Virus record (IMG/VR): IMGVR_UViG_3300047666_001143
Coordinates: 1-64,000 of that record
Direction: 5' to 3' (one strand)
From: a virus
Length of the DNA: 64,000 nt
Below the pieces are notes generated by a model. That model did not search any database. It was not told the DNA's origin and was given only the letters and a program-made list of their open reading frames with translations. Positions 1 to 64,000 of the stretch are shown here, in pieces. Positions within the stretch are counted from its first letter, which is position 1, and every line of letters begins with the position of its first letter. The position numbers and the translations under genes were made by a program.

Positions 1-57
1 AACTGTATTGTGTAACGGATTTAGCGGATATAAATGACAAACTTAAATAAAAATAAA

Positions 58-363
58 ATGAACATAGAAAAAGAGTTGGCGGATTTGAAAGAAAATATAT
101 TAAAAATCACAAGCCTTTACGGGACAACAGGTAACAACCAAAAAAGGGAATTACAATCCTCTTTTAACAAGCTAGAAGCAGCTATTTCTGTTACACGTTG
201 TTGTGATAAGTTGCCGAGTATAGAAAAACTATGGTCTATGGCTGACACTATTGTTGATAGACAGAAAAAGGTGCTTGACGCACCTAACAAAGAAACAATT
301 GATTGGGAGGATTTGACTGAGGATTGGTTTGATTGGTTAGGTGACGAAATAGTAGGCAATTAA
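58..363 (+). CDS. Hypothetical cassette-borne protein (VTRCC motif encoded by the internal GTT site)
   Basis: ORF 34..363; ATG at 58 follows an A-rich Bacteroidota-type leader. Confidence 0.75.
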   Translation: MNIEKELADLKENILKITSLYGTTGNNQKRELQSSFNKLEAAISVTRCCDKLPSIEKLWSMADTIVDRQKKVLDAPNKETIDWEDLTEDWFDWLGDEIVGN

Positions 364-413
364 TTACAACGTATCGCAGATATGCGTAGTTGTGTATTAA
401 AAAACAAAAAATT

Positions 414-620
414 ATGATAACGGAAGAAAAATATTTAGAAGCAAAAAAAATAGTAGAAAACTATAACGAGCAATTACGTATATCTGGTGTTGTACGTAGT
501 AAACGGTTAAAAGAAGAACAAGGCATCAAAGAAAAAGAATGTAGTGATCATTACTATTTACCGAGAGGTAAATGGCAAAGCGGTGTACAGTGCCAAGAAT
601 GTGGTAAAGTAATAGATTAG
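414..620 (+). CDS. Small cassette-borne protein with C-terminal zinc-ribbon-like CxxH...CxxC
   Basis: ORF 390..620, likely ATG at 414; CSDH...CQECG. Confidence 0.75.
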   Translation: MITEEKYLEAKKIVENYNEQLRISGVVRSKRLKEEQGIKEKECSDHYYLPRGKWQSGVQCQECGKVID

Positions 621-623
621 TTT

Positions 624-689
624 ATTACTTACAACTACTGATAAAGAAACTTAAACTGTTCAAAACATTGAAACACAATAATTTAAAAC
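624..689 (+). repeat. 66-bp exact direct repeat, copy 1 (candidate attI-like terminal site)
   Basis: attacttacaactactgataaagaaacttaaactgttcaaaacattgaaacacaataatttaaaac is identical to 18201-18266. Confidence 0.95.
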
Positions 690-832
690 CGTCCATCAAG
701 TGTAGTAGGTGTGATAAAACATTCAATAACGGATCAGAATATAGGACACATTTTTACACACATTTAGATGAGTGGTATAACTCAGAAAATAAAGAAGAGT
801 ATATTAAAAATACAACCAATCAAATAAATTAA
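668..832 (+). CDS. Small C2H2 zinc-finger protein (TTG start, 54 aa; not in the ORF track)
   Basis: Manual translation: LKHNNLKPSIK-CSRC-DKTFNNGSEYRT-HFYTH-LDEW..., which is C-x2-C-x12-H-x3-H. Confidence 0.6.
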   Translation: MKHNNLKPSIKCSRCDKTFNNGSEYRTHFYTHLDEWYNSENKEEYIKNTTNQIN

Positions 833-873
833 CAAAAAATTAAGAAGATATAATTAATAATTTTATATATTTG
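829..873 (+). promoter_or_regulatory. Bacteroidota-type promoter (-7 TATATTTG) with TTAA-N7-TTAA box
   Basis: TTAA at 829 and 840; TAnnTTTG at 866-873. Confidence 0.7.
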
Positions 874-892
874 CATAAAGAAATAATAAATT

Positions 893-2047
893 ATGAATAA
901 AAATATTAGAAAATTAGATATTGAAAAAGTATTATTCTTCGATATCGAAACCGTGAGTGCAAACAAAGAATTAGATAAAGATTCAAGAGAGTATGATTCT
1001 TATGCTTGGTCAATTAGAGATGTACCTACTGGATTCGTCCCTCCTGCAAAAGATGTATTAATACACTATAAAAAGATGGCAGCATTAAAATCACAATTCA
1101 ATAAGATTGTTGTGATCAGTATTGGTTATGTTAAAGGAACTACACTATACTATAAATCTTTAGTTGGAGAACAGAAAGATGTTATTGAAGAATTTTATGG
1201 TATCGTGAATTCAACGGGTTTTAAATTATGCGGCCATAACATTATCGGCTTTGATGTACCTACTGTAAGAATGAAAGCTTTCGAGGAGAATATAGATTTT
1301 AATCTTATACCCGAAAGAATCAATGATGTAGATAAAAAACCCTGGCTAATTACCGAAGAGTTGTTGGATACAATGGTAATGTTAAAAGGTACTGCGTATT
1401 ACAATATATCTTTGGATGATGCATGTAGATTAGCTGGAGTTGAAACTAGCAAAGATGATATTACAGGAGGACAAGTAACAGAAGTTTACTACAACGAAGG
1501 TACTGAAAGAATTGCTAAATATTGTAATAAAGATGTTATTGCATCTGCCAGACTATTTTGTGCTATACAAGGTAAGCGTGGGTTTATAACTGAATGTATT
1601 GATAAGGGAGCTGAGGAGTTAAAAGAAAAAGAACCAATTAACGTGATTGATCACATATTAGCGTCAGGTGAACTTTCTCCAAAAGTTGTTGAAGCTATTG
1701 TAGAATTTACAGAAGAAAATAAATTAAACAAAGAGAATGTTCTTATATTAGTTAAGACGGCTATTTCAAACTCAAAAGAATTTCAGAAAGTTACAGACGA
1801 AGATATATATGAATTGAAAGAAGCTTTAGGTTTAGTTATTGATTATTCTAAAATTCAAGTTGTTGCTGATAAAGGAAATCTTGGTAAAAAAGAAGTTGAT
1901 ACAGTAATTTCTCAATATGTAAAATCAACTAAAAAAGTCAAACTTGAAATTATATCTTTAGTAGAGCAATATTTGACAGAGAACAACAAGATAGGGCAAA
2001 AAAGAGCCAAAGAATCTTTTGAATTTTTAAAAGATAACTTGAAGTAA
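893..2047 (+). CDS. 3'-5' exonuclease (DEDDy, PolB-exo-like) with C-terminal helical extension
   Basis: ExoI FFDIETV, ExoII GHNIIGFD, ExoIII YCNKDV. Confidence 0.8.
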   Translation: MNKNIRKLDIEKVLFFDIETVSANKELDKDSREYDSYAWSIRDVPTGFVPPAKDVLIHYKKMAALKSQFNKIVVISIGYVKGTTLYYKSLVGEQKDVIEEFYGIVNSTGFKLCGHNIIGFDVPTVRMKAFEENIDFNLIPERINDVDKKPWLITEELLDTMVMLKGTAYYNISLDDACRLAGVETSKDDITGGQVTEVYYNEGTERIAKYCNKDVIASARLFCAIQGKRGFITECIDKGAEELKEKEPINVIDHILASGELSPKVVEAIVEFTEENKLNKENVLILVKTAISNSKEFQKVTDEDIYELKEALGLVIDYSKIQVVADKGNLGKKEVDTVISQYVKSTKKVKLEIISLVEQYLTENNKIGQKRAKESFEFLKDNLK

Positions 2048-2051
2048 AATA

Positions 2052-2096
2052 TTAGCATTTCTTTAACAGTATAATTGAATAAAAACACTATCTTTG
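2052..2096 (+). promoter_or_regulatory. Promoter (-7 TATCTTTG) with TTAG-N7-TTAA box
   Basis: Boxes at 2052 and 2063; -7 at 2089-2096. Confidence 0.6.
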
Positions 2097-2120
2097 TAGG
2101 GTAATTATAAAACAATAAAA

Positions 2121-2369
2121 ATGGACAGATTAAAAACGTATGACTTAGTTAACAGTTGCGAAAGTTTATTAGGGTTATCTAATATAATTAAAAGTTTAGC
2201 AGATGAAGATGGAAAGATTCAAGGCAAAACTAGGAAATTTGATGCTGAAAAAATGGCTTTAAGTGCTGAAAATTATAGTAATGTACCTAAGAATACTTTA
2301 ACAAGGGAGTTTGGTATAAGACAACAAGCTATTTACCTGATTTATATAGATAGAACAATTTTTAAATAG
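2121..2369 (+). CDS. Hypothetical protein
   Basis: ORF with A-rich leader downstream of a promoter. Confidence 0.7.
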   Translation: MDRLKTYDLVNSCESLLGLSNIIKSLADEDGKIQGKTRKFDAEKMALSAENYSNVPKNTLTREFGIRQQAIYLIYIDRTIFK

Positions 2370-2387
2370 TATATTAAACTAATAATT

Positions 2388-2594
2388 ATGAAAGTAAAAA
2401 TTAAATTAAAAGACACAACTACACCAGTTTATTATGAGAACGTTGTATCTCATTTTATGGAAGGGCCGACATTAGCATTACTATTTGAAGGCGGGGAAGT
2501 TAGAAATTTTCCTCTGATTCATATTTGGTATTACGAAACAAAACAACCAAGAGAAAAAACTAAAGTACTATCTGAGATTGATGAAGAAGAATAA
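2388..2594 (+). CDS. Hypothetical protein
   Basis: ORF in operon context. Confidence 0.7.
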   Translation: MKVKIKLKDTTTPVYYENVVSHFMEGPTLALLFEGGEVRNFPLIHIWYYETKQPREKTKVLSEIDEEE

Positions 2595-2597
2595 ATT

Positions 2598-2884
2598 AAA
2601 CATTGAAACCTTTGTGAATTAGTAAATTATTACAAAAGGGAGCCACAATAGGGTTAAAAAACGAATAATACCCTTTAATTCACATAAAGATACTAATCCT
2701 GAGTACAGGATGTTGTAAAAACAGGGCTCATTAAATTGAGACAGCTTATTTATAAGTGGTAACTGATAATAATCAATGGAGTAATCCTAGATGTGTTGCA
2801 ACCTTGAGAAAGTTGTCTTATAAGTGGCTTTGAGTGATTGCCAACAACACAAATGTCTCAACATTATCTTTAGGTTCAATGTTT
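2598..2884 (+). ncRNA. Candidate multi-domain structured ncRNA (about 290 nt), family unassigned
   Basis: Nested helices 2598-2611/2872-2884, 2613-2621/2676-2684, 2685-2692/2865-2872, 2736-2743/2854-2861; GNRA loops (GUAA, GAGA); possible pseudoknot 2696-2730. Confidence 0.65.
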
Positions 2885-2965
2885 TTAATAAAAAAGTTTG
2901 CTTATACCCTTTTAAAGCATTATCTTTACGAAAGAAAATGAGGGCTTACATTTAAATTAAATATT

Positions 2966-3151
2966 ATGAAATATATTACTGAAAGAAATGGCGAGGTAAA
3001 AGAATCAAATTATTTAAGGTTGGTCAATGGTGAATCAGAGTTTACTGCTCAAGTAGATAATCAAGGAACTTTGATTATTACAAAAATAAATTTCGATGAT
3101 TCAGCGATAACTATTATGCCAAAGGTCAGTAATCAAATAGGATTAAAATAA
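2966..3151 (+). CDS. Hypothetical protein
   Basis: ORF with A-rich leader. Confidence 0.65.
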   Translation: MKYITERNGEVKESNYLRLVNGESEFTAQVDNQGTLIITKINFDDSAITIMPKVSNQIGLK

Positions 3152-3169
3152 CAATTAAACTAAATAAAA

Positions 3170-3316
3170 ATGGAAAGATTCAAAACTAAAAATGGAGAAA
3201 TGCACACAATTGATTCAACTGGAAATCACTTTATAGGTGCCAAATGTGTAAACCCAACTTGCGTCAGCGGATTGGAAATTGGAGACACTTATCCTGAAGA
3301 AAGCGAGATAGCATAA
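3170..3316 (+). CDS. Small hypothetical protein (48 aa; not in the ORF track)
   Basis: MERFKTKNGEMHTIDSTGNHFIGAKCVNPTCVSGLEIGDTYPEESEIA with A-rich leader. Confidence 0.6.
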   Translation: MERFKTKNGEMHTIDSTGNHFIGAKCVNPTCVSGLEIGDTYPEESEIA

Positions 3317-3321
3317 AGATT

Positions 3322-3546
3322 AAACTTTTTGTTTTCAAGTAATAAAATAATAATATTAACCAACCTATTTGTTTGGAGAGGTATTGCGTGAAGTAGTTGG
3401 AAAAACAATCCCAACATTATTAAACTTTATCAGAAGTTGCGTTTATTTGAAGTATAGTCGATTCCTTGAGTATTTTACATAATCTAATTGTAATCTAAAC
3501 AAGATTAGGTACATTATAATCATAGCTGAGTTGGTACAAAAAGTTT
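3322..3546 (+). ncRNA. Candidate structured ncRNA (about 225 nt) closed by an 11-bp stem
   Basis: aaactttttgt 3322-3332 / acaaaaagttt 3536-3546; internal helix ttcaagtaa/ttatttgaa and several hairpins. Confidence 0.5.
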
Positions 3547-3924
3547 TTAAAAATTAAGGATATGCACGTATACAGTTAGCGACACCTTTCAAATCGGAGG
3601 ACTGTACAAGGGAAATGAAGAGGTTCCCAAAAAGGCAGAGTAGCATTTAAGGAGGTAATTACCTTAATGTGATTGGAGTTATTTGAGGTATTGGAATTCT
3701 GGACATACTATACTAGTTGATTTGTCAAAGCCCAATATTATTCATTAACATAAGTTGGTTCGATTCCTTCCCTGTCACGGAAGTTGTACTCTTTAAGTCA
3801 AGAAGGATAACAGATATTGCACAAGACTTACTGTGATGAATATTGCTGAATCTAGCTCAATAGATTCCATGCCGAGTAGCTATAGTTGAACAATGCGTAA
3901 AGTATAAAGTCTAAGCTCGGAATT

Positions 3925-3997
3925 GTCCTCATAACTCAGTTGGTAGAGTGGTTCCCTCATAAGGAATTGGTCGGGTGTTCGAGTCACTCTGGGGACA
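3925..3997 (+). tRNA. tRNA with CAU anticodon (Ile2/lysidine-type or elongator Met); CCA not encoded
   Basis: Cloverleaf: acceptor GTCCTCA/TGGGGAC, D stem ACTC/GAGT, anticodon stem GTTCC/GGAAT with loop CTCATAA, T arm GGGTG-TTCGAGT-CACTC, discriminator A followed by CAA. Confidence 0.93.
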
Positions 3998-4008
3998 CAA
4001 AATCACGT

Positions 4009-4222
4009 TAACTGGGTAGGTTTGTATTTTACTTACTCCAAGACTGACGTAATGTCGGGAAAGTCAAACAGTTAGTTCGGATTTTTTAGCAGAAGTTTAT
4101 TTAGGTGATGGAACCATTTGTGAGAAAAGAAATTTTCTGAAAATACGGCAAATGTAAAATAGAATCCCAAGTAAGTCCCCGATAGTTCTCACGCAAAGTT
4201 GGTTTTAAGGGGAAAGACTCTC
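4009..4222 (+). ncRNA. Candidate structured RNA(s) downstream of the tRNA
   Basis: Three-way junction closed by taactg/cagtta (about 4009-4074); long stem 4112-4126/4186-4204 with possible tcccc/gggga pseudoknot. Confidence 0.4.
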
Positions 4223-4268
4223 AGAGGTAAATTTAATAGTTAGGCAAACTATTTTTAAATTAATTAAT

Positions 4269-4931
4269 ATGAACAGTCCGACAGAAATCATAACATTACC
4301 AACAAAGGAGTATACAGGTATTGTATCTCATAGTACAGGTATAGATAATCTAATTCATACTAAAGAAAGTGCAGAAAATGCTGTATTAAATATTGGAGGA
4401 GAACATCAAAATGTTTATGCAGTAGTAGAAGAAGATGTAGAACCCTGTTTAGAAGGTGATTGGTGTATTGATTTTGATGAATTTAGTGATAGACCTATTT
4501 TAAATAGAGCTTATCCTAAAGATATTTGTCCTGCTCATGTTAAGCAACATAAAATTATAGGAAGTAATGACCCTAAACTTTATGATAACAGAGAAAATAA
4601 TACACCATTTAGAAGATTAACCTCTAATCCTAAAAAATTACAACAATCATTCTTAAAAGAATTTGTTAAGAATCCTGATGGTGAGTATGTAGTTGATTAT
4701 GAAAGTAAACATGAATACGGTAAATATTTACACGGTAAACCTGGTTATGTTTATGTAACTAAACTCAAACTAAACCAAGACAATGAAGCTAACATCACTT
4801 TAGTAGAAGAGAAGATGTATAGTTTGAAACAGCTTAGACAAGCTATTCTTGATTATGGGTACACTGTTACAGGAGAGGGAGATATTGAAAAAAACTTAGA
4901 TAATTGGATTAAAGAAAATTTAAAACAGTAA
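4269..4931 (+). CDS. Hypothetical phage protein
   Basis: 220-aa ORF. Confidence 0.75.
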   Translation: MNSPTEIITLPTKEYTGIVSHSTGIDNLIHTKESAENAVLNIGGEHQNVYAVVEEDVEPCLEGDWCIDFDEFSDRPILNRAYPKDICPAHVKQHKIIGSNDPKLYDNRENNTPFRRLTSNPKKLQQSFLKEFVKNPDGEYVVDYESKHEYGKYLHGKPGYVYVTKLKLNQDNEANITLVEEKMYSLKQLRQAILDYGYTVTGEGDIEKNLDNWIKENLKQ

Positions 4932-4941
4932 AAATAAAAAT

Positions 4942-5757
4942 ATGAAAAAACAATTAAATTTACCAAGAATATACACTTCAGCAAGTGATAAATTCAAAAA
5001 ACACGATGGTCGTGCCAAATTAAGCTATTCACAACACACCTCTTGGAAAGACATTCAATATAAGAACAGTTATATTTTGGGATATATCTTCAAAATACCT
5101 CAACCCTCTAATTTTTGGGCTGGATTTGGAAGTTTTTGCGGAACTTCTTTAGAGTATAGAATGGATGTACACAAAGCAGAAGGGAAAGATAAAGAGTTAC
5201 TAGACGATGCTTTTGGGTATTTTAATAAAAAAGATATCGAAACTTTGCATAAAGCCAATATACTTTTTCCTACTAATTCAGTTTACGAAAGGGAAATAGT
5301 TCTTGATAGAGGTAGTTATGTAATTCAAGGATTCATTGATGTTAATTTTACAAAAGAAGTTGAAATTGACAAAAAGAAAGTAAAACAAGAGGTAGTAATT
5401 GATGTGAAAACTGGTGGCAAGGATAGTAAAACAAAAGGTACTTCTTTTTATGAGTCAGATAAATATGGTCAAACTAGACTTTACATGAAAGCTCTAGTTG
5501 AAGAAGGAGAAACACCTGGTCATTGTGGTGTTGTTTTTTTAGATAGGATTTATGAAACTGAAAGAACCCATCCTGGAACTACAAGTTGTTTTGAAGAGCC
5601 TATATTACATTTATCAGGGGAGATTATTAAAGTAGAAACACCTTATACAGAAGATAAAGTAAAAGTTCTCTTGAAAGATATGGACAAAACAGCGGAAGAA
5701 ATCTCTTCACTAAAAAGCACTTATGACAAATTATCTACACTCACTATGGAATTTTAA
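4942..5757 (+). CDS. PD-(D/E)XK nuclease (RecB/Cas4-like exonuclease)
   Basis: LSYS N-terminal motif, E...GFID...IDVKTG, Q-x-x-LY. Confidence 0.75.
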   Translation: MKKQLNLPRIYTSASDKFKKHDGRAKLSYSQHTSWKDIQYKNSYILGYIFKIPQPSNFWAGFGSFCGTSLEYRMDVHKAEGKDKELLDDAFGYFNKKDIETLHKANILFPTNSVYEREIVLDRGSYVIQGFIDVNFTKEVEIDKKKVKQEVVIDVKTGGKDSKTKGTSFYESDKYGQTRLYMKALVEEGETPGHCGVVFLDRIYETERTHPGTTSCFEEPILHLSGEIIKVETPYTEDKVKVLLKDMDKTAEEISSLKSTYDKLSTLTMEF

Positions 5758-5766
5758 AAGAAAAAT

Positions 5767-6114
5767 ATGAGCGAGACAGTACATTATAAAGGAACAGCAA
5801 TATTAATTGCAAAAGAAGATAAAGCTGAAATTGAAGCTGAGAAAATATTAAATAATAGAGGTTTTAAAAAGTCAGATTATCATGATACATTTTCAGAGGC
5901 GTTAGGAGATGAATTATATAAAGAATATTTTTATCATAAGAAAACTAAATCTTTATATAGTATAGATTATACAGACCATGATTTAGAAGAAGAAATAATT
6001 GAAGCTAAATATGTTGGTTTTGATAATTCACAAATAGGTTTTGAACTTCGTTATTATAATGGCGGGGCTGGATTTGAAGAGTGTTTACAAGAAGCAATGG
6101 ATAAATTAAAATAA
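5767..6114 (+). CDS. Hypothetical protein
   Basis: ORF in operon. Confidence 0.75.
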   Translation: MSETVHYKGTAILIAKEDKAEIEAEKILNNRGFKKSDYHDTFSEALGDELYKEYFYHKKTKSLYSIDYTDHDLEEEIIEAKYVGFDNSQIGFELRYYNGGAGFEECLQEAMDKLK

Positions 6115-6122
6115 CAAACAAA

Positions 6123-6398
6123 ATGAAAAAATTAAAAACAGCAGTAGTATTAATATTACTAATCACATTAGGTGCTTGTACAAGTAATCAAAGAGCAAAA
6201 AGTTTCGGTGGAACAGCTAAACTAGAAATCCCTTGTGGACAAAAAGTAATCAATATTACTTGGAAAGGAGAGGATTTATGGTATAGTACTATACCTATGG
6301 AAGAGGATTATGTCCCTAAAATCCATAGCTTCAAAGAACAATCTTCTTTTGGTCTTATGGAAGGTAATTATTTATTAATTGAATCTAAATGTAAATAA
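6123..6398 (+). CDS. Putative lipoprotein
   Basis: Basic N-terminus, hydrophobic stretch and lipobox LGAC. Confidence 0.7.
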   Translation: MKKLKTAVVLILLITLGACTSNQRAKSFGGTAKLEIPCGQKVINITWKGEDLWYSTIPMEEDYVPKIHSFKEQSSFGLMEGNYLLIESKCK

Positions 6399-6399
6399 A

Positions 6400-6678
6400 A
6401 TGAATACAACAGAAATGCCAAAGTATCAAAGCCATAAAAAAATATGGGCTTTAAAGATTAAATCTATTGTAAGAGATGGAGAAGGAGAAAACCGTGATTC
6501 AGATGGGACTGCAAGTATAACACCAAAAGAAGTTGGATATGCACCATTTAAGGTAAGTCGTGACTATATGCACAAGCACAAACCACAAGTAGGTGGTTAT
6601 TTTGTGCAATACGAAGGAGGTTATGACTCATTTTCTCCTGCTGATGCTTTTGAAAATGGATATACTTTAATTAAATAA
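6400..6678 (+). CDS. Conserved phage protein of unknown function
   Basis: PKYQSHKKIWALKI...GGYFVQYEGGYDSFSPADAFENGY pattern, common in phage proteins. Confidence 0.75.
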   Translation: MNTTEMPKYQSHKKIWALKIKSIVRDGEGENRDSDGTASITPKEVGYAPFKVSRDYMHKHKPQVGGYFVQYEGGYDSFSPADAFENGYTLIK

Positions 6679-6686
6679 CAAATAAG

Positions 6687-7739
6687 ATGATCAAAAAAAC
6701 AAGTGCAGAAATTACCAAGTGTATATTACACAAAGTTGCAAACAAGTTTAACAGTGGGCAAAATGTTTTTTCGAACGAATTAATTAAATTCGATCAGGAA
6801 AGTTATGATTTGCTTAAAAACTTCCTACTGAAACCCATGACAACTTTAACTCAGAGTTACAGGTTTACAAATGGAGCAGATGAAAGGTTTAGTAGATTAA
6901 ATTATTCAACAAAAAACATATTTCATAATCAAGATGATTTTATTGAAAATTCAATTCACATTGTAAATCACTTATTCGAACAATCAAATTCAGCTCAGAT
7001 TAAAACTGGGGACGTATTGGTAGTTTATATTGAAGGTATTGAATATAAAAATATTTTAACTGATGCAGTTGGTATTTTTAAAATTGAAAATAAGGTTGAT
7101 TTTTTCCAAACATATTTAGATGATAATGAGAGTTTCGATGTTGTTGTTCAGAAAGGTATCTCAACTAAGAAATTAGATAAAGGTTGTTTGATTTTAAATA
7201 CTTGTGATGAAGAGGGGACTGTTGTTTTATCTGTGGATAATAACAATTATGACGCTCAATATTGGATCAAGAATTTTCTGGAAGCTCAATATGCAGATGA
7301 TAGAAATCTTCACACGCAAAAATATTTGCAGATGTGTAAAGAGTTTTCCGATGATGTATTGATAGATTCTTTGGGTAAGCAAGGTCAGGCAGATTTCTTG
7401 GCGAACACTGTGGATTACTTTAAAGAGAACGAGGATTTCAATTATGAGGGTTTTAAAAATGAACTCTTTGAAGACGAGAAGCACAAGGAGATGTTTGAGG
7501 AATTCAAACGTAATTATGAATCTTTAAATGATGTGTTAATTAGAAATAATTTTGAAGTTTCTGGTGAAGTTTTGAAAAAAGAAAAGGGGAAATTAAAAAC
7601 TCAAATTAAATTGGACACTAACATACAGATTAATCTTGACATTGACGCTCCCGAAGCAGCATCAGAATACTTGGAAAGGGGTTATTGCGAAGATAAAAAA
7701 ATGAAGTTTTACAAAGTATATTTTAACGAAGAGAAATAA
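6687..7739 (+). CDS. Nucleoid-associated protein (YejK/NdpA, NA37 family), Bacteroidota type
   Basis: ILHKVANK N-terminus, HLFEQS...IKTGD, GIFKIENK, KLDKGCLI, YW..FL, IKLDTNI. Confidence 0.8.
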   Translation: MIKKTSAEITKCILHKVANKFNSGQNVFSNELIKFDQESYDLLKNFLLKPMTTLTQSYRFTNGADERFSRLNYSTKNIFHNQDDFIENSIHIVNHLFEQSNSAQIKTGDVLVVYIEGIEYKNILTDAVGIFKIENKVDFFQTYLDDNESFDVVVQKGISTKKLDKGCLILNTCDEEGTVVLSVDNNNYDAQYWIKNFLEAQYADDRNLHTQKYLQMCKEFSDDVLIDSLGKQGQADFLANTVDYFKENEDFNYEGFKNELFEDEKHKEMFEEFKRNYESLNDVLIRNNFEVSGEVLKKEKGKLKTQIKLDTNIQINLDIDAPEAASEYLERGYCEDKKMKFYKVYFNEEK

Positions 7740-8041
7740 TGATAAAATTAGATAAAAATTACACAGTAGATGTGGATAGCACTCATGGTTTCAATTTAAA
7801 TTATGAAAGTGAACCTTATAACAAAGAAGTTAATACAAAAAAAGGAAAGGAGATAAAGGAAGTAACCACAAAAGAAACTTGGTATTACCCTAAATTATCC
7901 ATGATTCTTGAAAAATATTACACTGTTAACTTAAAATCTACAACTGACAAAGAATTATTAGAATCAGTAATCAGAGTGGAAAATAATATTCAGGATTTTT
8001 CTAAGGTCTTTGCCAAAAAAGGTAGGATTTTTGAATTGTAA
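7739..8041 (+). CDS. Hypothetical protein
   Basis: Translationally coupled ORF. Confidence 0.7.
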   Translation: MIKLDKNYTVDVDSTHGFNLNYESEPYNKEVNTKKGKEIKEVTTKETWYYPKLSMILEKYYTVNLKSTTDKELLESVIRVENNIQDFSKVFAKKGRIFEL

Positions 8042-8092
8042 TATTTTAATATATTTTACTGTTATATATTTTACAGGATCAAAAATAAAAAC

Positions 8093-8222
8093 TATATTTG
8101 CATAGAACCTGTAAGGCAATAATTCTTTTTAGTGAGCTTTTAAGAAGGTTCTTTCTAATAAATAATAACCTAAACTCTTTTCTGTGCTATGGAGGTGGCA
8201 ATTCATCAGAAAAGAGTTTTTT
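8093..8222 (+). promoter_or_regulatory. Promoter (-7 TATATTTG) and structured leader of the nrdBA operon
   Basis: -7 box 8093-8100; hairpin agaacct/aggttct; 13-bp stem 8172-8184/8207-8219 followed by a T run. Confidence 0.55.
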
Positions 8223-8244
8223 AACCGATAAATTTAAAAAATGA

Positions 8245-9234
8245 ATGTCTGTATTTGAACAATTAAAACATGTAGATCCAAGATATGATAAATTCAATAA
8301 GTATGTCAATATGATGTACAGAGGATTTTGGACCCCTGCAAAATATGAAAAACTAATAAGAGAAGTAGATGTGCCCCACATAGAAAACCAAATGGAGGAG
8401 GTAGATGAAAACTGTATAAAAAACTGCATATTGGCAGTAATTTTAGTGGAAGATAAAGTTAAACTATATTGGCCCACTATTTACAATGATTTCCCTCAAA
8501 CTATATTTGGGGATATAGGAGGTTTATTCGGTATGTCTGAAGTGACTCACAGAAGAAGTTATTTTTCGTTGGCCAAGCACCTTGATATATCCATAGATGA
8601 TATTAAAGATTATTCCCAACTATCTTCTAGAATTGAGTACCTTAAAAAACACTTGGAAAAAGACCCTAAGATTATAGGTAAAAAAAGAAAACTTAAAAAA
8701 CTAATACTTTTCAGTTCGTTAGTGGAGAGATGCAGTCTATTTACTCAATTTTACATTTTAATGTCGTATGCCAAAAGAAACAGAGGGTTGAAAAACATAT
8801 CTGCTTTACAAGAGTCCACTGCCAAAGAAGAAATCATACATTATAAATTTGGTGTGGATTTAATAAAACTGGTTAAAAAAGATGAGCCTAGTTTATGGGA
8901 AGATGAGTATCTTGTTGAACTAGTGGAAAAAAATATAACAGAGGCTTATAAAGCAGAGTTGAATCTTATTGATTGGTTTTTTGAAAAAGGTGTACCTTCT
9001 CATTTAACCAAAAAAGAAGTTGTTAACTTTTTAAATTCAAATTTCAACCAAGTATCCGAAGATTTAGAATTAGGTTTAAAGTGGGATATTGATGAGGATT
9101 TATATGAAGAAAAAAATTTATGGTTTGATTTGAAAGTTAAACTCACAAATGAGGGAGACTTTTTTGACGCACCATCTGGGGGTTATGCCTCAGACGATCA
9201 AGAAGAAGATATTAACGAATTATTTAAAAACTAG
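8245..9234 (+). CDS. nrdB: Ribonucleotide reductase class I beta subunit (class Id-like)
   Basis: Ferritin-like ligands: VEDKVK, EVTHRRSY (radical Tyr), VERCSLFTQF, KEEIIH. Confidence 0.9.
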   Translation: MSVFEQLKHVDPRYDKFNKYVNMMYRGFWTPAKYEKLIREVDVPHIENQMEEVDENCIKNCILAVILVEDKVKLYWPTIYNDFPQTIFGDIGGLFGMSEVTHRRSYFSLAKHLDISIDDIKDYSQLSSRIEYLKKHLEKDPKIIGKKRKLKKLILFSSLVERCSLFTQFYILMSYAKRNRGLKNISALQESTAKEEIIHYKFGVDLIKLVKKDEPSLWEDEYLVELVEKNITEAYKAELNLIDWFFEKGVPSHLTKKEVVNFLNSNFNQVSEDLELGLKWDIDEDLYEEKNLWFDLKVKLTNEGDFFDAPSGGYASDDQEEDINELFKN

Positions 9235-9237
9235 TGA

Positions 9238-10944
9238 ATGGCATTTAATTTTATAAAAGAAGAACAATTAATATTCTTAAAAGAGGGGGGTTATTTGAAG
9301 CCCGACGAAACTACAGAGCAGAGAGTGATTGAAATAGTTTCAACTATTAAAAGTTACGAAGAACAATATAATTGGATAGGATTGTCTACTGTTATATATG
9401 AGATGATCGAAAAGAATTATCTTAGTTTATCTACTCCTGTTTTTTCAAACTTAGGAAGAGGATTGGAAAAAGGTAGGAATACAGAGGATTTACCTGCCTC
9501 TTGCAATATATTGACCTCAGATAACTCTATAGAGAGTATATCCAGAACCAACAGAGAGATAAAAATGTTATCTAAGTTAGGAGCTGGAATAGGTCCGAAC
9601 TACGATTTAATAGCTCCCAAAGGGACTGAGATAACCAAGGGGTTTTATACTAATTCAAAATTAGATTGGATAGAAGATGATGTTTCTGCTGCTCAAAAAA
9701 TCAGTCAAAGTTCCAAGAGACGAGGTTATTGTACTCCTTACATTAGTATACTAGATGAAGACTTCAATGAACTATTGAAAAGAATAGATAAAAATAATCC
9801 TAATGATTATGATGTATTAGTGAACAATACTATAGGTATTATTATTCCCTCTGGTTTTTGGGAGGAAGTAGATAAAGGAAATCAAGATTATCAAACAAGA
9901 TTAGTAAAAGTCTTAAAAGAAAGACAGAAAACAGGTAGATTATACTTATTGGATGAAGATAATTGCAATAAAAATAACTCGGAAGTATACAAAAAACTAG
10001 GGTACACTAAATGGACTTCGAATATCTGCACAGAATTTATTCAGCCTTTACAACCAGAATATACATCTGTATGTGTGATTTCTGCTTTTAATCTTGTATA
10101 TTGGGATAAGATTAAAAAAAGGCCTGATATGTTAAGAGCGATGTTTTATTTTTTAGATATAGTCAACGAAGAATATGTAAGAATAAGTAAAAATATCTCT
10201 GGAATAGAAAGAGCTTATTTAGGGGCAAAAGATAAAAGAGATATAGGAGTAGGTGCTTTGGGATTTCATGAACTACTGCAAAGTAAAAATATGGCATTCG
10301 GAGATATGTATAGTAGAGCTTTGAACAATGAGATATTTAAAACTATCAGGGGAGCAGGAGAAGAGGCAACTAAACAAATGGCAATTGATGTAGGTTCAGC
10401 ACCTATTTGTGAAAAAGCAGGTTTGTTGAGAAGAAATGCATCTTTGATGATGGTGGCTCCCAATAAATCAACATCGTTTATTTCAGGAGTTACCTCTGGA
10501 GGAATAGAGCCATTTATGAGCAATATGTTCATGAAAAACTTGGCTAAAATACAACATATATTTAAAAATAAACATTTAGAGAAACTGTTGGATAACAAAG
10601 GTAAAAATACAAAAGCAACTTGGGCTTCAATAGTTAACAACAATGGATCTGTTGAGCACTTTAATTTTTTATCCAAGCATGAAAAAGATGTGTTCAAAAC
10701 ATTCACTGAAATCAGTCCCAAGGACATTATAGATTTGGCCGCTGACAGACAAGTTTACATCGACATGGGACAAAGTTTAAATCTTATTTTCAGAAAGAAT
10801 TACACATTAAAAGATTTACTGGATATCCACAGATATGGATTTGAAAAAGGTATAAAAACTTTTTACTACGCTTATCCTAGTTCTCATGCCAGTTTAGAGG
10901 AAGATGGGGAAGATTGGGATTTTTGTGTATCATGTCAAGATTAA
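9238..10944 (+). CDS. nrdA: Ribonucleotide reductase class I alpha subunit (short, no ATP-cone evident)
   Basis: ASC, SNICTE (NxCxE), VCVIS, APNKSTS, TFYY, C-terminal CVSC. Confidence 0.93.
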   Translation: MAFNFIKEEQLIFLKEGGYLKPDETTEQRVIEIVSTIKSYEEQYNWIGLSTVIYEMIEKNYLSLSTPVFSNLGRGLEKGRNTEDLPASCNILTSDNSIESISRTNREIKMLSKLGAGIGPNYDLIAPKGTEITKGFYTNSKLDWIEDDVSAAQKISQSSKRRGYCTPYISILDEDFNELLKRIDKNNPNDYDVLVNNTIGIIIPSGFWEEVDKGNQDYQTRLVKVLKERQKTGRLYLLDEDNCNKNNSEVYKKLGYTKWTSNICTEFIQPLQPEYTSVCVISAFNLVYWDKIKKRPDMLRAMFYFLDIVNEEYVRISKNISGIERAYLGAKDKRDIGVGALGFHELLQSKNMAFGDMYSRALNNEIFKTIRGAGEEATKQMAIDVGSAPICEKAGLLRRNASLMMVAPNKSTSFISGVTSGGIEPFMSNMFMKNLAKIQHIFKNKHLEKLLDNKGKNTKATWASIVNNNGSVEHFNFLSKHEKDVFKTFTEISPKDIIDLAADRQVYIDMGQSLNLIFRKNYTLKDLLDIHRYGFEKGIKTFYYAYPSSHASLEEDGEDWDFCVSCQD

Positions 10945-10952
10945 TATTACTG

Positions 10953-11013
10953 TTAAAATTTTGTTAAAACCTGTGTATTAATTTGCGCAGGTTTTCTTTT
11001 TGCTTTATATTTG
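10953..11013 (+). terminator. Intrinsic terminator nested in a TTAA-N7-TTAA / -7 promoter module
   Basis: Stem aaaacctgtgta/tgcgcaggtttt with T-rich tail; TTAA at 10953 and 10964; TATATTTG at 11006-11013. Confidence 0.75.
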
Positions 11014-11056
11014 TACCCTAAGCAGGATATACCTGTATAACTTAAAAATAAGTGAA

Positions 11057-11341
11057 ATGAGCAGAAAAAAATTATTAGAATTATCTTTAAACGAAGATAA
11101 AAATGTAAAAAGTCTTGTAGAAGCAGTAATAACCAAAGATAAGAAATTTATCACAAGAGCAATAAACGATTTAGAACGTGAAATTGAAGATATCGAAGAA
11201 GATATTGAAAAAAGATTATCTTCTGGGGCACCTATTGATGTAGCTTTAATTGAAGTTACATACAGGGGACTTATGGATAAAGAAGAAACTTTAGGTTTAT
11301 ATAAGGAATTTGAAGATGAATATTTAAAAGATTCTGAGTAA
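11057..11341 (+). CDS. Hypothetical coiled-coil protein
   Basis: ORF 11000..11341; likely ATG at 11057, after the promoter. Confidence 0.7.
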   Translation: MSRKKLLELSLNEDKNVKSLVEAVITKDKKFITRAINDLEREIEDIEEDIEKRLSSGAPIDVALIEVTYRGLMDKEETLGLYKEFEDEYLKDSE

Positions 11342-11342
11342 A

Positions 11343-12668
11343 ATGGTTGTTAATTTCATCACTCCCACAAGACTGTCCCTTATAGATATTACATCTATGG
11401 GAGACAGTTCTAAAAGAGGAGATGCTTCTACCATTGGACAATTTGATTCTGGCTTGAAATATGCCATAGCTCTTTTGTTGAGAAATAAAGTTAAAATTGA
11501 CATTGAAGTTCATGGGGGAGAAAAAGAAAAAGGTAGTTATGAGGAACCTTATACAGATCTTTTTTCATTTGACACTTACACTGAAACTTGCGAAAGTACA
11601 GGTAAAGAGAAAGAACTTATAAAAATAAATGTAAATACTACTTATCATGGTGGGACTCCTATGTCATCCCATGATATGAGAGAGCCCTCCAACGATGAAA
11701 ACTACACTGTAAAAACTGGTTTTGCAAAAGCATTGGGGCACAATTGGGAGTTATGGATGGCATTAAGAGAATTATGGTCTAATATGTTGGATGAAGAAGG
11801 CCATATAGCCTGGGAAAAAGAAGATGTTGATTATGGAACTGTAGTAAGTCTTGTTTTTGATACTGATAATCCTTTTTATGATGTGTGGCAAAATAGGCAT
11901 CTTTATATAAATGAAAAGGAACCTCTACACATTATAAGCAACAGAGTAGATGCTTTGGAAAATAAAGAGGGTTATCTCAGAGTCTATAAACAAGATATTT
12001 TGGTTTACGAGAATAAAGATACGCCTAGTAGATTTGCTTACAATATAAAATTTGGAGAAATAGACGAAAGAAGAATACTTTCTAATTTATATTCTGTTGA
12101 AGGGAGTATCGTAGAAGCTATTATGTCAACTAAAAATCACCATTATTTAAAAGAGATTATTACATCTGATTTTGAAACTTCAGAGAAAGAGTTTTTGTCA
12201 GGTCGGACTACTTACAGTAGTGCCTCTGATATTATAAATATGCTTGCAACCGAATGTTACAATAAACACGGAGAAGTGAAATCTTATGAGTGGTTGATAA
12301 AATCTGTTAAAAAGAGAAGAGATTGTCAAATAAAAGGTAGAATTGTAACTACGGTTGAAGATAGTTTGTGGTCTTATAGTAGAGATGTAACAATAGAAAC
12401 TATTCCCGAAGTTAAAAAAGAAGAGGATACAATAGAAGTGGAAATTGAGTCTAATTTCAACTTTAAATTTAATGTGGAAGTTAAAAGAGCCAAATTAAAA
12501 GGAAGTAAAGTAATTGCAGATAAATTTAATAAAACTCTTATTTTGGATTATGACTTTGATATTACCAAAAATATGTCTGAGTTTTTTGTGCAATATATAG
12601 AGCTTACAATGGAAGGAAATGTGGTTAAAAACTTAGGGGATTATATTACCGATATTTTAAAACGTTAA
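11343..12668 (+). CDS. GHKL/HATPase-like protein with rearranged motif order
   Basis: IGQFDSGLKYA (G2-like) precedes RELWSNMLDE (N-box). Confidence 0.55.
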   Translation: MVVNFITPTRLSLIDITSMGDSSKRGDASTIGQFDSGLKYAIALLLRNKVKIDIEVHGGEKEKGSYEEPYTDLFSFDTYTETCESTGKEKELIKINVNTTYHGGTPMSSHDMREPSNDENYTVKTGFAKALGHNWELWMALRELWSNMLDEEGHIAWEKEDVDYGTVVSLVFDTDNPFYDVWQNRHLYINEKEPLHIISNRVDALENKEGYLRVYKQDILVYENKDTPSRFAYNIKFGEIDERRILSNLYSVEGSIVEAIMSTKNHHYLKEIITSDFETSEKEFLSGRTTYSSASDIINMLATECYNKHGEVKSYEWLIKSVKKRRDCQIKGRIVTTVEDSLWSYSRDVTIETIPEVKKEEDTIEVEIESNFNFKFNVEVKRAKLKGSKVIADKFNKTLILDYDFDITKNMSEFFVQYIELTMEGNVVKNLGDYITDILKR

Positions 12669-12705
12669 AATTCAGTTAAACCCTACAATTAATTTTGTGG
12701 GGTTT
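12664..12705 (+). repeat. 42-bp exact repeat, copy 1 (TTAA box + terminator hairpin, upstream of -7 TACATTTG at 12717-12724)
   Basis: gttaaaattcagttaaaccctacaattaattttgtggggttt is identical to 38987-39028. Confidence 0.92.
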
Positions 12706-12747
12706 ATTTTTTACTTTACATTTGCCTTAAACTAAAACATTAAGATA

Positions 12748-13356
12748 ATGGTGAATAATTTCGAACAAATTAAAAATATACTCACTTGGGAAACTAAAGA
12801 TGACTTTTACTTCTTGCAGATAATTCAGAGAAAAAAAGATGCAACTGATGAAATGAAAGTATCGGGTTGCAGTAATAACAGCAGGCTTGTAAAAGCTTAC
12901 TATGTTAAATCACTAGATCATTTGAACTTTATCACACCAGAGGTAATTCAACTTTGTAATGTTTTCAATGCAAGAGCTGGAATAAATTTGAATAAACGTT
13001 CTTTTGAAAAATCTGCATTGCAAAATTTAAAACTTGTAACAGATAATATTATAAATAAGAATTATGATAAAGTATACAAAACTTATTCTTCTGCTGTAGG
13101 TAAGTTTTCTCATGATTCAAATAAAAAGTGGATTATAGATATTGATAAAGAAGAATTGCATAAAGTAGAAGCTATGAAAATGTTCGTAGAATCAATACAA
13201 CCTTATGAAGATAATATTTCTAAAATTATTTGTGAAATACCTTCTAAAACTGGTTTACATTTAATAACTAAACCTTTTAATTTACAGCAGTTTAAAGAAT
13301 GTTTTCCAACAATTGATGTCCAAAAAAATAATCCAACAAATCTTTTTTGTCCATAA
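12748..13356 (+). CDS. Conserved phage protein, possibly AEP/primase-like fold
   Basis: WIIDID (DxD) and PSKTGLHL (SxxGxH) motifs. Confidence 0.5.
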   Translation: MVNNFEQIKNILTWETKDDFYFLQIIQRKKDATDEMKVSGCSNNSRLVKAYYVKSLDHLNFITPEVIQLCNVFNARAGINLNKRSFEKSALQNLKLVTDNIINKNYDKVYKTYSSAVGKFSHDSNKKWIIDIDKEELHKVEAMKMFVESIQPYEDNISKIICEIPSKTGLHLITKPFNLQQFKECFPTIDVQKNNPTNLFCP

Positions 13357-13595
13357 TGAGTAAATTTAATTCTTTGGAAGTAGTTGCATGTGTTCGGCCA
13401 GGAGATCCCCAAAACGGTCTTGTAAAGGGAAATCACTACACTATATATAGATGTTTTGTAGATGCATCTGATAATGATGCTGTGGAATTAATAGAATTAG
13501 ATCCTCCGTATCCATTAAAAGGTTTTTTGGAATACAGATTTGAAAAATTAGTAGGTGACGAAGCTAAAGTGGAAAAGCTAGAAGAAACTATTTAA
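13356..13595 (+). CDS. Hypothetical protein
   Basis: Coupled ORF. Confidence 0.65.
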   Translation: MSKFNSLEVVACVRPGDPQNGLVKGNHYTIYRCFVDASDNDAVELIELDPPYPLKGFLEYRFEKLVGDEAKVEKLEETI

Positions 13596-13636
13596 CATAT
13601 TATTAAGATATGTTTTAAATAAAATGTATATCTTTG
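13592..13636 (+). promoter_or_regulatory. Promoter (-7 TATCTTTG) with TTAA-N7-TTAA box
   Basis: TTAA at 13592 and 13603; -7 at 13629-13636. Confidence 0.7.
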
Positions 13637-13773
13637 TCATATGAAAGTACAGAAAAAACACAAAACACAATATATTGTGTGTATGAAACCACAAAAACCG
13701 ATTAAGAAAGAAAGTCAAACAGTTAATTTTTCAATTAAGAGTTATTTACAAATAGTCATAAATAAATTAAAAT

Positions 13774-14790
13774 ATGGAATTTAAAGCATACCACAAAATT
13801 AGACAGTTTTATAATATCGTAAGAGATATTCAATTCAAAGCAAACTTTCAAGGTCAAGGATCAGATGGAGAGCCTTTATATGAAGAGACTGTAAAACCAA
13901 CTCTTACTTTTATAGCAACAACTAAATTGCACGGTACAAATGCAGGAGTATGTTACACTCCAAAGAAAGGAGTTGTGGCTCAAAAAAGAGGATCCTTAAT
14001 TGGAAAAGAAGAACTTGCTTCTCACTTTGGTTTTAATCAATTTGTTCAAGTTGAGAAAAAACTATTCTTCACCGATTTGATGGAAGAATTATATACTGAA
14101 CATTGTAAATTTGGAGAACAACTTACTATCTACGGAGAATGGGCAGGAAAAGGTATTCAAAAATCAGTGGGTATTTCAGAATTACCCAAAGGTTTTTATA
14201 TTTTTGATTGTAAGATTTACAATGCGGAAAAAGATACACAAAGATGGTTAGATATTACAGATTGGATATTTGAATCAGACAAAGTATTCAATATAAATGA
14301 GTTTCCAACTTGGAAGTTGAATATAGATTTTAATAAACCAGGCTTATTTCAAAATAAATTAGTTGAAATTACAGAGCAAATAGAAAAAGAATGTCCTGTA
14401 TCTAAACAATTAGGTATAGATAATTCTTTGGGTGAAGGTGCAGTGTGGACTTGTTATTGGAATGAAGAGAAATATATATTCAAAGTAAAAGGAGAGAAAC
14501 ACAGCGTATCTAGGGTTAAAAAATTAGCCTCAGTGGATCCAGAAGTAGTTAATTCTATTTACGAATTTGTGGAGTATGCTTGTACTCCAAATAGAATTGA
14601 ACAGGGTATTCAAGAAGTCAACGCAACAGAAAAAAGAGATATGCCAGCGTTGTTAAAATGGGTGGTCAATGATATTATCACTGAAGAAACAGACACTTTA
14701 ATTGCAAATGGTTTGGAATGGAAACAAGTTGCGAGTAATTGTTCTAATAGAGTTAGGCAATATTTTTTTAATAAAATAGAAAAAGTTTAA
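13774..14790 (+). CDS. RNA ligase, Rnl2 family
   Basis: Motif I TKLHGTN, III GEWAG, IIIa FD, IV EGAV, V KVK. Confidence 0.85.
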   Translation: MEFKAYHKIRQFYNIVRDIQFKANFQGQGSDGEPLYEETVKPTLTFIATTKLHGTNAGVCYTPKKGVVAQKRGSLIGKEELASHFGFNQFVQVEKKLFFTDLMEELYTEHCKFGEQLTIYGEWAGKGIQKSVGISELPKGFYIFDCKIYNAEKDTQRWLDITDWIFESDKVFNINEFPTWKLNIDFNKPGLFQNKLVEITEQIEKECPVSKQLGIDNSLGEGAVWTCYWNEEKYIFKVKGEKHSVSRVKKLASVDPEVVNSIYEFVEYACTPNRIEQGIQEVNATEKRDMPALLKWVVNDIITEETDTLIANGLEWKQVASNCSNRVRQYFFNKIEKV

Positions 14791-14880
14791 TTATGGCAAG
14801 CGCAAAGACAAAATTCAACAGATTTATTTACATACTTGTCTGTATTATAATTACAGTGTTAATCTTAAAATACAATTAAA

Positions 14881-15018
14881 ATGGAAGCATTTGATGAACA
14901 CCCAAGTAACCCTTTGAATAATGAAAAAACGGAAATCTGCAATGTATGTGAAGTACCTGTATATGAAGAGGGGGTTTGCAGCTCAAAAGTATGTCGTAAA
15001 GTAGATAACGAATTGTAA
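14881..15018 (+). CDS. Small Cys-rich protein (not in the ORF track)
   Basis: MEAFDEHPSNPLNNEKTEICNVCEVPVYEEGVCSSKVCRKVDNEL. Confidence 0.55.
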   Translation: MEAFDEHPSNPLNNEKTEICNVCEVPVYEEGVCSSKVCRKVDNEL

Positions 15019-15029
15019 AAATATAAATT

Positions 15030-15209
15030 ATGTTAGGAGATTTATTTAAAGCAGTGGGACAAATTATTGGAACTGTAGCAGGACCAATTATAGGTATTAG
15101 TTATGATATTATAGCTACCACATTAGGGATATCTGTTGCAATGGTTGCTGAGGCTGTAAAAGCTGGATGTGAATCATATGAAGATATTAAAGATTATCAT
15201 AAAATATAA
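15030..15209 (+). CDS. Small hydrophobic protein (59 aa; not in the ORF track)
   Basis: MLGDLFKAVGQIIGTVAGPIIGISYDIIATTLGISVAMVAEAVKAGCESYEDIKDYHKI with A-rich leader. Confidence 0.6.
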   Translation: MLGDLFKAVGQIIGTVAGPIIGISYDIIATTLGISVAMVAEAVKAGCESYEDIKDYHKI

Positions 15210-15213
15210 AATT

Positions 15214-15426
15214 ATGGAAGATAGACATTTAGAAAGAAATGCAAACGATGCAAAAAGTCAAGTAGAATCAGTAATAGATGATCTTATTAATGAAGTCGAA
15301 AGATTGGAAACTGAGAAAAGCGAATTTGAAGGACAGGTTGGCGATTTGGAAAATGATTTGAGTACTTTAGAGGAAAGAATTAGGGACTTGGAAAACGAAA
15401 ACGAGGAATTAAAAAATCAAGAATAA
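15214..15426 (+). CDS. Acidic coiled-coil protein
   Basis: Heptad pattern; likely ATG at 15214. Confidence 0.7.
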   Translation: MEDRHLERNANDAKSQVESVIDDLINEVERLETEKSEFEGQVGDLENDLSTLEERIRDLENENEELKNQE

Positions 15427-15427
15427 T

Positions 15428-16063
15428 ATGGAAATTACTTGCATCAGCGATACGCATGAATTGCACAAAAAAGTCACTATCCAACCAACAGATTTATTAT
15501 TATTTGGAGGAGATTGTATGGCTTCTGGATACGATTATAAAAATTTAATTGATTTTTTAGATTGGTTTTCAATTCAACCTGCAAAATACAAAGTTATGAT
15601 TGCTGGGAACCATGATAGATGGATAGAAGATAATCCCAAGGAATTCAGAAAACTTTTAATAGATTACCCGAGTATAATCTATTTGGAAGATGACTTTACA
15701 ATTATTGAAGGCTTAAAAATTTATGGTACACCTCATTCTAAGATGTTTTATAATTGGGCCTTCAATAGAACTGAAGTAGAACTAGTTGCACTATTTGATA
15801 AAATACCTAATGATGTAGATATTTTATTGAGTCACGCCCCGCCTTATACAATATTAGATGAATTAGTTGACGGACAGTGTGTGGGAGAAAATACTTTGAA
15901 AAATAAGATATACCAATTAAAAAATTTAAAATTAAATGTATTTGGACATATACACAATTGTTTTGGTATGATAAAACCTCATGGAAAACATATATCTGCA
16001 AATGCATCACAAGTAGATGAAAACTACGAATTAAATAACTTTCCACTAATAATAAATATATAA
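15428..16063 (+). CDS. Calcineurin-like metallophosphoesterase
   Basis: SDTH, GGD, AGNHD, SHAPP, FGHIH. Confidence 0.88.
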   Translation: MEITCISDTHELHKKVTIQPTDLLLFGGDCMASGYDYKNLIDFLDWFSIQPAKYKVMIAGNHDRWIEDNPKEFRKLLIDYPSIIYLEDDFTIIEGLKIYGTPHSKMFYNWAFNRTEVELVALFDKIPNDVDILLSHAPPYTILDELVDGQCVGENTLKNKIYQLKNLKLNVFGHIHNCFGMIKPHGKHISANASQVDENYELNNFPLIINI

Positions 16064-16065
16064 AA

Positions 16066-16443
16066 ATGATCAAAACAACAATTATTAAACAAGTAAACGA
16101 ATTAAGAGACATCTGTTACGGAGAATCTTTCAAAGCTGGGTGGCACACTGATATTAAAACAGGTGAACTTTTAGAACGTAATAAAGGAGAAATGATAGCT
16201 TTAATACATTCAGAGGTATCTGAGGCTATGGAAGGGGAAAGAAAGGATTTAATGGATGACCATTTACCAAATCGAAAAATGGCAGAAGTGGAGTTTGCGG
16301 ATGCTGTAATTCGTATTATGGATTATTGTGGTAGGTTTGATTATGATATTGGAGGAGCTATTGTGGAAAAAATAGAGTATAATAGAAATAGAGCTGATCA
16401 TAAAATTGAAAATAGAGTAAAGAACGGCGGTAAAAAGTTTTAA
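16066..16443 (+). CDS. MazG-like nucleotide pyrophosphohydrolase
   Basis: IHSEVSEAMEG...EVEFADAVIRIMD...KIEYNRNR. Confidence 0.8.
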   Translation: MIKTTIIKQVNELRDICYGESFKAGWHTDIKTGELLERNKGEMIALIHSEVSEAMEGERKDLMDDHLPNRKMAEVEFADAVIRIMDYCGRFDYDIGGAIVEKIEYNRNRADHKIENRVKNGGKKF

Positions 16444-16445
16444 CT

Positions 16446-17030
16446 ATGTACATTAATATTTCAAATTTACTTAAATTGCCAAATCCATTAATGTTACCTT
16501 TTTTGTTGCTTTTAAAACAGGTGCCGAAAAAAGATTTAACTGAAGAGTTGGCAAGGTTAATTGTAGATGACGATTCTTTGAATATATTAATTGAGGAGGA
16601 ATATGTGAAAATTATTAAAGGTAAAAAAGATGCTGATTTTATCTCTTTGTTGAGACTTGGTAAGAAGGGTACTGCATATTTACATTCACTTGAAGAGGCA
16701 GAAGTTTTAGATGAAGATAAAAAGATTTTTGATTGGCTTGCAGAAATCTATAAGAAAAATGATAAGCAAATTGGAAATGGAAAACGTACACAAAGACACA
16801 TTGCATCTTTCAGAGAAAAGACAGGTATCGAAAAAAATAAGTTAGCTTTTTTGTGTGATACTTTTATCAAAGATGATTCTGAAATGGAGTGGTCATTTAA
16901 ATTAGAATATGTATTTTTCAAACCTACAAACGCTTTTCAAACAAGGTTTGTTCTCGAGGATAGTCGTCTATTCAAGTACCATACAAAAAGAAAAGAATTT
17001 TTTGAAAATAAATTTAAAAATATAAAATAA
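16446..17030 (+). CDS. Hypothetical protein
   Basis: 194-aa ORF. Confidence 0.75.
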   Translation: MYINISNLLKLPNPLMLPFLLLLKQVPKKDLTEELARLIVDDDSLNILIEEEYVKIIKGKKDADFISLLRLGKKGTAYLHSLEEAEVLDEDKKIFDWLAEIYKKNDKQIGNGKRTQRHIASFREKTGIEKNKLAFLCDTFIKDDSEMEWSFKLEYVFFKPTNAFQTRFVLEDSRLFKYHTKRKEFFENKFKNIK

Positions 17031-17039
17031 ATAGAAACT

Positions 17040-17372
17040 ATGTCAGTAAATATATTAAAATTAAAAAGTAAAAGAGTTTTTGAAAACGAAAAAATAAAAA
17101 TATCATTTTCGACTGGCGATGTTAGTGATTCTCTTTCGGTTTATCTAATTGATGGAGAAGGTAAACAACATCATATTTTATGGGAAATTTCTCCTGACAG
17201 ATGTATTCAGAATTTTGATAAAACCAATGAAAAAATTAAAACTTTTGTTAAAGATAAAATAGATGAATGGGTAAGTGATGAAAAAGAGACTGAAAGATTG
17301 AGAAAAGAAGCAATACAAAAGAGAGAGCACAGGGAAGAAAATAAGTTGACAAAATTAATAGACTCATTTTAA
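17040..17372 (+). CDS. Hypothetical protein, possible decayed cassette gene (GDVSDS motif)
   Basis: ORF; ggcgatGTTagtgat at 17115-17129 resembles an internal GTT site. Confidence 0.7.
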   Translation: MSVNILKLKSKRVFENEKIKISFSTGDVSDSLSVYLIDGEGKQHHILWEISPDRCIQNFDKTNEKIKTFVKDKIDEWVSDEKETERLRKEAIQKREHREENKLTKLIDSF

Positions 17373-17456
17373 ATACCCTAAAACTCTGGGATATATGATT
17401 AGTAGCGTAAAAATTAATATGGAAAAAATAAGAGGTAATAAATTTAAAAATATAAA

Positions 17457-17672
17457 ATGAATTCAGAGCATAAAAGAATCAGTAAAATTTCAGCAGATTT
17501 AAAAGATAATGCCGTGATAAAGGCTAGTGATAAGATTTTAGTAATAGTATCAAACAAAGACGGTCTTTGGACTTTAAACGGTAATTTAGGTAATAATAAA
17601 GACGCTGCAAATATGATGCAAAATATTATCGATCAATTAAATAAAACTCAAGAGCAGCAAAGCAAAAATTAA
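17457..17672 (+). CDS. Hypothetical protein
   Basis: ORF with A-rich leader. Confidence 0.7.
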   Translation: MNSEHKRISKISADLKDNAVIKASDKILVIVSNKDGLWTLNGNLGNNKDAANMMQNIIDQLNKTQEQQSKN

Positions 17673-17677
17673 ATATT

Positions 17678-17917
17678 ATGAATGAGATTTTTAAAAGTAC
17701 AATAGGTAAGTGTTTTTTATACACGTTGTTAATTGCTTTTCTTTTTTGTGGCTGTAGCAATACCCAAACTAAAAATGTAGAAAATAGTTATGAGACTATA
17801 GTGATAGAAGGATGTGAGTATATTACATACAATAAATTTGGGGGTAATTATGGATATGGTTATATGGCTCACAAAGGTAATTGTAAAGCGTGTACTAAAA
17901 AAAATAATTGCCACTAA
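17678..17917 (+). CDS. Cassette-borne putative lipoprotein (YTLL motif from the internal GTT site)
   Basis: Hydrophobic N-terminus with LFCGC; tatacacgttgtt at 17718-17730. Confidence 0.7.
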   Translation: MNEIFKSTIGKCFLYTLLIAFLFCGCSNTQTKNVENSYETIVIEGCEYITYNKFGGNYGYGYMAHKGNCKACTKKNNCH

Positions 17918-17973
17918 CTTATTTGTGTATGATTAGTTTTGTGTAGGTTATTAATAAATTAAATAAAAAAGCA

Positions 17974-18195
17974 ATGGATATTAAACAAGAATTTAGAGAA
18001 GAAAAAAATATGGATGTTTACGCTATGAATGTAAATGATGGAAGTTTTAGCAATGTCTATGTAAAATGGCTAGAAGCAAAAATTAATTATACACGTTGTT
18101 GTACGGAGTTGTGCGATTGTGAAGAACCTTACAATGATATAGAAGCGAAACAATGTATGGGTTGCGGTAATTTAGTAGAATATGGACAAGATTAA
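17974..18195 (+). CDS. Cassette-borne protein with zinc-ribbon-like C-terminus (YTRCC motif)
   Basis: CDC...CMGCG; LEA...TRCC motif shared with ORF 58..363. Confidence 0.75.
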   Translation: MDIKQEFREEKNMDVYAMNVNDGSFSNVYVKWLEAKINYTRCCTELCDCEEPYNDIEAKQCMGCGNLVEYGQD

Positions 18196-18200
18196 GCACC

Positions 18201-18266
18201 ATTACTTACAACTACTGATAAAGAAACTTAAACTGTTCAAAACATTGAAACACAATAATTTAAAAC
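18201..18266 (+). repeat. 66-bp exact direct repeat, copy 2 (candidate attI-like terminal site)
   Basis: Identical to 624-689. Confidence 0.95.
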
Positions 18267-18275
18267 AATAAAATA

Positions 18276-18626
18276 ATGAAAAAACTAATTTTAATTTTAT
18301 TAACTGTAATTACATATTCAGTTAATAGTCAGAATACTTTTTACTTTTTTGAATCTACTGTGGTTCCAGAAGTAGACAATAAAAGTAATGTTAATAATAC
18401 ATTTTTATTTAATAATAACTCTTCACTGGTTAATGCCAATACATTTACAGATAATACTCCTATCTTGTTTATGCCACTTATGAATAATGAAAATATAAGT
18501 CAAGATTTATTGGAATTCGATGTGATCAGAAATTCTTTTGGCCATGATGAGTTTAATAAAAGTATGAATTATAATTTGTCCGAAATTAAACCTAATATTA
18601 ACTATTTTAAAAACAATAAAAAATGA
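18276..18626 (+). CDS. Putative secreted protein
   Basis: MKKLILILLTVITYSVNSQ, a Bacteroidota-type signal peptide. Confidence 0.65.
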   Translation: MKKLILILLTVITYSVNSQNTFYFFESTVVPEVDNKSNVNNTFLFNNNSSLVNANTFTDNTPILFMPLMNNENISQDLLEFDVIRNSFGHDEFNKSMNYNLSEIKPNINYFKNNKK

Positions 18627-19183
18627 AATACCTTAGCATTGATACAGAAACGACGGGTTTAAATTCAAAAACCTGCGAAATACTATCTTTCTCAGCAGTT
18701 TTGGAAGATACAGACAAACCAAATATACCTGTGGATGATTTACCACATGTACACTTCATCTTTAAAAAAGATTTTATAAAAGGAGAACCCTATGCTTTGA
18801 ATTTGAATAAAGATATCATAGAGATAATTAAAGAAGGTAAAGATGAAAGACTAATTAACGAACTTCAATTCTTTCCTAAATTCAGAGAGTTCTTGAAGGA
18901 AAATAATGTTGAAGGAAAATTAAAAGTGGCTGGAAAAAACTTCAGTTCATTTGACTTAAAATTTATAGATATACTTATGAATGAAGTTTGGGATTTTGGA
19001 TCCTCTATAAAATTCCACCATAGAGTTTTAGATGTTGGACCACTATTTGTTGATTTTAAAAATGACGAATGGATTCCAGACTTAAATATGTGCATGGAAA
19101 GAGCTGGAGTCAAAGGAACAGTGCAACATTGTGCATATGAAGATGCAAAAGATGTAATTAGAGTTTTAAGAACTAAATACTAA
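18623..19183 (+). CDS. DEDDh 3'-5' exonuclease (DnaQ/oligoribonuclease-like)
   Basis: IDTETTG, GKNFSSFD, HCAYEDA. Confidence 0.85.
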   Translation: MKYLSIDTETTGLNSKTCEILSFSAVLEDTDKPNIPVDDLPHVHFIFKKDFIKGEPYALNLNKDIIEIIKEGKDERLINELQFFPKFREFLKENNVEGKLKVAGKNFSSFDLKFIDILMNEVWDFGSSIKFHHRVLDVGPLFVDFKNDEWIPDLNMCMERAGVKGTVQHCAYEDAKDVIRVLRTKY

Positions 19184-19338
19184 ATTATGGATATAATAGT
19201 ATTATTAATAATACTAATAATAATAAGTGTGGTTTTAGAAATTGCATTTAATCCCAGATTGCATTATACTCATGGAGATCAGCTTCTACTTTGGTACGGG
19301 AGAAAAGTCAGGAAAAGTTACTTAATTTACGATAATAA

Positions 19339-19397
19339 TTAACAACAAATTAAAAGGAGGTTTATTTTGGGAGTCTCCTTTTTTTACATTAACTTTG
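19339..19397 (+). terminator. Terminator within a TTAA-N7-TTAA / -7 promoter module
   Basis: aaaaggag/ctcctttt with T run; TTAA at 19339 and 19350; TAACTTTG at 19390-19397. Confidence 0.7.
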
Positions 19398-19416
19398 CAG
19401 TTAGAAAAATAATTAT

Positions 19417-20514
19417 ATGGCAATAAGACCTTTCAAGGAATTCGCATCAAAAGGATTTGCGGAAATAAAGAAAATACAAACAGGAGAAAAATTACTTCCC
19501 AAAACAGGTTTTGATTTTATAGATGACCATTTAGGATGTATGCTTCCAGGAGATGTTGCTCTTTTAAGTTCTCCTTCTGGAACAGGTAAAACTACCATAG
19601 CTCAAAAAATAAAAAAGAATTTATTGAATATTGAATTGAACCCTGATGCAGCTAACTATGTTTACGTTGACTATAGTTTAGAGATGAAAGTTTTTAATCT
19701 TTTAATGAGGGCTTCTGCGGAAATACTGAAGAAGAAGAAATCTGAAATATTGTTCAATGAGTTCACTGAAGAGGAACAAACAAAAATTAGGGCTTACTAT
19801 GAAACATTGCAAGATGACAGACAATTTTTAGATCAAGTCCCACCAACTCCCGAAGAGTTTTACAATGATGCAAGGGAATTTTGTATTAAACACAAGGATA
19901 AGAGTGCTATATTTTTTAGTTTTGATCACGTTTTATTGGCAAAAGGTTCTGATAAGAAAAGAATGTTAGAGGAATTCGCTGAAAAGATAAACCAGTTAAA
20001 GTTGGAATTTGACAATGTGTATTTTATATTAATATCGCAAAATAATAGACAAATATATTCGAGAATTGCAGAGAAAAGTAATTTAGCAGCACCCAATCCC
20101 ACAGATGTATTTGGGTCTAGTTTCTTAGATCAACTTTGTAGTTTTAATATAGTTTTTTATGCTCCTTTTAAAGCAGGTATAAAAGAGTATATGAAAGTAA
20201 ACCCTACTAGATATCAACATCTTTCTGAATATTTTGGGGAAGAAGATAATAAAGGTAGAGTTAGTTTTCACACTGAAGGTTTAATATTTGCTCATGCTAT
20301 AAAAACAAGAGAGTCAGATAATATGTATAAAGATATATTTGTTATTGACATGGAGTTATCCTCAGAAGAAAAAGAAAATCTAAAAGAGAAAGTAGAAGTT
20401 AAAAGTAGTTCAATGCCAGAATTTAATGAAGATATGCCTAAGAAAGAATTTGTTTTTCCGACTTTAGAGGAAGCTTTTGAAAATGATGACAAGGAAGATG
20501 ACCCTCCATTTTAA
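19417..20514 (+). CDS. DnaB-like (SF4) replicative helicase
   Basis: TGF..D, Walker A SPSGTGKT, SLEM, FDH, ISQNNR. Confidence 0.85.
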   Translation: MAIRPFKEFASKGFAEIKKIQTGEKLLPKTGFDFIDDHLGCMLPGDVALLSSPSGTGKTTIAQKIKKNLLNIELNPDAANYVYVDYSLEMKVFNLLMRASAEILKKKKSEILFNEFTEEEQTKIRAYYETLQDDRQFLDQVPPTPEEFYNDAREFCIKHKDKSAIFFSFDHVLLAKGSDKKRMLEEFAEKINQLKLEFDNVYFILISQNNRQIYSRIAEKSNLAAPNPTDVFGSSFLDQLCSFNIVFYAPFKAGIKEYMKVNPTRYQHLSEYFGEEDNKGRVSFHTEGLIFAHAIKTRESDNMYKDIFVIDMELSSEEKENLKEKVEVKSSSMPEFNEDMPKKEFVFPTLEEAFENDDKEDDPPF

Positions 20515-20515
20515 G

Positions 20516-20575
20516 TTAAAAATTTGTTAAAATCTAAATAAGTCTTTCGGGGCTTATTTTTTTGTTTTATATTTG
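20516..20575 (+). terminator. UUCG-loop terminator within a TTAA-N7-TTAA / -7 promoter module
   Basis: aaataagtct-TTCG-gggcttattt with T run; TTAA at 20516 and 20527; TATATTTG at 20568-20575. Confidence 0.8.
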
Positions 20576-20602
20576 CCTTATGGAAGATAATTTAATAAAA
20601 AT

Positions 20603-20914
20603 ATGAAAAAAATAACTGTTAAAGAGTTTGAAAAAGCTGTTAGAATTGTAAAAAAATATTATAAACAATCAAATACTAAAGAAGCTATATTTCAAAGTAT
20701 AGATAAAAATACTTTAATAAAAAATATTAATTCGGGTATTTCAACAAGATTAAAAAATATCCTAGGGGGAATATATGGGGGACTTGAGAATACCACACTA
20801 GGAAATTTAGAAGGTCTCTCAACACATGATTTTATGAGTAAAAGGAATGCAGGTATAAGAACTTTAGTTGAACTTGAAAATTTATGTGATTGTTACAATA
20901 TTAATCTTATATAG
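20603..20914 (+). CDS. Protein with RNA polymerase alpha-CTD-like domain
   Basis: ISTRLKNIL...TLGNL...FMSKRNAGIRTLVELE resembles the alpha-CTD pattern LSVR..N.L...RNLG.KSL.EI. Confidence 0.6.
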   Translation: MKKITVKEFEKAVRIVKKYYKQSNTKEAIFQSIDKNTLIKNINSGISTRLKNILGGIYGGLENTTLGNLEGLSTHDFMSKRNAGIRTLVELENLCDCYNINLI

Positions 20915-20925
20915 AAAAAATAAAT

Positions 20926-21180
20926 ATGAAAGTTTTACCAAAAAGAAGACCAAGAAGATTAGATTTAGGGATACATTATATTGTAAAATTTCAATGGGGG
21001 AATACAATGTTATGTAAATTTATACAGCCTACTAAATGTGGTTTTAATTTCTTAAATATAAAGACTAATAAATGTATTTTAAGACAACATTTATACCCTA
21101 GTAAATGTGAAAATCATATAGGGGAAGATTGGTTTTTTGTAAATGAAACGTTTGAAATAAAAAAGATAAAATTATGTTAG
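20926..21180 (+). CDS. Hypothetical protein
   Basis: ORF in operon. Confidence 0.65.
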   Translation: MKVLPKRRPRRLDLGIHYIVKFQWGNTMLCKFIQPTKCGFNFLNIKTNKCILRQHLYPSKCENHIGEDWFFVNETFEIKKIKLC

Positions 21181-21359
21181 GTAGGATATTTAATCGTTGG
21201 ACAAAGTGGAAAGTGTATGAAGAAGATAAAATTATGATAGAAATTACAACTAATCACTTTACTTGGAATCAAAATGAAGTAGAAATATTTTGTGATATTT
21301 ATAAAAGAGAGAACACATATACAGGAGAAGTTCAATATAAAACAGTTAAGAAATATTAA
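21174..21359 (+). CDS. Hypothetical protein
   Basis: ORF in operon. Confidence 0.6.
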   Translation: MLGRIFNRWTKWKVYEEDKIMIEITTNHFTWNQNEVEIFCDIYKRENTYTGEVQYKTVKKY

Positions 21360-21360
21360 T

Positions 21361-21897
21361 ATGAAAGAATTCAGAGAATTTATTTACAATCAACACGATG
21401 TTGTGTGTAATCAAAAATATGCAGGTACTTTACCTTACAGTTGTCATTTAGCTTTTGTAGAAGCACAAGGAAGAAAATTTTTGCACTTATTAGACTCTAA
21501 AGAATATGCTAATTATACAGAAGAAACCGTAGTTTTACATGCTATTATAGCTCATGATTCTATAGAGGATGCTAGGATTACATATAATGATATCCTTAAT
21601 TTTAACAGCGGCCAATCAGAATTTTTCAGGAAGAGTGTTGCTGACATTGTATATTGTGTTACAGATGAAAAAGGTAAGTATAGAAAAGAGCGCAAAAATG
21701 ATAAATATTATGCTGAGTTAAAGAAAAATAAATTGGCTGTTTTTGTTAAACTTGCGGACCTTGCTGCAAATACTTTGTTTAGTAAATTATCTGGAAGTAG
21801 TATGTATGAAAAGTATAAAAAAGAGTGGCTAAACTTTAAAGCAAAACTTTATATAGAAGAGTATAAAGAATTTTTTGATTATATAGAAAATTTGTAA
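21361..21897 (+). CDS. HD-domain hydrolase, SpoT/Mesh1 (small alarmone hydrolase)-like
   Basis: QKY...PYSCHL, AHDSIED, VTD, VKLAD..AN. Confidence 0.78.
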   Translation: MKEFREFIYNQHDVVCNQKYAGTLPYSCHLAFVEAQGRKFLHLLDSKEYANYTEETVVLHAIIAHDSIEDARITYNDILNFNSGQSEFFRKSVADIVYCVTDEKGKYRKERKNDKYYAELKKNKLAVFVKLADLAANTLFSKLSGSSMYEKYKKEWLNFKAKLYIEEYKEFFDYIENL

Positions 21898-21898
21898 T

Positions 21899-22378
21899 AT
21901 GAATAATTACAAAATTTTAAATATACCTTGTAATTCCGATAAGAAAATTATAAAAATTGCATATCGGAAGTTAGTAAAAATACATCATCCTGATAGAGGA
22001 GGTAATAAAGAAGCCTTCATTATAATTCAAAAAGCCTATGAGGATTTATTAGATGGTAAATCTGGGGAAGATATATTTAGTAAAAAAGAGGTTGGTAGTT
22101 CTATAAGGGTTATATCTACTGAAATGGTAGACGGTAGCGCGAAATTTAATTTTAGGTTGTTCTATGTGGATTACATAAATTTTAATAAAAATAAATACCC
22201 AATAAAAACTAATGATTATGCAGGACATATTCTCGTAACTAAAAAAGAACTAGAGGAACTTAATTATGAAGTTATAATGACTTTTAAAGGTAAAAATGGA
22301 AAGTATTTAGAAAAATCGTGGAGTGTTAAACGACCCCTTACAAAGTGGCAAAAATTCAAAAATATATTTAAAAAGTAG
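21899..22378 (+). CDS. J-domain (DnaJ-like) protein
   Basis: YKILN...IKIAYRKLVKIHHPDRGG...F..IQKAYEDL. Confidence 0.85.
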   Translation: MNNYKILNIPCNSDKKIIKIAYRKLVKIHHPDRGGNKEAFIIIQKAYEDLLDGKSGEDIFSKKEVGSSIRVISTEMVDGSAKFNFRLFYVDYINFNKNKYPIKTNDYAGHILVTKKELEELNYEVIMTFKGKNGKYLEKSWSVKRPLTKWQKFKNIFKK

Positions 22379-22381
22379 ACT

Positions 22382-23248
22382 ATGAAAGAATTAATGAACA
22401 TACCTATTAATGATGATTTTAATAATGTATTACCTTTAATTGACGATAAATCTATTGATTTAATATTCGCAGATCTCCCATTTAATACTACAAATTGCAA
22501 GTGGGATAGGCCTATACCTTTAAATTGGAATGTAAATGGATTGGAAGAAAAAGATTTTCTAATAGAACAAATGATGCACGGTATTCCATATAAAGAAGTT
22601 TTGGAAAACTGGAAAATCAGGAGGAAAATGGGTTTATGGCAGCATTATAATAGAATAATCAAAGACGATGGTGTCATTTTATTATATGCACAAACTCCTT
22701 TTGATAAAGAGCTTGGAATGTCAAATAAGAAGAATTTGAGGTATGAGTGGATTTGGGAAAAAACGCAAGCAACTGGTCACTTAAATGCAAATAAGATGCC
22801 TATGAAAGCACATGAAAACATTTTAGTGTTTTACAAAAACAAACCTCCAAAAGCAAAGGATTTCAAGAGAACTTATAATTACATTAAGACAACTGGTCAT
22901 TCTCCAGTAAACAGTTACACTAAAAGTATGAAAAATGGTACTGCTGATGGAGAAATTTATGGTAAAACTAAATCTGTTAGTGGTGGAGGTAGTACTGAAA
23001 GGTTTCCCAGAAGTGTTTTGAAGTTTAAATCTGATAAGCAGTTAAGTAAGTTACATTCAACTCAAAAACCCTTGGCTTTAACAGAATATATGATTGAAAC
23101 TTATTCTAATGAGGGTGATATTGTTTTGGATAATTGTGCGGGTTCTTATGTTGTTGCTGAAGCTTCAAATAAACTAAAGAGAAATTGGATTTGCATTGAA
23201 AAAGATGAAAAAATACACAATAAATCAATTAAAGAAAGAAAATTATGA
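22382..23248 (+). CDS. DNA amino-methyltransferase (N6-adenine/N4-cytosine, beta class)
   Basis: DLPF catalytic motif precedes HSTQKP and LDNCAGS SAM-binding motif. Confidence 0.88.
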   Translation: MKELMNIPINDDFNNVLPLIDDKSIDLIFADLPFNTTNCKWDRPIPLNWNVNGLEEKDFLIEQMMHGIPYKEVLENWKIRRKMGLWQHYNRIIKDDGVILLYAQTPFDKELGMSNKKNLRYEWIWEKTQATGHLNANKMPMKAHENILVFYKNKPPKAKDFKRTYNYIKTTGHSPVNSYTKSMKNGTADGEIYGKTKSVSGGGSTERFPRSVLKFKSDKQLSKLHSTQKPLALTEYMIETYSNEGDIVLDNCAGSYVVAEASNKLKRNWICIEKDEKIHNKSIKERKL

Positions 23249-23994
23249 AAAAATATAAACACAAAAGTACAGGGCACATTGCAGAGAGATCTTCTATTTG
23301 TCAATCTTACGGAATAATTAATTCAGCATCAAAAACATACTCAATACCTACATTTGTAATTGAGGGAAGTGATGATTGGGAAGAAGTTATTGAAAAAGAT
23401 TATGAAATAATATCTTATTTAGTTAATAAAAAAATATTTACTGAAAATATTGTTCCTCTTGCTAATAAAACTTATATTAATATCCGCTCAATTAAAAGAT
23501 TATCTGATGGTGAAGTATTTACTGTCGGTGATTTAATTAAAAGAAATGATAACACTGTAAAACTAGAAACAATTGAATTAGATGATATTTGGATGGGAGG
23601 TATTGTAATTAATAAAAACATAAGACCTAATGGTGGGGAATGTTTAGAAACATTACGAAAAGGTAAGAAACCACTATTCACAACAGAAGATGGTATTGAT
23701 ATTTTTGAAGGTGATTTAAGTGGTATCTGGGTTGGAGTAAAAAGTTGTCAAGTAAATCAAACTTATTCTAATCAAAGATTACAAGCACCTTATTTTACAG
23801 CTTTAAATGAAATGAAAACTAATAAATATTATAAAAGGTTTTCAACAAAAGAAGCTGCTGAAGAATATATATTAATGAACAAACCTTGTTTATCTTTAAA
23901 TGATATAGATCAAATGTTTGATAATACTTCTGCTTATAGATACGATCAGACGGAATACTTAAAAAATATAGTTAAAATAAAAACAAGATTATAA
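23245..23994 (+). CDS. Hypothetical phage protein
   Basis: 249-aa ORF; SIKRLSDGEVFTVGD and PLFTTEDG.DIFEGD blocks. Confidence 0.75.
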   Translation: MKKYKHKSTGHIAERSSICQSYGIINSASKTYSIPTFVIEGSDDWEEVIEKDYEIISYLVNKKIFTENIVPLANKTYINIRSIKRLSDGEVFTVGDLIKRNDNTVKLETIELDDIWMGGIVINKNIRPNGGECLETLRKGKKPLFTTEDGIDIFEGDLSGIWVGVKSCQVNQTYSNQRLQAPYFTALNEMKTNKYYKRFSTKEAAEEYILMNKPCLSLNDIDQMFDNTSAYRYDQTEYLKNIVKIKTRL

Positions 23995-24308
23995 TGGAGA
24001 AATTACATAGAAAGAAAATTAAAGATAGATTTACTGCTTTTGAAAATGTAATTACAGGTTCCATGTTAGTCATAGATAATAAAGAAAAAAGAACTTTATC
24101 TATTGTGGAAGCAGAGATTATTTGTCAAGATGAGTATGGGGAACATTTTTCTGCTAAATCGGAGTTTATATCTAATGTAATGGATTCTTTAATTGCAGGA
24201 ATAAAACATTATAATACTGTATGTGAAAAAGGTTTTGAAATAACAATTTCTGATATTGTAAATAAATTTAAAGAAGATGAAAAAGGAACACAGAGAGATT
24301 TTAGATAA
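23994..24308 (+). CDS. Hypothetical protein
   Basis: Coupled ORF. Confidence 0.65.
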   Translation: MEKLHRKKIKDRFTAFENVITGSMLVIDNKEKRTLSIVEAEIICQDEYGEHFSAKSEFISNVMDSLIAGIKHYNTVCEKGFEITISDIVNKFKEDEKGTQRDFR

Positions 24309-24495
24309 AATAGAGGAATACTTAGAACAACCAGGTGCAGAACATTTGAGATTTTGGCAAGCCATGAGAAACTGCAACTTAATTGAATTTAAAGAGGTAA
24401 AGGTTCACAATGACTCTCAGTGGAATGAGTTTATTCCTGTTGATGATTATAATATAGCAGATGAAAAATTGTTAAAAAGGATTGAAGATGTATAA
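24277..24495 (+). CDS. Hypothetical protein
   Basis: ORF in operon. Confidence 0.65.
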   Translation: MKKEHREILDKIEEYLEQPGAEHLRFWQAMRNCNLIEFKEVKVHNDSQWNEFIPVDDYNIADEKLLKRIEDV

Positions 24496-24934
24496 GATTC
24501 TTGTGTGTGGATCCAGAGATATAAAGGATCAGGAGTTTGTATTTAAGAAATTGGATTTTCTTTTATCTAATAAAGATTTATCTTCGGTTGTTTTGATTCA
24601 CGGCGACCAAAAATCGTTTGATCGACATTTGGAAATGAACTTCGGAGCAGATTATTTCGCTAAGTTGTGGGCTTTGTTGAAAGGAGTCAAGCAAATTCCT
24701 TTTCCTGCACCTTGGGAAGGACTAGAAGATACTCCTAAGAAACTTTTGAAGAAAAATAAAACAGGGAATATGTATTGGCCTGGAGCTGGAATGTATCGAA
24801 ACAAACAAATGGCCAATGAAGATTTAGATGCTTGTGTGGCATTTTTAGGTAGGAATTCCAAAAATGTAGGTACTCTCAATATGTTAAAGTTAGTTAAAGA
24901 TAAGGATATAATAATTAAAAAGTATTACATTTGA
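24488..24934 (+). CDS. SLOG-superfamily (YspA/DUF2493-like) protein
   Basis: ILVCGSR, LIHG, GAD, AG..RN.QM, VAF...GT..M. Confidence 0.78.
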   Translation: MYKILVCGSRDIKDQEFVFKKLDFLLSNKDLSSVVLIHGDQKSFDRHLEMNFGADYFAKLWALLKGVKQIPFPAPWEGLEDTPKKLLKKNKTGNMYWPGAGMYRNKQMANEDLDACVAFLGRNSKNVGTLNMLKLVKDKDIIIKKYYI

Positions 24935-24937
24935 CGT

Positions 24938-25216
24938 ATGGAAAAACAAAAAATATTTAATAGTATAGAAGAGGTACTTAATAGTTATGATAAAGATGAT
25001 GCTGATGTGGTATTAGGTTTAATACCATTTTTCTTCGGTGCCTCTTGGGAGGAATTTACAAGGAGTTATAATATATTGGGAGATAGTACTAAGCATCCTG
25101 ATTTTCAGTTTATATTGGCAGATAGGATAGATTATTATTTAGAAGAAACTAAGTTTAAAGATATTGATTTAGATCTCATTTGTGAGGTTGTTGAAAATAA
25201 GTATGGTACATTATAA
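24938..25216 (+). CDS. Hypothetical protein
   Basis: ORF in operon. Confidence 0.65.
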   Translation: MEKQKIFNSIEEVLNSYDKDDADVVLGLIPFFFGASWEEFTRSYNILGDSTKHPDFQFILADRIDYYLEETKFKDIDLDLICEVVENKYGTL

Positions 25217-25391
25217 AACATTTGACATATGGAAGAATTTATAGATGAGTGTATATCAAGTGGTAAAGTAGTTAGTGGTTATGAATATTTAAATTTATCC
25301 ATTGTGACTATAATTAAAATAGAAGAAGTTTTATACACTTGTAATGATACTGAAGCTAGAAAGAAAATTTTAAAACTGTTAAAAGTATAAA

Positions 25392-25865
25392 ATGCTTATA
25401 ACAGTTACCTCAGATGCTTCTTTTGACACTCATTCTAATAAGGCAGGTTATGGTTTTCTTATATCTTGCAATGCAGGAAGGTATTCAAAATCAGGTTCTT
25501 TGGAAACTGCTAAAAATATAACTGAGGCTGAACTTATGGCCATAGCAAATTCTTTGCATTATATTGTAAATCATAAAGAGTTATGGGGTGTATCTAAAAT
25601 TATCTTTAATGTTGATTTTATTGCCGCCCAAGAATTTATATTCAAGCCTGGAGGGACCAGTAAAAGTAAAAAGAAAGTTGCAGGAAAAAGATACAGGCAG
25701 ATAGTCGGTAAAATAACAGATTATATTGGGATACTGAGAAAAGAGTATAAAGGAGTTCAATTTGAGTTTCGACATGTTAAGGCCCATACAAAAGATGAAA
25801 GTACAAGAAGCAAAGCAAATAAATTTGTAGATAAATTAGCTGTTGAAGCTAGAAAAAATAAGTGA
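25392..25865 (+). CDS. Ribonuclease HI-like protein
   Basis: SDAS, AELMA, D, HVKAH, N.FVD.LA. Confidence 0.85.
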   Translation: MLITVTSDASFDTHSNKAGYGFLISCNAGRYSKSGSLETAKNITEAELMAIANSLHYIVNHKELWGVSKIIFNVDFIAAQEFIFKPGGTSKSKKKVAGKRYRQIVGKITDYIGILRKEYKGVQFEFRHVKAHTKDESTRSKANKFVDKLAVEARKNK

Positions 25866-26119
25866 TTATGAAAGATGAAAATTTACAAGAAGACGGCCTT
25901 GGTTATATCTATTATGAACACTCACAATTCCCTTTGCGAATTGTTATAGAGAAGTCAACGAAGATTATAAAAGTCGAGGTAATAAAATATTACAAAGGTC
26001 AGGAAATGAAAAAGCTAACCAAACAAAGTAAGATACTCAATACAATGTCCAAAGAACAAGTGGAAGATTACATATTAGATGTAGTATATTTGTTTTTAGA
26101 TGGTAAAAAAGACAAATAA
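25862..26119 (+). CDS. Hypothetical protein
   Basis: ORF in operon. Confidence 0.6.
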   Translation: MIMKDENLQEDGLGYIYYEHSQFPLRIVIEKSTKIIKVEVIKYYKGQEMKKLTKQSKILNTMSKEQVEDYILDVVYLFLDGKKDK

Positions 26120-26120
26120 T

Positions 26121-26774
26121 ATGAACAGTTCTTTTATTGACAAAGTACTTCACAGAGAATTTCAACTTCATAAGTACCAATTGTCAAATAGCTTTATTTA
26201 CAACGAAGAGTCAGATTTCTTTTCCATGACTGCTTCTGGTTATGCACAAGAAATAGAAGTAAAAGTGAGCCGTTCTGATTTTAAAGCAGATTTTAAGAAG
26301 TACAAACATGCAAGTTTTAAACAATTAATCTCTGGTCAAAAATACGTTGTTAAAAAAGGCTACATTACTTGGAAAGTCAAAGAACCAATTATGATAAACT
26401 TTGTTGGTGAAGATGGTAAAGGGGTTTACGTGGAAGATAAATATGGCAGAAAGAGGCCTAAAACAGTTCCTTCGGGAAAATTCAGAGAATATACAAGTAT
26501 GGGGAAACCTAATAAAAGCTTTGAATCTCAGGCAATTTCAACTGGTATTAGGATATTTAAACCTATTTTACCTAATAAATTTTGGTTTGCCGTTCCTGAA
26601 AACTTGATACCCCTAGATGAAATTCCTGATTATGCAGGTCTCTATTACATTACCGAAGGAGGTAAACTTAAAATCATAAAGAGAGCTCCTTTTATTCATA
26701 AAGAAAAACACAATATAAACAAGGTACTATTGGATAAGTTTTATTATCTTAGCCTTAAATTAAAAAGTAGATGA
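26121..26774 (+). CDS. PD-(D/E)XK-type (MmcB-like) putative nuclease
   Basis: ESD...EIEVKVSRSDFKAD...NKFWFAVP...YAGL. Confidence 0.6.
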   Translation: MNSSFIDKVLHREFQLHKYQLSNSFIYNEESDFFSMTASGYAQEIEVKVSRSDFKADFKKYKHASFKQLISGQKYVVKKGYITWKVKEPIMINFVGEDGKGVYVEDKYGRKRPKTVPSGKFREYTSMGKPNKSFESQAISTGIRIFKPILPNKFWFAVPENLIPLDEIPDYAGLYYITEGGKLKIIKRAPFIHKEKHNINKVLLDKFYYLSLKLKSR

Positions 26775-27292
26775 ATATGAAAGCATATGAATTAAACTTA
26801 GATAAAATAGAAGAAGGTTATAGATACGATTCTGTAATTGCATACGGAGAAACTAGGGGTAAAGCTAAGTCTAAAATATGGGAAGAAATAGAAAATTATG
26901 GTTATGGTCCTTTATACTTTGATGGGGAATTAACTTTTTTAAATTTACCAATTAGAAGAGCTAAAGAATATGATAAAATTGAGTTTGAAGGGAAACTAAA
27001 AACAAAAAGAGAAATCGAAGAGATTGAAGTTGATAGAAAAAGAATTGCTAAATTAAATAGTTTTCTAAATAATACTGAAATAACTCATTGCTATATACAA
27101 AAAGGCTCTTACTATAGACCTGGGAGTTGTGGTTATACTTCTTTTAAAAGTCGTGCTGGTGTTTATACAATAAAGGAGGGAGTTAGTCATGCAAGAAGTT
27201 GTGAAGATATTTGGTTGGAGATAATTGATATAAATGAGCACAATAAAATGCTCAAGGATGAAATTGAATCTTTAAAAAGTAGATTGGTATGA
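26771..27292 (+). CDS. Hypothetical protein
   Basis: ORF; YYRPGSCGYT...AGVY block. Confidence 0.7.
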   Translation: MNMKAYELNLDKIEEGYRYDSVIAYGETRGKAKSKIWEEIENYGYGPLYFDGELTFLNLPIRRAKEYDKIEFEGKLKTKREIEEIEVDRKRIAKLNSFLNNTEITHCYIQKGSYYRPGSCGYTSFKSRAGVYTIKEGVSHARSCEDIWLEIIDINEHNKMLKDEIESLKSRLV

Positions 27293-29337
27293 ATTTAGAT
27301 AATTTAATGGTGGCCGATATTGAGGCAAAAGGACTTCTTAACGATGTTCATACTGAAGAAGATTTTCATGTACTTTCAATGGGTTATAAGGACTCTAAAG
27401 GTAAATGGCATATAAAGTCAACAGATAACAAAGAAGATGTCTTAAAAGTGTTTGAAGATCCCTCTAATGTTATCGTAGGACATTACTTTATACCCTATGA
27501 TGCTCCTGCTCTTGAAAAAATGCTCAATTTTAAAATTAAGGCTACAATTATTGATTCCTTAGCTATAAGTTGGTATTTACACAACACACAAAATAAGCAT
27601 GGCCTTGAATTTTACGGAGAGAGTTATGGAGTTCCAAAAGTAAAAATTCAAGAGGAAGAATGGGCAGGACCAATGCCTGGTGAAACTCTAGTTGAATTTA
27701 AGGCTAAAATGAAATCTAGGTGTGAGACTGATGTTAAGATTAATATTAATTTATGGACAGAACAATTAGCTTATCTTAGAAAGATTTATGACTCTGATGA
27801 AGAAATAATAAGAATTATAAAATATTTAAACTTTATAATGCAATGTTATAGAGAGCAAGAAAAGCAAAAAATACAAGTTGACATTGATAAAGTTAATAAG
27901 AACTTAAAACATTTTGAGTCTTTAAAAGAAGAAAAGTTCTTGGCTCTTCAAAAAGCCATGCCAAGAGTTCCTGAAATTACTACTAAAAATAAACCAAAAA
28001 TACTCTATAAGAAAGATAGTTCTATGAGTGCAGCTCATATTAAGTGGCTTGATTTTTTATTAGCTTGTAAACTTTCAGAGGAAACAGAGGGGCCAGTAGA
28101 ATATATAAAAGGTTATAAAATTTCCAATCCTAACTCAGTGAAACAAAAAAAAGAGTGGCTTTATTCTTTAGGTTGGAAGCCCCAAACTTTTGTTTACAAT
28201 AGGGATAAAGATACAGGAAAAACAGATAAAGTAGAGCAAATATTGACTACTGATAAAGATTTATGTCCAAGTATTATAAAACTTATAGATAAAGAACCTG
28301 CAATAAAACATTTAGAAGGAATGAGTATACTTACTCATAGAATTGGTATCTTTAAAGGCCTATTGAAAAACTCTAATGAAAATGGATTTGTAGTTCAAGG
28401 CTTATATCAATTGGCTAATTCTTTAAGGTGGCAACATTCTGTTATTGTTAATTTTCCAAGAGTCACAGGAAGAGGAGATATTGCAGATGGAAAATGGATT
28501 AGAGAATGCCTTATTGCAGGAAAAGGTTATAAATTTGTGCAAAGTGATTTAAGTGGAATTGAGTCAAGGACTTCTGATCATTATACTTTTCATTTGAATC
28601 CAGAGCTTATAGAGGAGACTTCTAAACCTTATTTTGATCCGCATACAAAAATTGCTGTTGTAAGTAATCTTATGACCAAAGATGAAGAAGTATGGTTTAA
28701 GTGGAAAAAAGAAAATAGTGAGAGAATTAAAAAGGGTTTAAAAGAATTACCACCAGAGACTTTTGGAGAATTATCAGAAGATTTTGAGTATATAAGAAAC
28801 TATTTTGGTGAAGATTTTAAAAAACTTATGAATAAGCTTAAAGAAGCTAGAAGTAAAGGAAAGACTACTAACTATGCATCTCTTTACCTTGTTGGGGCTG
28901 CCACTTTGAGTAGAAATTTAGGTATATCTAAAACAGAAGCTAAAAGTCTTATTGATGCATATTGGGAAATTCACTGGGCGGTAAAAGAAGCTGCAAGTAA
29001 ATTTAAAATTAAAACTGTTAATGGACAAATGTGGATATACTGTCCTATATCTAGGTTCTGGCACCCAATTAGGTACGAAAAAGATGCATTTTCTGTTGTC
29101 AACCAATCAAGTGCTGTATACTGTTTTAATATATGGTTATACAATATAACACAACAAGGTGTTTGGCCTATACTTCAGACACATGATGATGAATTACTAA
29201 GATGTAAAGAAGAAGATATACAAAAGTACATAGATATTACAAACGAAGCTATGAACAAGCTTAATAAGCAATTAAAATTAAATGTAGAACTTGCTTGTGA
29301 AGTTCAGGTAGGAGATAATTTTGCAGAGACTCATTAA
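27289..29337 (+). CDS. polA: DNA polymerase family A (T7-like, with 3'-5' exonuclease)
   Basis: ExoI ADIEA; motif A SDLSGIESR; motif B RSKGKTTNYASLY; motif C THDDE. Confidence 0.92.
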   Translation: MNLDNLMVADIEAKGLLNDVHTEEDFHVLSMGYKDSKGKWHIKSTDNKEDVLKVFEDPSNVIVGHYFIPYDAPALEKMLNFKIKATIIDSLAISWYLHNTQNKHGLEFYGESYGVPKVKIQEEEWAGPMPGETLVEFKAKMKSRCETDVKININLWTEQLAYLRKIYDSDEEIIRIIKYLNFIMQCYREQEKQKIQVDIDKVNKNLKHFESLKEEKFLALQKAMPRVPEITTKNKPKILYKKDSSMSAAHIKWLDFLLACKLSEETEGPVEYIKGYKISNPNSVKQKKEWLYSLGWKPQTFVYNRDKDTGKTDKVEQILTTDKDLCPSIIKLIDKEPAIKHLEGMSILTHRIGIFKGLLKNSNENGFVVQGLYQLANSLRWQHSVIVNFPRVTGRGDIADGKWIRECLIAGKGYKFVQSDLSGIESRTSDHYTFHLNPELIEETSKPYFDPHTKIAVVSNLMTKDEEVWFKWKKENSERIKKGLKELPPETFGELSEDFEYIRNYFGEDFKKLMNKLKEARSKGKTTNYASLYLVGAATLSRNLGISKTEAKSLIDAYWEIHWAVKEAASKFKIKTVNGQMWIYCPISRFWHPIRYEKDAFSVVNQSSAVYCFNIWLYNITQQGVWPILQTHDDELLRCKEEDIQKYIDITNEAMNKLNKQLKLNVELACEVQVGDNFAETH

Positions 29338-29341
29338 TCTT

Positions 29342-29386
29342 TTAACATTTTATTAAGATGTTATGGTGATTAAGTTACTATATTTG
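29342..29386 (+). promoter_or_regulatory. Promoter (-7 TATATTTG) with TTAA-N7-TTAA box
   Basis: TTAA at 29342 and 29353; -7 at 29379-29386. Confidence 0.7.
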
Positions 29387-29447
29387 CAGTGTAGGTTAGT
29401 GTGTATCTTTTTTATTTGGTGCGCCGACTTTTAAAACTAAATAAATT

Positions 29448-29738
29448 ATGAAAATATACGTAGGTAAAAACAAGAAAAAATCAAAAGAAATAAGTTTAAA
29501 AAACCTTCTAATGATAGCTTTTAGTGATGCAAAAGGCTTTAAAAGAGGCAGTGAATTTTCTAATGATACATTAGGTGACAATTCCGCTTCTTGGATAGGT
29601 ACTAGGCAGTTTAATGAAAAAGGTGCTGTGGATGTCAATATAGGTTTTGATCCTGAAAACGATAATAAAATACTTAATTTAAAGGTTTGGTTTTCTGAGT
29701 TTATATTGGATGAAGATAATATGAAAGAAATAATATAA
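29448..29738 (+). CDS. Hypothetical protein
   Basis: ORF after promoter. Confidence 0.7.
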   Translation: MKIYVGKNKKKSKEISLKNLLMIAFSDAKGFKRGSEFSNDTLGDNSASWIGTRQFNEKGAVDVNIGFDPENDNKILNLKVWFSEFILDEDNMKEII

Positions 29739-29741
29739 ATT

Positions 29742-30020
29742 ATGGATAATTATGCTTGGAACTTAAGTAATACTCAAGAAAAAGAGTATACTGTTGAATT
29801 AGAAAAGTTTGAAAAAACAGAGCAGAGAATAGAACTAGATAAAATTTTGATAAGAAGTGGCCATTCGTCTACAGGTAGTGTAACTCTATATGATAATATA
29901 TTATCTACTTTTGAAAAATATATGTGGAAATACGGGAGTACAAATATTAAGGTAAAAACAGATTTAGTTGCTCCTCAAATATATAAAGTTGGAATGCACG
30001 AAATAGAAATAATATACTAA
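29742..30020 (+). CDS. Hypothetical protein
   Basis: ORF in operon. Confidence 0.7.
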   Translation: MDNYAWNLSNTQEKEYTVELEKFEKTEQRIELDKILIRSGHSSTGSVTLYDNILSTFEKYMWKYGSTNIKVKTDLVAPQIYKVGMHEIEIIY

Positions 30021-30023
30021 ATT

Positions 30024-30473
30024 ATGAGATATATTAAAAACAATTTACAAGAGCAAGACCCCAATTTAACTATAGGTGAGTATCTTGTTATACAAGAGAA
30101 AGAAAAAGCTATTAAAGATGCTGAAACAGAGAAACGTAGAAATTGCTTTATTAATTATTTAAAAGGAGAATATATTAAAGTTGTGGATAGTTGTCCTATT
30201 GAAGGAGATAAAATGGCTCTTTTTATCAAAGTTGAAGATGTTATTTTTGAATCTCTTACTACTGAACGGGAAGAATTATTTAAAGTTAAAGGAAGTATTT
30301 TTAGTTTTTCTGAGGATTTTATTAGTAATTATAGGAAAGAATGGTCTACTACTTTAGATATAAATAATTTTGAGTTTATACTAGAAGATACTTTTAAAGA
30401 AGCCTCGGATAAATATGAAGAAATACAAGATATTATTAAAAACTTAATAAATTATGAAAAAATTACAAATTAA
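30024..30473 (+). CDS. Hypothetical protein
   Basis: ORF in operon. Confidence 0.7.
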   Translation: MRYIKNNLQEQDPNLTIGEYLVIQEKEKAIKDAETEKRRNCFINYLKGEYIKVVDSCPIEGDKMALFIKVEDVIFESLTTEREELFKVKGSIFSFSEDFISNYRKEWSTTLDINNFEFILEDTFKEASDKYEEIQDIIKNLINYEKITN

Positions 30474-30630
30474 ATTAAATGATGAAGAAGGCAATTCATT
30501 TTACTTAGAAAAATCAGACAAAGGTGCTGTTCATTTACTTGATTACGAGGCTGAAACTATACTTGTTTTTACAAAAGACTCAGAAGTAGACTTACTTTCA
30601 GATACTATTAAATACTTATTAAAATAAATT

Positions 30631-30915
30631 ATGGAAATTAAAGAAAAATTAAAAAAGGCAGTAGAATTAAAAGAACTAATTGAGACAACAGAGTTGGCTA
30701 TAAAAAACCTTAGTGAAGCAAATACTGAAACAAGCAAGGATAATGTGGTCTATAAAGAGGGACCTTACAATTTAAATATATCAGAATATGGGGATGGATC
30801 TGGTTGGAATCTTGATTTATCTAGATATTACGGTAATGGTAAAATTATCCAAGTTATTAAAAAAGAGTTAGACGATCAGTTAGATTTTCTATTAAAAACC
30901 GCAGAAAAATTATGA
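30631..30915 (+). CDS. Hypothetical protein
   Basis: ORF in operon. Confidence 0.7.
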   Translation: MEIKEKLKKAVELKELIETTELAIKNLSEANTETSKDNVVYKEGPYNLNISEYGDGSGWNLDLSRYYGNGKIIQVIKKELDDQLDFLLKTAEKL

Positions 30916-31096
30916 ATAAAAGTGATATTATAAGAACAATTGGTGGTTTATTAATAGTACTGTTATTTCCTATACTTATAGGAGTAATTGTATCTTGGTT
31001 CTCTGAATTATCTTTGAAATTTTTGGGAGTTGATATTATATTAATAGGCTTGATAAAAACACTAGATAGAGATTAATTATGAGTGGGGTTAAATTA

Positions 31097-31384
31097 ATGA
31101 TAAATTGCAAAAATAAAGATATAATAAAACCTGAATTTGAATTAATTCAGTTACATTTACTGTTACATAAATACCTTTATTACGAAAAATATAAACCCAT
31201 GTTGGACGACTGTGGTTTTGATATGGTAGAGCAATATTCTATTACACTAGCTAAAAATTTAGGGTTTAGAGCAGATAAATATTTAGGTCCAGAAGAAAAT
31301 GAGAAACATCACGTACATTGGATGATTGGGTTTAATTGTAAAAGTATATATTGGGAAGAGACTAAAATTAAATATAAATTATGA
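31097..31384 (+). CDS. Stand-alone protein resembling NAD-dependent DNA ligase subdomain Ia
   Basis: HKYLYYEKYKPMLDDCGFD resembles LigA H..YY....P.I.D.EYD. Confidence 0.5.
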   Translation: MINCKNKDIIKPEFELIQLHLLLHKYLYYEKYKPMLDDCGFDMVEQYSITLAKNLGFRADKYLGPEENEKHHVHWMIGFNCKSIYWEETKIKYKL

Positions 31385-31608
31385 ACGATATTTTAAGATT
31401 TAAATACGAAAAAGGAGTAAAGCAAGTGTTTCCTGCCAACGAACTAGTTAAAAACTGGTTGTTTAAAGAAGGTGAAGAAGATGAAGCTATATTAGCTAAT
31501 TCTTTGGCAAAAGTTGCCGAGAAAAATAGCTTAAGTGCAAATGATTTACATCACTTGTTTCCTTATGTATTGCGCATGTTGAAAAGTGAAATAAATTGGT
31601 CAAAATGA
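31381..31608 (+). CDS. Hypothetical protein
   Basis: ORF in operon. Confidence 0.65.
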   Translation: MNDILRFKYEKGVKQVFPANELVKNWLFKEGEEDEAILANSLAKVAEKNSLSANDLHHLFPYVLRMLKSEINWSK

Positions 31609-31985
31609 ATAAAGTAGGAATTTACCATTTATTTGGAGAGAATAAAGAAGCCAAAAAAGAATTTTACAATTGGTGTAAGATTAATGATGAGTTTTGCGAT
31701 TATGATTTGGAACATTTGGAGACAGAATTATTTATGCCAGTTATAGATAACACAGAAAAATATATACATTTTCACAAGGGAAATATTTTAGATTGGCTGG
31801 AGTCTTTGGGTTATTATATTGGTTTACCTTTAAGAGGAGAATTCAAATTCGTAACTGTTTTGCATTTCAACTTCAAAGGAAATGTTAGTCAAAAACCTTT
31901 ATATAGTAATAGTGGAGTAAAGTCTCGGACAAGAGCAGCAGAATTAGGAATAATTAAAGCAATAGAGCATTACGAAAATAAATGA
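31596..31985 (+). CDS. Hypothetical protein
   Basis: ORF in operon. Confidence 0.7.
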   Translation: MVKMNKVGIYHLFGENKEAKKEFYNWCKINDEFCDYDLEHLETELFMPVIDNTEKYIHFHKGNILDWLESLGYYIGLPLRGEFKFVTVLHFNFKGNVSQKPLYSNSGVKSRTRAAELGIIKAIEHYENK

Positions 31986-32242
31986 TTATGGAATTTCAAA
32001 TAGAACAAAATTACGGTGATGGTTGCAAAGGATATGTGTACTTTAATGTTGAAGATGAAAATACAAAGCAAGAGATTTTAGAGGAGTTGGCAATAAAAGC
32101 AATGAGAGAAGATTGGAGTGAAGTAAATCCTTCTTTGTATTTTGCTGCACCAAAACCTGCGAGACCCACAGTAAAAGTTGCTGAACATAAGGATGGAAAT
32201 AAAGTTAAAAATGGAATTAGGTTTAAATGTAAATGGAGATAA
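31982..32242 (+). CDS. Hypothetical protein
   Basis: ORF in operon. Confidence 0.65.
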   Translation: MIMEFQIEQNYGDGCKGYVYFNVEDENTKQEILEELAIKAMREDWSEVNPSLYFAAPKPARPTVKVAEHKDGNKVKNGIRFKCKWR

Positions 32243-32245
32243 ATT

Positions 32246-32449
32246 ATGAAATTAGAATGGGAACAAGTAGAACATAATCACGGAAATGCTATACATAGAG
32301 CCAAGGTTTTTGGTGGTTGGTTAATAATGTCCACAGATGACGTGCAAACACAGGTATATGGAGGTTATGACATACCTTGTAATGAGCAAGGATATGAATG
32401 GAGGACAAGTATAACATTTATGTCTGATGCAAATCATCAGTGGGTATAA
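32246..32449 (+). CDS. Hypothetical phage protein
   Basis: RAKVFGGWL...F..D..H.W pattern, common in small phage proteins. Confidence 0.7.
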   Translation: MKLEWEQVEHNHGNAIHRAKVFGGWLIMSTDDVQTQVYGGYDIPCNEQGYEWRTSITFMSDANHQWV

Positions 32450-32862
32450 TGGATTGGTATAAAGATATTGATTGCAATAATACTTTTCTTTGTCATCGTT
32501 ATTTTGGAAAGTACAAATATCTTGTTGAAATTTGGGTGGAAGAAACTACCAACTCACTTCGTTTTTGGGCTGCGGTTTCGTCTGGGAAAAAGAGAAAAGA
32601 GCTGATGGTGTTTGAAGATAAAAGTACTAAAAGTTTAGGTGGTATTAAAGCTTTACTTTGGGTTAAGAATGCAATTTTAAATTTTCCTGAATATTACGAT
32701 GAAAATTACTATTGTGAAGGATTTAAAGTGTATATTTGCATTCGGTGGTCTGATAATAAAAGAAGAGATATTTACAGCAGACTGGAAAAAGAAGGTTTTT
32801 ATTTTATGCCGATTGACAATAACAAAACATTAATTAAAGAAGTGAACTATGAAAATAAGTAA
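32440..32862 (+). CDS. Hypothetical protein
   Basis: ORF in operon. Confidence 0.7.
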   Translation: MGIMDWYKDIDCNNTFLCHRYFGKYKYLVEIWVEETTNSLRFWAAVSSGKKRKELMVFEDKSTKSLGGIKALLWVKNAILNFPEYYDENYYCEGFKVYICIRWSDNKRRDIYSRLEKEGFYFMPIDNNKTLIKEVNYENK

Positions 32863-33049
32863 AATAACATGGAATTGGCAAGCAGGTTTTGAGGATTACT
32901 CTGATACTTGTGAAGAAGCTGAGGTTGGGATCAATGGTGTGAGAAGCATAGAGAAATCTCTTGGTGGTACGTTATCTTCTTGGAGTATAAATTATGACAG
33001 TAAAATTGTACAAGTTTTCAATCCCAATGTAATAACAAAAATTAAATAG
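32849..33049 (+). CDS. Hypothetical protein
   Basis: ORF in operon. Confidence 0.6.
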   Translation: MKISKITWNWQAGFEDYSDTCEEAEVGINGVRSIEKSLGGTLSSWSINYDSKIVQVFNPNVITKIK

Positions 33050-33051
33050 TC

Positions 33052-33840
33052 ATGACAAAACAAGAAAAAATAGAAAAATACCTAGCAGAACCTCTTAAAA
33101 AAGGAGACAAGGTATATGTTCAAGGTTTGGGAAGTCAAAATAAGAAAAGTTGGACTGGAGTAGCAGAGGTTTCATCTATTAAAGATGGTATACCTTATAT
33201 TAAAGAACATAATAGGGAAAGAGAAATTACAGAAGAATGGAGAAAAGCTACTTACAATATAGGTGCAGACCCTTTTCCAAAGAGAAGAGATATGGTAAAA
33301 AGTATTAATTATGCATTAGAGAGTATTCTATTTTCACTTTTTAAAGAAGATAAGTATGATATAAATGATACTGAAATAAAAACGCATAACTTCAATCCTT
33401 TTGTTATTATCAATGGTAAAAAGAATTATTATCAAAGACCTTTAGTTTGGAAGTTGGAAGATAAGCAACTTTTAATTGAATCTATTTATAATAGTGTGGA
33501 TTGTGGTAAAATATTGATTAGATTAAGAGGTTGGGATGAACTTAGAGAGCTTGAAAAAGGCGGTCACGAATTATCTTGGAGAGATGTTGTTGATGGAAAA
33601 CAAAGATTAAATGCTCTAAAAGAGTTTTTAGACGGAAAATTCACAGATAAATTAGGAAATTACTTTGAAGATTTAAGTTCTAATGCACAAAATAGTGTCA
33701 CTAACCATCAGCTTTTTAGTTATTCAGAGCTTCCTGAAGATACTTCTGATGAAGAAGTTTTAAAGCAGTTTTTAAGATTAAATTTTGCAGGTGTTCCTCA
33801 ATCAAAGGAGCACATAAATTTTGTAAAAAGTTTACTATAA
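33052..33840 (+). CDS. DUF262 / ParB-like (GmrSD N-terminal) domain protein
   Basis: YQRPLVW...LIESI...VVDGKQRLNAL...FLRLN..G. Confidence 0.82.
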   Translation: MTKQEKIEKYLAEPLKKGDKVYVQGLGSQNKKSWTGVAEVSSIKDGIPYIKEHNREREITEEWRKATYNIGADPFPKRRDMVKSINYALESILFSLFKEDKYDINDTEIKTHNFNPFVIINGKKNYYQRPLVWKLEDKQLLIESIYNSVDCGKILIRLRGWDELRELEKGGHELSWRDVVDGKQRLNALKEFLDGKFTDKLGNYFEDLSSNAQNSVTNHQLFSYSELPEDTSDEEVLKQFLRLNFAGVPQSKEHINFVKSLL

Positions 33841-34046
33841 TGAAATATACAATAATACATACTTTTGATCCTGTAGGTTTTGTGGGAAATGAATTACAAG
33901 AAAAATCAAGCAAACTGGTACTGAGAGATTGGTTAAAGTATCCAAACAACAGTATAGAACATCGGAGAGTTTATAATTTACTACTGGATAAAATAGACTT
34001 GGTGCCAATTAAAGAGTTAGAAGAATTTTTAAATAAATATAATTAA
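33840..34046 (+). CDS. Hypothetical protein
   Basis: Coupled ORF. Confidence 0.6.
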   Translation: MKYTIIHTFDPVGFVGNELQEKSSKLVLRDWLKYPNNSIEHRRVYNLLLDKIDLVPIKELEEFLNKYN

Positions 34047-34367
34047 ATGAAAACAGATAAATTCAAAGAGATATTTGAACATTGTCAACAACAATTTGGC
34101 GGTCAAAACGACAGGGTAGTTATAGTTACGGATAATCCTTCGGTAGGTGGTAGATACAGAATACCTGTAAATTGTGTGTCTTCTGGTTTTGATTGGGAGC
34201 AAGGGGATATTATAATAGAAGTAGATGAAAAAATATTTTCTCAAAAAATGTGTGGGTTGTCCAACCTATCTAAATTTATATACAGTATAAATACAGACAC
34301 TTGGGATAAGATAAGAAAAAGTGAGTCAGATGCTGAGTGCAGAAGACTATTAAAAGAAAAAATATAA
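34047..34367 (+). CDS. Hypothetical protein
   Basis: ORF in operon. Confidence 0.65.
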   Translation: MKTDKFKEIFEHCQQQFGGQNDRVVIVTDNPSVGGRYRIPVNCVSSGFDWEQGDIIIEVDEKIFSQKMCGLSNLSKFIYSINTDTWDKIRKSESDAECRRLLKEKI

Positions 34368-34378
34368 ATTTAAATATT

Positions 34379-35038
34379 ATGCCAAAAATTGAGTTAGTAA
34401 CAAAATCAGTAGGTACTGGAAGGTACGAAGGGATGTCAGCAGGACAAATTATAGAAGCTGTAGCAAGACATGGGAGTATTAAAGAATATGGTAAACTTAT
34501 TAAGTTTTTAACAAAGCATAAACATTACTCCCCTATGGAGCATATGCATTATACTTTCAGAATAGAGACTTCCAGAGCTATATCTGCACAATTATTCAGA
34601 CATAAAAGTCTACATTTTCAAGAGCTATCTCAAAGATACGATGCAATACAAGAAGTAGAAGATATTGATATTAGACAACAAGCTGTTAAGAATAGACAAT
34701 CTAGTATTGATTCATTTGACCCTTTAATAGGATTTTCTGAAAATAAAGCCTCCTTTATGATTGAAGAACATTTAAAAAACACTCAAAAATTGTATCAAGA
34801 TTTATTAAATGCCGACGTAGCTAAAGAGTGTGCTAGAATGATTTTACCTATGGGAAGCAAGACTGTAATTCATATTACAGGTAATGTACGTGATTTATTA
34901 GCTTTTTTAAATGTTCGCTGCGATTCTCATGCTCAAAAAGAAGCACAAGATATAGCTACAGCTATGGGAGAGTATTTAGAATTGGAGATGCCAGAAGTTA
35001 TGAAAAGTTTGAATTGGAGAGAAGGTATGTTTATGTAA
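34379..35038 (+). CDS. thyX: FAD-dependent thymidylate synthase
   Basis: H.SPMEH, SRAISAQLFRHKSLHFQELSQRY, ECARMILP, HAQKE. Confidence 0.92.
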   Translation: MPKIELVTKSVGTGRYEGMSAGQIIEAVARHGSIKEYGKLIKFLTKHKHYSPMEHMHYTFRIETSRAISAQLFRHKSLHFQELSQRYDAIQEVEDIDIRQQAVKNRQSSIDSFDPLIGFSENKASFMIEEHLKNTQKLYQDLLNADVAKECARMILPMGSKTVIHITGNVRDLLAFLNVRCDSHAQKEAQDIATAMGEYLELEMPEVMKSLNWREGMFM

Positions 35039-35096
35039 AACATAAGAATTAAAGGTTTTTATTGGACATACGAAAAACTAAATAAAATAAAATAAA

Positions 35097-35618
35097 ATGA
35101 GTAAAAAAAGAATTATATTATCGTCAAAAGCTGCTGGAGGAAAAGACTACTTTAGAGACTATCTAAATCAGCATGAGCCCTTAGATATAAGTTATACTAC
35201 AAGGCCCAAAAGAATAGGAGAAAAAGAAGGATACACTTATAATTATATATCCCAAGAAAAATTTTTAAACATGCACGAAAATAACTACTTTTTAGAGGCA
35301 GTTAATTTTAACAATTGGTGGTATGGTACATCTATGGATAATTGGATGACAAAGAATATATTTATAATGACTCCATCTGGTGTAAAATGTATTCCCGAGG
35401 AAGATAGAAAAGATTGTATAATTGTATATTTTGATATCCCCGTGGAAATAAGAAAAGAGAGGTTATCTGAGAGGTCAGATGCTGATTCTGTTGACAGAAG
35501 AATTCTTGCAGATGAAAAGGATTTTGAAGGTTTTTCGAATTTTGATATTAGAGTCACTAATCCTACTTACAATGCTTCTGCTTTGTACTACTTAATACTT
35601 CGTTATGGAGAGATTTAA
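35097..35618 (+). CDS. Guanylate-kinase-like nucleoside monophosphate kinase
   Basis: AAGGKD P-loop, SYTTRPKRIGEKEG..YNYIS, WYGTS. Confidence 0.85.
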   Translation: MSKKRIILSSKAAGGKDYFRDYLNQHEPLDISYTTRPKRIGEKEGYTYNYISQEKFLNMHENNYFLEAVNFNNWWYGTSMDNWMTKNIFIMTPSGVKCIPEEDRKDCIIVYFDIPVEIRKERLSERSDADSVDRRILADEKDFEGFSNFDIRVTNPTYNASALYYLILRYGEI

Positions 35619-36120
35619 AATAGCCTTAGACGTAGACGACACTATCGCAGGATTTTATCCTCACATGTGCAAGCACTTTAAGCGTCCTGAATTGAGAGTT
35701 GATATTTGGGATGGTAAAGGAGATTGCAAGTGGGTGGCCGATGAATTTCCAGACTTATTTTCAAACTTGGAATTTTGGAAAACGCAGCCTGTATTGTCCA
35801 GTCCCGAAAGTATAACATTTGATTTTGATTATTATTTAACTGCTTTCCCACAAGAGTTATCTTGTCTCAGGAGAGAATGGTTAATTAGAAATGGATATCC
35901 AGATAAACCTGTAATATGTAGCGAAGATAAAATTAAAGTTATGTTGGATTTACAAATTGATGTACTGATTGATGATAAACCTTCGACGATAAAAAAAGTC
36001 AGAGAAGCAGGATTAATTGGAATACAATTCGTACCTTCGTATATGAATAATTACGATAAAAATGATCCTTTTACAATTTCACATTTATCTCAGGTTCCTG
36101 GGGTATTAAATATAAAATAA
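35605..36120 (+). CDS. 5'(3')-deoxyribonucleotidase (HAD, NT5C-like)
   Basis: IALDVDDT; LIDDKP. Confidence 0.8.
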   Translation: MERFKIALDVDDTIAGFYPHMCKHFKRPELRVDIWDGKGDCKWVADEFPDLFSNLEFWKTQPVLSSPESITFDFDYYLTAFPQELSCLRREWLIRNGYPDKPVICSEDKIKVMLDLQIDVLIDDKPSTIKKVREAGLIGIQFVPSYMNNYDKNDPFTISHLSQVPGVLNIK

Positions 36121-36124
36121 ATTT

Positions 36125-37111
36125 ATGCCAGATTTTAGAGTACTTGCCAAACAGTATATAAGTAATGGACTTTGGGTTATTCCTGTCAGTTCTCAAAAAC
36201 AACCTGCAATTTCAAATTGGAGAGAGTTACAAACCAGACCTATGACAGAACAGGAAGTTGAAAAAAGTTTCGAGAATTGTTACGGTATTGCTTTGCTCAT
36301 GGGAGGTAGCCCTAATTTATTTGCGGCTGATTTTGACTTAAAATACTCCTTGAATCCCAATCTATATGATGAGATAAAAGAAAAAATTCCTAAGAGTATT
36401 CTTAAAAAAACTTACGTGCAAAAAACAATGAACAATGGTTTTCATTGGATATATAAAATACCTAAAACACGTATGTATGGTAATGAGAAATTTGCCAACA
36501 GATACACTACTGCATTTGAAAAGCACAAAATATATCTAGAGTACTATAGTGATCCTAAAACCAGAGATTCAGCTATTAAAACTGCTGCTAATCATAAATC
36601 TTTAGTTTTATTAGAATCAAGGTCGGGCTCCCCAGAAAGATGTGGTGGGTATGTATTAATGGCTCCAACTCAAGGTTATGCTCATGTATATGGAAAAATA
36701 AATGAATTAACTGAAGATGAGTATGATATTTTAATTGAAGTTTTAAGAAGTTTCAATGAAGTAAAGGAACTGGGTAAAAGTATTAAAAAATATGATAATT
36801 TTGAGTGGAAATTATCTCCTTGGGAGGATTATAATGACAGAGGTGATATTGTGGAGTTATTGGGTGGAAGTGGATGGACTGTCATGGATGAAAATGTTAA
36901 AAATATAAGATTCAAACGTCCAGGAGCAACTAGTGGTTCCAGTGCGTTATTCGATAAAGACAGTGGTATTTTTTCGTGTTTTAGTACTTCAACTTCATTG
37001 TCAGTGGATAAAAGTTACAATCTATCTGGTTTATATATAGAACTTGAATGTGATGGAGACACTAAACTAGCTTACCAAAATCTAGTAGGTATGGATTTTG
37101 GTATTAAATAA
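36125..37111 (+). CDS. Bifunctional DNA primase/polymerase (PrimPol) domain protein
   Basis: G..VIPV..K.P...W, ADFD, T.NNGFH, GGYVLMAPT. Confidence 0.82.
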   Translation: MPDFRVLAKQYISNGLWVIPVSSQKQPAISNWRELQTRPMTEQEVEKSFENCYGIALLMGGSPNLFAADFDLKYSLNPNLYDEIKEKIPKSILKKTYVQKTMNNGFHWIYKIPKTRMYGNEKFANRYTTAFEKHKIYLEYYSDPKTRDSAIKTAANHKSLVLLESRSGSPERCGGYVLMAPTQGYAHVYGKINELTEDEYDILIEVLRSFNEVKELGKSIKKYDNFEWKLSPWEDYNDRGDIVELLGGSGWTVMDENVKNIRFKRPGATSGSSALFDKDSGIFSCFSTSTSLSVDKSYNLSGLYIELECDGDTKLAYQNLVGMDFGIK

Positions 37112-37149
37112 AAAATGACTATATTTGACACAATTATAAAAAATAACAT

Positions 37150-37383
37150 ATGGCGAAAATAATAAGACAAAGTGACAATTTAACAAAAGAAGGATTAATA
37201 GAGTATATTAAGTTTAGCAAAGAAAATGTGGGTAAAAATGTATATATGAAACCTGAAGTTGGGTATTATTGTATACTTGGTAGGAATATACTTAATTTAA
37301 ATTGGATGACTTCCGAAATAATAGAAGTCATATCTGACACTGAATTTAAAACTGTAAATAGTCATTATAAAATAGAAAATTAA
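37150..37383 (+). CDS. Hypothetical protein
   Basis: ORF after -7 box TATATTTG at 37120-37127. Confidence 0.65.
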   Translation: MAKIIRQSDNLTKEGLIEYIKFSKENVGKNVYMKPEVGYYCILGRNILNLNWMTSEIIEVISDTEFKTVNSHYKIEN

Positions 37384-37386
37384 TAT

Positions 37387-38982
37387 ATGAAATTTAAAGA
37401 TCTTACAGATGTAGATATTGAATATCTTGAACATATTTATTATGAAAATATGAAACATGTCCAGAAAATGGAAATACTTTCTAAAAAATTCAAGGTTACA
37501 AAAAGAACTATTAGGCGTTGGTGGAAAGAGGAGTTAAAGCTAACAGAAAGACTTTCAACTTTACCTAAACAACTTCAAGATGCACAAAAGAGAGAAATTA
37601 AAAAAGGAACTAATATAATTTTATATACTTCTGCTCAAAATAAAACTGGTATAAACTCCAGATTTTTAGAGAATTTAGTAGCTTTTAAAATATTTTTAAT
37701 TGATTTAGGTTATAAAGTAGAAATAATCATATCACCACAAAGGTATCGAAACCCTACAAGCCCTTCGGAATCTGATAGGAAAAAAGCACAATTATGGTGG
37801 GTAGATGAAGTTGTACCTTATTTGTTTTACGGGAAGTATCAATTTGGAGATACTTTAATATCAACAGATAGTAGAATTCGCCCTACAGCAAAAGACCCTT
37901 TAATTGGGTATGAAGTTCTGGCCAAGGATAATAATTTGGTATTACCTCACTCTAAAATACATTTTAAAACGTTACCTAGATTTAAAGGGCATCCTCTTAG
38001 AACAATGTCTACAACAGGTTATATCACAAATAAAAACTATAGTGATAGTAAAGCAGGAGAGACTGCTTGGGAACACCATTCTTACGGTTTTGTTATTATA
38101 GAAAAAAAGAAAGATGGTACTTGTCATATCCCTAGAAATGTCAAAGTTAAAAGTGACGGCTCTTTTATTGATATTAATAAAGAAGTTAAAAATGGTGAAG
38201 TAAGTATTATAGATAAATGTGATGCAGTTGTTATGGGAGATATACATGCTTCTGAAGTTAACGATGCTGTATTGGATAAATCTTTTGAATTATTTTCTCT
38301 TATTAAGCCTGATAAAATTGTTTTACACGACGTATTTGATGGTTCGACTGTAAATCCTCATGAAGTTAAGGATATGTATATCCAAAGACAAAAAATAAAA
38401 CAAAATAAATACCTTGTGGAGGATGAAATTAAACATTCTTTTGATGTGGTTGATCTAATTAGTAAATATACTAACGAGGTTCACATTTCTATTTCAAATC
38501 ACGATGTTTTTTTAGATCGTCATATTAATGATGGAAATTGGAAAAGAGACTTACATAACAGTCCTACATATTTGAAGTATGCTTACATTCAACAGACAGA
38601 GGATTTATCAGATTGCGGTAATATTTATGGTTACTTATTAAATGAAAGATTTAAAAATAGGCCTGTTTTTTATATGTCTTATGGTGATAGTTTAAAGATC
38701 CAAGGTTATGAATGTGCTTTACATGGAGAGCATGGGACAAATGGTTCTAGAGGAAGTTATAAACAATTCTCCAGATTAAATACTAAAATGATACATGCAC
38801 ATACTCATTCACCGATACTTTTTAATTCTGTAACTGTTGTTGGAGTGTCTTGTAATATAGATCAATATTACACCCGTAGAGGCCTCTCTTCTTGGGCTTA
38901 TGCACACAGTATAGTTCATCCAAATGGTAAAAATCAACTTTTAGTTCTAGGAGATGATTTGAAAATAAGTGGACTTATATAA
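37387..38982 (+). CDS. T5 A1-like metallophosphoesterase-fold nuclease with N-terminal HTH
   Basis: TSAQN, IRPTA..PL.G, TTG.IT..NY...KAG, GDIH, HDVFD, SNHD, HG..G.NG.RG, AHTHS, GLSSW. Confidence 0.75.
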   Translation: MKFKDLTDVDIEYLEHIYYENMKHVQKMEILSKKFKVTKRTIRRWWKEELKLTERLSTLPKQLQDAQKREIKKGTNIILYTSAQNKTGINSRFLENLVAFKIFLIDLGYKVEIIISPQRYRNPTSPSESDRKKAQLWWVDEVVPYLFYGKYQFGDTLISTDSRIRPTAKDPLIGYEVLAKDNNLVLPHSKIHFKTLPRFKGHPLRTMSTTGYITNKNYSDSKAGETAWEHHSYGFVIIEKKKDGTCHIPRNVKVKSDGSFIDINKEVKNGEVSIIDKCDAVVMGDIHASEVNDAVLDKSFELFSLIKPDKIVLHDVFDGSTVNPHEVKDMYIQRQKIKQNKYLVEDEIKHSFDVVDLISKYTNEVHISISNHDVFLDRHINDGNWKRDLHNSPTYLKYAYIQQTEDLSDCGNIYGYLLNERFKNRPVFYMSYGDSLKIQGYECALHGEHGTNGSRGSYKQFSRLNTKMIHAHTHSPILFNSVTVVGVSCNIDQYYTRRGLSSWAYAHSIVHPNGKNQLLVLGDDLKISGLI

Positions 38983-38986
38983 ATCT

Positions 38987-39028
38987 GTTAAAATTCAGTT
39001 AAACCCTACAATTAATTTTGTGGGGTTT
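38987..39028 (+). repeat. 42-bp exact repeat, copy 2 (TTAA box + terminator; -7 TATCTTTG at 39040-39047)
   Basis: Identical to 12664-12705. Confidence 0.92.
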
Positions 39029-39051
39029 TTCTTTTACCATATCTTTGGTAT

Positions 39052-39501
39052 ATGGAAAAAAAAGAACTTATTGGTCGGTTTATGGGATATAAACTTGAAG
39101 AAAAAGATTATCAATACAAAAATTTTCATTCCTCAAATGAATCAAGCTGGGAGTGGGATAAAGGTATTATAATTACTTTAGATGGACATGAGGTATCTGA
39201 TTCTGATAATGAAGCTATATTTAGCTTTGAGGATTTAGAATTTGATAGTGATTGGAACTTGTTAATGTCTGTAGTTGAGAAGATTGAAAGCATTAAAGAT
39301 AATCATCATGGTTATTTTGGAGTTTATATAAACAGTAACTCTTGTACAATACAAGGTACTGATTTAAGAACAGATGTAAAACAAGAACCACCTATATATT
39401 ATAGTAATTTTGTTTTAAGTGATAAAATGCAGTCTACTTATCAAGCAGTAGTGGAATTTATTAAATGGTTAAATAAACAAAGTATACAATGGGAAAATTA
39501 A
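39052..39501 (+). CDS. Hypothetical phage protein
   Basis: SDWNLLMSVVEKIE...YQAVVEFIKW pattern. Confidence 0.75.
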   Translation: MEKKELIGRFMGYKLEEKDYQYKNFHSSNESSWEWDKGIIITLDGHEVSDSDNEAIFSFEDLEFDSDWNLLMSVVEKIESIKDNHHGYFGVYINSNSCTIQGTDLRTDVKQEPPIYYSNFVLSDKMQSTYQAVVEFIKWLNKQSIQWEN

Positions 39502-39610
39502 TATTAATGTACGAGACTGCTAATTATTTGAATAAAGAGCACGTTGAAAAAACTAAAATAATTCAAGAGAAATATGAAATTATACAAAAAGAAAATTATT
39601 TAGAACTATC

Positions 39611-40045
39611 ATGGAAGAACAATTAATAAAATTTAAAACAGCAAAATTAGCTAAAGAGAAGGGTTTAGCACAAAAACTTTTTAATACAAGTTGGTATAAT
39701 GAATTAGGTAGACGAAATGGAAGGTCTGATATTAATTTAGAAGGCAAAACTTTTAATACTACCTATAGCGAATCCTCTAACCCAGAATCTTTAAAAAAGA
39801 GTGATTTTAAAATAAAAATTTATCTAGCACCAACACAATCTTTATTATCAACTTGGTTGAAGAAAACTCATGGTCTTTATGCTTATATAGATTGGGTAGA
39901 CGATGAAGTGGTTATTGTGGATTTTAAGAATTCAGAAGGAGAAGAACTGTTTAGAGCAAATTGTTATGATTTCGTGCCAGATTATGAATCAGAAGAGGAA
40001 TTATTAGAAGAATTATTGCAAAAAGCGTTAAAACTAATTAAATAA
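39611..40045 (+). CDS. Hypothetical phage protein
   Basis: TAKLAKEKG...APTQSLL..WL pattern. Confidence 0.75.
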   Translation: MEEQLIKFKTAKLAKEKGLAQKLFNTSWYNELGRRNGRSDINLEGKTFNTTYSESSNPESLKKSDFKIKIYLAPTQSLLSTWLKKTHGLYAYIDWVDDEVVIVDFKNSEGEELFRANCYDFVPDYESEEELLEELLQKALKLIK

Positions 40046-40047
40046 TC

Positions 40048-40431
40048 ATGGAGATAATACCTTATAAAAGTAGAGATGTAGATTTATCTAAAAAAGTCAG
40101 GATGTACAGGTGCTTGAATAAAAAAGGGTTTGTTTTTTCTTTAAGTCAAAAGGGAAAAGTAATAGGTCACACTAGCGATATTGTCTTGAAAGATTGTAGT
40201 TTAATTATAATGGAGTCTGGTAAAAACAGATGTTTAAGAGAGAAGCAGAGAAATGTTCATGCTTTTGTAGAGGGTTTTGTGGCAGCAGACACAGATATAA
40301 AACTGGCTTTTTCTTTTTTACTTAATTATAACCCTTATGAAGATAAAAAATTTCATACTACTCACTTCGATGAATTATCTAAATGTGAAATAGTCTACTT
40401 GAAAAATAATAAAATATACTGTCAAATTTAA
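40048..40431 (+). CDS. Hypothetical phage protein
   Basis: RNVHAFVEG...YNPY block. Confidence 0.7.
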   Translation: MEIIPYKSRDVDLSKKVRMYRCLNKKGFVFSLSQKGKVIGHTSDIVLKDCSLIIMESGKNRCLREKQRNVHAFVEGFVAADTDIKLAFSFLLNYNPYEDKKFHTTHFDELSKCEIVYLKNNKIYCQI

Positions 40432-40442
40432 TATAAATAATT

Positions 40443-40919
40443 ATGGATAAAAATAAAATAGTAGAAAAGATAGAAAAAACTTTAGAAGTTTTTAAAAATA
40501 CACTTAATACTCTAAATACAGAGGAAAATTTAGTTTTAGGAGGTTCAACAGCTCTCAGGCTTCACGGTATAAATACCAAGAGAATTCCAGAAGACTTGGA
40601 TATAATTCTTTTTTCCCCTACAATGAAACAATTTAACTTTCTAAAAAGCATAGAGGACTTCAGTGATTTTACACAAGATAAGGGTTATGAGCAAGTTTAT
40701 AAATTCAGAAAAGTAAAGGATAATATAACTTTTACTTTGGATGTCTTAATAGAGCATTCCGCAGTGCCTCAAAACTTACTGCTGTTGAAAAGAGGAAAGT
40801 TACTAATTAAAGTGCAAGATATTGACAATACAATTGTAGCTAAATCCAGTTACGGGAGAGATAAGGATTTAAAGGATATGTTAGATTTGAAAAATTTAAA
40901 CTTTAATCCCTCTAAGTAG
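40443..40919 (+). CDS. Nucleotidyltransferase-fold protein
   Basis: LGGSTAL..HG...PEDLDII; K..YGRDKD..D. Confidence 0.7.
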   Translation: MDKNKIVEKIEKTLEVFKNTLNTLNTEENLVLGGSTALRLHGINTKRIPEDLDIILFSPTMKQFNFLKSIEDFSDFTQDKGYEQVYKFRKVKDNITFTLDVLIEHSAVPQNLLLLKRGKLLIKVQDIDNTIVAKSSYGRDKDLKDMLDLKNLNFNPSK

Positions 40920-40920
40920 T

Positions 40921-41271
40921 ATGACAGACGGACATAAACTGTTTTTAACAGTAGGATACTCTTTTGATTATACGAAAAGTCATTTTCATCATATTGCAGC
41001 TTTTGATTGTATTTCACAATTCTTCGAACACAGGAATAATATAAAGGGTTATATTGATGATGAAAAAGGGCCTCGTGTAGAAGAAGGTAGTGATTTGGCT
41101 ATTTTTTATGATGAGATGTATGAATCTTTTGATAATGGAGATATTGGGAGTTTTGTTAAGAATAAATTACTAGAGTATGAGATGTATGAAGTTCTCCAGC
41201 AACTAAACGAACCTTTATATGGTAAAGCGTTGGAACTTAAAAAAGAATTAGAAATCCCCAACAATAATTAA
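40921..41271 (+). CDS. Hypothetical protein
   Basis: Last ORF of the + strand arm. Confidence 0.65.
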   Translation: MTDGHKLFLTVGYSFDYTKSHFHHIAAFDCISQFFEHRNNIKGYIDDEKGPRVEEGSDLAIFYDEMYESFDNGDIGSFVKNKLLEYEMYEVLQQLNEPLYGKALELKKELEIPNNN

Positions 41272-41340
41272 ATTGTCAGGGATTTCGGGTCCTAAGCGAA
41301 ATTGTATAAATCCCTTAATTAACTTTAAGGGATTTATTTT
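41251..41340. terminator. Convergent/bidirectional terminator region between the two transcription arms
   Basis: Hairpins gaaatccc/gggatttc (41251-41286) and ataaatcccttaa/ttaagggatttat (41306-41337). Confidence 0.8.
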
Positions 41341-44300
41341 TATTCTCCAGTAAAGAAATCTTGCATCATCAATACTGCTGAATCTGTTACTCCTTTATTA
41401 TACATTTTATATGTATTTGTAACATCTTCCAATGTTTCTGCATCGTGCATATCATATATTGCTTTTGCTCCTGGAACGTTTTTTACAAAATACCTTTGTC
41501 TTTTGGATAGTCCTTTGTACTTATTTGAAGATATTTCCTCTCCGTCAAATATTTCCCATAAGGCCGAGAAATCTTGTGCGGATCTTAAAGTAACAAGAGG
41601 ACTTTCTAAGGTACCAACAACATCTCCAACAATTCCTGTCGATAAATTTGTGCTTGCCTCATTTAGAGTTCTTCTTAATATATAGTTTGTCAATCCTATC
41701 ATATAGATTTCCTCATTGTCATCATCCTCAGCAGCAGCGAATATCATTGAAAATATTAATACCATCGATAAATACACACCCATTTCTTTGACTACTCTAC
41801 TTGTATTTCTTACTTTCAATTCATAATCTAAAAAAGCTTCGTTATAATCTGCATTATTTTCAGCATCTGTTTTACCACTATCTTTGAAATTTTCTCTTTT
41901 TGGTTCTTTATAGAATTCTTTGATATCCTCATTTCTCTCCATCATTTTCATTGGGTTTCCGATTATAGAGCCCATTAATCTTCCTAATGTTCTATAATGT
42001 CCTTCTTCATATAATCCTGTATCAAAATTTAAATGTCTATCTTTAAATTTATTTTGCAAAATTATAGAGGCAAATCCTTTGTGCAACATTGCCATTGACC
42101 CTATTGCGTGTCTTTGTGCTGTTACTTTCATTTGTTGGGGTATTTGCCCTTTTATAACACTTAGTTGATTGGCCATTGACCTGTTTATAAATCCTTTTGC
42201 ATCTTTTAGATACTTATTAGTTTCCTCTTTGGTTTTATTTGGAAACTCATTATATATAGTGTCATTCCAAGTAAAACCGTCTTTAGTGAAATTCATATAA
42301 TTATAAACAGATTTTCCTTCTTCATTTTTCCACAGTCCTTCTGCTGCTTTTTTCTCCATACCATCTCTGGTTTTCTCTTGTATGAATTGTCGCATGTTGT
42401 ATCGTTTGCCATCTACTATTCTGTTGTCAAATAATATAGAAAGCATCACTTGTGGTGTTATAGGAAAATCTGCTGCTGCGTGAATTGCCATTGCAGATTT
42501 TGAAAATAACCTTTGAAATGGTCCAAACTTAGCATTTCTTGTTTTTGAAGTCATATCATATTCTCCAAATGCCTGACCCATCAAAGTTAATTTTGAATTA
42601 TCAACAACTTTTGCTTTTAGGGCGTTTGAGGCTGTCTCGCCCATTAGAGTTTTATACTCTTTGAAAGCTAATTTAGCAGATTCCCTGTTGGTTTTTTCTC
42701 CTACAAAATCCTCTACTTTTTTAGTAATATACCCAGTTGTAAGCCCTGTAACTGCAATTGGCAAGGAAAAACCTAAGTTTTTTATACTCACATATTTAGT
42801 GAAACTTCTGGCTACTTTTGCTAAATCCATTTCGAATTTACTTCCTGGTATTATGAACTTCTTAGTCAGTTGTTCAGTTTTACCGTAAATTGCACTGTCT
42901 ATGAAAGATTCTGTCATCTTCAGAACATTTTCTAATTTTTTACCTCTGCTGTGTCTTTTGTTGTTTAAAAGTATATTTTGCAAAGATTCTATGTCCGATA
43001 GAACTTCTTTTTTAGCTTTATATTGACTTGACTTAGCTACTAATTGAGTTAAAGCCATAAAATGATCATCTGATACATCATTAGGGTCTTCTAAATCTCT
43101 TGTGTAATATTTAGGTAATAATTTACTTTTCTTGAAGTCTTTCTCCCCATACGCCAAGTCATCTATTCTATAAGCTAATCTTTCTTTGAATATTTCTACT
43201 ATTGCAGACCATTTTTCTTTCGTAGATGCATTTGAACCTATAATAGCCCTTATCTTTTCTGTAGTTGTTTTGGATATTTGGACAGGTTTATATAAATCTT
43301 GTCCTTGACTATCCATAGATTTAAAGGCTTTCTCTTTTGTCTCTAAGTATAGTCTTCTTACTTCAAATTCCTCTTTGTTTTTTGTAGCTTCCCCTTTTTT
43401 ATTGATTGCAAAATAATTTGAGTATTCATTATTTTCGTACTTACCTTTTTTAGGTTGCGAAAATCCTCCTTTATAATTTTTATTATAATCTGGATTTAAA
43501 ATATAACCGTTATTATACAAATCACTCTTGTATTTTGTATTCTGAGAATCTGTAAGAGTAGTTAACTCTCCGTTTTTTTCTTTTTCCAAGAAATCCTCTA
43601 ATTTACTTTTGTTATTTATTGCCTCAAAAGTCTGTCCTGATATTCCAGAAAAAGTATCCATTCTTGTAACTTCTGAATCATCTAATATACTATTGTTTAT
43701 AACTACATTTATATATGGATCACTATACATACTGTCAAAAATATTTAATATTTTTTCTCCTGTATTAAATCTCTCTTCAATAGTTTTATATCCTTCTGGT
43801 GCAAATCTAGTGAAGTATGCATATAAATTACCTTTTGCATAACTTAATTTTGTCTCTAGTAAATTAGATCCTTTGTGTCTCGCCATTAACTTTTCCTCTG
43901 ACTCAGATAAAGTCAACCCTGCTTCTGACTTATTATAAGCATTGACTACTCTATATATATCCTCTGTATTTGAGTGAGGTGAATTTCTTAATTCTAAGAG
44001 TTCCTCAGCGGTTCCTTCGGTAATTCCTTTTTTCTTTAGATAGTTTTTATAAGATTGATTTACAGATTTTACTCCTGCACTTTCATTCTCGTTTTCATTT
44101 TCAGGGATCTTTAAACTTCTTTTTAATGAATTTATTGTTAATGTGTACTCCCTCACTTCTGACATGTCTATTTCATGCATATTATCTATCTCTATTGGAG
44201 AAGATGTATTTCTATTCATTGCAATAAGTGCTGATTTTTTTGCAGAGAGTTCTCTTAAAGTTTTTATGTCATCTTCTCTTCCAGGATTTAATGTGTCCAA

Positions 44301-47300
44301 TTCTGGATTTTGCAACATGCTTTCTTCTCCTAAAGATTCATAAAATTCTTTTGACAAAGATACATCTACATTGGAAAGTAAAATATCCATTTTTTGTTCT
44401 TGAGAATAATTTGAACTGCTTATAAGTTCTCTAAGAGAAGTTTTTAAATTTTGATTTTTATCTTCTTTCTCAACAATGTTGTTGATATAATCCTCATCTA
44501 TTCTATGTAAATCATAAGCTATTTTAGCTGCTGTTCTTTCAATGTCATTGGAAGTTTCACTTAGGTCCAATACTAAACTTCCACCTGTTGCTAATTCAAT
44601 ACCATCTTTAGGTTTAGTATAATCTATTTTAAGTCCTTTTTTAAATCCTGTTATATCTGAATAGATACTTTTTCTGTTTTTTCTGGTTTTTGAAATATCA
44701 TTCAGTTCACTTTTAGTTTGAAGTGATAATATAACTCTTCCATCCTCTTTTCTTGCTTTGTTTCTTATAGATGCTCTCGAAGAAGATAGTTCTTTTAAGA
44801 AGGTTATTGTCTCTGGATTTATATTTAAATTTTTATACTTTTCTTGTATCTCTTTGTAATATAGAGGATTTATTATAGGTTCATCTACTCCTAATAGTCT
44901 TTCTTGTAAAGCTATTTTGTAATTACCAAAATCAAGCTCACTTAATTCATTTAACTTTAAAGTTTGCTCTCTTTTTGCTTTTCTGTAATTTTCAATTGTA
45001 TCTATTTTTTCCTTGGCAAAGTCGTTGTAAGTTTTGAACATTACAGCTTCTCTGTCATCCAAATGTTTTTTGGTATCGTAAGGCCCTTTTAAATGACCAT
45101 TTTCATCGAACATATTTGCAAATTGTTCTTTTGTAAAACCTACTTCTTCCATGTAATTTGTAAATTCAGCAGACATTTCTTTTTCATATTGATTTGCCAT
45201 CATATCTGCTTCCCATATTTTTATCCCCATCATATTCAAAATAGGATTAGATGCATGGTGTATTTGTCCGAAGAACGAGAATATAAAATTAGAATCGTTT
45301 ATTTGACCTTGTATGGCTTTTTGCATGTGGTCTCTTGCAACTTCTTGTTCTTTAATTCCCAATTGAGATACTACAGATTCAAGTATTTCTCTTACTTGAT
45401 CTGTACCAACTGAATTGTTTTTAGATACAAGACTTGCTATAATATTATTATTTTCTTTAATTTTACCTACTAATTTGTTTTTACCTTTTAAGTCGCTTTC
45501 ATTTATTTTGGCCAAACCAGTTTCTAAGTCGGAAAATAGGCTTTTCAAATCCTCTAAGTTTTCCAACATTACTTTATTTTGTTCACTTAGACCTTTACCT
45601 TGTTTCAAAGATTCTTCTAGTGCTACTGTAGTACTGTTTATTAGCTTATTTGTAGATTCTATCAATTTTTCTGTAACCAATGCAAGCTCTTGATTAGTTG
45701 CAGTTTCCAAAGATACTCCTGCCAATTGTCTTTTGTAACTGGAGAATTGAGGCTTTTCTGATAAACTATTAAATGTATTTATGAGACTTTCTGTTACTGG
45801 TATAACTTGATCGGACAGGGAGTACATTAAACTGATATCTTTGGACTCTTGTATATCTGATTCCGATAAAGTTTCTTCTCTTTGAATTACAAATTTTTCA
45901 ACTGTGTTATTTAATTCTTTTAATTGTCTGAAATGCTTACTTGTTATATTTAACTTATCGAAGAATTGTTCAATAATGTCAACTAGTTTTGCTAGGAAAG
46001 ATTGAGGTTTACCTTCTGTCTTACTTAAAGTAAGATTTTTCATTATTTTTCCTAAAATCTCTTTTTCTAATTTCTTTTGGTCGCCTTTGTATACTTCATT
46101 GTAAACTGCATAGTGCTCTTGATATTCAGGACTACTTTTAATGAAATCAGATAGTTCTGCCAACTGCTCTTCAGTCATTGTTTCCACGATGATATGCATT
46201 ACCTCCTCCGTTAAATCTTCTAAATTTATACTGTTTGGGTCTATGCTACCATCTTCCAATTGAACTCCTTTAAAAGCAACTAGTCTATTTGCGATATCCG
46301 CAAGTGCTTCTACTGATGGAGATAATTTATTTTTTAACTTGAATTTATCTTGATAATCCTTAAGTGATAAAGTACTTATGCCCATATCATTTAAAATAGA
46401 AAATAAATTTAATCTAAGATTTCTTTCGCTGATTTTTTCTTTTTTACTTACTACAGTTTTTTGAGAACTACTACTTAAAATAGCATCACTAACCATTCTG
46501 TGTGTAGAACCTTCCTTGGATGGTTGTACCTTTACTTCTTTAATTTGTATAAGTCCATCTTTAACTTGGTAATTTCTTTTTGACAATGAAGCTGATACTT
46601 CTTCTTTGAAGAATTCCAAGGTGTATTTTTGTTGTTGAGGTGTGTTTCCTGTGGTAGTATAAAAAGTTTCACCGTTGTAAGTTACTTTTTCTGGTTTTAT
46701 TACTCCATCAAAGATAAAAGCATTTATCACTCCTTCAGTTGTTCTTTCGTCTAAAGTTGCTGGAAGACTTGCTATTACTTTTCCGTTGGACACTATATTG
46801 ATAGTTTTACCTTGGGTATTTCTCAATGCATCTTCAAATGAGTTGTATTCTTTATCTTCCGATTTTATACTGAACAGTGGTGTTGCACCTTGATTTTGCT
46901 CTTTTACCTTGCTTGATGCTTCAAATATATCTGCTAATAATTCTTCAGATACATTTTTTACCGTTCCATTTTCGTCTACACTGTAAATAGCCAATATTTT
47001 GTTAGAAGGTATTTCTTTTTTTACCTTTACATATCCATCAATAACATCTATTACAGCTTTGTTTTCACTAGGGTCATTTTCTATCATCACAACATAGTTT
47101 GGTTTACCTTGTGTCGGCCTTAAATCCGTAGGTGCAAAACCAGATGCATAGTTAAAAGCTGTTCTTGGGGCAGTTCCATATACTGTAACTCCTGCATCAA
47201 CTTCATCTCCTATATTATAAGATTGATTACTTTGTATGTACCCATTTTCTCTTATAAAGGCCAATTCATCAGGATGTATTCCTCTGAACAATAAAGATGC

Positions 47301-48062
47301 AGATTGTCCAGTAAGTGTTGGAAAATCAGAAGTTTCTCCAAAAACATTTTTTGGATATAAATGTGGATTTGTTTCTTTAGGATATATATCCTTTAGTTCC
47401 ATATTTTTTATATCAATGCCTTGACTAGGGTATTTTATTTTGTTTTTTTCTATGGTTTTAGAAACAGAGTCTTTATAATTCTCCAATAAATAGTCTATCA
47501 TATCCACTTTGGATCTATCAGGAGCACTTTCTAAACTTGCCTCTTTGAGTATACTTTCTTGAATACCTTCAAAAAACTCTGCCGTATCTACAATACGATC
47601 TTGAATTTGTTTTTTATTTATTCCTATTGCTATTTCATCCTTGCTCCCTTTATAATATGCACGAAAAATAAGCTCATCTCCTACAAAACCTTTCTCTTCT
47701 TTTATTTCAATACCAGATAATCCTATTAACTTATCGAAATTATCCCATGCATAACTTTTTGAAAGAAATGGAGTCCCCATAAGTTTAATACTAGCCACCC
47801 TATATTTTTTAAGCATAGAACTAATCTCTTCCGACTCTTTCATTAAGCTGTAAACTTCTTCTTGACTCTTAGGTAAGGTATATCTATCAACAGGTTTAAA
47901 ATTAGCTTTTAAGATTTCATCATATATTTGAACAGCTTGTTCTAAACTTTCTACGTGCGGAAGTTTAGCAATGTTATTAAATACTTTGGATTCATTCCCA
48001 TTAGAGTCTAATACTTTTATGATCTTTCCTTGACTGTCTCTTGTAATTTTACAATTTGCCAT
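41340..48062 (-). CDS. Giant (2240 aa) virion/ejected polyvalent-type protein
   Basis: Size and position among structural genes; ART-like insert near the N-terminus; EEVMH zincin-like remnant; C-terminal hydrophobic segment. Confidence 0.7.
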   Translation of the reverse strand: MANCKITRDSQGKIIKVLDSNGNESKVFNNIAKLPHVESLEQAVQIYDEILKANFKPVDRYTLPKSQEEVYSLMKESEEISSMLKKYRVASIKLMGTPFLSKSYAWDNFDKLIGLSGIEIKEEKGFVGDELIFRAYYKGSKDEIAIGINKKQIQDRIVDTAEFFEGIQESILKEASLESAPDRSKVDMIDYLLENYKDSVSKTIEKNKIKYPSQGIDIKNMELKDIYPKETNPHLYPKNVFGETSDFPTLTGQSASLLFRGIHPDELAFIRENGYIQSNQSYNIGDEVDAGVTVYGTAPRTAFNYASGFAPTDLRPTQGKPNYVVMIENDPSENKAVIDVIDGYVKVKKEIPSNKILAIYSVDENGTVKNVSEELLADIFEASSKVKEQNQGATPLFSIKSEDKEYNSFEDALRNTQGKTINIVSNGKVIASLPATLDERTTEGVINAFIFDGVIKPEKVTYNGETFYTTTGNTPQQQKYTLEFFKEEVSASLSKRNYQVKDGLIQIKEVKVQPSKEGSTHRMVSDAILSSSSQKTVVSKKEKISERNLRLNLFSILNDMGISTLSLKDYQDKFKLKNKLSPSVEALADIANRLVAFKGVQLEDGSIDPNSINLEDLTEEVMHIIVETMTEEQLAELSDFIKSSPEYQEHYAVYNEVYKGDQKKLEKEILGKIMKNLTLSKTEGKPQSFLAKLVDIIEQFFDKLNITSKHFRQLKELNNTVEKFVIQREETLSESDIQESKDISLMYSLSDQVIPVTESLINTFNSLSEKPQFSSYKRQLAGVSLETATNQELALVTEKLIESTNKLINSTTVALEESLKQGKGLSEQNKVMLENLEDLKSLFSDLETGLAKINESDLKGKNKLVGKIKENNNIIASLVSKNNSVGTDQVREILESVVSQLGIKEQEVARDHMQKAIQGQINDSNFIFSFFGQIHHASNPILNMMGIKIWEADMMANQYEKEMSAEFTNYMEEVGFTKEQFANMFDENGHLKGPYDTKKHLDDREAVMFKTYNDFAKEKIDTIENYRKAKREQTLKLNELSELDFGNYKIALQERLLGVDEPIINPLYYKEIQEKYKNLNINPETITFLKELSSSRASIRNKARKEDGRVILSLQTKSELNDISKTRKNRKSIYSDITGFKKGLKIDYTKPKDGIELATGGSLVLDLSETSNDIERTAAKIAYDLHRIDEDYINNIVEKEDKNQNLKTSLRELISSSNYSQEQKMDILLSNVDVSLSKEFYESLGEESMLQNPELDTLNPGREDDIKTLRELSAKKSALIAMNRNTSSPIEIDNMHEIDMSEVREYTLTINSLKRSLKIPENENENESAGVKSVNQSYKNYLKKKGITEGTAEELLELRNSPHSNTEDIYRVVNAYNKSEAGLTLSESEEKLMARHKGSNLLETKLSYAKGNLYAYFTRFAPEGYKTIEERFNTGEKILNIFDSMYSDPYINVVINNSILDDSEVTRMDTFSGISGQTFEAINNKSKLEDFLEKEKNGELTTLTDSQNTKYKSDLYNNGYILNPDYNKNYKGGFSQPKKGKYENNEYSNYFAINKKGEATKNKEEFEVRRLYLETKEKAFKSMDSQGQDLYKPVQISKTTTEKIRAIIGSNASTKEKWSAIVEIFKERLAYRIDDLAYGEKDFKKSKLLPKYYTRDLEDPNDVSDDHFMALTQLVAKSSQYKAKKEVLSDIESLQNILLNNKRHSRGKKLENVLKMTESFIDSAIYGKTEQLTKKFIIPGSKFEMDLAKVARSFTKYVSIKNLGFSLPIAVTGLTTGYITKKVEDFVGEKTNRESAKLAFKEYKTLMGETASNALKAKVVDNSKLTLMGQAFGEYDMTSKTRNAKFGPFQRLFSKSAMAIHAAADFPITPQVMLSILFDNRIVDGKRYNMRQFIQEKTRDGMEKKAAEGLWKNEEGKSVYNYMNFTKDGFTWNDTIYNEFPNKTKEETNKYLKDAKGFINRSMANQLSVIKGQIPQQMKVTAQRHAIGSMAMLHKGFASIILQNKFKDRHLNFDTGLYEEGHYRTLGRLMGSIIGNPMKMMERNEDIKEFYKEPKRENFKDSGKTDAENNADYNEAFLDYELKVRNTSRVVKEMGVYLSMVLIFSMIFAAAEDDDNEEIYMIGLTNYILRRTLNEASTNLSTGIVGDVVGTLESPLVTLRSAQDFSALWEIFDGEEISSNKYKGLSKRQRYFVKNVPGAKAIYDMHDAETLEDVTNTYKMYNKGVTDSAVLMMQDFFTGE

Positions 48063-48427
48063 TATAATGGTAATTTTAATTTAATTAGTGTTGCTTTTTC
48101 CTGTGCTTCCTTGTCTTCTACTTTAATATTGTATCCTTTTAGCATTTTTTGGAAGCTTTCACTTTGGTAATCGGATAATTTTGTCGGAAACTCTATTTTA
48201 CCTGTATATTTGGTAACTCCCTCCCTGTTAAGTACTGTACTATTATATTTATCTAATGCCTTTTTTATGGTGACACATTCTTCGTATAATTCTAACCCTT
48301 CATACTCCTCTAAAACAAGTAAAGTGGAATATAAAGGGTATCTTTCAATATAAGATAAGTATGATTCAACTCTAGCAATCGAGTTCGCTTCCTTCTGTTG
48401 TGGTGATGTCTGTTTTTGTTGTGTCAA
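48062..48427 (-). CDS. Hypothetical protein
   Basis: Fills the gap between the giant genes; start codon uncertain. Confidence 0.6.
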   Translation of the reverse strand: MTQQKQTSPQQKEANSIARVESYLSYIERYPLYSTLLVLEEYEGLELYEECVTIKKALDKYNSTVLNREGVTKYTGKIEFPTKLSDYQSESFQKMLKGYNIKVEDKEAQEKATLIKLKLPL

Positions 48428-51400
48428 CTTCTATATTTGAGCTCGTGGCGTTTCTATTAAAGGGTGGTGCAACTTTTGTTATTATGAAATTGGAATCTAA
48501 TTTAGCAATGTATTTATACACATAATTCCCTTGTTTATTAGAGAGTACTTTTTCATATATATCTCCTTTGTATTGTATAAAAGGTTCACTGCTTTTGTTG
48601 ATAGATATTGTTTCATAGTCTATAATTTCAATTTTCGAATTGGGTTCTGGTAAATTCGGATTATTAACTGCACTTATTCTTTGAACATTATCAAAATCCT
48701 CTGCAAATATAATCTCTTGTGGGTTCTCCTGCAAGTCTATATGTTTATTTATTATGGAATATTGTAAAAGAGCATTGTAAAAATCTCCCAACTCTTCTTG
48801 GTATTGATCTATTTTTTCTCTTGATAACAAATCGTCTTTCATAATATTAGGACCTTCTAAGTTGAATTGAGATAAAATATTAATATACAAGTCACTATTT
48901 TTAAGTTTTTCTTTTTTGATTAGATTTTTAAAGTCTCCTTTAAACTCCTCTTTTAAATAGTTACTGTTCCCTACAGACACAGCTTTTTTATTCTCTAAGT
49001 CTCTAGGTTGAGTATTGTAATATAATTCATATAAATCCACAAGAGTTTTCGGCATAGAATCAGTGAAAACCTCTTTTGATAAATTATCTTCTTTGTTTGC
49101 TAAATGATTTGGTAAAGTTCCTTTTTTATACTGCTCATATAGACCGTCTGTTAATTCCTCAACGGTGTACTTGTTGTCTATTTTTCTATAAAAATCACCT
49201 GCAACTCTTACAAATCCCAATTCAAACATTTCTTCTTTTGTCTGTGATGTTGGTATGTGATATAGGTTATTAGTATCGGCTATTTTAGATTTAGTTACTA
49301 AGGCATATTTATTTTGTAATACTTTAATTAGCTTTTTAGCCAGGGCTTTTATTTTAGATTCTGTTGGGTCTTGTTTTATATCTTCAACATCTTCGTTAAA
49401 TTCATCGTTGATATCCGCAGGTACTCCTACTTCTTCTGTGTCCACTGTATCTTTTATATCTTCTTCTACCATTTGTTCAGTAGAAACACTTGGTACAACT
49501 TCATTTCTCAAAGCAAATTCTATTATTTGTTTTTTTAGTTTTGGTTTTTTAAATGATTCTATTAATGTTAAGTCTTGAGTTTCATTTACTAGATTTTTAA
49601 CATCTTTGGCTACTTTGGCTTTTGCCAGAGTGTTTTTATGTTTTATAAGTAGATTTTCAAATTCTTTTTCAGACAATTCCTTGTCACTTGTTTTTTCTTT
49701 GGTTTCAGTATTCTCTAAGTTTTTGCTTAGATTCATTTTAACTTTTGGAGAAACAAACATTTTTTCATTTAAATCTATAATAATTTCTGAATTTTCAAAA
49801 AACTCTGTATCTGGCATATCCTTTATGTCCTTTTTAGAGTATTTTGTTTTTGACTTCTCCAAGGCACCCATCACTTTTTGTGTATCTAATTCCTCACTGC
49901 TATTATAAACTGTACTTGGATCAACACCATTTGTTTTCAGCAATCCTATTAACTCAGTTTCTTTCTGGAAATCTGTTTTACCACTTTCCATTATTTCTCT
50001 GGCTTTTTGCAATACAACTTCTGATGTTGGATTTAGGGCCACTGGAAAAGCTATTTTAGTATCTCCTTGTTTTATAATAACAAAAGGTGTGTTTTTGTCT
50101 TTGGGTATAAAAGATTTTCTCACATCTTTATCATCAATGCCTAAATTACCATTAGTAGAATAACCTCTCCCTACTATATAACTGTCCGCTTGTTTTTGAC
50201 TTATACCATATGTTACTATGGAACCATCCTCATTTAATTTTATATTAGGTGTACCTATAAAAACTTTCTCTACTTCTGTTTGAAAAGGTAATATAAATTG
50301 TGAAGATGAATTTCCATCTGCCAAATCATCAATACTTATTTCGTTATTTTCTATTTTCTCTTTGAATATTCTAAAAGCCTCTGCTCTTACTTTATCGAAA
50401 TTTGAATCTCCACTGTCTTTTCCAGCTTTCAATAGAGCCACTGTTTCTCCATTTTCAGTTTTGATATAGATGGCCATTTTAGATTGAATTTCTTCGTATC
50501 TGATTTTACCTTCATTTAACAAAGGTATCATGTCTCTTACATTGTAACCATCTTCTATATCAACTACAAAATTAAGTTTTGTTCCTGGTTTCAGTTTATA
50601 AATTTCCTCTGGATTTAATTTTTCTCCGTTGGCCCCTTCTATTCCAAAATCACTCTTCATTAACTCTCCATTTTGAAATACATACCCCCAAGCTGTTTTC
50701 AATTTGTAATTTATAACTTTTAAATTCATTGCTTTCAAGAATTTATTGGCTATTTCAGTAGTGGCCAGTATAAGTCTGTTACCTTTATTGACATCTTTTT
50801 GGATTTCAATTACTTCTCCATCTTTTTCCAGTCTGTAAATATCAACTAGTTTTGGATCTTTTTTGGTTCCTATATTTTCCACTCTTACAAAAGTCACGTC
50901 AAAACCATTCTCTCTTAATGTACCTAAACTTAAATGAGATAGTTCCAAAGCTTCTCCATCCTTACCTATATTTACATAAGACATAGTTTGTCCAAAATCA
51001 GTATTCTTGCGGCCCATAGAATACTCTTGATTAGCTTCATCGACCATTTCAATAACTTGCTCTTTGTTTGGTTGAGTGTTATCGTCAGTAAGTTCACTTT
51101 CAAATTTTTCTATTCTATCCAATATGTCTTGTATAGACAATCCATTGGAATTTGTTCCAGTAACTATTCTCCAATTGAATAATTTGGTATTTAGTTTTTG
51201 GTATTCTGCAATTTCTTCATCGTTAAAAGTACTTCTTTTTTTAACATTTTCACCTATTTCTTCTAATGGCCTACCAACTATTTTATTAATATCTCCTATA
51301 AATTTGTCTCTTAGTTCTTGGTATTTATCTAGGTCTTTTTGTGTTGGTCTTTCATCATCAACTAGGTCATTTTCATCGTTTGAAAAATTAGTTAACAAGA

Positions 51401-54400
51401 AATAGTTTTTTGATACAAGCTCTCTTAATTGTTTTTTAAGGTTATTTATTTTATCTTGTATTAAGTTTCCAGTTGGTATATCTTCTTTATCTGCTAAAAT
51501 ATCATCCGCTTTAGTCTCTTCAACTTTTTCTTGATTGCTTTTTTCTTTTGGAATTAAGTTTGAATCATCTGCTGATGGCATAATTTCTGCGTCCGCTGGC
51601 TTCATGTTTTTCTCTAATTCCTTGGCAAAATCTTGTTCTTCATTTTGAGTTTGTTGAAGTCTTTTTAAGAATTCCAAAGTAGTTATACCTGCTTGCTTTT
51701 TCTTTTGCATCATGGTACCAATTCTTTTTAAACCTAACTCTGGATCCATTAAGTCTTCTAAAGTTTGAGCATTCCTGTTCCACATCTCAAGACCTTTCTT
51801 GTACTCTTGTGCAAGTTTTTGTATCTTAGTTGCTAATTGTGGGTTTTTAGAATTTGCGATAGTTTCATCTAATTTTGCAAGGTCTTTAATAGTTTGTTCT
51901 ATTGTATTTGCCTCAACAAAATCATCATTTGTCAGTGGATCTATCGCATCTAATTCTTCCGATATTCTTCTGGTTCTATAACTTATTTTAGATGTATCGG
52001 ACATCCCTTCTTTGTACCCAGCTAAATTCTCTTCTGCTTCTTTTAGTTCTTCATTTGTTTTTGCTATGTCTGCTTCTGCATCAAGTATTCTTTTACCTAT
52101 TTTTTGAGCTTCAACTGATATTTTTTCATTGCCTTCTGGAGTAGAACTGATTATATTATCTGCTTTTGCTTTTCTTTCTAATAATAAATTATAATCTCTT
52201 TTTCTTTTTCCTAAATACTGCTGTAATCTATTTACTTCAATCACATCTTTTTTACTAGATCTGTTTAAAATATTATACTCTTGTAATGCTTTGGAAAATT
52301 GTCCTCTTAATTTAGGATTTAATTCTCCAACAGCTTCTATTAAAGAACTATTGGCCCCTTCCATGTTAGCTTCACTTTGCTTTGTCATTACCATTTGGTA
52401 GGCAATAGCTTGTCTTGCTTGGTGCACATCTATATCAGTGGCATCTTCCCAAAGCTCTTTTGGATTGTCTGATATCATATAATCAGAAAATTCTTTGGCA
52501 GATTTATACTCTTGTCCTAATTGACTGTATTGAGAAACTAATTCTGTTATTTTTCCGTCTACTTCACTTTGCTCTATGTCGTAATGTTCTGCTAGTTCAG
52601 ATTTTTTTCCTTCCTCGGCCTTACCTTGTATTTTCAAAGCTGTTTCAAAATCAGCTACTTGGTCGTCTAAATAGTCAAAATCATTAGCGTGTTTTACAGA
52701 TGTCAACATTATTCTTGATTGAGCATCTGCAATTCCCATTATATCTCCTTTTTCCTCTGCTTTTTCCAAAGCTGTATTTGCTGCCTGTAATTCTGATGCA
52801 ACTAATATTCTTTCCTCTGCTTGAGTTGCAAAAAGTCTTTCTACTGTTTTTGTACCTGTATTGTTATTTAGATTTTCTGCTTCTGCTACACTTCCTGTTG
52901 CAGCATTTTCTTTGGTTGCTCCACTTCCGTCTTGTTTTCTTCCAGCACTCCTAGCTTCTGAAAATAATCCTTGTTTTGGATTAGATATAAAATTAGAGCC
53001 CTCTCCTCCAATAAGACCTATTAGCATACCCAAACCTACTTCTTTCCATCCTTCTTTAGTTCCATATGTATGTGAAAAACCATCGTACATACTTTCCACT
53101 AATCCCATTGCTTCTTTACTTGGATTGTATCTTGATGTAAGGTAATTCTCCATTGCAGAAGATGCTGTTGCTTGTCCTCCTTCTTCAACTATACCCTCGT
53201 AAAAAGGATTTTTAAGTATGGAAGTTGTGAAACCTAATCCTCTTTGTAATTTTGTTCTTTGTATTGCTTTGGATGCTCCTCTAGTTCCATCTTTGGCTAT
53301 TTCAGTTGTAACTCCATTTCCATAAAATAGTTTATTAAGATATTTACTGGATGTTTTAAAAGGAGATGTTACTCCGAATGTATTGCCTAAAATTGCAAAG
53401 TTTGAAGTTCCTACTAATGCCATATTGGTTGCCCATAGCATATTAGTGGTATTTTCTAATTCATCATTAAAACTAGCTATATCTTTACTAGTTGGTTTAT
53501 AACCATTTAAATTTTCAAAATCTCTGTAAAAATTATCCTTTTGTTCTTTTTTATAGAGTCTGGCTTCCATACCTGCTTCAAAACCTGCTCCTGTATAGGT
53601 AAATCTTAATAAGTTAGCTGTTTGACCTATCTTACCTCCTTTTTTAGCCCATTTAGTTTTTTCTAGTAATTCTGCACCTCTTATAAATTTCTTACCTCCC
53701 TCTGTTGTAGTCTTTGCTCCTTTTGTTAATGTTTTTGCAAGACCAAAATATTTACCATATCTCAATCCTTGTCTGGCCATTGTAGTGGTTAATGATGCTC
53801 CTCCAGTTGCCGCTGCCCATAATGATTCAGATATAATTGTACCTGTCATAAAAGATAGTCCCCCTAAAAAGTCATCTGCCCAAAAATTAGCTGTCCCCAT
53901 AGACTGTCCAAAATTCAAATCTCTCTCTCCCTGCTCTCTGTAATTAGCAGAGAAGTTGTCCATTTTAGAATTGTAGTCGTCTAACAGGTCATAAAAAGAG
54001 TTATCGTATATATTCTCCCAATTACCTTCTGCAATAGCTGAAATAGCCCCATATGCAGTTCCTAGAGTTCCTCCTACTATATTGTTTACTGTCTTACCTA
54101 CAAACTTCCCTAAACCATTAGTCCATTTAGATGTTGTTGATTGGTTTTTAGCATAAATATCTTCGTTATCTAATCCTAATGTATACCCTTCATCATATCG
54201 AGTTATATAATCCCCGTTGGATAATTTGGTATAAGCATCTTTTATATTTATTCTATTTTCTTTAAAACCTACCTTATTAGAATCTTCAGATTGAAACATA
54301 GAAGAGAAATAATCAGCATTTTCAGCCTTCTCATCTAATTTTTCAAACTGAGTTAATTTTTCATCTGCTTTAAATTTAATATCATTATATACTAAATCCA

Positions 54401-54458
54401 AAGGATCTATCTTTGGTCCCTCTAAGTTTACCAGTGACTCTGTTAAATTATCTGCCAT
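48372..54458 (-). CDS. Giant (2028 aa) virion/ejection protein
   Basis: Gly/Ala-rich hydrophobic N-terminal region (EG..EEG.Q-type motif) followed by coiled coil. Confidence 0.7.
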   Translation of the reverse strand: MADNLTESLVNLEGPKIDPLDLVYNDIKFKADEKLTQFEKLDEKAENADYFSSMFQSEDSNKVGFKENRINIKDAYTKLSNGDYITRYDEGYTLGLDNEDIYAKNQSTTSKWTNGLGKFVGKTVNNIVGGTLGTAYGAISAIAEGNWENIYDNSFYDLLDDYNSKMDNFSANYREQGERDLNFGQSMGTANFWADDFLGGLSFMTGTIISESLWAAATGGASLTTTMARQGLRYGKYFGLAKTLTKGAKTTTEGGKKFIRGAELLEKTKWAKKGGKIGQTANLLRFTYTGAGFEAGMEARLYKKEQKDNFYRDFENLNGYKPTSKDIASFNDELENTTNMLWATNMALVGTSNFAILGNTFGVTSPFKTSSKYLNKLFYGNGVTTEIAKDGTRGASKAIQRTKLQRGLGFTTSILKNPFYEGIVEEGGQATASSAMENYLTSRYNPSKEAMGLVESMYDGFSHTYGTKEGWKEVGLGMLIGLIGGEGSNFISNPKQGLFSEARSAGRKQDGSGATKENAATGSVAEAENLNNNTGTKTVERLFATQAEERILVASELQAANTALEKAEEKGDIMGIADAQSRIMLTSVKHANDFDYLDDQVADFETALKIQGKAEEGKKSELAEHYDIEQSEVDGKITELVSQYSQLGQEYKSAKEFSDYMISDNPKELWEDATDIDVHQARQAIAYQMVMTKQSEANMEGANSSLIEAVGELNPKLRGQFSKALQEYNILNRSSKKDVIEVNRLQQYLGKRKRDYNLLLERKAKADNIISSTPEGNEKISVEAQKIGKRILDAEADIAKTNEELKEAEENLAGYKEGMSDTSKISYRTRRISEELDAIDPLTNDDFVEANTIEQTIKDLAKLDETIANSKNPQLATKIQKLAQEYKKGLEMWNRNAQTLEDLMDPELGLKRIGTMMQKKKQAGITTLEFLKRLQQTQNEEQDFAKELEKNMKPADAEIMPSADDSNLIPKEKSNQEKVEETKADDILADKEDIPTGNLIQDKINNLKKQLRELVSKNYFLLTNFSNDENDLVDDERPTQKDLDKYQELRDKFIGDINKIVGRPLEEIGENVKKRSTFNDEEIAEYQKLNTKLFNWRIVTGTNSNGLSIQDILDRIEKFESELTDDNTQPNKEQVIEMVDEANQEYSMGRKNTDFGQTMSYVNIGKDGEALELSHLSLGTLRENGFDVTFVRVENIGTKKDPKLVDIYRLEKDGEVIEIQKDVNKGNRLILATTEIANKFLKAMNLKVINYKLKTAWGYVFQNGELMKSDFGIEGANGEKLNPEEIYKLKPGTKLNFVVDIEDGYNVRDMIPLLNEGKIRYEEIQSKMAIYIKTENGETVALLKAGKDSGDSNFDKVRAEAFRIFKEKIENNEISIDDLADGNSSSQFILPFQTEVEKVFIGTPNIKLNEDGSIVTYGISQKQADSYIVGRGYSTNGNLGIDDKDVRKSFIPKDKNTPFVIIKQGDTKIAFPVALNPTSEVVLQKAREIMESGKTDFQKETELIGLLKTNGVDPSTVYNSSEELDTQKVMGALEKSKTKYSKKDIKDMPDTEFFENSEIIIDLNEKMFVSPKVKMNLSKNLENTETKEKTSDKELSEKEFENLLIKHKNTLAKAKVAKDVKNLVNETQDLTLIESFKKPKLKKQIIEFALRNEVVPSVSTEQMVEEDIKDTVDTEEVGVPADINDEFNEDVEDIKQDPTESKIKALAKKLIKVLQNKYALVTKSKIADTNNLYHIPTSQTKEEMFELGFVRVAGDFYRKIDNKYTVEELTDGLYEQYKKGTLPNHLANKEDNLSKEVFTDSMPKTLVDLYELYYNTQPRDLENKKAVSVGNSNYLKEEFKGDFKNLIKKEKLKNSDLYINILSQFNLEGPNIMKDDLLSREKIDQYQEELGDFYNALLQYSIINKHIDLQENPQEIIFAEDFDNVQRISAVNNPNLPEPNSKIEIIDYETISINKSSEPFIQYKGDIYEKVLSNKQGNYVYKYIAKLDSNFIITKVAPPFNRNATSSNIEVDTTKTDITTTEGSELDC

Positions 54459-57348
54459 TTGTTGTTATTGCTGTTTTATAATCTAATATTTGTTTTTGTG
54501 TGTATATAGAAAGAAAAGCAGATGGTGCTCCATAATAAACTTTTTTAAATAAATCTAAGGAGACATTGTTACCCAATGGTATTTCTCCTACTTCTGTATT
54601 TGTTTCTTTATTAAATATATTTATTATGTAATCTTCATCTAATCCTTTTGATATTTGCATAGAATAATTGTGAGTATTTTTTTGAAAATCATCAAATTGT
54701 GCTTTTATTTTATTTCCCACCTCTGGGTACATATTTAAAAGTTCATTAGTTTGTCTTGTAAATAATATTTTTTTAGACTCTGACTCTGATGCTAATCTTC
54801 TAAATCTATCTTCTCTAGGTATATCTCTGTTTAATAATTTATTCAGTCCTATATTTTGTTCCTCACTATTTCCTATAAATCTTATATCTTTCATTTCAGA
54901 GTTTAAATCTGATAAAGTTTCAGCAGTGTATCTTCCTTCCTCATTTTTAATATACTCATTAAACAAAGTCATTTGAGGTATGTCTGTTTTATTTATATCC
55001 GCTTGGATTATAGTTTGATTGGCCACTGATTCTTCTCCTTCTACTTTCGTGAAAGATTTTGAAATTTGATAAATTTTATAACCTCCATCTGGTTTTGCAT
55101 ATATATCTATTGGTCTTCGGTAATCAAATGCTGCTTGACTTGATACTTTATTTGCTACTTCCTCCCATATAGGGGTTACATCACTTTTTTCAAGACTACC
55201 TTGTATTCTAATTAAATTACTGCCAGCTACTGTAGTAAAATCTCTACCTAATTCATTTTCATAAAATTCATCATATTTTTTATTTGAAAACTCGCTTGAT
55301 ATTTCAGATTCATTTCTTGCAGTAAGATCTGTATCTCTTAATCCAAATCCACTTCTTAAAGTCTCATAAACTATACTTATATTACTTATTCCCGTACCAA
55401 AACTTCCTTTTTCAAAGTTACTTTGAGTTTGGTTTACAACTTTTGCAAAGCCTGTATCTTTATTTTTTAATTTTAAAGTGTAATCTCCACTTTTTTCTTT
55501 TGTTACGTTATAAGTATCTTCTAAAGTCTCTCCTGTTACATCCTCGGCTGCTTTTCTCATAATTTGGTACTCTCTATCATCTATTTTTAAGTTACCCTGA
55601 GTTGTAAAAGCTTGTTTATATGAATTAAAAGAATCTACAAAACCTCCTAAAAGAGGTATATTTGACTCCTCTATTTCAGATTCTCCTACTTTATCAAAAA
55701 AACCACTTTGCGATAAATCTACTGTTTGTAAAGCTAAAGAAGATTTATATTTTTTTGCTTCTTTACTATTCCCATTTACAAAAGTTTTATATGACTCACT
55801 GTCTTTTACTCCATTACTTTCCAAGTACTCTCTCATATTAACGTCTCCTTGCGGAAGACTCATTAAAAGACCTTTTTCATCGTTCAATACTTGATCTATA
55901 ACGTCCTCAGATAAAGCTCCAGTAGTAATATATTTATCGGTTACTTCATTTTCTCTTTTATTAACTCTCATTACTTGTTTTCTTGCATCCTCTACTTCCA
56001 TTTTAACATTTGGAGGTAAAAACGTGGATCCAAGTTCATCTAAAGCTAATTTATTCAATGTTTGGTCAGATATATTTGACCCGAATTCTTTTATTACATC
56101 TGCTCTTTTTCTTATTTCATCTTTCCTAGACTTAAATATATCTTGTTTTTCAGTAGGTAAGCCGCTAATAGCTGTACTTATAATTTTAGTCTCTTGTTTT
56201 CTCAAGTCATCTGCTCTTGTTCTTGCATCTCTTAAAATATTTACTCCATCAGGTAAATTAGTTTTACTTGTTAGTGTGGATATTTCCCCTCTGTAATTAG
56301 GAGAGCCTCCTCCTACATTTGAATCTCTTAAAGCTTTTAAGGCTTCTTTATCATATGTCTTAGATAACACTCTATCTTGTGTAAACATGCTTGCATAGAG
56401 CTTCAATCTATTGTTCATTAACTGTTGTCCCCCTATAGTCTCTGCTGTTTTAGATAGTAGCATATTCTGCTCAAATTGTGAGCTATTTGATTCTAACTGA
56501 TCTATTTGATCTTGCTTTTGTTGTTTTTGTCCTTCCGTTAAACTATCATTTTCATCTTTAGATTTTTGTAACTTATCTATTTGAGTTTTATATTCTAATT
56601 TCTTACTCTTTATTACACTATCTCTGCTATTCATTGCAGCTTGATTATCCATACCATACATCATGGAACCATCTATTTCCAACTGTTTTAAATCATTTGA
56701 ATTTAACTGTACTCTAAGATGGCTTTCCATTTCCTCGGGAGTTACTTGGGATATCTTTTTCTTTATTGTTTCTCCTGTTTTCCAATCTTGTATCTCTATA
56801 GTATCATCAGGTAGAGCAGCTTTCAATCTTATAGCTTCATCTGATATTTTTTTATCAACGTCTGAATATTCTAAATATTGAAAACTTCCTACCTCACCTG
56901 AATTACCAGATAAGTAGTTATTTACTCCGCTTTTTTGGTATGCATATTGAAAGTTTTGTTGATTCAAAGTGCCTTTTTTACTCCTATCTTGCTGGAACTG
57001 TTGTATCTGACGTATTTTTTTAGTGTTGGCGACTTGTTTTAGAACTTTTGGGTCTCTTGCAGCCTTTGACAGAGCATCTTGAATTGAAAATCGAGCCTTC
57101 TTGCTTGAAAAATTTATAGAACCTGTATCGCCTAGTGTATTCAATACACTAGATACTTTTTCTTTCAAATATCCTCTATCTTCTTCACGTATCAAATCGG
57201 CACCTAAAACTGCCTCTACAGATTGTTGCATTATACCGTAGTTTTGATCTATGGTATTTTGTTGATTTTTTAAAGTGGAGTCTATATAAGCGTGATTTAT
57301 AGAACTTGTTGGTTTGTTAAATCTTCTTGGTACACTGTTATAATTCAT
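54448..57348 (-). CDS. Large putative internal virion protein (966 aa)
   Basis: Position in the structural operon; helical composition. Confidence 0.65.
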   Translation of the reverse strand: MNYNSVPRRFNKPTSSINHAYIDSTLKNQQNTIDQNYGIMQQSVEAVLGADLIREEDRGYLKEKVSSVLNTLGDTGSINFSSKKARFSIQDALSKAARDPKVLKQVANTKKIRQIQQFQQDRSKKGTLNQQNFQYAYQKSGVNNYLSGNSGEVGSFQYLEYSDVDKKISDEAIRLKAALPDDTIEIQDWKTGETIKKKISQVTPEEMESHLRVQLNSNDLKQLEIDGSMMYGMDNQAAMNSRDSVIKSKKLEYKTQIDKLQKSKDENDSLTEGQKQQKQDQIDQLESNSSQFEQNMLLSKTAETIGGQQLMNNRLKLYASMFTQDRVLSKTYDKEALKALRDSNVGGGSPNYRGEISTLTSKTNLPDGVNILRDARTRADDLRKQETKIISTAISGLPTEKQDIFKSRKDEIRKRADVIKEFGSNISDQTLNKLALDELGSTFLPPNVKMEVEDARKQVMRVNKRENEVTDKYITTGALSEDVIDQVLNDEKGLLMSLPQGDVNMREYLESNGVKDSESYKTFVNGNSKEAKKYKSSLALQTVDLSQSGFFDKVGESEIEESNIPLLGGFVDSFNSYKQAFTTQGNLKIDDREYQIMRKAAEDVTGETLEDTYNVTKEKSGDYTLKLKNKDTGFAKVVNQTQSNFEKGSFGTGISNISIVYETLRSGFGLRDTDLTARNESEISSEFSNKKYDEFYENELGRDFTTVAGSNLIRIQGSLEKSDVTPIWEEVANKVSSQAAFDYRRPIDIYAKPDGGYKIYQISKSFTKVEGEESVANQTIIQADINKTDIPQMTLFNEYIKNEEGRYTAETLSDLNSEMKDIRFIGNSEEQNIGLNKLLNRDIPREDRFRRLASESESKKILFTRQTNELLNMYPEVGNKIKAQFDDFQKNTHNYSMQISKGLDEDYIINIFNKETNTEVGEIPLGNNVSLDLFKKVYYGAPSAFLSIYTQKQILDYKTAITTNGR

Positions 57349-57379
57349 ATGATTGTAATATTTGCAAATATACTAAAAA

Positions 57380-59713
57380 TTATTGGTTTGTACTATTTTG
57401 TTTTGCCATTCTATTAGATAAATCTTTATTTGAACTTCCTTGTTTTCTTTTGAAGTTCTGTCCGTCGAAATAAACATCCTCATTACTAGCATTAGCTAAA
57501 TTTAAATTTTGTACATCCATAAATTTCTGTTTGTTTATAGATTGAAGTTGTGAGTAATAGTCATTCAAGTCCCTTTCTTGATTAGCTTGAGCTGTATAAA
57601 TTCTATTTTCGTAACCTTGGTTATAGTTATTGTTTTGATTTTGCTCTCTTTGTTGTATTTGAGCATTTGTGTACGTGGCTCTATCTTTACCTTGTAAATT
57701 TTGAGTATCTACTTTGTTTCTAATATCTGATTCTTGATTTTGTGAATTACCTCGCATATTTGCTAAAACTGCTGCTCTCACATTTGGACTGAGACCCTCA
57801 AGACTTTGTACTTGAGATTGCTCTCTATTTCTTATGTCTTGTAAGTAAGGATCAATTGCAATTTCATTGGCTGAAACTCTATCATATCTTGCAATAGGTT
57901 TTATAGTTCCTTGTAAAGAAGATGGAGGTAGAGGTTGCTCATCTGGAAATAAGTACATACCCATTCCATTATTGTTTCTCGGTGTATTAACTTGTATATT
58001 ATCATTACTGTCGTTGTTTTCAACAGGACTACCGTTGTTTTCAACAGGTGGTCTTCTAGCTTGTAAACTTGGGGTTGGATTATTTATATTTAAAGGCTGT
58101 ATTCCTGCGGGTGTTAATTGCTCAAACTGTAAACCCTCTGTGTAAAAGCGTTCATCTTGTGTTCCAGCCATTTTTTTAGTATTGTAACTTATAGCTTTAT
58201 TTTTAAAATCTTCAAAGTCAGAAAAACCAGCCTTATCTTCTTCTGATAAAGTGTCCCATTTTGCAGAGTAACTTATACCACTGCTTTGTCTGCTCTCAGA
58301 ACCAGGAGTACCTCTTTTTATAAACTGTCCATTTCCAGTAACTTCCCACTCTCCAGATTTAACTTTTTTCATGGCTTCTTCTCTCGTTACTTTCTTTCCT
58401 GTTTTTGGATCTGTATCTCCTATTTTTATACCATCTTGATATTTAGGTACTTCTTTCTTACCTCCGTATTTAAAGTTCTGAATTAGTTCTTTTGCTCTGT
58501 CAATGGATATCCCGTATTCCTCAGCTAAAGAACTTAATTTTCCACCATCTTCAAAAGAGTTATTTGTTTGTTTGTCTTTTGGTTTAGAGTCTTCTTGTAT
58601 ATTAAATAGTTCATCAAAAATGCCTTTCCTAGCTTCTTCAATTGGTTCTTTTCTTTGCTGTATTTCTTTTACTTTTTCAGATAAAACTTGTATGTTGAAA
58701 TCTCTTGTAGTGGTATCTTCTACTTTTTGTTGATCCCCTATTTTTTTCATCATACTTGCTTCCTCCTCTACTAGTTTGTCTAGTTTAGTTTTTTTCCTGA
58801 ATTTATCTAGGACGTCTGAGTATGTGTTTTTGGCTTTTAATTTTAAGTCGTATTTACTTGCCAAAGATTTAGCTTGTTGTGCTCCTAACTTTAATTTATC
58901 AGATAACACTCTGTCCTCGGCTTCCATATTTACTTTCTCTCCTCCTTGTGAGTGTTTGTTTCCCACAACTTCTGCTATATCTCCTTGGTTAGTTTGGAAG
59001 TATTCTCCATCTTCTATTTCAGCATTATAAACCCCTGTTTTCTCATTTTCCACGCCGCTCATATATTCACTAGTAATCATCTCTTCATCTTTCTTTCCTC
59101 CGTTAGCTAAATAATCTATTTTACCTCCGTTTTGCATGTACTGAGCTACATTTCTATCCTTTTTTAAATTTTTTAAAGCTTCTGACATTGTGTATTGTTC
59201 TCTATTGGCTTGGCCCATTCCAGACATAATATTTCTTCCTAAGCCTGCTGCAACTTTTATTCCTGCAACTGTGCCTCCTAAAGCATCTCCATTTTTTATA
59301 CTTTGTCCTAGATAATTCGCAGCAGATGGTAGGTCTACTCCTCCGTAAGGATTAGGCATATTATAGTTTCGATTGTTAGCCTCCTCACCTATTCCTAAGT
59401 CTTTATCTAGATCTCCCATTGATTCATCTAAATCAGCATCAGCTTCTTTTCCTGCTGCTTTTATAGGGTCATATAGGTTGTCCGCTGATGAGTCTTGACT
59501 TTTAAATTCTGCGGAATTCATAAATTCTTGGTTTTGCCTAGCTAAATCTATTTCGTCGCTATCCTCGTCTGTAAATACTCCTCCAGGAGAAAAATTATTG
59601 ATATCTTTATACCCACCATTCATAAACTTTTCAATGTTTATTTCAGTAGACTTACCAGATTTAGTATCTTTTATTTGTGTTTTTCCTTTGTATTTTACGA
59701 TTTTATATGCCAT
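57380..59713 (-). CDS. Putative internal virion protein with repeated (F/M/L)xxGG motifs
   Basis: AEIEDGE...GNKHSQGG block; FMNGG, FSPGG, MQNGG, LANGG, FEDGG, FKYGG. Confidence 0.65.
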   Translation of the reverse strand: MAYKIVKYKGKTQIKDTKSGKSTEINIEKFMNGGYKDINNFSPGGVFTDEDSDEIDLARQNQEFMNSAEFKSQDSSADNLYDPIKAAGKEADADLDESMGDLDKDLGIGEEANNRNYNMPNPYGGVDLPSAANYLGQSIKNGDALGGTVAGIKVAAGLGRNIMSGMGQANREQYTMSEALKNLKKDRNVAQYMQNGGKIDYLANGGKKDEEMITSEYMSGVENEKTGVYNAEIEDGEYFQTNQGDIAEVVGNKHSQGGEKVNMEAEDRVLSDKLKLGAQQAKSLASKYDLKLKAKNTYSDVLDKFRKKTKLDKLVEEEASMMKKIGDQQKVEDTTTRDFNIQVLSEKVKEIQQRKEPIEEARKGIFDELFNIQEDSKPKDKQTNNSFEDGGKLSSLAEEYGISIDRAKELIQNFKYGGKKEVPKYQDGIKIGDTDPKTGKKVTREEAMKKVKSGEWEVTGNGQFIKRGTPGSESRQSSGISYSAKWDTLSEEDKAGFSDFEDFKNKAISYNTKKMAGTQDERFYTEGLQFEQLTPAGIQPLNINNPTPSLQARRPPVENNGSPVENNDSNDNIQVNTPRNNNGMGMYLFPDEQPLPPSSLQGTIKPIARYDRVSANEIAIDPYLQDIRNREQSQVQSLEGLSPNVRAAVLANMRGNSQNQESDIRNKVDTQNLQGKDRATYTNAQIQQREQNQNNNYNQGYENRIYTAQANQERDLNDYYSQLQSINKQKFMDVQNLNLANASNEDVYFDGQNFKRKQGSSNKDLSNRMAKQNSTNQ

Positions 59714-59717
59714 TATG

Positions 59718-59767
59718 TTAAAATATTATTAAAAAAAATTTATATTTGTTATTTTATTGTATCTTTG
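59718..59767 (+). promoter_or_regulatory. Promoter for the counter-oriented membrane-protein gene
   Basis: TTAA at 59718 and 59729; TATCTTTG at 59760-59767. Confidence 0.6.
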
Positions 59768-59786
59768 CTTTATAAATAAATACCTT

Positions 59787-60116
59787 ATGAAATATTTAAA
59801 GATCTTTACTTTTTTGTTACTTATGTTGGTAATATCATTCTATATATGGAATCCTATTATAAAAAATACTCACCAATATTTGCCTGATGATGTACCTAAG
59901 CACTTAGTTCCAGAAATATTAAATGCTATAGACATGACGTTCGGTGTATGTGTTTATTTGATATATGAAACAGGTGAACTTTTGGGACTATCTTATAATG
60001 AAACTAATATTTGGATTTTTGTAATAATAATGCCTTTTTTAATATTGCTTTTATCTATTTATTGTATCTCTTTAAAAATTAAAATAAGAAAACTAACTCT
60101 TTGCTTTCCCAAGTAA
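59787..60116 (+). CDS. Membrane protein inserted antisense in the structural operon (moron-like)
   Basis: Two to three hydrophobic helices; own promoter; GLSYNETNIWIFV. Confidence 0.7.
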   Translation: MKYLKIFTFLLLMLVISFYIWNPIIKNTHQYLPDDVPKHLVPEILNAIDMTFGVCVYLIYETGELLGLSYNETNIWIFVIIMPFLILLLSIYCISLKIKIRKLTLCFPK

Positions 60117-62462
60117 GTCACTTTTTTTACCTAGGTTTATAAGTGCTGCGGTGGGTTTCCATTTTTCTCCTTTTTCTTTTGAGAGGAGTTGTTGTTTCCT
60201 TTGCTCATAAGATGCCTGTGCCCTTTTAATTTCGTAACGTATTTTTAGTTGTTCTTTTATAGGAGCACTCTCATATCTACTCATATCTATACTTTTGCTA
60301 TCTAACCTGTCATTATATACATCTTCTGGGCTTCTTCCGTCACTTATATTCCCTACATCATTAAAGTCATATACATCATATACATATACATTTCCATCTG
60401 GTCCTTCCATAATACTCGCTTGACCTAATGTTAATAACAAAGTTATTTCTTCTTTGTTATTGTAAAGTGATGATGGGTTTTCGTATACACTGGACATTAT
60501 ATCTGAGACTCCAGATCCTTTTAAGTCGGTACCTTCTCTTATATCATCATATCCAAAATAAGATTGTAGTTTCCCATCTTTAACAGCTAGTTTTTTCATC
60601 TTTTCTATTTCATTACTGCTAAAATTCTTTTCTGTTAAATTAGAACCCTCTCCTTTTAAGGATGAAAAACTCCTACTTATAGCGGGCTTAAACCTACTTT
60701 GAGTATCCTCCGAAATCATTTTTTTAAGATCATAAAAACTTTTTTCAGTATCTTTATCCCATATACCTGTTTCATTGCCAGGAGTATCTTTAAAATGTGT
60801 ATTCATTGTACGTTGGAACCCACTTACAAAATCCGATTTAATAGGTTCTTCTTTAAGGATTTCCTTTATACTGCTTGTTGTAAACCCAGACAAGGCAGCT
60901 ACTGTATTTTTACCTACTACTCCGTCTTTTTTTAATCCCTTATCCTTTTGGAATTGTTTAACGGCATCTCTTGTATCTTTTCCTATCTTACCATCTACTC
61001 CATATTTTCCTATATCATAACCTAATTCCTGTAATTTTGTTTGTATTTTCTTTGCTTCAACTTCATTAAATCCTTTTTCACTTTCTCTTTTATAGCTTAC
61101 GATTTTGTTTTGGTTGTCTATGTTAGAGATATTTAATTTTTCTTTTTTTGGTGTGTATAAAGAAGTGTTATTTTGTTGGAGCTCACTCTCTAAATTAGCT
61201 TTAAAGTTTACATCTTCTTTTGCAGTAATGCTGTTATATCTATCCTCTATAGCTTTATTTAATTCTTGCTCTTCTTTTTTTATTTCTAATAATGGATTTT
61301 CTTTTGATATCTTGTTTTCGTCTATTTTTATATTACCTAATATATTACTTGGTGGTACATATAAACTAGAAGAGGTTTGCAATGTGTCTTTTTCTAAATC
61401 CTTTTTTAGATTGTTTTTATCAGTTTTAGTGGTTAGACTTTTATAACTACCATATGTGTCCGTGGGTTTTACTTCTTTATTGGTATTTAAACTGTTCAAA
61501 TATTCAAATATACTAGCTTCCTCTTCTTTAGATACTTTTTCATTTTCACAAGGTGGTTGTCCTGGCCCTCCACAATTACTTTTTAAACTTCCTCCATCGG
61601 CAAAACCTTGTGTGTAAAATGAATCATCTCCTTGTTGTATGTAATTGTATAAATGTGATAAATCTTGTTGTTGTGGTTGGTAAGTACTTAAATCTTGTTG
61701 TGATTGTGTTTGTTGTTTAAATGCGTTCACAAAGTTATCTTCTTGTGTTTTTACATTTTTGCTTTTTTCTTCTTCTAATATTTTTCTTAAATCTTGTTCT
61801 GTTAATGGTTTTTCTTCTTCAACTTTTATTTCTGGTAGCGTGGCATAATTAGCAGGTACAAAAGTGTTGTCAACTTTTATTTCTGGTAGCGTGGCATAAT
61901 TAGCAGGTACAAAAGTGTTGTTAATTTTTCTCTCTGGATAGTCTACTCTGTATACCCCTTCTTCTGGTGTTTTTACTTCTTTTTTGTCTCTTTTTTTAAT
62001 ATCTGTTTTGTAGCCTACTTCATTGCCTAATTTTATTGCATGGCTAATTCTAGTATCATTATCTGCGTAATCTTTGTGTGGTCTCTCATAGTGTTGTGAG
62101 AAAGCTAAAGTTGCATCTTCGACAGTTTTAGATTGCTTTACTTTTCCCCATGCTCTTTTTTCTGTATTATTTAACTCCCAATCTATGAACTCTAACTGTC
62201 CTTTTAGTGTATTAAAATCGTCAGGTCTTATTTTTTTTAAATTATCTAACCTGTCACCTCTCCACTGTGCTACTCCATATGCAGTGTTATTATCCCCAAC
62301 AGCGTTTGGTCTGATATCCGTATAACTCTCTTTCATTAAATTCCCTACAATCCCTAAAGCTACCTGCGGCGTATATCCTTTTTCTTGTACAAAAAAGTTA
62401 TAAGCTATTTTTGCATTTTCTTTTGCACCTTTATCTCCTTCTATTAGTGTTCTTATCTTCAT
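60093..62462 (-). CDS. Virion-associated peptidoglycan hydrolase (phage tail lysozyme domain + PG-binding domain)
   Basis: GIVGNLMKES...AYGVAQW...QLEFI..EL...F...YERP; IQTKLQELGY...DGKIG..T..AVKQFQ...GL..DGVVG.NT. Confidence 0.85.
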   Translation of the reverse strand: MKIRTLIEGDKGAKENAKIAYNFFVQEKGYTPQVALGIVGNLMKESYTDIRPNAVGDNNTAYGVAQWRGDRLDNLKKIRPDDFNTLKGQLEFIDWELNNTEKRAWGKVKQSKTVEDATLAFSQHYERPHKDYADNDTRISHAIKLGNEVGYKTDIKKRDKKEVKTPEEGVYRVDYPERKINNTFVPANYATLPEIKVDNTFVPANYATLPEIKVEEEKPLTEQDLRKILEEEKSKNVKTQEDNFVNAFKQQTQSQQDLSTYQPQQQDLSHLYNYIQQGDDSFYTQGFADGGSLKSNCGGPGQPPCENEKVSKEEEASIFEYLNSLNTNKEVKPTDTYGSYKSLTTKTDKNNLKKDLEKDTLQTSSSLYVPPSNILGNIKIDENKISKENPLLEIKKEEQELNKAIEDRYNSITAKEDVNFKANLESELQQNNTSLYTPKKEKLNISNIDNQNKIVSYKRESEKGFNEVEAKKIQTKLQELGYDIGKYGVDGKIGKDTRDAVKQFQKDKGLKKDGVVGKNTVAALSGFTTSSIKEILKEEPIKSDFVSGFQRTMNTHFKDTPGNETGIWDKDTEKSFYDLKKMISEDTQSRFKPAISRSFSSLKGEGSNLTEKNFSSNEIEKMKKLAVKDGKLQSYFGYDDIREGTDLKGSGVSDIMSSVYENPSSLYNNKEEITLLLTLGQASIMEGPDGNVYVYDVYDFNDVGNISDGRSPEDVYNDRLDSKSIDMSRYESAPIKEQLKIRYEIKRAQASYEQRKQQLLSKEKGEKWKPTAALINLGKKSDLLGKAKS
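61819..61920. repeat. Tandem 2 x 51-bp in-frame duplication (17 aa)
   Basis: tcaacttttatttctggtagcgtggcataattagcaggtacaaaagtgttg occurs twice; protein NTFVPANYATLPEIKV x2. Confidence 0.95.
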
Positions 62463-63389
62463 TTAACTTTGGGGATTAATTGTCTGCTCTGCCCATCTAA
62501 AATCTAAATTATGATTAGTATCTCCATTTCTCTCTAATCTAACTGTAAAAAAGTTACCTTTTAATCTTTCCAGTGTTTTCTTGTTGTAAAAAGATGCAGC
62601 TTTACTGTTTATAGTCTTGCCTATTTGATTTTCATCCCACAACCATATCGGTTGGTTATTTCTATTACTAATTACACGGTTATAGAAATAGTTCATATTG
62701 TATCTGTAATTATCATAAGAAATTAAAACCTCTTGCGTGTTGTCTATTTTTGTTATTGGATATTTGGATAATTGAGACAAAGTACCATTATTTAAAATTG
62801 GTATTAGGTTTCCTGAATTTTCATAATTATTATAAATTGTCGCAGTTGTAAAAGGATTTTCCTCTATTGGTGCAAAGTCATACTCATTATGATATCTCCT
62901 TAGTTGTGCATTCCAGCTAACATCTTCCAATCGTTTGCTAAAATAATCATTTTTTACAGGATACTCAATTATATAAGGAAATTTTTGACCATAAAATACT
63001 CTGTACGATTTATCGGTTAATAAGTGGCTCCAAAGTCCTTCTCTATCATCATCAGAATTCATTCCACTTTGAAAATAATCTGAGTGATTTATATAGTAAT
63101 TAGGTGCATAACTCATATAACTTTCCCAACTACCTGTCTCTGGTTTGTAGGTTACAGTCCAAGAAACGTCTTTAAAATATAGAGGATTAGATACAGATAT
63201 ATCTGTATAACTATCATTGAGAGTAGTGTCAATAGTATCTACACAGTCACAAGATGTATCTCCAAACTCATCTACAATTGTTGTACATCCTGCTGGGCAT
63301 TCTACATTTAGTATTTCCGTAGTTTTTACGCAAGTAAAATCACCGTTATCTTCTACTAATATATAATCTTCTGGGCAATTACAATTCAT
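62463..63389 (-). CDS. Putative tail/stabilization protein (C-terminal part-like) with Cys-rich N-terminus
   Basis: SWTVTY......WESYMSY.P..Y block seen in podovirus tail stabilization proteins. Confidence 0.55.
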   Translation of the reverse strand: MNCNCPEDYILVEDNGDFTCVKTTEILNVECPAGCTTIVDEFGDTSCDCVDTIDTTLNDSYTDISVSNPLYFKDVSWTVTYKPETGSWESYMSYAPNYYINHSDYFQSGMNSDDDREGLWSHLLTDKSYRVFYGQKFPYIIEYPVKNDYFSKRLEDVSWNAQLRRYHNEYDFAPIEENPFTTATIYNNYENSGNLIPILNNGTLSQLSKYPITKIDNTQEVLISYDNYRYNMNYFYNRVISNRNNQPIWLWDENQIGKTINSKAASFYNKKTLERLKGNFFTVRLERNGDTNHNLDFRWAEQTINPQS

Positions 63390-63400
63390 TTATTTTATAT

Positions 63401-64000
63401 TTATACAGGGCATTCTAAGTCTAATATCTCCCAAGCCGTATTAGAAATACCTGCCACTATTATACTCATTTGTGTCGGTTCTGCTGTGGTTTTATTGAAA
63501 GTAAGCTTTATATTACCGTCTGATGCTAGAGAAGAAGATATAGGATAATTTGCAACTACTCCTATTTGATTCCCTACGCTTCCGTTAGATCTGTCTGTAC
63601 CTGAATAATCTGCTATATCAGCACTACTATAGTTTACAGCTATAGTACCATTAGGTTGAAATGTACTGCCATCATATAAAAACTTATTGAAAGATGTAAT
63701 ATTTTGAATTTCAGTAACGGAATTTTGAACACTGTCACCTACAAAAAGAGAATCAGCAACTATAGCTCCATTCCATACCAACTGTATCCTATCAGGTACT
63801 GAAAATGAATTAAATTCTACTGTTACTTGCCCTGTGTCAGATCCTACCGTAGCGTTAACTTCATAATATCCTTCTTGTCCATTTGCTGAAAGGCTTCCTC
63901 CACATGCTATTGCCACTAATTCAGCTGTTACAGGTACAATAATTAAGTCTCCTGTACAACCATCAATTTCGTTGTAAGGTGTAATAGTATAAGTCGCTGT
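63401..64000 (-). CDS. 5'-truncated structural protein with PKD/Ig-like beta domains
   Basis: Frame is open to the window edge (TATYTITP...GCTG..I.VPV), so the GTG at 63916 is probably internal. Confidence 0.65.
   Translation of the reverse strand, partial: TATYTITPYNEIDGCTGDLIIVPVTAELVAIACGGSLSANGQEGYYEVNATVGSDTGQVTVEFNSFSVPDRIQLVWNGAIVADSLFVGDSVQNSVTEIQNITSFNKFLYDGSTFQPNGTIAVNYSSADIADYSGTDRSNGSVGNQIGVVANYPISSSLASDGNIKLTFNKTTAEPTQMSIIVAGISNTAWEILDLECPV

What the first reader, a model, noticed from the sequence alone, without database searches (positions are those of the whole stretch)
1..635. Genes built on attC-like hairpins: a candidate integron-like cassette system with recombination sites embedded inside ORFs
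Seen: each small gene has the layout AAC-(6-7 nt)-inner arm ... [leader + N-terminal codons] ... inner arm'-(3 nt)-GTT-outer arm ... [C-terminal codons + stop] ... outer arm'-AAC. Unit A: AACtgtattGTGTAACggatttagc (1-25) pairs with gctatttctGTTACACgttGTT (181-202), and GTTgtgataagttgccga (200-217) pairs with taggcaattaattacAAC (353-370). Unit B: AACgtatcgcagatatgcgtagttg (368-392) pairs with caattacgtatatctggtGTT (471-491), and GTTgtacgtagtaaac (489-504) pairs with gtttattacttacAAC (620-635, 14/16). Arm sequences differ between units but stay complementary within each unit, so the structure is conserved and the sequence is not. Established: integron attC sites are imperfect single-strand hairpins with AAC/GTT cores and asymmetric spacers. 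Inference: cutting at the AAC cores would excise whole genes as circles in which all four arms form one long hairpin. Unlike classical cassettes, one arm lies inside the coding sequence and the gene start lies in the hairpin loop.
Basis: partly seen in the sequence, partly recalled or inferred. Interest (0 to 1): 0.92.

Follow-up and report, generated by a model that had tools for sequence, protein, structure and literature searches.

The report
Phage gene cassettes with in-gene hairpin sites
The two small genes at the start of this marine phage contig are built from swappable DNA pieces bounded by folding AAC...GTT sites. One boundary lies inside the gene, so related phages join the same protein front half to many different back halves.

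Summary
They are conserved. In eight phage contigs the stem joining unit B's 5' leader to codons 20-25 is 98.5% paired, with compensatory changes at 10 of 17 pairs. Each gene body has its own GTT...AAC complementary ends.

Homology between relatives starts and stops at the cores. Unit B is conserved from AAC to AAC. Unit A's front half stays about 99% identical to a Tara contig up to GTTGT, then drops to 34%. Database proteins join it to at least five other back halves.

In one relative a homologous array ends 52 nt before a 267-aa Xer/IntI-clade tyrosine recombinase. Across 31 loci with that enzyme I counted 132 such hairpins upstream on the same strand, against 15, 7 and 2 elsewhere.

My reading is an integron-like cassette array that lacks a recombinase in this 76-kb contig. 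The integron reading is supported, with three qualifications:
- The enzyme family is not IntI.
- The crossover point is unresolved.
- Recombination is inferred, not shown.

Earlier notes of this scan describe the same system on other DNA. I found no published description beyond a few phage CALINs (Qi et al. 2023).

The parts
1..202 (+). Hairpin site A. Layout: AAC (1-3), 6-nt spacer, 5' arm (10-25), 155-nt loop, 3' arm (181-196), spacer gtt, GTT core (200-202). The loop holds the leader, the start codon (ATG at 34 or 58) and about 50 N-terminal codons of ORF A.
   Evidence: The arms pair 13/16. The same front module occurs at 85-98% identity in other metagenomic proteins and in L082. This is the weakest stem of the set.
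34..363 (+). ORF A (109 aa, or 101 aa from the ATG at 58). No Pfam family. The front module ends at ...VTRC|C, where the GTT core lies.
   Evidence: Module swapping is shown in A4.
200..370 (+). Cassette body A. It runs from the GTT arm (200-217), through the C-terminal codons and stop, to the arm ending in AAC (353-370).
   Evidence: The ends pair 14/18 plus 2 G.T. The same back half is joined to two other front halves in P0002 and P0009. Identity to L082 falls from about 99% to 34% at 204/205.
368..491 (+). Hairpin site B (124 nt). Layout: AAC (368-370), 6-nt spacer, 5' arm (377-392), 78-nt loop, 3' arm (471-486), spacer gt, GTT (489-491). The loop holds the leader, ATG 414 and 19 codons.
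   Evidence: The arms pair 14/16 plus 2 G.T. Covariation in 8 contigs: 98.5% of cells paired, 10 of 17 pairs with changes on both sides, 0 of 500 shuffles as good. Its length falls in the commonest site class, 120-128 nt.
414..620 (+). ORF B (68 aa). Front helix MITEEKYLEAKKIVENYNEQLRISGV, then a Cys-rich, zinc-ribbon-like back half. GTT is read in frame as Val.
   Evidence: The front half is joined to several different back halves in 7 viral contigs.
489..635 (+). Cassette body B. It runs from the GTT arm (489-504), through the C-terminal codons and stop, to the arm ending in AAC (620-635).
   Evidence: The ends pair 14/16. The L003 and L005 homologues keep the pairing through compensatory changes. 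Homology among the window, L003 and L005 stops at this AAC.
624..689 (+). Array cap. A 66-nt sequence that begins in the last arm. It is repeated exactly at 18201-18266.
   Evidence: In L089 the same sequence starts directly after the AAC of a different cassette.
17916..18212 (+). Second array with the same layout, outside the finding's coordinates. Hairpin: AAC 17916-17918, arms 17925-17940 / 18079-18094, GTT 18098-18100. Body: 18098-18212. It carries gene 17974-18195.
   Evidence: It shares ACACGTTGTTGT with site A, and shares GTTGTACG with body B but reads it in a different frame.

Best explanation
Positions 1-635 hold a short array of an integron-like cassette system of Bacteroidota phages. 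This contig carries no recombinase.

The DNA alternates between two kinds of segment.
- Hairpin sites read AAC, a 4-9 nt spacer, a stem, a loop, the return stem, a 1-5 nt spacer, then GTT. Across relatives the loop ranges from 4 nt to well over 100 nt. In both sites here it holds the leader, the start codon and the N-terminal codons of a gene.
- Bodies read GTT...AAC, and their first and last 10-20 nt are complementary to each other.

Inferred mechanism: when the sense strand is single-stranded the site folds like an integron attC. The AAC/GTT box pairs, an asymmetric unpaired spacer follows, then a long stem and a variable loop. A Xer/IntI-clade tyrosine recombinase, encoded at the array end in relatives, exchanges strands at a core. 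This moves whole genes (AAC to AAC) and also swaps bodies behind a fixed front module at the in-gene GTT. In an excised circle a body's two ends would pair and extend the site into one long hairpin.

Shown here: the structure, its covariation, the breakpoints at the cores, module reassortment, and the link to a recombinase in relatives.

Inferred: single-stranded folding in vivo, the cleavage position, circular intermediates, and whether the sites in this contig are still active.
For: - Not chance: a chain of four abutting repeats appeared in 0 of 60 shuffles.
- Stem B across 8 contigs: 98.5% paired, 10 of 17 pairs with double changes, 0 of 500 shuffles as good, slid controls 26-41% paired.
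- Body ends pair with their own partner at 8.3 of 10 positions, against 4.4 of 10 for other units' partners.
- Homology among the window, L003 and L005 runs from AAC to AAC only.
- Window and L082 are about 99% identical up to GTTGT and 34% after it.
- Front half A occurs with at least five other back halves beyond its own. Back half A occurs with two other front halves. Front half B occurs with several different back halves.
- In G003 the array holds a homologue of site B and of window gene 17678-17917. It ends 52 nt before a co-oriented 267-aa tyrosine recombinase (PF00589, 2e-31).
- At 31 recombinase loci the hairpin counts are 132 upstream on the same strand, 15 upstream on the opposite strand, 7 downstream on the same strand and 2 downstream on the opposite strand.
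- A 46-nt minimal form with no coding content is nearly identical between unrelated flanks: 99.3% paired, 9 of 13 stem pairs covary.
- Non-Watson-Crick positions in the hairpin stems are 42 G.T against 7 A.C on the sense strand, so one strand is selected to fold.
Against: - This contig has no tyrosine recombinase, and no remnant of one.
- The window's sites are weaker than those of relatives. Site B folded as DNA gives z = -0.96, and stem A pairs only 13/16.
- A covariance model of the 46-nt minimal site finds nothing credible in the window.
- G.T tolerance on the sense strand fits an mRNA structure equally well.
- The sites lack the bulged extrahelical bases typical of attC.
- No junction, circle or recombination event was observed.
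Confidence: 0.75

Rival explanations
1. The stems are mRNA structures. Long-range pairing of the 5' leader and the 3' end with mid-ORF sequence would control translation, processing or stability of small early transcripts. No role in DNA recombination would be needed.
For: - The RNA fold of 1-640 has z = -4.2, and its minimum-energy structure contains three of the four stems.
- Wobbles are G.U on the sense strand: 42 G.T against 7 A.C.
- All arrays point the same way as their genes.
Against: - It does not explain the invariant AAC/GTT at every stem base.
- It does not explain homology breakpoints falling exactly at those cores.
- It does not explain near-identical 46-nt sites between unrelated genes in many phages.
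- It does not explain the strict placement of arrays upstream of a tyrosine recombinase.
- No Rfam family matches.
- An RNA role could still coexist with recombination.
Confidence: 0.12
2. Ordinary phage mosaicism. Conserved short linker sequences at module borders promote homologous or microhomology-mediated recombination between co-infecting phages, with no dedicated enzyme. The hairpins would be incidental.
For: - Hairpins and bodies assort independently, with no one-sided linkage.
- This contig has no recombinase.
- Shared motifs such as GTAGT/ATTAC and ACACGTTGTT could serve as microhomology.
Against: - Covariation shows that pairing itself is selected, not sequence.
- The cores are only 3-5 nt, too short for homologous exchange.
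- Arrays are tied to one recombinase family, with a fixed orientation and a conserved ...TAAC|TAT(A/T)ATATATA junction about 55 nt before its start codon.
Confidence: 0.08
3. A chance cluster of inverted repeats in AT-rich DNA, noticed after the fact.
For: - Single repeats of 13/16 are common, at 1.25 per kb.
- Stem A is weak.
Against: - 0 of 60 shuffles give a chain of four.
- The arms are conserved by compensatory change in independent contigs.
Confidence: 0.02

Closest known systems
Integrons (IntI, attI, attC-bounded cassettes) and CALINs, meaning attC clusters without an integrase. This includes the few phage CALINs of Qi et al. 2023 (PMC9892861), one of them in Polaribacter phage P12002L.
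   Same: - Cassettes form same-strand arrays.
- Sites are recognised by fold rather than sequence. Only AAC and GTT are invariant, with an unpaired asymmetric spacer, a stem and a variable terminal loop.
- One strand is favoured to fold.
- The start of a cassette body is complementary to its own end, as for R'/R''.
- A tyrosine recombinase sits at one end of the array in relatives.
- Arrays without the enzyme exist, as here.
- General attC rules are taken from Loot et al. 2017 (PMC5371416).
   Different: - The enzyme has 267 aa. It scores 159 bits against the 265-bit cut-off for integron integrase, in two stretches.
- It lies downstream of the array and is co-oriented with it, not divergent upstream.
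- End complementarity is 10-20 nt rather than 7.
- There are no bulged extrahelical bases. Conserved G.T pairs occur instead.
- Many sites carry a start codon and an N-terminal peptide in the loop, so the GTT core lies inside an ORF, mostly in a fixed frame.
- Both site edges behave as breakpoints.
PeSL (promoter-early stem-loop) modular shuffling in T4-type phages. Cited from memory (Arbiol et al. 2010); I did not check the paper here.
   Same: Small early phage genes are flanked by repeated stem-loop elements and reshuffled between relatives.
   Different: - PeSLs are short local promoter hairpins used as homology for recombination.
- They do not lie inside ORFs.
- They have no AAC/GTT cores and no dedicated recombinase.
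Shufflons and invertible segments (Rci, Hin/Gin). From general knowledge.
   Same: Site-specific recombination alters the C-terminal part of a protein while a fixed N-terminal part is kept.
   Different: - Those systems invert DNA between conserved double-stranded sites.
- Here the sites vary in sequence and are almost all on one strand: 132 against 15.
- Back halves are replaced, not inverted.

Membership tests
Integron (sensu IntegronFinder: IntI + attC array) | An IntI integrase: a tyrosine recombinase carrying the IntI-specific insertion in the catalytic domain. | tested here: not met
   No PF00589 match in the 76-kb contig at E<=1, and no tblastn remnant. The enzyme next to the homologous array in G003 scores 159 bits against TIGR02249 (cut-off 265), in two stretches. 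Its best matches are XerA, IntI, XerC and XerD, all below cut-off.
Integron attC site | An imperfect hairpin with conserved AAC and GTT at the base, an unpaired central spacer, a stem and a variable terminal loop, recognised by structure. | tested here: met
   The geometry AAC, 4-9 nt, stem, loop, stem, 1-5 nt, GTT appears in the window (368-491, 17916-18100, and weakly 1-202) and in 342 detected sites in related loci. Covariation is shown.
Integron attC site | Extrahelical bases in the stem that set strand choice, and a length of 57-141 bp. | tested here: not met
   The stems have no bulges. They carry conserved G.T pairs instead. Site lengths are 46 nt, about 75, about 86, about 113 and about 124 nt, with a long tail. 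The window's sites are 124, 185 and 202 nt.
Integron attC site | Detected by the published attC covariance model (IntegronFinder / HattCI). | not testable with these tools
   That model is not in Rfam. The Rfam scan of 1-1000 found nothing.
Integron attC site | Recombined as folded single-stranded DNA, with one strand strongly preferred. | tested here: inconclusive
   Sequence evidence only. Counts are 42 G.T against 7 A.C on the sense strand. The sense strand of the L003 site folds 4 kcal/mol better than the antisense strand. No biochemical test was possible.
CALIN (attC cluster lacking an integrase) | At least two sites close together with no integrase nearby. | tested here: met
   There are two sites within 635 nt, a second array at 17.9-18.2 kb, and no recombinase in the contig. 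This holds only if the sites are accepted as attC-like.
Integron platform layout | The integrase gene lies upstream of the array and is divergent from it, with attI and promoter Pc driving the cassettes. | tested here: not met
   In 31 relatives the recombinase gene lies downstream of the array on the same strand. Cassettes carry their own leaders and start codons inside the sites.

The most novel reading that the evidence does not exclude
A phage-borne, integron-like recombination system run by a simple Xer-type tyrosine recombinase. Its folded sites double as translation-start modules: the loop encodes the leader, the ATG and a short N-terminal peptide, and the crossover core lies inside the ORF in a fixed frame. 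The same machinery would then move whole accessory genes and also assemble new proteins by joining front halves to unrelated back halves.
Probability: 0.5. Interest if true: 0.9.

Novelty: new variant of a known kind. Interest (0 to 1): 0.78.

Why it matters
Integrons are the textbook case of recombination sites read by fold rather than sequence, and they are regarded as bacterial devices. This would be a parallel system in phages of Bacteroidota, with a simpler enzyme and a different layout.

It would explain how these phages turn over their many small early genes. Because one core sits inside the reading frame, it would also be a natural mechanism for site-specific domain swapping. The prediction is directly testable with a recombination assay.

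This window is a small member that lacks a recombinase. It still shows a very recent in-gene exchange: 99% identity falling to 34% at GTTGT.

Tried and rejected
- **Chance:** rejected.
- **One palindromic repeat in alternating orientation:** rejected, because the arms differ between units.
- **Protein-level motif as the cause of the GTT core:** rejected. ACACGTTGTT and GTTGTACG are read in different frames in different genes, and the partner arm is non-coding.
- **Inversion (shufflon) reading:** inverting 200-370 gives an immediate stop, and sites are almost all on one strand.
- **Covariance model of the 46-nt minimal site (R1):** it found only one weak hit in the window (55888, E = 2.1) and missed the long-loop sites.
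- **Linkage tests for which core is the crossover:** uninformative. 160 pairs of homologous hairpins have unrelated bodies on both sides, and none has a related body on one side only.
- **Viral-contig searches with ORF A and with the 384-aa exonuclease:** nothing found.
- **Bacterial genome scan with the recombinase:** few close hits. Only a short Fermentimonas MAG contig shows the same junction sequence, so host carriage was not established.
- **Phage GenBank search:** only weak hits to Cellulophaga phages elsewhere in the first 3 kb.

Full report
**What the window is.** The window is the first 64 kb of a 76,218-nt linear IMG/VR viral contig. It has 30% G+C. Genes run on the + strand to about 41 kb and then on the - strand. 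Its few GenBank phage matches are to Cellulophaga phages. Positions 1-635 hold two small genes, ORF A (34/58-363) and ORF B (414-620). Neither matches a Pfam family.

**Checking the observation.** The four inverted-repeat pairs are at the stated coordinates:
- 10-25 / 181-196: 13/16.
- 200-217 / 353-370: 14/18 plus 2 G.T.
- 377-392 / 471-486: 14/16 plus 2 G.T.
- 489-504 / 620-635: 14/16.

Single repeats of this quality are common, at 80 in 64 kb. The first kilobase has the most of any kilobase. A chain of four repeats, each starting within a few bases of the end of the previous one, occurs only here. It occurred in none of 60 dinucleotide shuffles. Only three GTTGT...ACAAC repeats of at least 13/18 exist in the whole genome: these two and a third at 18098-18212. 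The third has the same position in its gene, with GTT inside the ORF and AAC just after the stop. The AAC at 1-3 is the contig's first three bases.

**Conservation of the hairpin stem.** ORF B's front half (MITEEKYLEAKKIV..Y..QL.I..V) recurs in seven other viral contigs. I aligned the eight sites from AAC to GTT. The stem joining the 5' leader to codons 20-25 is paired in 98.5% of cells, and 10 of its 17 pairs change on both sides. No shuffle out of 500 matches this, and sliding the partner columns drops pairing to 26-41%. One G.T pair is invariant.

The changes couple non-coding leader bases to coding changes about 80 nt away. For example, CGT (Arg) in the window becomes AAT (Asn) in L004, and the leader changes GCG to ATT to match.

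**Conservation of the body ends.** In 18 units, a body's first 13 nt pair with its own last 13 nt at 8.3 of 10 variable positions. They pair with other units' ends at only 4.4 of 10. The consensus is GTT-RNNN-GTAGT ... ATTAC-NNNY-AAC.

**Breakpoints at the cores.**
- The window, L003 and L005 share unit B from the upstream AAC to the downstream AAC. They are unalignable outside it.
- ORF B's front half is followed, starting at GTT, by several different back halves. Each has its own complementary ends.
- ORF A's front half, ending ...VTRC|C, occurs at 85-98% identity in database proteins with at least five other back halves. ORF A's back half occurs with two other front halves.
- At the DNA level, a Tara scaffold (L082) matches the window almost perfectly from the ATG at 58 to 204. 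From 205, immediately after GTTGT, identity is 34%.

The in-gene core is therefore a real and recent recombination breakpoint.

**Link to a recombinase.** This contig has no tyrosine recombinase (PF00589, E<=1) and no remnant of one. The contig G003 behind L008 does. Its array holds a site B homologue, a homologue of window gene 17678-17917, a 46-nt coding-free hairpin and one more cassette. It ends 52 nt before a co-oriented 267-aa gene with PF00589 (2e-31) and PF13495.

That protein has 69 close relatives (53-100% identity) in viral contigs. I examined 31 loci that have 3 kb on each side. My scanner found 132 AAC...GTT hairpins upstream on the same strand, 15 upstream on the opposite strand, 7 downstream on the same strand and 2 downstream on the opposite strand. 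Most loci share a junction ...TAAC|TAT(A/T)ATATATA about 55 nt before the start codon.

The enzyme scores below the cut-offs for integron integrase (159 against 265 bits, in two stretches), XerA, XerC and XerD. I therefore call it a simple Xer/IntI-clade recombinase, not an IntI.

**The site family.**
- The 342 detected sites fall into length classes of 46, about 75, about 86, about 113 and about 124 nt. Window site B is 124 nt.
- The 46-nt class has no coding content and is nearly identical between unrelated flanks in many contigs. It is 99.3% paired, with 9 of 13 stem pairs covarying.
- In the 120-134 nt class, 64 of 92 sites have an ATG in the loop whose frame runs through GTT for at least 15 more codons. 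In 51 of those 64, GTT is an in-frame Val codon. Starting a gene inside the site is therefore normal for this class.
- Non-Watson-Crick stem positions are 42 G.T against 7 A.C on the sense strand. The L003 site folds 4 kcal/mol better on the sense strand.

**Interpretation.** The architecture matches an attC in several respects: conserved AAC/GTT only, an asymmetric unpaired spacer, a stem, a variable loop and a strand bias (rules from PMC5371416). The complementarity of each body's two ends is what integron cassettes show at R'/R'', but longer.

If the folded sense strand is cut at its 5' AAC, as attC bottom strands are, whole genes move. The GTT breakpoints would then need either the other strand or another route. 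My linkage tests could not decide, because hairpins and bodies assort independently.

**Rivals.** A purely mRNA role fits the RNA fold (z = -4.2) and the G.U bias. It does not explain the cores, the breakpoints, the mobile 46-nt site or the recombinase linkage.

**Limits.** Recombination, circles and strand choice are all inferred. The window's sites look weaker than those of relatives, and no enzyme is present in the contig. CheckV estimates the contig as 53% complete. Read-level tests were unavailable.

**Literature and earlier notes.** Qi et al. 2023 report 17 CALINs in phages, one in a Polaribacter phage. My searches found no description of Xer-type phage arrays or of sites inside ORFs. 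Earlier notes of this scan describe the same system in many other genomes. I used them as leads and re-tested the main claims here.

Noticed in passing
window 624-689 and 18201-18266; L089:9725-9790: An exact 66-nt repeat caps both arrays. In another viral contig (L089) the same sequence begins directly after the AAC of an unrelated cassette. Different genes follow it in all three places. It may be an array-terminal site or a mobile promoter module.
   Followed up: partly
window 893-2047 and 18623-19183: Each of the two arrays is followed within about 250-400 nt by an exonuclease gene. The first is PolB-exo-like (PF10108), the second RNase T/DnaQ-like (PF00929). I did not test whether this pairing is meaningful.
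   Followed up: no
window 17382-17412: A solitary 5' half-site. AAC-N9-TATGATTAGTAGCGTAAAA matches the 5' arm upstream of the ORF A-type front module in L082. It has no convincing partner arm here and looks like a relic of a rearranged site.
   Followed up: partly
window 17678-17917: A 79-aa predicted lipoprotein with a lipobox-like LFCGCS. It carries ACACGTTGTT in a third reading frame. A homologue sits as a cassette in the recombinase-linked array of G003 (L012 2615-2908, minus strand).
   Followed up: partly
window 1-3: The contig starts exactly at an AAC core. If the population differs in what lies upstream of this junction, an assembler would break there.
   Followed up: no
window 668-832: A 54-aa ORF with weak C2H2 zinc-finger matches, below the Pfam cut-offs. 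Its TTG start lies inside the 66-nt cap.
   Followed up: no
L074 and L077-L081: Several viral contigs keep only the first 19-84 codons of the recombinase gene next to arrays. This suggests repeated loss of the enzyme while the arrays persist.
   Followed up: no
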